Assembly (NCBI GenBank): GCA_964426185.1 | Contig: CAYRPF010000101.1 | Location: 1 to 9,093, forward strand | DNA: 9,093 nt | Direction of reading: 5' to 3' | Source: an uncultured archaeon | GTDB taxonomy: Archaea > Asgardarchaeota > Lokiarchaeia > Sigyniarchaeales > Promethearchaeaceae | Shown: positions 1-9,093 of the stretch, in pieces | Position numbering within the stretch: the stretch's first letter is position 1 | How the letters are laid out: every line of letters starts with the position of its first letter | Translations under genes and position numbers: made by a program | Notes under the pieces: generated by a model | Told to the model about the DNA's origin: nothing | Databases searched by the model: none | Seen by the model: only the letters and a program-made list of their open reading frames with translations

Positions 1-2
1 AA

Positions 3-3000
3 GATTTGGGCATCGATACTATTAAGCAAGCAGAGATCTTTGGACAGATTCGTGAAAAGTGGCAGATACCAGAAAATGTTGAAGTGAATCTTGCAGATTT
101 TCGAACAATTGAAGATATAGTTAGAATTATTAGATCTTTAGAAAAACCATCGAAAAATGCCTTTTCATCAAATTCAGAGGATATTTCACATGATTTCCAA
201 TATTTAGAAAATATTGAGGAAGATTCTGAAAATAATATTTCAATTTTCTCTCTAAAATCAATTTTGCTAGAAAAACCAAGTGAAAGGGAAGAAAATGAAG
301 AAATTTACAAAAGACCTTTAGTTTTAATCGAGTTTAATGACCATTCACATTTGAATGATAAAGTTCAAGAAGTTTTACAAAGCCGACAGATTAAAATAAT
401 ACCCGTAATATTGAATACCGAATATAATAGCGATGAAATCAAGCGATTCACTGAAAATATCAAAGAAAAACATCATGTTGATGCAATTACACTTGGAATT
501 ATTACACCTGCTCTTGAACAAGAGGATTATTTCCAAAGTTCAGAGAGTATATTAATGGTACTTTTCCATTTTCTAAAAGCTTTGAATCCTGCAATTATTC
601 AAAGTTGTTTTATTTTATCAAATGAAACAATCCTTTCTTCAACTGATATTTCTAATCCCGTAAGTTCTGGAATATCGGGTTTTCTTAAATCGCTTGGTAA
701 AGAATTTAAATTCGAATTTCGACATATTTATTTTTATGATGTAAAAGATGCGATTTCTGAATTATTATATCAAGAAACACTTTCAGAAATCATCTATAAT
801 AAAGAAGGTTTGCGTCATACAATAGATCGAGTCAAAATTTTGCCAACTGACAATGCAAAATCAATTAATATAGAAGAGAATGATTTAGTTTTAGTAACTG
901 GAGGTGCAAGAGGGATTACCTTTGAATGTATTGATAAGTGGACGAATAGTGTCCATCCTTCTCTTATTCTGATTGGTCGAACTCCATATGATTCTTCTCT
1001 AGAATCATACTTACACTATACTGAAGAGCAACTAACTAATCTTAAAAAACAAAAGATTCGCTACTTAAAAAAGCATAATCCATCAATTACACCTGTGCAA
1101 GTTCAGAAAGAATGGAAGAAATTCTTGAACCAATTAGAATTGATAAAAAATCTTCGAAAATTACGAAATAAAGGGATCCAAGTAGAATATTATGATTGCG
1201 ATGTCACAGATTATGATAAAATGGCCGAAATCTATGAAAAAATAAAAAATCAGTTTAAAACACCCGTTTCTGTGATTATTCATGGAGCAGGCATGGAAGA
1301 ATCCAAGAATTTTGAGAAAAAATCTGCATCAATGGTAAAGCTTATTCATGATATAAAAGTCAAGGGTTTTTCAAATCTTCTAAAGATCTTTTCTAAAGAT
1401 TTCTTGAAATATTGTGTTGTATTTTCCAGCATCGCTGGAAGATATGGGAATACTGGACAAGTTGATTATGCCTATGCCAATGCTTTTCTCTCAAGGATGG
1501 CATGGAATTCTCATAATTCAATACCGATGTTAGTTATTGATTGGTCAGCTTGGACCGGAGTGGGAATGGCCACACAAGGTTCAACTTTGAAAATTTTAGA
1601 AATGGCTGGAGTAACACCTATTCCTGTGAGAACTGGAACAGAAATTTTCTCGTTTTTGCTTAGAAATGGCTATACTGGAGAATATATTGTTGCGGGAAAC
1701 ATGGGTATATTTGAACCAAACTTAACTATTACCACAAACTTGGAACCTGAAAAGTTTCCCATGATAAGTTCCGTTCAATATCATAAAGGTGATACTTTCG
1801 GTATTCATAAACTTTCTACAAAGCGAGATTTTTATCTCATCGACCACCAAATTGGCTCAAAACCTGTTTTTCCAGGAGTCATGGTGCTGGAATCTTTCGC
1901 TGAATTCTATAATTCCATTTCTCAAGAAGATCAATTTGATATAATTGATGTTGAATATAAAGTACCGTTAAAAATGCTTGAAGGAAAAGAAACAGAGATA
2001 AAAATGCTCTATAACTCTGAATTTGTCAAGGAACAAGAAGATAATTACGGTAAAGTTATTCCATACCTAATTTTTCAATCAATTTCTTATCCTAAGGTAA
2101 TGAAAGGAAAACCTTTAGTTAAAAATCATTTTACCGGAAAAATATTATCATTATCTGGGAATTCTATGTCTTCTTCCCTTTCTATAAAGATTCCTAAGCA
2201 CATTCCATTTATTTCGTTATTCTCTCAAGAAGAAATATATTCCATTTTCTTTCATGGACCACGATTCAAAGTGATTGAAAAATTATTGATTTGGGAGCAA
2301 GATTCGCTTTTAACGAAAATATCATGTAAAAATGAATTATTATTTTCATCCAATCTCCAAAAACCATCAAAAGAACGATTTTTATTCAATCCATTAGGTA
2401 TTGAGAGCCTTTTCCAGACCGCAGCACTGTATGATTTAGTTCGTTATTCCCAATTATCATTACCTTCTAAAATTGGGAAGATTCACAAGATATCAAATGA
2501 AATACCTCAATATGCTTATGTTATCTATCGAGGAAGAGATGGAACTCATAGTTATTTTGATGCCGTTCTTTTAAACTCTGATAAATCACCCATTTTGGAA
2601 CTTTATTCTCTTGGATTGATCCATACTGATTTGCAAATTCCTATTAAGCCCTATATTAAGGAAAAATTAGAAATTTTGGCAGAAATTGGAGGAATTTTTC
2701 CATCCGATTATAATTCCCAATATCACATCTTACCTTTGCTTCAATTGCGACAAAAATTTGAAGAAAATCCTAGCTTATTAGGTCAATATTTAACTGATAA
2801 TGAAATTCAGCAGATTCAAGAAATTAAGAATGAAAAACGACGATATGAACGAATTGCAGGAATTATATGTGCAAAAAATGCCTACTTTAAATTTTTAAAC
2901 AAATCGGAGCAATATTTAGCGATAGAGGTAATAAAGAAAAAAACTGGTCAACCCTTCATGAAATCAAGTAAATCTTTAGAAATTCTTCCAGTGTACCTTT

Positions 3001-3404
3001 CAATAACTCATTCGAATTCATTTGCTTGTGCTGTTGTTAGTAATCATCCAATTGGAATCGACTTGGAAAAAATAAAAGATCGAAATACATCATTTTACAA
3101 AGAAGTATTTACGCCTCTAGAACAACGTTTCATTCAAGAGAATTCTTTATTGGGGACTAAATTCTGGACTATTAAAGAAGCATTTTCAAAAGCAATCGGC
3201 ACTGGTTTATGCATTAATTTAAAACAGCTTGAGATTTCTCATTCTTCTGAAAATAATCACTTTGATCTTACCTATTTAGGAGAAGAAAAGCGTTTACGAG
3301 AACTTGTTGAAAATGTAAAATGGATTTCTAATCAAAATAAAAACTACATTCTAAGCTTATGTGAAATACCCAAAGAAATCTTTAAGAATTTGGAGGAATT
3401 CTAA
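3..3404 (+). CDS. Type I PKS/FAS-like megasynthase, C-terminal part (5'-truncated): ACP - KR - DH - Sfp-type PPTase
   Basis: The frame is open from the window edge; TTG at 6 is an internal Leu of DLGIDTIKQAE (ACP signature, 3-35). KR: TGGARGI (897-917), HGAG (1281-1292), FSS (1422-1430), catalytic Y in GQVDYAYAN (1467-1469), and a PfaA-type helical insert containing ITPVQV. DH: DHQIGSKPVFPG (His 1845-1847), FHGPRF (2250-2267), NPLGIESLFQ (2388-2417). PPTase: LSITHS, GIDLE (3054-3068), FWTIKEAFSK (3162-3191). KS/AT presumably lie upstream of the window. Confidence 0.92.
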   Translation, partial: DLGIDTIKQAEIFGQIREKWQIPENVEVNLADFRTIEDIVRIIRSLEKPSKNAFSSNSEDISHDFQYLENIEEDSENNISIFSLKSILLEKPSEREENEEIYKRPLVLIEFNDHSHLNDKVQEVLQSRQIKIIPVILNTEYNSDEIKRFTENIKEKHHVDAITLGIITPALEQEDYFQSSESILMVLFHFLKALNPAIIQSCFILSNETILSSTDISNPVSSGISGFLKSLGKEFKFEFRHIYFYDVKDAISELLYQETLSEIIYNKEGLRHTIDRVKILPTDNAKSINIEENDLVLVTGGARGITFECIDKWTNSVHPSLILIGRTPYDSSLESYLHYTEEQLTNLKKQKIRYLKKHNPSITPVQVQKEWKKFLNQLELIKNLRKLRNKGIQVEYYDCDVTDYDKMAEIYEKIKNQFKTPVSVIIHGAGMEESKNFEKKSASMVKLIHDIKVKGFSNLLKIFSKDFLKYCVVFSSIAGRYGNTGQVDYAYANAFLSRMAWNSHNSIPMLVIDWSAWTGVGMATQGSTLKILEMAGVTPIPVRTGTEIFSFLLRNGYTGEYIVAGNMGIFEPNLTITTNLEPEKFPMISSVQYHKGDTFGIHKLSTKRDFYLIDHQIGSKPVFPGVMVLESFAEFYNSISQEDQFDIIDVEYKVPLKMLEGKETEIKMLYNSEFVKEQEDNYGKVIPYLIFQSISYPKVMKGKPLVKNHFTGKILSLSGNSMSSSLSIKIPKHIPFISLFSQEEIYSIFFHGPRFKVIEKLLIWEQDSLLTKISCKNELLFSSNLQKPSKERFLFNPLGIESLFQTAALYDLVRYSQLSLPSKIGKIHKISNEIPQYAYVIYRGRDGTHSYFDAVLLNSDKSPILELYSLGLIHTDLQIPIKPYIKEKLEILAEIGGIFPSDYNSQYHILPLLQLRQKFEENPSLLGQYLTDNEIQQIQEIKNEKRRYERIAGIICAKNAYFKFLNKSEQYLAIEVIKKKTGQPFMKSSKSLEILPVYLSITHSNSFACAVVSNHPIGIDLEKIKDRNTSFYKEVFTPLEQRFIQENSLLGTKFWTIKEAFSKAIGTGLCINLKQLEISHSSENNHFDLTYLGEEKRLRELVENVKWISNQNKNYILSLCEIPKEIFKNLEEF
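3392..3397 (+). promoter_or_regulatory. Shine-Dalgarno-like GGAGGA for the hydrolase gene
   Basis: GGAGGA ends 6 nt before ATG 3404, inside the last codons of the PKS; the stop and start overlap as TAATG. Confidence 0.6.
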
Positions 3405-4219
3405 TGAAGAAAATCGTGCACGAAATTATTGTTAGAGAAGAAAAACTCCACGGAATACTTTTTCTTCCTGATCAAACAACTAAGTCTAAGTTAAAAGATG
3501 ATTCTGAGGAAGCATCTAAAGACTCCGAGGTATTTCCATTAGTAATCCACATCAATGGAATGCCCGGGACTTCACCCGAAGAAGATCAAGAACGGTTTGG
3601 GCAGTGCTTCACCCAGAATGGAATTGCACTCTATTGTTTTGATCACCTCGGGGTTCGCCAGAGTTCTGGGGTCTTTACCTACTTTGCGGCTCAGGCAAAT
3701 ATTGAGTATGTAATTGATAATCTGGTTCAACATCCACAGATTGATCCTCTCAAAATTGGTTTACTAGGGGAAAGTTTTGGGGGTGCAATGGCTCTATGTC
3801 ATACTGCCAGAGACAATAGAATTTCTGCAATCGGAGTTAGATCACCAGTTTTTGACACGGAAATAATTCCTACTTATGGATTTTTTGATGATCTATTGAA
3901 AATTTGGACCAGAAACAAACAAATGCGATTTCCTTCAGGTAATGATTTAAAAAATATCTACATCACTCAAACTCGCCACTATAATCCCAAAAATATGATA
4001 AAAAGGATCAGCCAACCATTTTATTTAGTTGCAGGAAAAAAAGATGAACTACTAGGATATCAAGGATTTGAAAACCTTTTCAAAGAAATTCGTTCTTCAG
4101 TCAAATTTTTTGATCTTCATCCTAAAGCCAATCATAATTTTTCAGATAAAAGTGATTTTGAAAAAATGCGTAATACTTTTGTAAAATTTTTTAATAATGT
4201 TTTATTCAAAGAAAGATGA
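3404..4219 (+). CDS. Alpha/beta-fold serine hydrolase (possible thioesterase)
   Basis: Nucleophile elbow GESFG (Ser 3773-3775), acid in AGKKD (Asp 4043-4045), His in ANHNF (4133-4135), FDHLGVRQSSG strand-turn and oxyanion-loop-like INGMPG. Confidence 0.88.
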   Translation: MKKIVHEIIVREEKLHGILFLPDQTTKSKLKDDSEEASKDSEVFPLVIHINGMPGTSPEEDQERFGQCFTQNGIALYCFDHLGVRQSSGVFTYFAAQANIEYVIDNLVQHPQIDPLKIGLLGESFGGAMALCHTARDNRISAIGVRSPVFDTEIIPTYGFFDDLLKIWTRNKQMRFPSGNDLKNIYITQTRHYNPKNMIKRISQPFYLVAGKKDELLGYQGFENLFKEIRSSVKFFDLHPKANHNFSDKSDFEKMRNTFVKFFNNVLFKER

Positions 4220-4318
4220 GCTATATCCGAAGGGATTTGTATCTTTGATCTCTAGATCGAGAAGTCGGCGTTTTATCATAGTTTGATACTTGATCTCCGA
4301 GAGAATAACCCAAGATAC

Positions 4319-5404
4319 TTAGTTCTTCAAGATTTTTTTTAATTCATTTCCAATAATTGTACCCATATCTGAACAAGTTGTTTTTTTTAATTTTTTAGTT
4401 TTATCTACAGATCTTGGATAAATATCAAGAGTTCTAGATTCCTCAAGTGAAGTTATTACCGCTTTTTCAATAAACTGCGCTAATTTTGGATCATTGAATT
4501 TTTCTTCAATCATTAGTTTGCATGACAAAATTGCCCCAATTGGATTAGCTATATTTTTTCCCGCAATATCTGGTGCAGAACCGTGAATTGGTTCGAAAAG
4601 GGCTAAACCATTTGGGTTAATATTAGCACTTGGTACCATACCCAAAGAACCAATCAACATTGCGGCTTCATCGCTAATTATATCACCAAACATATTTTCT
4701 GTAACCACTGTTTGAATTGTTGAAGGCGATCTAATTAACCATTGACAAAATGCATCTACATAGAAGTGTTTCTTTGAGATTTGGGGATATTTCTTGCCTT
4801 GTTCATTGAAAATCTCTCTCCAGAATTCACTGCAGGCCAACATATTAGCTTTATCCACTGAAATAATTTCGGTATGATTTTTACGCACTGCAAATTCAAA
4901 GGCATATTGAATGATACGCTCCACCGCCTTTCGTGAATATACCATTGAATTAACTGCACTGTCTTTATTGACGATGCCTCCTATTCTTGCATATAATCCT
5001 TCCGTATTTTCTCGAATAATTGAGATATCAATGCCATTAGGAAAGAATTCTGGCTTTAAGGGGCAGATATCTTGTAATGGTTCATATTGCTTTACAGGGC
5101 GTAAATTTACATAAAGATCGAATCCTTGTCTCATCTTTAAAATTGCAGATTCTGCTACTCCTGCTGGTAAATCTGGGACCCCTATAGCTCCAAAAAGGAT
5201 AGCATCACTTGATTTCATCAAATTAAATGATTTTTCTGGGAGATTCGTGCCAGTCTGTTTGTAAACTTCTCCTCCCAAGGGCGTTTCAATTAAATTGAAA
5301 TCATAATTGGTATATTGGCCAATAATTTTGAGAATTTTCACACCTTCGTTGATAACCTCAGGACCTATACCATCCCCTTTTGCTATTGCGATGGTTTTTT
5401 CCAT
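4319..5404 (-). CDS. leuB: 3-isopropylmalate dehydrogenase (isocitrate/isopropylmalate dehydrogenase family)
   Basis: GDGIGPEV, NLRPVK, IRENTEGLY, VDKAN, ENMFGDIISD and FEPIHGSAPDIAGKNIANP motifs. The substrate-loop segment AESAILKMR resembles IPMDH, and Asp in HGSAPD suggests NAD use. The family is certain; the exact substrate is less so. Confidence 0.8.
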   Translation of the reverse strand: MEKTIAIAKGDGIGPEVINEGVKILKIIGQYTNYDFNLIETPLGGEVYKQTGTNLPEKSFNLMKSSDAILFGAIGVPDLPAGVAESAILKMRQGFDLYVNLRPVKQYEPLQDICPLKPEFFPNGIDISIIRENTEGLYARIGGIVNKDSAVNSMVYSRKAVERIIQYAFEFAVRKNHTEIISVDKANMLACSEFWREIFNEQGKKYPQISKKHFYVDAFCQWLIRSPSTIQTVVTENMFGDIISDEAAMLIGSLGMVPSANINPNGLALFEPIHGSAPDIAGKNIANPIGAILSCKLMIEEKFNDPKLAQFIEKAVITSLEESRTLDIYPRSVDKTKKLKKTTCSDMGTIIGNELKKILKN

Positions 5405-5435
5405 TTATAGTCTCAAGATATAATCTGTGGATTGG

Positions 5436-5450
5436 AATTAATACTTTTTC
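5436..5450 (-). promoter_or_regulatory. Putative archaeal BRE-TATA promoter of the leuB-like gene
   Basis: The minus strand reads GAAAAAG-TATTAATT, with the TATA-like element 34-39 nt upstream of ATG 5404; no SD is visible. Confidence 0.45.
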
Positions 5451-5455
5451 CCCAT

Positions 5456-5950
5456 TTATTCCTTAGAATTTTGCATAATACTTATTAATTCTTGATCTTG
5501 GAATACATTATCTCCAGGTTTTGGAAATATTTTAGTAATTTTACCTGATATTGGCGCAAGAATGCGGTTACGCATCTTCATTGCTTCCAAAATTAGAAGT
5601 TCTTGCCCTTTTTTAACGATGTCTTGTTCTTTTACTAGTATTTGAAAAATTTTTCCTGGAATTGGAGCTTTCACATTAGAATTTTTAGGGAGATTGGAGT
5701 TTATTATCGAATTTTCCACTTCAATATAGGGTCTAATATTAATATCCACTTCTTCTCCTTCAAGATAAAATTTTCCATTTATTTTTTCTAAAATAAAGGA
5801 ATATTTCCCAAATGTTACTTTAAATCGATTTTCTGCTTGTTGAACCACTTTAGGGGAAAATACATAGCCATCTATTTGAATTTGTTGATTATCCAGGAGT
5901 TCTATGATAAATTCTCTTCCATGATAAATTACTTTCTTTTTTTTAACCAA
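5456..5950 (-). CDS. accB: Biotin carboxyl carrier protein of an acyl-CoA carboxylase
   Basis: EAMKM biotinylation motif (5573-5587, Lys 5576-5578), VKAPIPGKI, and a ~90-aa N-terminal extension. TTG start with AAGGAG (5968-5963) 12 nt upstream; the start is somewhat uncertain. Confidence 0.9.
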   Translation of the reverse strand: MVKKKKVIYHGREFIIELLDNQQIQIDGYVFSPKVVQQAENRFKVTFGKYSFILEKINGKFYLEGEEVDINIRPYIEVENSIINSNLPKNSNVKAPIPGKIFQILVKEQDIVKKGQELLILEAMKMRNRILAPISGKITKIFPKPGDNVFQDQELISIMQNSKE

Positions 5951-5992
5951 TACAGGTTCGCGCTCCTTAAAATTAAAATAACCCTTGAGAAG

Positions 5993-7486
5993 TTACCGTA
6001 CTTGTTCTCTCCGTGCTGATTCTCTCCATAAATTTCGAGTTGGCCGAGTTTGTATTTCGGTAACGCTTTTTGTAGGCGTCAACTTGAATAATTCCATCAC
6101 TTGGGATATTGCTGCAATTTTCATATATTCGTAATTTCTGAGAATCTTGGCAATATTTATTTGATTTAAAAATTCGGTAGAAATCGTCCAACGTTTGTAT
6201 TCTCTAGTTTCAATAATTGCTTGATGTAGTTCTAGGTTTGTCTTTAAACCAGAAATTGTTAATTCTCTAAGGGCTGTACGGGCTTGAATAATTGCTTGAT
6301 CTCGTGTTCGAGCCCAAACAATTAGCTTTCCAATTAGAGAATCAAAATTATTGGGAATAACATAATTTGGGTATATAAATGTGTCAAATCTGACATTAGA
6401 ACCACCTGGGATAATAACTTGAGTTATTTTTCCACTTTGAGGGAGATTTTGGGTGTGTGGATCTTCAGCATTAATTCGAAATTCGATAGCATGACCGCTA
6501 AATCGAATGTCTTTTTGGACATAAGTTAAAGGTTGACCTGCGGCCACTCTGAGCTGTTCTACCACTAGATCAATACCAGTGATCATTTCTGTAACAGGAT
6601 GCTCGACTTGAATGCGTGGATTTACTTCATTGAAATAAATTTTGCCATTTTTCCATAAAAATTCCGCCGTTCCTGCATTTACATATCCAAGATTCTTTGC
6701 TAATTCACAAACTTTTATTCCCAGCTGATTGATTTCATCCCGAGGGAGAAAAGAGGGTGCTTCTTCTATTAATTTTTGATTAGCGCGCTGAATTGAGCAT
6801 TCTCGATCTCCTAAATGAATAACATTTCCATGATTGTCTCCAATGAATTGGATCTCAATGTGACGGGGATTTTCGATAAATTTTTCAATAAATATCTCTT
6901 TTCGACCGAAAAATTGTTCTGAAATTGCCTGACATCCTTCAAATGCAGATTCCAAGGTAGATTGTTCATTAACTCTTTCCATTCCTCGGCCTCCGCCTCC
7001 AAAAGCAGCTTTAATTATAATTGGATAGCCTATTTGTTCTGCTATCTCATGTGCTTCTTCCAAAGTTGTGATATATCCTGAAGATCCTGGCACAGTAGGC
7101 AGACCTACTTGAGCTGCGATTGTTTTTGCTTTAATTTTATCTCCCAGATAATCGATAATTTCTGATTTTGGACCAATTAATACTTTCCCGTTCTCTTCAA
7201 CTCTGCGTGCAAAATCCGCATTTTCTGATAAAAACCCATATCCAGGGTGAATTGCATCTGCATTAGACTTTTCAAGAATTTCTAAGATTTTTGGAATGTT
7301 AAGATATGTTTCTTGGACAGTTCCCGAACCTAATGAATAACATTCATCTGCTAATTTGACATGTAAAGAATATTGATCTTCTGTAGAAAATACAGCAATA
7401 GCATAAATTCCTTGCAAACGACAAGCTCGAATAATTCGAACCGCAATCTCACCACGGTTGGCAATAAGTACAGATTGAAGAGTCAT
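5993..7486 (-). CDS. accC: Biotin carboxylase subunit (acetyl/propionyl-CoA carboxylase type)
   Basis: ANRGEIA, HPGYGFLSENA, KAAFGGGGRGM, RHIEIQ, RECSIQR, EVNPRIQVEHPVTE and EFRINAED motifs; adjacent to a stand-alone BCCP. Confidence 0.93.
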   Translation of the reverse strand: MTLQSVLIANRGEIAVRIIRACRLQGIYAIAVFSTEDQYSLHVKLADECYSLGSGTVQETYLNIPKILEILEKSNADAIHPGYGFLSENADFARRVEENGKVLIGPKSEIIDYLGDKIKAKTIAAQVGLPTVPGSSGYITTLEEAHEIAEQIGYPIIIKAAFGGGGRGMERVNEQSTLESAFEGCQAISEQFFGRKEIFIEKFIENPRHIEIQFIGDNHGNVIHLGDRECSIQRANQKLIEEAPSFLPRDEINQLGIKVCELAKNLGYVNAGTAEFLWKNGKIYFNEVNPRIQVEHPVTEMITGIDLVVEQLRVAAGQPLTYVQKDIRFSGHAIEFRINAEDPHTQNLPQSGKITQVIIPGGSNVRFDTFIYPNYVIPNNFDSLIGKLIVWARTRDQAIIQARTALRELTISGLKTNLELHQAIIETREYKRWTISTEFLNQINIAKILRNYEYMKIAAISQVMELFKLTPTKSVTEIQTRPTRNLWRESARREQVR

Positions 7487-7554
7487 TACATTAACTCATA
7501 CAAAATGAATAAAAAGAATTCCTCGAACTTTCATAGTATTAATCATAGAGAAGT

Positions 7555-7568
7555 TTTATTTAAATAAA
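7555..7568. repeat. Perfect 14-bp AT palindrome upstream of accC
   Basis: TTTATTT|AAATAAA, flanked asymmetrically by AGAAG (7549-7553) and CTTCT (7573-7577); it contains a TTTAAATA TATA-like word. Function unknown. Confidence 0.5.
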
Positions 7569-7619
7569 TAATCTTCTATACAAAAATCTTGTGGCCATTA
7601 AAAATTAGTATCTTGAAAT

Positions 7620-7820
7620 TTAATCAGATACATCTAATTCAAAGAGTTGTGAAACTGGAATATCAAAAAATTTAGCAATTTTCAATGCTAAAATAAGGTT
7701 TGGTTTTTTTGTTCCATTTTCAATATAGGAGATCATTTGACGGGATACCCCTACTGCTTCAGCAAGTTCCTGTTGTGAAAGATGGAAATTTTCTCTGTAT
7801 TCACGCACCCTATTCTTCAT
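7620..7820 (-). CDS. XRE-family (cro/C1-type HTH) transcriptional regulator, 66 aa, CylR2-like
   Basis: MKNRVREYR..LSQQELAEAVGVSRQMISYIENG..PNLILALKIAKFF..P..QLF is a complete small XRE. I moved the start from 7910 to ATG 7820, which has AAGGA at 7836-7832 and AATATAAA at 7856-7849 upstream. Confidence 0.9.
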   Translation of the reverse strand: MKNRVREYRENFHLSQQELAEAVGVSRQMISYIENGTKKPNLILALKIAKFFDIPVSQLFELDVSD

Positions 7821-7864
7821 TATCTTAGATATCCTTGAATTATGCTGCTTTATATTCATGTAGT

Positions 7865-7880
7865 GAAAAACAGAAAAAAG
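7865..7880 (-). terminator. Possible oligo-T (archaeal-type) terminator after the PH-XRE gene
   Basis: The minus strand reads CTTTTTTCTGTTTTTC starting ~14 nt after the TGA; I saw no GC hairpin. Confidence 0.35.
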
Positions 7881-7893
7881 ATAGTTCTGCTTA

Positions 7894-8742
7894 TCAATCT
7901 GTGAGTTCAAATAATTCTTCTATTGGAACTTTGAATGTATGTGCTATTTTCATAGCCAGAGTTAAAGAAGGCACGTATTCTCCTGATTCCAAATATTGAA
8001 TTGTGCTTTCTGAGACACCAATTTTATCGGCCAATTGAGGGATTGTAATTCCTTCTTTTTCTCGTAATAATCGAATCTTGGTTCTTATTTGATCTTTCTC
8101 CCGCATTTTTGATAGAAAATAGGCAATAAACTCATCAAATACCACATTGTTATCAGAAAATACATTGGACGAAACAGATTTTGGGATATTTTGTGTGTAT
8201 TTATGCACTAATTGATTCATTTTTTCCTCAATAATTGACGGATTACGAACTCCCGGGATATATCCTTCTGGACGAATACTTCCTTTTTGAGCACTTGCTG
8301 CAGCAGCACTTGAACCTGCAGTTTCGATTTTTATTTTATAAATTTTGAGTATTCGATCTCTAATGTTCTGGTAGATTGCCACGTTTTGAATGCGTGAATA
8401 AGGTATGGTAGTCTTAGTTTTAGTTAAAACACCATATCTAATTATAATAAACTTATCTGTAAATTCATATGAAAACGCTTTTACATATAATACTGAGAAT
8501 ATAAGGGTTAATCCAATGATGAGAACAGTAACTCCAATCATTACCCAGAATATGACAATCCAAAGTAATCCTTCATTTAAATTACTATTCTCATCTCTGG
8601 CGATCAGTATAATCAACCATCCAATTCCGTAGATAATCAAATCAACTAATAAAGTGCCTATTATACTTCCAATTACTTCATGTTTGACAAATGCTGGGTC
8701 AATACCATGAATATCTTCATGTTCCGATGTTGTCGGTTTCAT
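7894..8742 (-). CDS. Membrane protein: 2 TM helices + bacterial PH domain (bPH_2/YdbS-like) + C-terminal XRE HTH
   Basis: Hydrophobic segments at aa ~23-48 and ~59-87. YEFTDKFIIIRYGVLTKTKTTIPYSRIQNV..Q..DRIL....IKIETAG is the bPH_2 pattern. aa ~220-282 (nt 8085-7897) form an XRE domain. Confidence 0.88.
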   Translation of the reverse strand: MKPTTSEHEDIHGIDPAFVKHEVIGSIIGTLLVDLIIYGIGWLIILIARDENSNLNEGLLWIVIFWVMIGVTVLIIGLTLIFSVLYVKAFSYEFTDKFIIIRYGVLTKTKTTIPYSRIQNVAIYQNIRDRILKIYKIKIETAGSSAAAASAQKGSIRPEGYIPGVRNPSIIEEKMNQLVHKYTQNIPKSVSSNVFSDNNVVFDEFIAYFLSKMREKDQIRTKIRLLREKEGITIPQLADKIGVSESTIQYLESGEYVPSLTLAMKIAHTFKVPIEELFELTD

Positions 8743-8807
8743 TTTCTTTGATTTTCACTTCTTTTTTTCATAGCTTCTATTGGAGCAAAATAGCAATCAA
8801 AATTTTC

Positions 8808-8822
8808 GCAACCAATAGTTGC
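8808..8822. promoter_or_regulatory. Operator-like inverted repeat 1, GCAAC-N5-GTTGC
   Basis: GCAAC CAATA GTTGC read directly from the sequence; it matches the repeat at 8859-8873. Confidence 0.7.
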
Positions 8823-8845
8823 ACAAGAAAAATATAGGTTTGAAG

Positions 8846-8858
8846 TATAAAAAGCTTT
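8846..8858 (-). promoter_or_regulatory. Putative archaeal BRE-TATA promoter of the PH-XRE gene
   Basis: The minus strand reads AAAGC-TTTTTATA, lying between the two inverted repeats; the predicted TSS is near 8820-8826. Confidence 0.55.
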
Positions 8859-8874
8859 GCAACCAGCGGTTGCA
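8858..8874. promoter_or_regulatory. Operator-like inverted repeat 2, TGCAACC-N3-GGTTGCA
   Basis: Perfect 7-3-7 inverted repeat, GC-rich against an AT-rich intergenic background; same core as 8808-8822. Confidence 0.75.
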
Positions 8875-9051
8875 TTTTATGGTTTCAAATTTCAACACAA
8901 ATTTTTAAACACAAATAGATATCTTAAATTAAGGAAGGCGGAAATAATGATTTGGCACTGGCTTTCTACACAAGATCACACCTCAGTTATAAGGTACAAT
9001 TTAACAGGATTTTCATCAACAACTAGATGGCTTTGCCCAATGAGATTTTAA

Positions 9052-9087
9052 TTTTATTTAATATTATCACTGCCGAATTAAATAAAA
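9052..9087. repeat. 11-bp AT-only inverted repeat with 14-nt spacer
   Basis: TTTTATTTAAT (9052-9062) and ATTAAATAAAA (9077-9087) are exact reverse complements. Confidence 0.45.
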
Positions 9088-9093
9088 AACTAT

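What the first reader, a model, noticed from the sequence alone, without database searches (positions are those of the whole stretch)
3..7486. Candidate self-contained ACP-dependent type I PKS/FAS locus in an apparently archaeal genome
Seen: an ACP-KR-DH-PPTase megasynthase, a coupled serine hydrolase, and biotin carboxylase + BCCP genes starting ~1.2 kb past the hydrolase. Established: archaeal membranes use isoprenoid ether lipids, and most archaea lack ACP/PPTase-dependent fatty acid synthesis. Inference: the locus combines extender supply (malonyl/methylmalonyl-CoA), chain building, self-activation and release. If the host is archaeal (possibly Asgard), this is an uncharacterised fatty-acyl/polyketide pathway relevant to the lipid divide.
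Basis: partly seen in the sequence, partly recalled or inferred. Interest (0 to 1): 0.82.

Follow-up and report, generated by a model that had tools for sequence, protein, structure and literature searches.

The report
Asgard archaeal fatty-acyl megasynthase cluster
This Loki-type Asgard archaeon carries, in its own chromosome, a complete bacterial-style gene cluster for building fatty-acid-like chains on a carrier protein, which archaea are usually said to lack; its product is unknown, and the carrier has threonine where every carrier I know of has serine.

Summary

- **The gene.** The window is a whole 9,093-bp contig. It holds the 3' third of one gene of about 3,600-3,700 codons, broken by assembly inside tandem carrier (ACP) repeats. 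The 5' part ends contig C9 of the same genome.
- **Domain order.** ER'-ER-KS1-AT-KS2-ACP(3-4)-KR-DH-PPTase.
- **The cassette.** Biotin ligase, carboxyltransferase, megasynthase, a translationally coupled lipase-like serine hydrolase, BCCP and biotin carboxylase.
- **The host is archaeal.** C9 carries the archaeal proteasome/exosome superoperon. C9 plus the window is colinear, 19 of 19 ORFs, with the closed genome of Candidatus Harpocratesius repetitus.
- **The supply link holds.** Among 41 genomes of the order, carboxyltransferase and biotin carboxylase occur only in the four that hold the megasynthase.
- **Distribution.** The same cassette occurs in Heimdall- and Hod-type Asgard archaea. A strong match was found in 18 of 151 Asgard genomes sampled, and in 11 of 13 of one family.
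- **Odd carrier.** Every ACP copy has Thr at the phosphopantetheine serine position. This is a family trait shared with bacterial relatives.
- **Closest known.** The product-unknown 'Type R' secondary-lipid synthases.

The product is untested. I read it as a saturated fatty-acyl chain. This scan has already found the same cassette on other DNA, including the H. repetitus copy.

The parts
3..3404 (+). 3' part (1,133 codons) of the megasynthase gene: end of the last ACP, then KR, DH and PPTase. The 5' part is G000:C9:53478-60844.
   Evidence: There is a 19-nt in-frame overlap with the end of C9. A protein from another assembly, P0002, spans the break.
3..152 (+). C-terminal two thirds of an ACP domain, beginning at the DLGIDT motif (Thr at the phosphopantetheine site)
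   Evidence: 85% identical to the ACP copies on C9. The Thr aligns with the Ser of the PigH and AcpM carriers.
888..1556 (+). Ketoreductase domain (residues 296-518): TGGARGIT NADPH motif, Lys452, Ser476, Tyr489
   Evidence: Pfam KR E 1.3e-30. Ser476 and Tyr489 are invariant in 114 family members. Lys452 is invariant in alignment A3.
1770..2672 (+). PKS-type dehydratase domain: His615 and Pro624 (HxIGSxPVFP), Glu801 and Gln805 (ExxxQ instead of DxxxQ)
   Evidence: Pfam PKS_DH_N. All four residues are conserved in 113-114 of 114 rows.
2736..3362 (+). Fused Sfp-type 4'-phosphopantetheinyl transferase domain (IGIDLE and WTIKEAFSK motifs); the only PPTase found in the genome
   Evidence: Pfam ACPS E 9e-20 with two half-domains. 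Motifs. Single match in G000.
3404..4219 (+). Translationally coupled alpha/beta serine hydrolase (Ser124 in GESFG, Asp214, His244); proposed chain-release enzyme
   Evidence: The AF2 model has pLDDT 93. Its nearest folds are a lipase with bound monoacylglycerol, monoacylglycerol lipases and the trans-acting PKS hydrolases DcsB and GrgF.
4319..5404 (-). Isopropylmalate/isocitrate dehydrogenase-family gene lying inside the cassette; probably not part of it
   Evidence: Pfam Iso_dh E 3e-107; TIGR00169 LeuB scores 344 bits against a cut-off of 353. Present here and in G001 but absent from this position in G002, G031, L028 and L029. It is the only such gene in G000.
5456..5950 (-). Biotin carboxyl carrier protein with the EAMKM biotinyl-lysine motif
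5993..7486 (-). Biotin carboxylase subunit of an acyl-CoA carboxylase
   Evidence: NF006367 scores 593 bits against a cut-off of 597. Among 41 genomes of the order it was found only in the four that hold the megasynthase.

Best explanation
The window is the 3' third of a native six-gene cassette of a Lokiarchaeial Asgard archaeon, a Candidatus Harpocratesius species. I read the cassette as making a reduced fatty-acyl chain on a carrier protein, in six steps.

1. The biotin ligase biotinylates BCCP. BC, BCCP and the carboxyltransferase then carboxylate acetyl-CoA to malonyl-CoA.
2. The fused C-terminal Sfp-type PPTase primes the tandem ACP domains, apparently on threonine.
3. A FabD-like AT loads malonyl units.
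4. Two ketosynthases, both with an intact Cys-His-His triad, extend the chain iteratively.
5. KR, a PKS-type DH and a FabK-type FMN enoyl reductase reduce each unit. Because there is an ER in cis and no FabA-type dehydratase/isomerase, I expect a saturated long chain.
6. The translationally coupled lipase-like serine hydrolase releases or transfers the chain.

Shown here: the genes, the domain order, the conserved catalytic residues, the nativeness of the locus, and the exclusive co-occurrence of the carboxylase genes with the megasynthase. Inferred: every chemical step, the product, and its fate.
For: **Architecture.**
- ER'-ER-KS1-AT-KS2-ACPn on C9; ACP-KR-DH-PPTase in the window.
- The two contigs join in frame by a 19-nt overlap. 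P0002 bridges them with 4 ACPs at 99-100% identity.
- Orthologs of 3,795, 3,656 and 3,509 aa are uninterrupted.

**Catalytic residues are conserved.**
- KS1 has DAACASS, HGTST and GH. KS2 has NAACAT, HETYT and GH. AT has GHSLGEYSAL.
- KR Ser and Tyr and DH His, Pro, Glu and Gln are conserved in 113-114 of 114 rows.
- The hydrolase triad is invariant in 34 rows.

**The locus is native.**
- The archaeal exosome superoperon is on the same contig.
- 19 of 19 ORFs are colinear with the closed H. repetitus genome.

**The supply link.**
- CT and BC were found in exactly the 4 of 41 genomes of the order that hold the megasynthase, one copy each, next to it.
- The same cassette occurs in Heimdallarchaeaceae and Hodarchaeota.

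**Self-sufficiency.** The only ACP and PPTase matches in G000 lie inside this gene.

**Release.** The hydrolase clade is Asgard-only wherever a source names it. It shares contigs with the megasynthase hits and has a lipase or trans-thioesterase fold.
Against: - No product, transcript or protein evidence exists.
- All carriers have Thr at the attachment site. From memory, an S36T change stops priming of E. coli ACP, so activity depends on a PPTase that accepts Thr, which is untested.
- The DH has Glu where PKS dehydratases have Asp.
- The N-terminal ER-like domain lacks the His of the GGH motif and may be structural only.
- The hydrolase could be an ordinary esterase.
- The bacterial relatives ('Type R') have no known product either, so there is no characterised member to lean on.
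- The cassette is missing from most Lokiarchaeia sampled, so it is not needed for core membrane synthesis there.
Confidence: 0.68

Rival explanations
1. It makes a partly reduced specialised polyketide or secondary lipid, such as a polyene, a heterocyst-glycolipid-type hydroxy chain, a hydrocarbon precursor or a starter for another enzyme, rather than a plain fatty acid. In that case the ER acts in only some cycles.
For: The C-terminal KR-DH-PPTase string recalls enediyne PKSE, and the best NCBIfam match is PfaA. The cassette is optional: 4 of 41 genomes of the order and 18 of 151 of the phylum. Shulse and Allen class the bacterial relatives as 'secondary lipid' synthases of unknown product. 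Two KS domains could partition chain lengths.
Against: Two FabK-type ER domains are fused in cis. There are 3-5 tandem ACPs and a second KS, which PKSE lacks. There is no FabA-type DH, and no tailoring genes (cyclase, oxygenase, glycosyltransferase) in any of the six neighbourhoods read. A dedicated carboxylase fits bulk chain synthesis.
Confidence: 0.2
2. The carboxylase genes serve central metabolism (CO2 fixation, or pyruvate or propionyl-CoA carboxylation) and sit beside the megasynthase only by chance.
For: BC and BCCP are convergent with the megasynthase rather than in one operon, and in this genus an IPMDH-family gene lies between them. The BC and BCCP profiles also match pyruvate carboxylase models.
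Against: CT and BC were found only in the four megasynthase holders among 41 genomes. They flank the megasynthase in Loki-, Heimdall- and Hod-type loci. The AT is FabD-like, so it needs malonyl-CoA.
Confidence: 0.04
3. The megasynthase is a dead relic, because threonine carriers cannot be phosphopantetheinylated.
For: All ACP copies have Thr. From memory, E. coli ACP with S36T is not modified.
Against: ORFs of about 3,500 codons stay open in many lineages. Catalytic residues are invariant over 114 members. Thr is the family norm in 65 of 76 loci retrieved with KR-based patterns. Ser and Thr interchange at this site within the family: Heimdallarchaeum aukensis has 2 Ser and 1 Thr. A dedicated PPTase always accompanies the gene.
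Confidence: 0.04
4. The contig is bacterial DNA misbinned into an archaeal MAG.
For: It is a short contig (9 kb) with bacterial-looking genes. The genome has no 16S rRNA gene.
Against: Contig linkage is shown. The archaeal superoperon lies on C9. The locus is colinear with a closed Asgard chromosome. In the tree, one clade with 99% local support holds all 24 named Asgard rows and no named bacterium.
Confidence: 0.01

Closest known systems
'Type R' secondary lipid synthase cluster (Shulse & Allen 2011, PLoS One 6:e20146, PMC3098273: Koribacter, Solibacter, Elusimicrobium, Roseiflexus)
   Same: The core order KS-AT-KS/CLF-ACP(3-6)-KR comes with a dedicated PPTase. In Koribacter an acetyl-CoA carboxylase gene is associated with it. 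Relatives in Acidobacteriota, Chloroflexota and Spirochaetota share the Thr-type ACP motif. The product is unknown in both.
   Different: Here the PPTase is fused at the C-terminus, and two FabK-type ER domains are fused at the N-terminus. KS2 keeps its Cys, so it is not a classical CLF. A full carboxylase set, a biotin ligase and an Asgard-specific hydrolase are built into the cassette. The host is archaeal; the paper lists no archaea and does not mention threonine.
PfaA and the PUFA synthases (NCBIfam TIGR02813)
   Same: PfaA is the best-scoring NCBIfam model for the KR-DH part (E 1e-53). Both have tandem ACPs, KS-AT at the front, and a PfaD/FabK-type ER.
   Different: The score is 182 bits against a cut-off of 1,010. 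There are no PfaB or PfaC partners and no FabA-type DH. PfaA-type relatives carry the LGIDSIKRVE motif with Ser.
Enediyne PKSE (KS-AT-ACP-KR-DH-PPTase; recalled from memory)
   Same: An iterative type I enzyme with a fused C-terminal PPTase after KR-DH, and a discrete release enzyme.
   Different: PKSE has one ACP, no ER and no second KS, and its partner is a hot-dog thioesterase. Here the partner is an alpha/beta hydrolase, and the gene has ER domains, KS2 and 3-5 ACPs.
Fungal type I FAS (recalled from memory)
   Same: An FMN-dependent TIM-barrel enoyl reductase and a PPTase fused into the synthase, so the enzyme primes itself and carries out the full reducing cycle.
   Different: The domain order and two-chain barrel architecture differ. 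Fungal FAS has one Ser-type ACP. Homology of the overall arrangement was not tested.
ACP-independent archaeal fatty acid synthase complex of Sulfolobus acidocaldarius (bioRxiv 10.1101/2024.07.05.601840)
   Same: It is the other proposed route to fatty acids in archaea.
   Different: That route works on CoA esters with a thiolase/DUF35 complex. [quoted passage not shown] The present cassette is ACP-dependent.

Membership tests
Type R secondary lipid synthase (Shulse & Allen 2011) | pfaA homologue with the order KS-MAT-CLF-ACP(3-6)-KR | tested here: met
   KS1-AT-KS2-ACP(3-5)-KR in G000, G001, G002 and G031. KS2 keeps its Cys, unlike a strict CLF.
Type R secondary lipid synthase (Shulse & Allen 2011) | A dedicated PPTase (pfaE homologue) encoded directly downstream | tested here: met
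   The PPTase is present but fused to the C-terminus. It is a separate downstream gene in the Spirochaetota relative L030.
Type R secondary lipid synthase (Shulse & Allen 2011) | KS phylogeny groups the gene with the named Type R genomes | tested here: inconclusive
   The named Type R sequences could not be fetched. Acidobacteriota (including Korobacteraceae), Chloroflexota and Spirochaetota relatives were found at 24-29% identity. The archaeal rows form their own clade.
PUFA synthase PfaA (TIGR02813) | Score above the curated cut-off of the subfamily model | tested here: not met
   181.7 bits against a cut-off of 1,010.1
PUFA synthase PfaA (TIGR02813) | Partner subunits with FabA-type DH domains (PfaC) and PfaB | tested here: not met
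   No such genes appear in any of the six neighbourhoods read. The only other KS-family matches in G000 are weak ones in ORFs of 425-442 aa.
Enediyne PKSE | KS-AT-ACP-KR-DH-PPTase with a single ACP and no ER | tested here: not met
   Two ER-type domains, a second KS and 3-5 ACPs
Carrier protein (PP-binding, PF00550) | Conserved Ser in the D-S-L/I motif at the start of helix II, which carries phosphopantetheine | tested here: not met
   Thr occupies this position in 15 of 15 ACP copies of four orthologs and aligns with the Ser of PigH and AcpM. The fold and the rest of the motif match (PF00550 hits).
Sfp-type PPTase (PF01648) | Two half-domains with the GxD-x-E and W/F-x-x-KE-A/S-x-x-K motifs | tested here: met
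   Two matched stretches, 71 bits against a cut-off of 25. The IGIDLE and WTIKEAFSK motifs are present.
Biotin-dependent acyl-CoA carboxylase | BC, BCCP with a biotinyl-Lys motif, and a carboxyltransferase, plus a biotin ligase | tested here: met
   BC scores 593 bits, BCCP has EAMKM, CT matches PF01039 at E 4e-191, and the ligase matches PF03099. Substrate specificity was not tested.
Alpha/beta-hydrolase thioesterase or lipase | Ser-Asp-His triad with a GxSxG elbow on the alpha/beta fold | tested here: met
   Ser124, Asp214 and His244 are invariant in 34 rows. The model has pLDDT 93 and reaches TM 0.79 to lipase 7q4j. Thioesterase activity was not tested.

The most novel reading that the evidence does not exclude
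Asgard archaea, including most Heimdallarchaeaceae sampled, make fatty acids de novo with an ACP-dependent megasynthase whose carriers bear phosphopantetheine on threonine. That would be a previously unrecorded attachment residue. The chains would feed the PlsC-type acyltransferases and the glycerol-3-phosphate dehydrogenase that these genomes also encode. This would give ester-type lipids and a native archaeal bridge across the lipid divide.
Probability: 0.22. Interest if true: 0.95.

Novelty: new variant of a known kind. Interest (0 to 1): 0.8.

Why it matters
[quoted passage not shown] A 2026 review still calls the lipids of diverse Asgard archaea an open question. Eukaryotes are thought to descend from Asgard archaea, yet they have fatty-acid ester membranes.

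An intact, native, self-supplied ACP-dependent acyl-chain synthase in Loki-, Hod-, Thor- and Heimdall-type Asgard archaea gives that problem a concrete gene to test. NCBI annotates it only as 'SDR family oxidoreductase'.

Separately, the threonine carriers would widen the chemistry of phosphopantetheinylation if they are shown to be primed. Cultured actinomycete carriers make this testable without culturing an Asgard archaeon.

Tried and rejected
- **16S rRNA.** Archaeal and bacterial models found nothing in the genome. Taxonomy rests on protein markers, synteny and the named ortholog.
- **Profilin.** Only a sub-threshold match, so I did not use it.
- **Named-genome scan with the single protein.** It found nothing. 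The alignment-based scan worked.
- **Profile comparison of the N-terminal domain with the ER domain.** It returned only the trivial overlap of my two alignments. I replaced it with a profile search of solved structures.
- **Literature.** I found no paper on Thr-type carriers or the motif. I found none describing this enzyme in Asgard archaea. BGC surveys only count 'PKSs' in Asgardarchaeota in bulk.
- **Canonical GGGP synthase (PF01884) versus the cassette.** There is no clean relation. It was not found in the three Harpocratesius genomes, nor in genera without the cassette, and G031 has both.
- **Enediyne PKSE and PUFA-synthase readings.** Both were rejected on domain content (see the membership test).
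- **RNA genes.** The window has no Rfam family and no tRNA.
- **Not run.** Complex prediction and the search of protein representatives: the tool's own notes rate an enzyme-carrier pair as rarely worth a complex job, and a family count would not have changed the reading.
Full report
**What the window is.** The window is the whole of contig C101 (9,093 bp, 33% GC) of a 3.26-Mb MAG with 155 contigs, 34% GC, 92% completeness and 2% contamination. It holds seven ORFs:
- a 5'-open + strand ORF (3-3404, 1,133 aa);
- an alpha/beta hydrolase (3404-4219, +);
- on the minus strand, an isopropylmalate/isocitrate dehydrogenase-family gene (4319-5404), a BCCP (5456-5950), a biotin carboxylase (5993-7486) and two helix-turn-helix genes (7620-7910 and 7894-8742).

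The large ORF begins inside an ACP domain, at the motif DLGIDT. It continues with three domains:
- a KR domain (residues 296-518), with the TGGARGIT motif, Lys452, Ser476 and Tyr489;
- a PKS-type DH, with His615, Pro624, Glu801 and Gln805;
- an Sfp-type PPTase (912-1120), with the IGIDLE and WTIKEAFSK motifs.

The hydrolase start overlaps the megasynthase stop (TAATG) and has GGAGG 8 nt upstream, so the two are translationally coupled. BCCP has the EAMKM motif. The BC and BCCP genes are convergent with the megasynthase.

**The rest of the gene.** The genome's only strong KS and AT matches lie at the very end of contig C9, in a 3'-open ORF of 2,455 aa.
- The last 19 nt of C9 equal the first 19 nt of the window. 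Joining them gives one open frame of 3,583 aa.
- A protein from another assembly (P0002, 2,029 aa, on a 6,088-bp contig) covers C9 residues 938 to the end at 99.3% identity and window residues 1-416 at 100%. It has four ACP copies.
- So the two contigs are truly adjacent, the break is an assembly failure in near-identical 100-aa ACP repeats, and the MAG probably collapsed one repeat.

The full domain order is:
- ER' (residues 1-340): a FabK-like TIM barrel found only by a profile search, E 4e-23 to FabK 7l00. It lacks the His of the GGH motif.
- ER (344-593): has ECGGHIG.
- KS1 (729-1138).
- AT (1233-1527): GHSLGEYSAL, the FabD signature as I recall it.
- KS2 (about 1880-2160): FabF-like, with Cys, His and His kept.
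- ACP x 3-4, then KR, DH and PPTase.

Directly upstream on C9 are a carboxyltransferase (PF01039, E 4e-191) and, divergently, a biotin protein ligase.

**The host is an Asgard archaeon and the locus is native.**
- Five kb upstream of the cassette, C9 carries proteasome alpha, SBDS, Rrp4, Rrp41, Rrp42 and L37ae. From my knowledge of archaeal genomes, this is the archaeal exosome superoperon.
- The genome encodes an actin scoring 432 bits.
- The best ortholog (P0001, 51% identity, 3,795 aa) is MCF2139109.1 of Candidatus Harpocratesius repetitus, on a 4,361,485-bp contig. That is the same-genus genome G001.
- All 19 ORFs of the C9 tail plus the window have their best match in the same order and orientation at G001 850,344-880,892.
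- Misbinning and chimerism are therefore excluded.

**The carboxylase belongs to the megasynthase.**
- In 41 genomes of the order, the megasynthase was found in four: G000, G001, G002 and G031.
- The carboxyltransferase family and the biotin carboxylase were found in exactly those four, once each, beside the megasynthase.
- The order biotin ligase, CT, megasynthase, hydrolase, BCCP, BC recurs in G031, which is in another family of the order. It also recurs in a Heimdallarchaeaceae MAG (L028) and a Hodarchaeota MAG (L029).
- The IPMDH-family gene sits inside the cassette only in G000 and G001, so I treat it as an interloper. It is the only gene of that family in G000.
- The only ACP and PPTase matches in G000 lie inside this gene.

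**Distribution and origin.**
- Full-length relatives of 3,300-3,800 aa are named by their sources as Lokiarchaeota/Promethearchaeota, Hod-, Thor- and Heimdallarchaeota. More distant ones are named Methanobacteriota or come from Thermoplasmata and Poseidoniales MAGs.
- Bacterial relatives at 22-32% identity come from Spirochaetota, Acidobacteriota, Chloroflexota, Myxococcota, Actinomycetota and others.
- In a FastTree of the KR-DH part (114 rows), one clade with 99% local support holds all 24 named Asgard rows and two other archaeal rows, and no named bacterium. Within it, a Heimdall group and a Loki/Thor/Hod group are each coherent, and the four Harpocratesius-type rows are sister to the rest of the latter.
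- Most rows are unnamed and the tree is unrooted, so an old acquisition followed by losses is a reading, not a result.
- Among 151 evenly drawn Asgard genomes, 18 have a strong match. Eleven of these are among the 13 genomes of one family, which includes two closed genomes.
- A Spirochaetota relative has only the megasynthase plus a separate PPTase gene. The fused ER pair, the fused PPTase, the hydrolase and the carboxylase set therefore look like additions to the core in the Asgard version. One bacterial neighbourhood is thin support for this, because some bacterial or unnamed full-length relatives also carry the ER and PPTase families in one protein.

**The threonine carriers.**
- All 15 ACP copies of the four orthologs read LGIDT(I/V)KQAEIF. 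The Thr aligns with the phosphopantetheine Ser of the PigH and AcpM carriers.
- The first homolog list was seeded partly by ACP words, so I repeated the count on 80 named loci retrieved with KR patterns only. Of the 76 loci with an ACP motif, 65 have Thr only, 10 have Ser only, and one has both.
- Nine of the ten Ser-only loci carry a PfaA-type Ser motif, mostly LGIDSIKRVE.
- Candidatus Heimdallarchaeum aukensis PM71 has two Ser copies and one Thr copy. One euryarchaeal locus has Ser inside the otherwise Thr-type motif.
- Ser and Thr thus interchange at this one position, which fits a hydroxyl that is used.
- A dedicated PPTase always accompanies the gene, fused or adjacent. This would make sense if ordinary PPTases do not accept Thr.
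- I found no paper that reports this. Whether the Thr is primed is untested.

**The hydrolase.**
- Ser124 (GESFG), Asp214 and His244 are invariant in 34 orthologs.
- All 68 homologs at 41% identity or more are Asgard wherever a source names them. Many lie on contigs of the same length as those carrying the megasynthase hits.
- The AlphaFold model (pLDDT 93) is closest to a lipase solved with a monoacylglycerol intermediate (7q4j, TM 0.79). Next come feruloyl esterases, monoacylglycerol lipases and the trans-acting PKS hydrolases DcsB and GrgF.
- A chain-release or acyl-transfer role fits, but it is inferred.

**Most likely mechanism.** The mechanism is given step by step under Best explanation.
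- The enzyme has a complete reducing set: KS, AT, KR, DH and ER.
- It has no FabA-type dehydratase/isomerase and no tailoring genes nearby, and it has its own malonyl-CoA supply.
- These features point to an iterative FAS-like enzyme that makes a saturated long acyl chain.
- By analogy with PUFA synthases (from memory), the two KS domains may divide the work by chain length.

What happens to the chain is open. PlsC-type acyltransferases occur in all 41 genomes of the order, and G000 has a strong GpsA-type match. A route into ester lipids is therefore conceivable, but these genes do not track the cassette.

**Comparison with the known.** The closest described system is the product-unknown 'Type R' secondary lipid synthase, KS-MAT-CLF-ACP(3-6)-KR plus a PPTase gene, with an ACC gene beside it in Koribacter. 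This cassette is a fused, self-supplied archaeal variant of it. It is not a PUFA synthase: TIGR02813 scores 182 bits against a cut-off of 1,010, and PfaB and PfaC are missing. It is not an enediyne PKSE either.

**Earlier work in this scan.** Other windows of this scan have already reported the same cassette in other Asgard genomes, including the H. repetitus copy, and related genes in Thermoplasmatota and Poseidoniales. The genus name, the Type R lead and the threonine observation came from those notes, and I re-tested each here.
- the proof that the two contigs join;
- the ACP-independent Ser/Thr census;
- the mixed Ser/Thr carriers of Heimdallarchaeum;
- the ExxxQ dehydratase motif;
- the tandem ER pair;
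- the exact CT/BC co-occurrence in 41 genomes;
- the cultured actinomycete carriers.

Noticed in passing
window 4319-5404 (-): The genome's only isopropylmalate/isocitrate dehydrogenase-family gene sits between the hydrolase and BCCP. Its LeuB score of 344 bits is just under the 353 cut-off. It is there in G000 and G001, but not in G002, G031 or the Heimdall and Hod loci. Its substrate is unclear.
   Followed up: partly
window 7620-7910 (-) and 7894-8742 (-): Two overlapping helix-turn-helix genes, one fused to a bacterial PH (bPH_2) domain, lie next to the biotin carboxylase. Both are conserved at the same place in the closed H. repetitus genome (61% and 74% identity).
   Followed up: partly
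G000, G001, G002 whole genomes: The canonical GGGP synthase family (PF01884) was not found in any of the three Harpocratesius genomes, one of them closed. It was also not found, or gave only sub-threshold matches, in several sister genera, including other closed genomes. By contrast, 30 of the 41 genomes of the order score above the cut-off. These lineages may use a divergent enzyme for the first ether bond.
   Followed up: partly
L028:21034-23676 (Heimdallarchaeaceae, GCA_054385855.1): Directly beside the biotin carboxylase of the Heimdall cassette lie a B12-binding-domain protein and a protein with a glycerol-3-phosphate dehydrogenase-type NAD domain fused to an octopine-DH domain. This could link the cassette to a glycerol backbone.
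   Followed up: no
L007:8129-9571 (-), i.e. G000:C9:49128-50570: A hybrid histidine kinase with a receiver domain lies just upstream of the biotin ligase and is conserved in G001 (60% identity). It may regulate the cassette.
   Followed up: no
L052 and L060: Cultured actinomycetes (Nonomuraea rosea JCM 17326 and Planobispora takensis NBRC 109077) carry relatives with the same LGVDTVKQAE threonine carrier motif. They are usable as laboratory models.
   Followed up: partly
G145:C71:157320-160610: One Asgard ortholog in a 3,576-aa frame has a single in-frame TGA. It could be a sequencing error, a pseudogene or selenocysteine. I did not examine it.
   Followed up: no

What the first reader, a model, noticed from the sequence alone, without database searches (positions are those of the whole stretch)
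3..140. ACP with threonine in place of the phosphopantetheine-accepting serine (DLGIDT)
Seen: DLGIDTIKQAEIF, with codon ACT at 18-20. Established: carrier proteins are modified on the Ser of (D/E)LGxDS, as in PfaA DLGIDSIK. The rest of the ACP pattern is intact (helix II, then FRTIEDIV). I recall DLG(I/V)DT(V/I)KQAE in other uncharacterised bacterial PKSs but cannot verify that here. Inference: this is either a Thr-phosphopantetheinylated ACP class served by its own fused PPTase, or an inactive structural copy in a tandem ACP array.
Basis: partly seen in the sequence, partly recalled or inferred. Interest (0 to 1): 0.72.

Follow-up and report, generated by a model that had tools for sequence, protein, structure and literature searches.

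The report
Threonine-type acyl carriers, Asgard megasynthase
Every acyl-carrier domain of a giant, self-priming fatty-acid/polyketide synthase in this Asgard archaeon has threonine where all studied carrier proteins have the serine that holds the phosphopantetheine arm; the swap is fixed across a large bacterial and archaeal enzyme family, which points to an undescribed and still unproven threonine-linked form of a universal cofactor attachment.

Summary
Window nt 3-41 read DLGIDTIKQAEIF, with ACT (Thr) at 18-20.

The window starts at a contig edge inside a tandem ACP array. The upstream half of the gene lies on contig C9, where both complete ACPs also read DLGIDT (ACC, ACC). All 15 ACPs of four Asgard orthologues are Thr, and all four Thr codons are used.

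In an index-free search, the 150 best relatives split into 84 all-Thr, 62 all-Ser and 4 mixed arrays. Thr goes with the single-polypeptide KS-AT-KS2-ACPn-KR-DH(±PPTase) layout, the 'Type R' secondary-lipid synthase of Shulse & Allen 2011. It also goes with an almost invariant Gln at +3 (851 of 854 domains).

In four Asgard genomes, one of them closed, these ACPs are the only carrier domains found. The fused Sfp-type PPTase is the only PPTase found, and its catalytic residues are invariant.

The reading 'inactive structural copy' is rejected. The best reading (about 0.6) is that Thr is the working phosphopantetheine acceptor. No biochemical evidence exists, and E. coli ACP S36T is the textbook non-modifiable mutant.

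This scan has noted the same feature before on other DNA (97 notes, at least 83 genomes). I reached it independently here. I add the Thr/Gln+3 coupling, the all-or-none array statistics and a cultured host (Amycolatopsis sp. NPDC021455).

The parts
3..149 (+). C-terminal two thirds (helix II to helix IV) of the last ACP repeat of the synthase. The N-terminal third lies beyond the contig edge, at the end of contig C9.
   Evidence: 19-nt overlap with the C9 end; alignment to solved ACPs; fold of the complete upstream repeat: helices at 9-21, 42-56 and 72-93, with Thr42 as the first residue of helix II.
18..20 (+). ACT: Thr at the phosphopantetheine-acceptor position.
27..29 (+). CAA: Gln at +3, the residue that co-varies with the Thr acceptor.
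   Evidence: Thr is followed by Gln+3 in 851 of 854 domains; Ser is followed by Arg or Lys in 277 of 307.
888..1556 (+). Ketoreductase (KR) domain, residues 296-518 of the window protein.
   Evidence: PF08659, 1.3e-30. TGGARGIT and YAYAN motifs seen.
1770..2600 (+). PKS-type dehydratase (DH) domain.
   Evidence: PF21089, residues 602-668. His615 invariant; homology to the DH region of P0002.
2688..3404 (+). Fused Sfp-type 4'-phosphopantetheinyl transferase domain (residues 896-1133) and the stop codon.
   Evidence: PF01648, 9.1e-20; alignment on Sfp His90, Asp107/Glu109 and Lys150/Glu151/Lys155. His1003, Asp1020, Glu1022, Lys1058, Glu1059 and Lys1063 invariant in 53 synthases; the only PPTase found in the genome.
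3404..4219 (+). Alpha/beta-hydrolase gene whose start overlaps the synthase stop (ATGA). Probable product-release enzyme (inferred).
   Evidence: Hydrolase_4, Peptidase_S9, Abhydrolase_1; syntenic in G001, G002 and G031.
5456..5950 (-). Biotin carboxyl carrier protein. Probable malonyl-CoA supply for the synthase.
   Evidence: Biotin_lipoyl; syntenic in G001 and G002.
5993..7486 (-). Biotin carboxylase. Probable malonyl-CoA supply. The matching carboxyltransferase and a biotin ligase lie just upstream of the synthase on contig C9.
   Evidence: Carboxyl_trans at L005:6850-8427; BPL_LplA_LipB at L005:5838-6647.

Best explanation
The window opens inside the last carrier domain of one very large iterative synthase. 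Its layout is ER-KS-AT-KS2-ACP(at least 3)-KR-DH-PPTase. The gene is split between contig C9 and this contig by an assembly break in the 300-nt ACP repeats.

Its ACPs belong to a large, ancient class in which the phosphopantetheine acceptor at the N-terminus of helix II is Thr, not Ser, and is coupled to Gln at +3. This class is the 'Type R' secondary-lipid synthases.

The most likely mechanism is as follows. The fused Sfp-type PPTase transfers 4'-phosphopantetheine from CoA onto the Thr hydroxyl of each ACP, in cis or within a dimer, giving a Thr-O-phosphodiester. The holo-ACPs then carry malonyl and acyl thioesters between KS, AT, KS2, KR, DH and ER to build a fatty-acyl or polyketide lipid from malonyl-CoA, which the adjacent acetyl-CoA carboxylase genes supply. 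The downstream alpha/beta-hydrolase releases the product.

Shown here: the sequence, its conservation, the architecture, the Thr/Gln+3 covariation, the absence of any other detected carrier or PPTase in the archaeal genomes, and the intact catalytic motifs. Inferred: that Thr is actually modified, the chemistry of the link, the cis-priming, the role of the hydrolase and the product.
For: 1. Positional identity. The Thr aligns on the Ppant-Ser of solved ACPs and is the first residue of helix II in a confident model (pLDDT 84).

2. Selection for Thr itself.
- 15 of 15 Asgard ACPs are Thr and use all four codons.
- In 120 named loci the codons are ACC 154, ACG 121, ACT 18 and ACA 16, and 31 loci use two or more codons within one array.
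- Ser is one base change away from any Thr codon.

3. A trait of the whole system.
- In the index-free search the top 150 relatives are 84 all-Thr, 62 all-Ser and 4 mixed.
- Thr goes with the in-line KS2 layout and Ser with canonical PfaA.
- The labels need 5 changes on the KS1 tree, against about 28 when shuffled.

4. Thr and Ser exchange at the same position within working-looking synthases. P0189 has the Type-R layout with five Ser ACPs and is nested among Thr clades (support 97). P0217 reads Ser, Thr, Ser.

5. Coupled change. Thr goes with Gln+3 in 851 of 854 domains.

6. The PPTase has no other substrate. In G000 and in G001 (closed), G002 and G031, the only PF00550 hits are these ACPs and the only PF01648 hit is the fused domain.

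7. The PPTase looks active. His1003, Asp1020, Glu1022, Lys1058, Glu1059 and Lys1063 are invariant in 53 Thr-type synthases and align on the Sfp catalytic residues.

8. The rest of the synthase is intact. KS1 and KS2 keep Cys-His-His, and the AT GHSLGE, KR and DH motifs are present.

9. Docking model. PPTase + ACP + CoA + Mg scored 0.75, with a best control of 0.01. That mark was reached by 58 of 80 solved complexes and by 2 of 110 mismatched pairs; the runs agree in at least 95% of contacts, and the partner's pLDDT is at least 78. Thr42 touches Glu1059, the Sfp Glu151 equivalent. Sfp-PCP and AcpS-ACP complexes are solved, so this pass may only reflect likeness to them.
Against: - No biochemical evidence exists. 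I found no report of a Thr-linked phosphopantetheine in the searchable literature.
- In the best-studied carrier, E. coli ACP, S36T 'cannot be post-translationally modified by 4'-PP' and is used as a null (PMC3340395). Spinach ACP-I S38T is also reported as non-functional (cited in PMC9310384).
- A dedicated PPTase was found with only 38 of 73 Thr-type loci that could be judged within 8 kb, so a private PPTase is not shown to be universal.
- The genome is a 92%-complete MAG. The absence of another carrier or PPTase is firm only for the closed relative G001, and only at Pfam sensitivity.
- The docking result may be memory of solved PPTase-carrier complexes.
Confidence: 0.6

Rival explanations
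1. The Thr-type ACP-like domains are never phosphopantetheinylated. They serve as structural spacers or docking modules, and the synthase works on CoA-bound or otherwise tethered intermediates, or is inactive.
For: S36T in E. coli ACP and S38T in spinach ACP-I are not modified or not functional. Archaea generally lack ACP-dependent fatty-acid synthesis (own knowledge). No modification has been measured.
Against: The fused PPTase keeps every catalytic residue across 53 diverse synthases and has no other detected substrate in four Asgard genomes. Helix II and the DLGxD motif are more strongly conserved than in the Ser class. All catalytic domains are intact. Tandem multiplication of carriers (3-6 copies) is typical of working PfaA-type carriers (PMC3098273). 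Ser and Thr swap at the same site within one array.
Confidence: 0.12
2. Thr is modified, but not with plain 4'-phosphopantetheine, or not by the fused domain. The domain may transfer a different CoA-derived group, or another unrecognised enzyme may prime the carriers and the fused PPTase may have a different role.
For: Only 38 of 73 loci that could be judged show a dedicated PPTase nearby. The invariant Gln+3 and the distinctive helix II hint at altered recognition.
Against: The PPTase domain is a standard Sfp-type fold with the CoA- and Mg-binding motifs conserved. KS, AT, KR, DH and ER chemistry needs a thiol arm. No other candidate transferase was found in the archaeal cluster.
Confidence: 0.1
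3. Thr is a tolerated, nearly neutral substitute for Ser. Any broad-range Sfp-type PPTase can use it, so there is no special Thr system, only a founder effect in one clade.
For: Thr and Ser interchange within one array (P0217) and within one clade (P0189). On the KS tree the Thr class is essentially one large clade (141 Thr, 1 mixed and 2 Ser rows among 143) with Ser-type PfaA as sister, which fits a single ancient switch.
Against: Ser is one base change away from every Thr codon, and synonymous turnover is plentiful. Even so, 854 Thr domains stay Thr, arrays are all-or-none, and Thr is locked to Gln+3. That pattern shows constraint, not drift. This rival still implies a Thr-linked arm, so it differs from the best explanation only on specificity.
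Confidence: 0.15
4. Sequencing, assembly or contamination artefact.
For: The window begins at a contig edge inside a repeat. The genome is a MAG with 2.3% estimated contamination.
Against: Synonymous ACC/ACC/ACT among paralogous repeats. Three independent assemblies agree at nt 18-20. An intact syntenic orthologue sits in a closed genome of the same genus.
Confidence: 0.01

Closest known systems
'Type R' secondary-lipid synthase gene cluster (Shulse & Allen 2011, PLoS One 6:e20146, PMC3098273)
   Same: One pfaA homologue with KS-MAT-'CLF'-ACP(3-6)-KR, an associated PPTase, and an acetyl-CoA carboxylase gene alongside in Koribacter. It is scattered across distant phyla and its product is unknown. 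The window's gene has the same core layout and ACC neighbours. A Korobacteraceae MAG protein (P0048) falls in the same Thr clade.
   Different: The paper never mentions the acceptor residue: the words serine and threonine occur 0 times. It lists no archaea. The Asgard form adds an N-terminal PfaD-like ER and fuses the PPTase. The 'CLF' here keeps Cys-His-His and looks like a true second KS. I did not check the five original Type R genomes directly.
Tandem ACP domains of PfaA with PPTase PfaE (PUFA synthases; NCBIfam TIGR02813)
   Same: The orthologue P0002 scores above the TIGR02813 cut-off (1052.6 against 1010.1). It has tandem 'beads-on-a-string' ACPs with the core E-A-D-L-G-I-D-x-(I/V)-K-x-x-E, and a KS-AT-ACPn-KR-DH order.
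   Different: PfaA ACPs read DS-I-K-(R/K)-V-E; these read DT-(V/I)-K-Q-A-E. PfaA works with separate PfaB, PfaC and PfaD subunits that include FabA-type DH domains. Here a second KS, an ER and the PPTase are in one chain, and no FabA-type DH was seen.
Enediyne PKSE (for example SgcE, CalE8): self-phosphopantetheinylating iterative PKS, KS-AT-ACP-KR-DH-PPTase (own knowledge)
   Same: A C-terminal fused Sfp-type PPTase that primes the ACP of the same polypeptide, on an iterative type I layout.
   Different: PKSE has a single Ser-type ACP, no second KS and no ER. No specific sequence relationship was tested here.
E. coli ACP S36T and spinach ACP-I S38T mutants
   Same: Thr at exactly the acceptor position of an otherwise normal ACP.
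   Different: Those engineered proteins are reported as unmodifiable or non-functional and serve as negative controls (PMC3340395; PMC9310384). Here Thr is the conserved natural state, with its own helix-II signature and its own PPTase.

Membership tests
Acyl carrier protein / PP-binding (Pfam PF00550) | Sequence match above the curated cut-off | tested here: met
   40.2 bits against 20.8; 26.9 bits; all Asgard repeats over the cut-off.
Acyl carrier protein / PP-binding (Pfam PF00550) | Helical-bundle fold with the acceptor at the N-terminus of helix II | tested here: met
   pLDDT 84, helix II starts at Thr42; alignment to 5y08 and 1klp.
Acyl carrier protein / PP-binding (Pfam PF00550) | Conserved Ser in (D/E)xGxDS as the phosphopantetheine acceptor | tested here: not met
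   Thr in every repeat. This is the finding itself.
Acyl carrier protein / PP-binding (Pfam PF00550) | Carries 4'-phosphopantetheine | not testable with these tools
   Needs mass spectrometry of the protein.
'Type R' secondary-lipid synthase (Shulse & Allen 2011) | Single pfaA homologue with KS-MAT-CLF-ACP(3-6)-KR | tested here: met
   KS1-AT-KS2-ACP(at least 3)-KR-DH in one reading frame across C9 and the window.
'Type R' secondary-lipid synthase (Shulse & Allen 2011) | Associated PPTase, often with ACC genes | tested here: met
   Fused PPTase. Carboxyltransferase, BCCP, biotin carboxylase and biotin ligase flank the gene.
'Type R' secondary-lipid synthase (Shulse & Allen 2011) | KS groups with the original Type R members (Koribacter, Solibacter, Elusimicrobium, Roseiflexus) | tested here: inconclusive
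   The original genomes were not in my tree. A Korobacteraceae MAG protein and Elusimicrobia and Chloroflexi loci carry the same Thr-type arrays.
PfaA (NCBIfam TIGR02813) | Whole-protein score above the curated cut-off | tested here: met
   1052.6 against 1010.1, for the intact orthologue P0002. The window's own gene is split and was not scored whole.
PfaA (NCBIfam TIGR02813) | Works with separate PfaB, PfaC (KS-CLF-FabA-type DH x2) and PfaD subunits | tested here: not met
   no such genes in the cluster. ER and a second KS are in-line and no FabA-type DH was found.
Sfp-type PPTase (Pfam PF01648) | Two-lobed domain with the His, GxDxE and WxxKE(A/S)xxK motifs | tested here: met

The most novel reading that the evidence does not exclude
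O-(4'-phosphopantetheinyl)-threonine is a natural, widespread post-translational modification. A whole class of carrier proteins (signature DLGxD-T-(V/I)-K-Q) is primed on Thr by PPTases that have co-evolved with it, and this priming is orthogonal to the cell's Ser-based ACP/AcpS system. In Asgard archaea, which otherwise lack ACP and PPTase, this self-priming megasynthase with its own malonyl-CoA supply is a complete, horizontally acquired, ACP-dependent fatty-acyl pathway.
Probability: 0.45. Interest if true: 0.9.

Novelty: new variant of a known kind. Interest (0 to 1): 0.8.

Why it matters
The serine acceptor is treated as invariant in carrier-protein biochemistry. It is built into motif definitions and genome-mining rules, and Ser-to-Thr is the standard 'dead' control.

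If thousands of natural synthases use Thr, several things follow:

- **New modification:** a new protein-cofactor linkage exists.
- **Annotation:** tools that require Ser will mis-score a whole class of lipid and polyketide synthases.
- **Engineering:** a Thr-specific PPTase and carrier pair could give an orthogonal labelling and priming tool.
- **Chemistry:** a Thr phosphodiester may resist beta-elimination or ACP phosphodiesterases better than the Ser link (inference, not tested here).

For Asgard archaea, a self-contained ACP-dependent acyl-chain synthase bears on the debate about fatty-acid-based lipids at the archaea-eukaryote boundary.

Tried and rejected
- **Artefact or contamination:** rejected.
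- **'Inactive copy in a mixed array':** rejected. All copies are Thr and no Ser carrier was found in the genome.
- **Alternative genetic code:** not pursued. ACN is Thr in table 11 and the frame is open.
- **Literature:** searches for the motif (LGIDT, GIDTVKQ), for 'threonine instead of serine' with phosphopantetheine, and for PUFA synthase with threonine returned nothing relevant. The one Asgard paper that mentions polyketide synthase does so only in its reference list.
- **Word-seeded homologue search:** it gave 516 Thr against 1 Ser. I do not use that ratio as a frequency, because the seeding words include the Thr motif. The index-free search replaces it.
- **RNA evidence:** no RNA holder was listed for the window, so nothing can be said about expression.
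- **Public runs:** they are held as contigs only. They show presence and agreement at nt 18-20, not read depth.
- **'Every Thr-type array has its own PPTase next door':** tested and not upheld as universal. It holds in 38 of 73 loci that could be judged within 8 kb.
- **Monophyly of the N-terminal ER fusion:** ER-bearing rows are scattered on the KS tree, so I make no claim about a single fusion event or about the donor of the Asgard gene.
- **PPTase specificity determinants:** the only all-Ser Type-R protein (P0189) differs at four positions conserved in the Thr class. With n=1 this is a lead, not evidence.
Full report
**Observation**

Window nt 3-41 translate to DLGIDTIKQAEIF. The acceptor-position codon at 18-20 is ACT (Thr) and the +3 codon at 27-29 is CAA (Gln). 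phmmer against all PDB chains aligns this Thr exactly on the phosphopantetheine-bearing Ser of the two PigH ACPs (5y08) and of AcpM (1klp).

**What the window start really is**

The window is the whole of contig C101 and begins at the contig edge. Contig C9 ends in an open 2,455-codon frame whose last residues are ...EEDLGID. Its last 19 nt are identical to the window's first 19 nt. So C9 and C101 are two halves of one gene, broken by the assembler inside 300-nt tandem ACP repeats. A public contig laid on the window shows the same 300-nt self-repeat.

The full protein reads:

- an NMO-type (PfaD-like) ER
- KS
- AT
- a second KS
- at least 3 ACPs
- KR
- DH
- an Sfp-type PPTase

The true ACP number in this genome is unknown because of the break. 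The closed genome of the same genus has five.

The cluster around the gene is as follows, and it is syntenic in three other Asgard genomes:

| Gene | Position relative to the synthase |
|---|---|
| Biotin ligase | upstream, on C9 |
| Acyl-CoA carboxyltransferase | upstream, on C9 |
| Alpha/beta-hydrolase | downstream; its ATG overlaps the synthase stop |
| BCCP | downstream, opposite strand |
| Biotin carboxylase | downstream, opposite strand |

**Not an artefact**

- The two complete upstream repeats carry ACC where the window has ACT.
- Contigs from three independent runs cover nt 18-20, and no alternative base is reported there.
- A closed 4.36-Mb genome of the same genus has an intact 3,795-aa orthologue. 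Sources name it as a Lokiarchaeota protein.
- All 15 ACPs in the four Asgard genomes are Thr, and all four Thr codons occur.

**How wide the feature is**

A word-seeded search with the ACP region found 533 relatives. They come from Asgard lineages, Thermoplasmatota and many bacterial phyla. Nearly all their ACPs are Thr, but that search is biased by Thr-containing seed words.

The index-free HMMER search with one ACP repeat against 1.84 billion representatives gave 4,322 hits. Among the best 150 proteins, 84 have only Thr, 62 have only Ser and 4 are mixed. An array is therefore all-Thr or all-Ser.

The two classes differ in three ways:

- **Helix II motif.** Thr class: DLG(I/V)D-T-V-K-Q-A-E-x-F...R. 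Ser class: DLGID-S-I-K-(R/K)-V-E-x-L...Q.
- **Residue at +3.** Thr is followed by Gln in 851 of 854 domains. Ser is followed by Arg or Lys in 277 of 307 domains and by Gln in 16.
- **Architecture.** The Thr class is KS-AT-KS2-ACPn-KR-DH, with or without a fused PPTase and an N-terminal ER. The Ser class is canonical PfaA, KS-AT-ACPn-KR.

On a KS1 tree of 173 proteins the labels need 5 changes, against about 28 when shuffled. The Thr class is essentially one large clade with Ser-type PfaA as its sister.

The exceptions help:

- P0189 has the full Type-R layout with five Ser ACPs (DS-VK-V-AE) and is nested among Thr proteins (support 97).
- P0217 alternates Ser, Thr, Ser.
- P0059 and P0144 each end a Thr array with one Ser domain.
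- In every one of these cases, Thr keeps Gln+3 and Ser does not.

**Why Thr is probably a working acceptor**

1. In this genome and in three related Asgard genomes, one of them closed, the only PP-binding domains found are these Thr-type ACPs. The only PPTase found is the fused domain. The PPTase has nothing else to act on.
2. The PPTase aligns on Sfp His90, Asp107/Glu109 and Lys150/Glu151/Lys155. The equivalent residues (His1003, Asp1020, Glu1022, Lys1058, Glu1059, Lys1063) are invariant in 53 diverse Thr-type synthases.
3. KS1 and KS2 keep Cys-His-His, and the AT, KR and DH motifs are present. A megasynthase under this much constraint needs working carriers.
4. Ser is one base change from any Thr codon, and synonymous turnover at the site is abundant: ACC 154, ACG 121, ACT 18, ACA 16, with 31 of 120 loci using two or more codons in one array. 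Yet Thr persists. That indicates selection for Thr, not mere tolerance.
5. The ACP folds confidently, with Thr42 as the first residue of helix II.
6. A docking model of PPTase + ACP + CoA + Mg scored 0.75, with a best control of 0.01.
   - That mark was reached by 58 of 80 solved complexes and by 2 of 110 mismatched pairs.
   - The runs agree in at least 95% of contacts, and the partner's pLDDT is at least 78.
   - Thr42 touches Glu1059, the catalytic-base equivalent. Residue 43 touches Glu1022 and Trp1055.
   - Sfp-PCP and AcpS-ACP complexes are solved, so this pass may show only likeness to them.

**What speaks against it**

- Nothing has been measured.
- The nearest experiments go the other way. 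E. coli ACP S36T 'cannot be post-translationally modified by 4'-PP' and is used as a null (PMC3340395). Spinach ACP-I S38T is described as non-functional (cited in PMC9310384).
- I found no paper that describes a Thr-linked arm or this motif.
- A dedicated PPTase, fused or adjacent, was seen in only 38 of 73 loci that could be judged.

**Comparison with what is known**

The family matches the 'Type R' secondary-lipid synthase of Shulse & Allen 2011: a single pfaA homologue with KS-MAT-CLF-ACP(3-6)-KR, an associated PPTase and sometimes an ACC gene. It was reported from Koribacter, Solibacter, Elusimicrobium and Roseiflexus, and its product is unknown. That paper does not mention the acceptor residue. 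The intact orthologue also passes the NCBIfam PfaA cut-off.

As a carrier protein it meets the fold and profile criteria. It fails the defining Ser. So it works like an ACP, but it is a variant of the kind.

**Earlier notes of this scan**

One search shows the same feature was noted before on other DNA: 97 notes in at least 83 genomes. Several follow-ups reached the same Type-R, Thr-acceptor reading. I reached it independently before that look-up.

- the join of C9 and C101
- the all-or-none array statistics from an index-free search
- the Thr/Gln+3 coupling
- the caveat about PPTase adjacency
- a cultured host, Amycolatopsis sp. NPDC021455, whose locus L078 is AT-KS2-ACPx4-KR-DH

**Verdict**

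- 'Inactive copy' is rejected.
- 'Thr-phosphopantetheinylated ACP class' is the best reading at about 0.6.
- It is a new variant of a known kind, of high interest, and directly testable by mass spectrometry.

Noticed in passing
G000:C9:53478-60844 (L005:8479-15843), protein residues ~1903, 2054 and 2089: The second KS-like domain, called 'CLF' in the Type R description, keeps the Cys-His-His triad here (NAACATT, SHETYTP, KGFTGH). It keeps the Cys in 144 of 165 relatives. It looks like a true second ketosynthase with an unusual SHETYTPARGGS motif, not a Cys-less chain-length factor.
   Followed up: partly
window 1 / G000:C9:60844: The assembly breaks inside the 300-nt ACP repeats. C9's last 19 nt equal the window's first 19 nt, so the number of ACPs in this genome (at least 3) is not known. 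The closed relative has 5.
   Followed up: partly
P0189 (metagenome protein, 3234 aa): This is the only all-Ser synthase seen with the Type-R layout. Its fused PPTase departs from the Thr-class consensus at four positions that are at least 97% conserved (R946K, G982K, G1018A, G1066R; window numbering). These may be specificity determinants, or the domain may be decaying.
   Followed up: partly
window 3404-4219 (+): The alpha/beta-hydrolase gene start overlaps the synthase stop (ATGA). It is syntenic in three other Asgard genomes and is a candidate chain-release enzyme.
   Followed up: partly
window 1845-1874 (+), DH motif: The DH active-site motif reads HQIGSKPVFP (Gly shifted by one). The orthologue in the closed genome has the standard HxxxGxxxxP (HQIEGRPVLP). 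The His and Pro are kept.
   Followed up: no
41 related genomes: The synthase is patchy among relatives. It was found in 4 of 41 genomes searched (both other genomes of the genus, and 1 of 22 in another family), which suggests gain by transfer or frequent loss.
   Followed up: no
P0083: A Thr-type synthase with a fused PPTase is filed in NCBI under the sugar maple Acer saccharum. It is probably a microbial contaminant in a plant assembly.
   Followed up: no
window 7620-7910 and 7894-8742 (-): Two overlapping HTH_3 (Xre-type) regulator genes. The longer one carries a bacterial PH (bPH_2) domain in front of the HTH.
   Followed up: no
window 4319-5404 (-): An isocitrate/isopropylmalate dehydrogenase family gene sits between the hydrolase and the BCCP and biotin carboxylase genes. 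It is syntenic in G001 but absent from that position in G002.
   Followed up: no

Follow-up and report, generated by a model that had tools for sequence, protein, structure and literature searches.

The closest described counterpart of the locus studied here is the CylR1/CylR2 pair of Enterococcus faecalis, which regulates cytolysin. In it, the repressor CylR2 requires the membrane protein CylR1, a small protein with three predicted transmembrane (TM) helices and no PH or HTH domain, and the pair has already been put forward as a two-component system that works without a phosphorelay (PMC3709268). CylR2 is a 66-aa XRE protein with the signature SQ...VSRQTI...PSL...LALKIA...F; its target is an inverted repeat in the promoter region, its gene directly follows that of the membrane protein, and the pair signals with no kinase (PMC3709268). 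Transmembrane transcription regulators (TTRs), such as ToxR, CadC, BcrR and, in Sulfolobus, ArnR/ArnR1, likewise combine TM helices and a DNA-binding-type domain in one polypeptide and use no kinase (PMC10269533, PMC6396743). YdbS-type bPH_2 proteins (YdbS/YdbT of B. subtilis; DdE/DdF) consist of a 2-TM hairpin and a single cytoplasmic bPH_2 domain, and relatives are often encoded beside ABC transporter genes; in Enterococcus, the YdbS/YdbT-like PH proteins DdE and DdF are required for leaderless-bacteriocin peptide export beside such a transporter (PMC8657885). With kinase-free membrane regulation already known from the widespread TTRs (PMC10269533) and from CylR1/CylR2 (PMC3709268), the preliminary description of the present locus went too far in presenting a kinase-free transmembrane circuit as undescribed; its novelty lies in a bPH_2 partner that carries an apparently blind copy of the repressor's own HTH. 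The logic proposed here for that copy is the one of SinI/SinR and SlrR of Bacillus and of Id/bHLH, where a relative without a working DNA head takes a regulator off the DNA. SinI, however, contacts the C-terminal domain of SinR, not its HTH, and none of SinI, SlrR and Id is membrane-anchored, unlike the tethered HTH proposed here.

The window, that is, the whole stretch of DNA analysed, is a complete contig of 9093 bp (C101) from a Lokiarchaeia (Harpocratesius-like) genome of 3.26 Mb and 92% completeness. Its minus strand carries a gene for a fused membrane protein of 282 aa (7894 to 8742, stop codon included), followed by a gene for a small soluble XRE protein. As delineated from its ORF, Pfam and an AF2 model, the fused protein comprises two TM helices, a bPH_2 domain, a linker and a non-canonical HTH_3 domain, with residues 88-146 matching Pfam bPH_2 (PF03703; E 4.5e-18, 65.7 bits against a cut-off of 22) and residues 223-277 matching HTH_3 (PF01381; E 2.9e-14, 53.3 bits against a cut-off of 23). 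In the AF2 model, obtained with 36 homologues as input (pLDDT 77.9), the TM helices span residues 17-50 and 57-89, and residues 91-184 fold into a PH sandwich that includes its C-terminal helix; a linker helix (198-213) then leads to a five-helix HTH (223-277). The modelled TM hairpin (8476 to 8694, minus strand) encloses a short acidic outer loop, approximately RDENSN, of only ~6-10 residues, which, together with the basic residues after TM2, points to an N-in/C-in topology. The bacterial-type PH domain, predicted to be cytoplasmic (residues 91-184; 8191 to 8472, minus strand), is recognized both by Pfam PF03703 and by Foldseek, whose matches are the bacterial PH structures 3dcx and 3hsa; its loop ETAGSSAAAASAQKGxIRPEGYIPG is conserved, and E140-G143, E159 and P163 are invariant in the alignment of fused homologues (A1). 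After a linker of ~40 residues (185-222) comes the tethered HTH (residues 223-277; 7912 to 8076, minus strand), assigned from Pfam HTH_3 and structure matches to a CylR2-like fold, in which, as entropy and charge indicate, the base-reading residues are replaced (TIPQLA, SESTI). The top solved structures found by Foldseek for the model of this domain are DR_2454 (9k3w) and CylR2 (1utx), with TM-scores of 0.89-0.92 and 39-44% identity (0.89-0.90 and 39% for CylR2).

Set against the known systems, the fused protein has the predicted TM region and the predicted DNA-binding domain that define a TTR (PMC10269533), but its HTH is C-terminal, behind bPH_2, and lacks the reading residues, which the soluble paralogue has. 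While YdbS-type proteins stop after the PH domain, this one continues for ~100 extra residues with the linker helix and HTH_3. In comparison with CylR1, considered here by its description, the membrane protein differs in consisting of two TM helices, bPH_2 and a degenerate copy of the repressor's HTH; the host differs as well, being an Asgard archaeon with a TATA/BRE promoter and no lantibiotic operon attached.

The soluble XRE gene (7620 to 7820, minus strand; ATG at 7820, stop codon 7620-7622) encodes 66 aa with a single HTH and the canonical SQ...SRQ(M/T) residues. Pfam assigns it to HTH_3 (E 3.2e-18; 66 bits against a cut-off of 23), the single sequence matches CylR2 (1utx) with E 4.5e-08, its top match being DR_2454 (9k3w), and a profile of the partner proteins matches CylR2 with E 2.6e-20. 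For both HTHs, CylR2 thus ranks first or second among the solved matches, and in its size, single HTH and nearest solved structures the soluble protein is a CylR2-like small XRE, as the preliminary description had it. Matches to the NCBIfam models for type II antitoxins and other named XRE families (HipB, HigA, MqsA, RstR, SlrR, aMBF1) all fall far under the curated cut-offs (e.g., 44 versus 71.65 bits), and PADLOC returned generic HTH matches alone, with no specific family. An identity as toxin-antitoxin component or phage repressor is rejected, there being no toxin-like or mobile-element gene and the synteny being chromosomal and conserved.

Alignment of the two HTHs by BLASTP is ungapped, with 25 of 62 residues identical (E 1e-15) and 16 of the 25 identities in the C-terminal half. 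An earlier count of 25/61, its C-terminal concentration of identities and the motifs read from the two copies (SQQELA/SRQMI in the soluble one, TIPQLA/SESTI in the fused one) are all borne out. Because both domains share the same top solved structures and form clean module clades in the HTH tree, their likeness goes beyond that of generic HTH_3 domains, supporting their being paralogues. In this tree, built from the module HTHs of many genomes, fused and partner domains split cleanly clade by clade, and the partner of the window's clade adjoins the fused HTHs with canonical reading residues (support 92), a position compatible with an origin by duplication.

The nearest relatives of the fused protein belong to Candidatus Harpocratesius (73-77% identity), Lokiarchaeum ossiferum, Promethearchaeum syntrophicum and many Promethearchaeota MAGs. 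In total, 243 homologues with its architecture were found, every source name given being an Asgard lineage, and bPH_2 and HTH_3 are both present in all of the 120 listed except P0039, which has bPH_2 only. In a protein-language Atlas, one cluster alone, an archaeal one, has both domains, its other neighbours having bPH_2 alone. The search for this domain combination therefore located it in Asgard archaea only, with no trace outside them among the homologues listed or in the Atlas, and a literature search on Asgard, PH domain and HTH found nothing describing a bPH_2 + HTH architecture. Within a 201-genome sample of the phylum, strong matches occur in the window's own family and in its sister family; a scan with one genome per species recovered 345 stretches that encode a relative of the fused protein.

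Pairing with an adjacent small XRE, the conservation of which had been put forward as a check, is strongly maintained. A same-strand soluble XRE lies 3' of the fused gene in 23/25 loci from related genomes, and the pairing recurs in nearly all of 80 species loci, usually with a spacing of 40-75 nt. Among one-per-species loci, 64 of the 65 fused genes with a non-canonical HTH have a soluble XRE behind them, counting as partnered L116 and L119, where a six-frame scan places the partner ORF across the last 75 nt of the fused gene; the sole unpartnered one (L080) has the head TQ...SRTT. On the contrary, the five assessable fused genes with a canonical xQ...[ST]RQT head (L061, L062, L068, L072 and L124, this last being the second copy of L. 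ossiferum, canonical and unpartnered) have no HTH gene on either strand within ~3.5 kb.

Partners in the window's clade (Harpocratesius, Lokiarchaeum, Promethearchaeum) have 64-69 aa and a single HTH. Those of a large sister clade have ~135 aa and carry, besides a canonical HTH, another domain recognised by profile comparison as a degenerate HTH (hhalign probability 84%, E 7e-06), which HTH_26 matches in 8 of 26 members. This C-terminal half (L096:4567-4779 and its equivalents in ~54 partners) is of the degenerate Cro/C1 type without reading residues, and is missing from the window's partner. Some further variants of the locus were observed. At L091:3410-5725, a tandem pair of fused bPH-HTH genes precedes a single soluble partner. 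At L128:3293-4105, L129 and L130, a bPH gene without HTH is followed by a 50-54-aa remnant that starts like the fused linker and ends like the partner C-terminus, which looks like the outcome of one deletion that took out both the tethered HTH and the reading HTH of the partner. In the sister clade, the start of the partner gene (L065:4370, L066:4371, L073:1362, L078:4378, L081:2337, L096:4363 and others), 5-7 nt behind a Shine-Dalgarno-like GGTGAG, is conserved in position and reads ATG, TTG, GTG and very often CTG, or TTA in two loci, and no canonical start codon occurs nearby in frame; such starts suggest a weak, non-canonical initiation that would keep the soluble repressor scarce.

In HTHs of the 434 type, DNA is contacted by a Gln at the start of helix 2 and by S-R-Q at the start of helix 3. 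The corresponding Q16, S26, R27 and Q28 are invariant in the partner (62/62 sequences), as is R9 in the partner alignment, while fused HTHs of the large clade carry A/V/M at Q16, Pro at S26 and I/L/V/K at R27, and those of the window's clade E/R/C at R27. Mean entropy over five reading positions is 1.64 for the fused HTH versus 0.08 for the partner in the large clade and 1.25 versus 0.20 in the window's clade, whereas over the remaining positions it is the fused copy that shows the lower values (0.74 versus 1.03 and 0.76 versus 0.88, respectively). Five random columns matched this contrast in 0 and 10 of 20000 draws for the two clades, figures to be read in the light of the five positions having been taken from textbook 434-type contacts but picked after the pattern had been seen. 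In the window, helix 3 and the loop after it carry a net charge of -3 in the fused HTH versus +2 in the soluble XRE. These features support the fused copy being the one that has lost the base-reading residues and the soluble copy the one that keeps them. Counting against the module proposed below, the fused HTH of the Promethearchaeum clade is nearly canonical (SQ...SRTT) despite the presence of a partner. Moreover, the fused recognition helix is well conserved inside each clade (e.g., PIQTINYLEEG), which equally fits a new DNA specificity, and the second, degenerate HTH-like domain of the sister-clade partner could serve dimerisation without the tethered HTH. The shortness of the outer loop counts on the same side. 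In a PH-domain tree, the unpartnered canonical lineages fall in the unresolved centre between both partnered clades, with two state changes for HTH type and four for partner presence as first scored (fewer with L116 and L119 corrected); the association between a non-canonical HTH and a partner thus reflects very few events and allows no formal test, an independent-pairs comparison of partner presence with canonical HTH yielding three pairs only, with no power.

The region upstream of the fused gene reads, on the minus strand, TGCAACCGCTGGTTGCA - AAGC - TTTTTATA - 22 nt - TGCAACTATTGGTTGCG - 64 nt - ATG. Candidate operator O1 (TGCAACCAGCGGTTGCA, 8858 to 8874) is a perfect 7-3-7 palindrome abutting the BRE/TATA, and candidate operator O2 (CGCAACCAATAGTTGCA, 8807 to 8823), at 51 bp from O1, covers the expected transcription start. 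Between them lies a TATA box (TTTTTATA in minus-strand reading, 8846 to 8853), part of a block conserved with respect to locus L054, which probably acts as the promoter. A further conserved block, AAAAAAGAAGTGAA (8754 to 8767, minus strand), situated 12 nt before the ATG and aligned with L054, is Shine-Dalgarno-like and may function as such. Both operators, the TATA box and this block stand out as conserved islands in the comparison with Harpocratesius repetitus, the flanks being diverged. The repeats noticed earlier at 8808-8874 are real, and O1 and O2 are the sole copies of TGCAAC-N5-GTTGCA in the 3.26 Mb genome; a whole-genome regulon search with this pattern gave no further copy, and the five matches at two mismatches look like chance. 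These genome-unique twin palindromes would take here the place of the inverted repeat bound by CylR2. As for other features of this region, a 34-codon ORF (8948-9052, plus strand) follows a GGAAGGCGGA motif upstream of the operators; H. repetitus has instead a divergent methyltransferase-like gene ~180 bp upstream, and the window contig stops at 9093, cutting off any divergent gene.

Almost all related loci, partnered or not, have two palindromes of the same family beside a TTTAAATA-type box, with examples such as TGTCAAC-N4-GTTGACA and ATGTnAA-N6-TTnACAT. No second conserved motif was found in these promoters, each showing one palindrome type in two near-identical symmetric copies, which fits a single, SRQT-type reading head and is weak evidence against a tethered head with a site of its own. 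Half-sites are TGCAACC with SRQM in the two Harpocratesius-type loci, and GTCAAC or GTCAAT with SRQT in L056-L060; L055 has SRQT but CGCAACT half-sites. Given that the unpartnered canonical fused proteins still have twin palindromes of the same family, the SRQT-type head, whether fused or free, is the likely reader of the operator.

The rest of the window (3-7486) is occupied by a PKS/FAS-like megasynthase, an alpha/beta hydrolase, an IPMDH-like gene, BCCP and biotin carboxylase; of these, the last three have syntenic counterparts in H. repetitus (73-80% identity). Behind the pair in Harpocratesius come the genes for biotin carboxylase, BCCP and the IPMDH-like protein, an adjacency that is genus-specific (H. 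repetitus alone), and the 133-nt gap before the carboxylase gene contains its own TATA-like TTTAAATA and no operator. A role of the pair as dedicated regulator of the neighbouring lipid/PKS cluster is rejected on account of both observations. In the sister clade, 9 of 21 loci have an ABC ATPase just downstream together with a 537-aa protein without Pfam family, a putative permease for which the sister-clade query gave no match in the window's genome (92% complete). In P. syntrophicum MK-D1 (L057:4797-7848) and L. ossiferum (L055:4786-7808), the pair precedes a ~700-aa beta-lactamase-family (PF00144) protein and an ABC ATPase. Considering the link of bPH proteins with ABC transporters in Enterococcus peptide export, the signal might reasonably be guessed to be a compound that acts on membranes or is exported, though this is no more than a guess.

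Considering all these features, the gene pair is tentatively read as a signalling module of two genes that is conserved in Loki-type Asgard archaea and regulates itself, formed by a soluble repressor and a tethered, non-reading paralogue that interact, a reading about which we are slightly more doubtful than convinced. The analysis shows the anatomy, the conserved pairing, the genome-unique twin palindromes, the split of reading residues between the copies and the likeness to CylR2; from these we infer which protein occupies the operators, that a heterodimer forms, in which direction control runs and where the signal acts, as follows. The 66-aa XRE repressor would bind the two 17-bp palindromes around the TATA box and the expected start, shutting off its own operon. 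The tethered HTH, with its fold and a conserved non-DNA surface kept and its base-reading residues lost, would have become a protein-interaction module, either forming a non-productive heterodimer with the soluble repressor or keeping it membrane-bound; the quantity of free repressor reaching the operators would thereby depend on the state of the TM/bPH part. Paralogues derived from a homodimer often keep cross-binding, and a partner that lacks the reading head then becomes a dominant negative, in the manner of Id towards bHLH factors; such a rule favours a heterodimer between the tethered HTH and the XRE. Complex prediction for fused residues 86-282 with the soluble XRE, an alignment being supplied for each protein, scored 0.44 versus 0.00 for the best of three controls, with contacts agreeing by at least 94% between runs and a partner pLDDT of at least 78. 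The mark for such scores is passed by 58/80 solved complexes and 2/110 mismatched pairs, and passing scores up to 0.60 comprise just 7 of the 80 solved complexes and both passing mismatches; the 0.44 lends weak support to contact, and the pass may stem from the likeness to solved CylR2 homodimers. Accordingly, of the decoy envisaged in the preliminary description, the loss of reading residues stands (entropy, net charge of -3 versus +2), but capture of the repressor leans on inference and on this weak prediction (0.44 versus 0.00). In its most specific form, with the membrane pseudo-HTH as a switchable decoy that titrates the soluble paralogue by heterodimerisation through the old CylR2-type dimer face upon a bPH/TM signal, the proposal is possible although doubtful.

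Other explanations start from the same observations. The unpartnered canonical relatives with twin operators, having no other HTH gene nearby, must act as transmembrane regulators, and as judged from their domains they would fit the TTR class fully. By extension, the fused protein might be a functional transmembrane transcription regulator like ToxR, CadC, BcrR or ArnR that binds the same palindromes or a diverged site, with the soluble XRE competing or cooperating on DNA and no sequestration. Archaea widely possess TTRs (PMC10269533), strong purifying selection acts on the fused HTH, which keeps T29, Y32 and G36 of the recognition helix, and in the large clade Q28 is retained in 41/54 fused HTHs, where a hydrophobic residue 27 could touch thymine methyl groups. 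This extension is nonetheless rather unlikely, considering that the window's fused HTH has E at R27, no Q16 and a DNA-facing net charge of -3, that variability peaks at the reading positions while the rest of the domain is highly conserved, and that each promoter shows one palindrome type, with no second conserved motif found for a diverged head.

It is also conceivable, if unlikely, that the two proteins do not touch, the XRE being a plain autorepressor and the tethered HTH an intramolecular or oligomerisation element of a bPH protein working elsewhere, for instance with an ABC exporter as DdE/DdF do. An ABC ATPase indeed lies downstream of the pair in many relatives, including the 9/21 sister-clade loci and, after the beta-lactamase-family protein, P. 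syntrophicum and L. ossiferum; peptide export beside an ABC transporter in Enterococcus depends on bPH proteins (PMC8657885), and the conserved patches specific to the fused HTH (LAEKVGV, CKIEDLFK) may equally be homomeric contacts. ABC genes are, however, absent beside the pair in the window and in H. repetitus, and a lack of contact leaves unexplained why reading residues persist in the fused HTH only in the absence of a soluble copy, as well as the single-deletion remnant of L128-L130, which joins fused linker to partner tail, tethered HTH and partner being lost together. Finally, regulated proteolysis might free the tethered HTH, which would then act in the cytoplasm, alone or with the soluble XRE, following an SREBP- or RsgI-like logic. 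The AF2 model does show residues 145-154 at pLDDT <50 and the linker, between PH core and HTH, in the 50s-60s, and the loop ETAG...RPEGYIPG is nearly invariant; that loop, however, is part of the bPH domain, the neighbourhood has no conserved protease gene or domain and nothing else indicates cleavage, all of which makes this route highly improbable.

Asgard archaea are the closest prokaryotic relatives of eukaryotes and, to our knowledge, almost nothing is known about their membrane-to-gene signalling. The module occurs in dozens of Loki-type species, among them the two that are in culture, P. syntrophicum MK-D1 and L. ossiferum, which makes the proposal testable, and it may also illuminate the mechanism of CylR1/CylR2. 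The family includes what can be regarded as before and after forms, namely a single-protein regulator with a reading HTH and a split form with a free reading head and an apparently blind tethered head, and it is thus suited to study how a one-component regulator becomes a two-protein switch. If the decoy reading were true, these archaea would possess a kinase-free and protease-free transmembrane signalling device, born within the Asgard lineage through duplication of a one-component regulator and a split of its functions.
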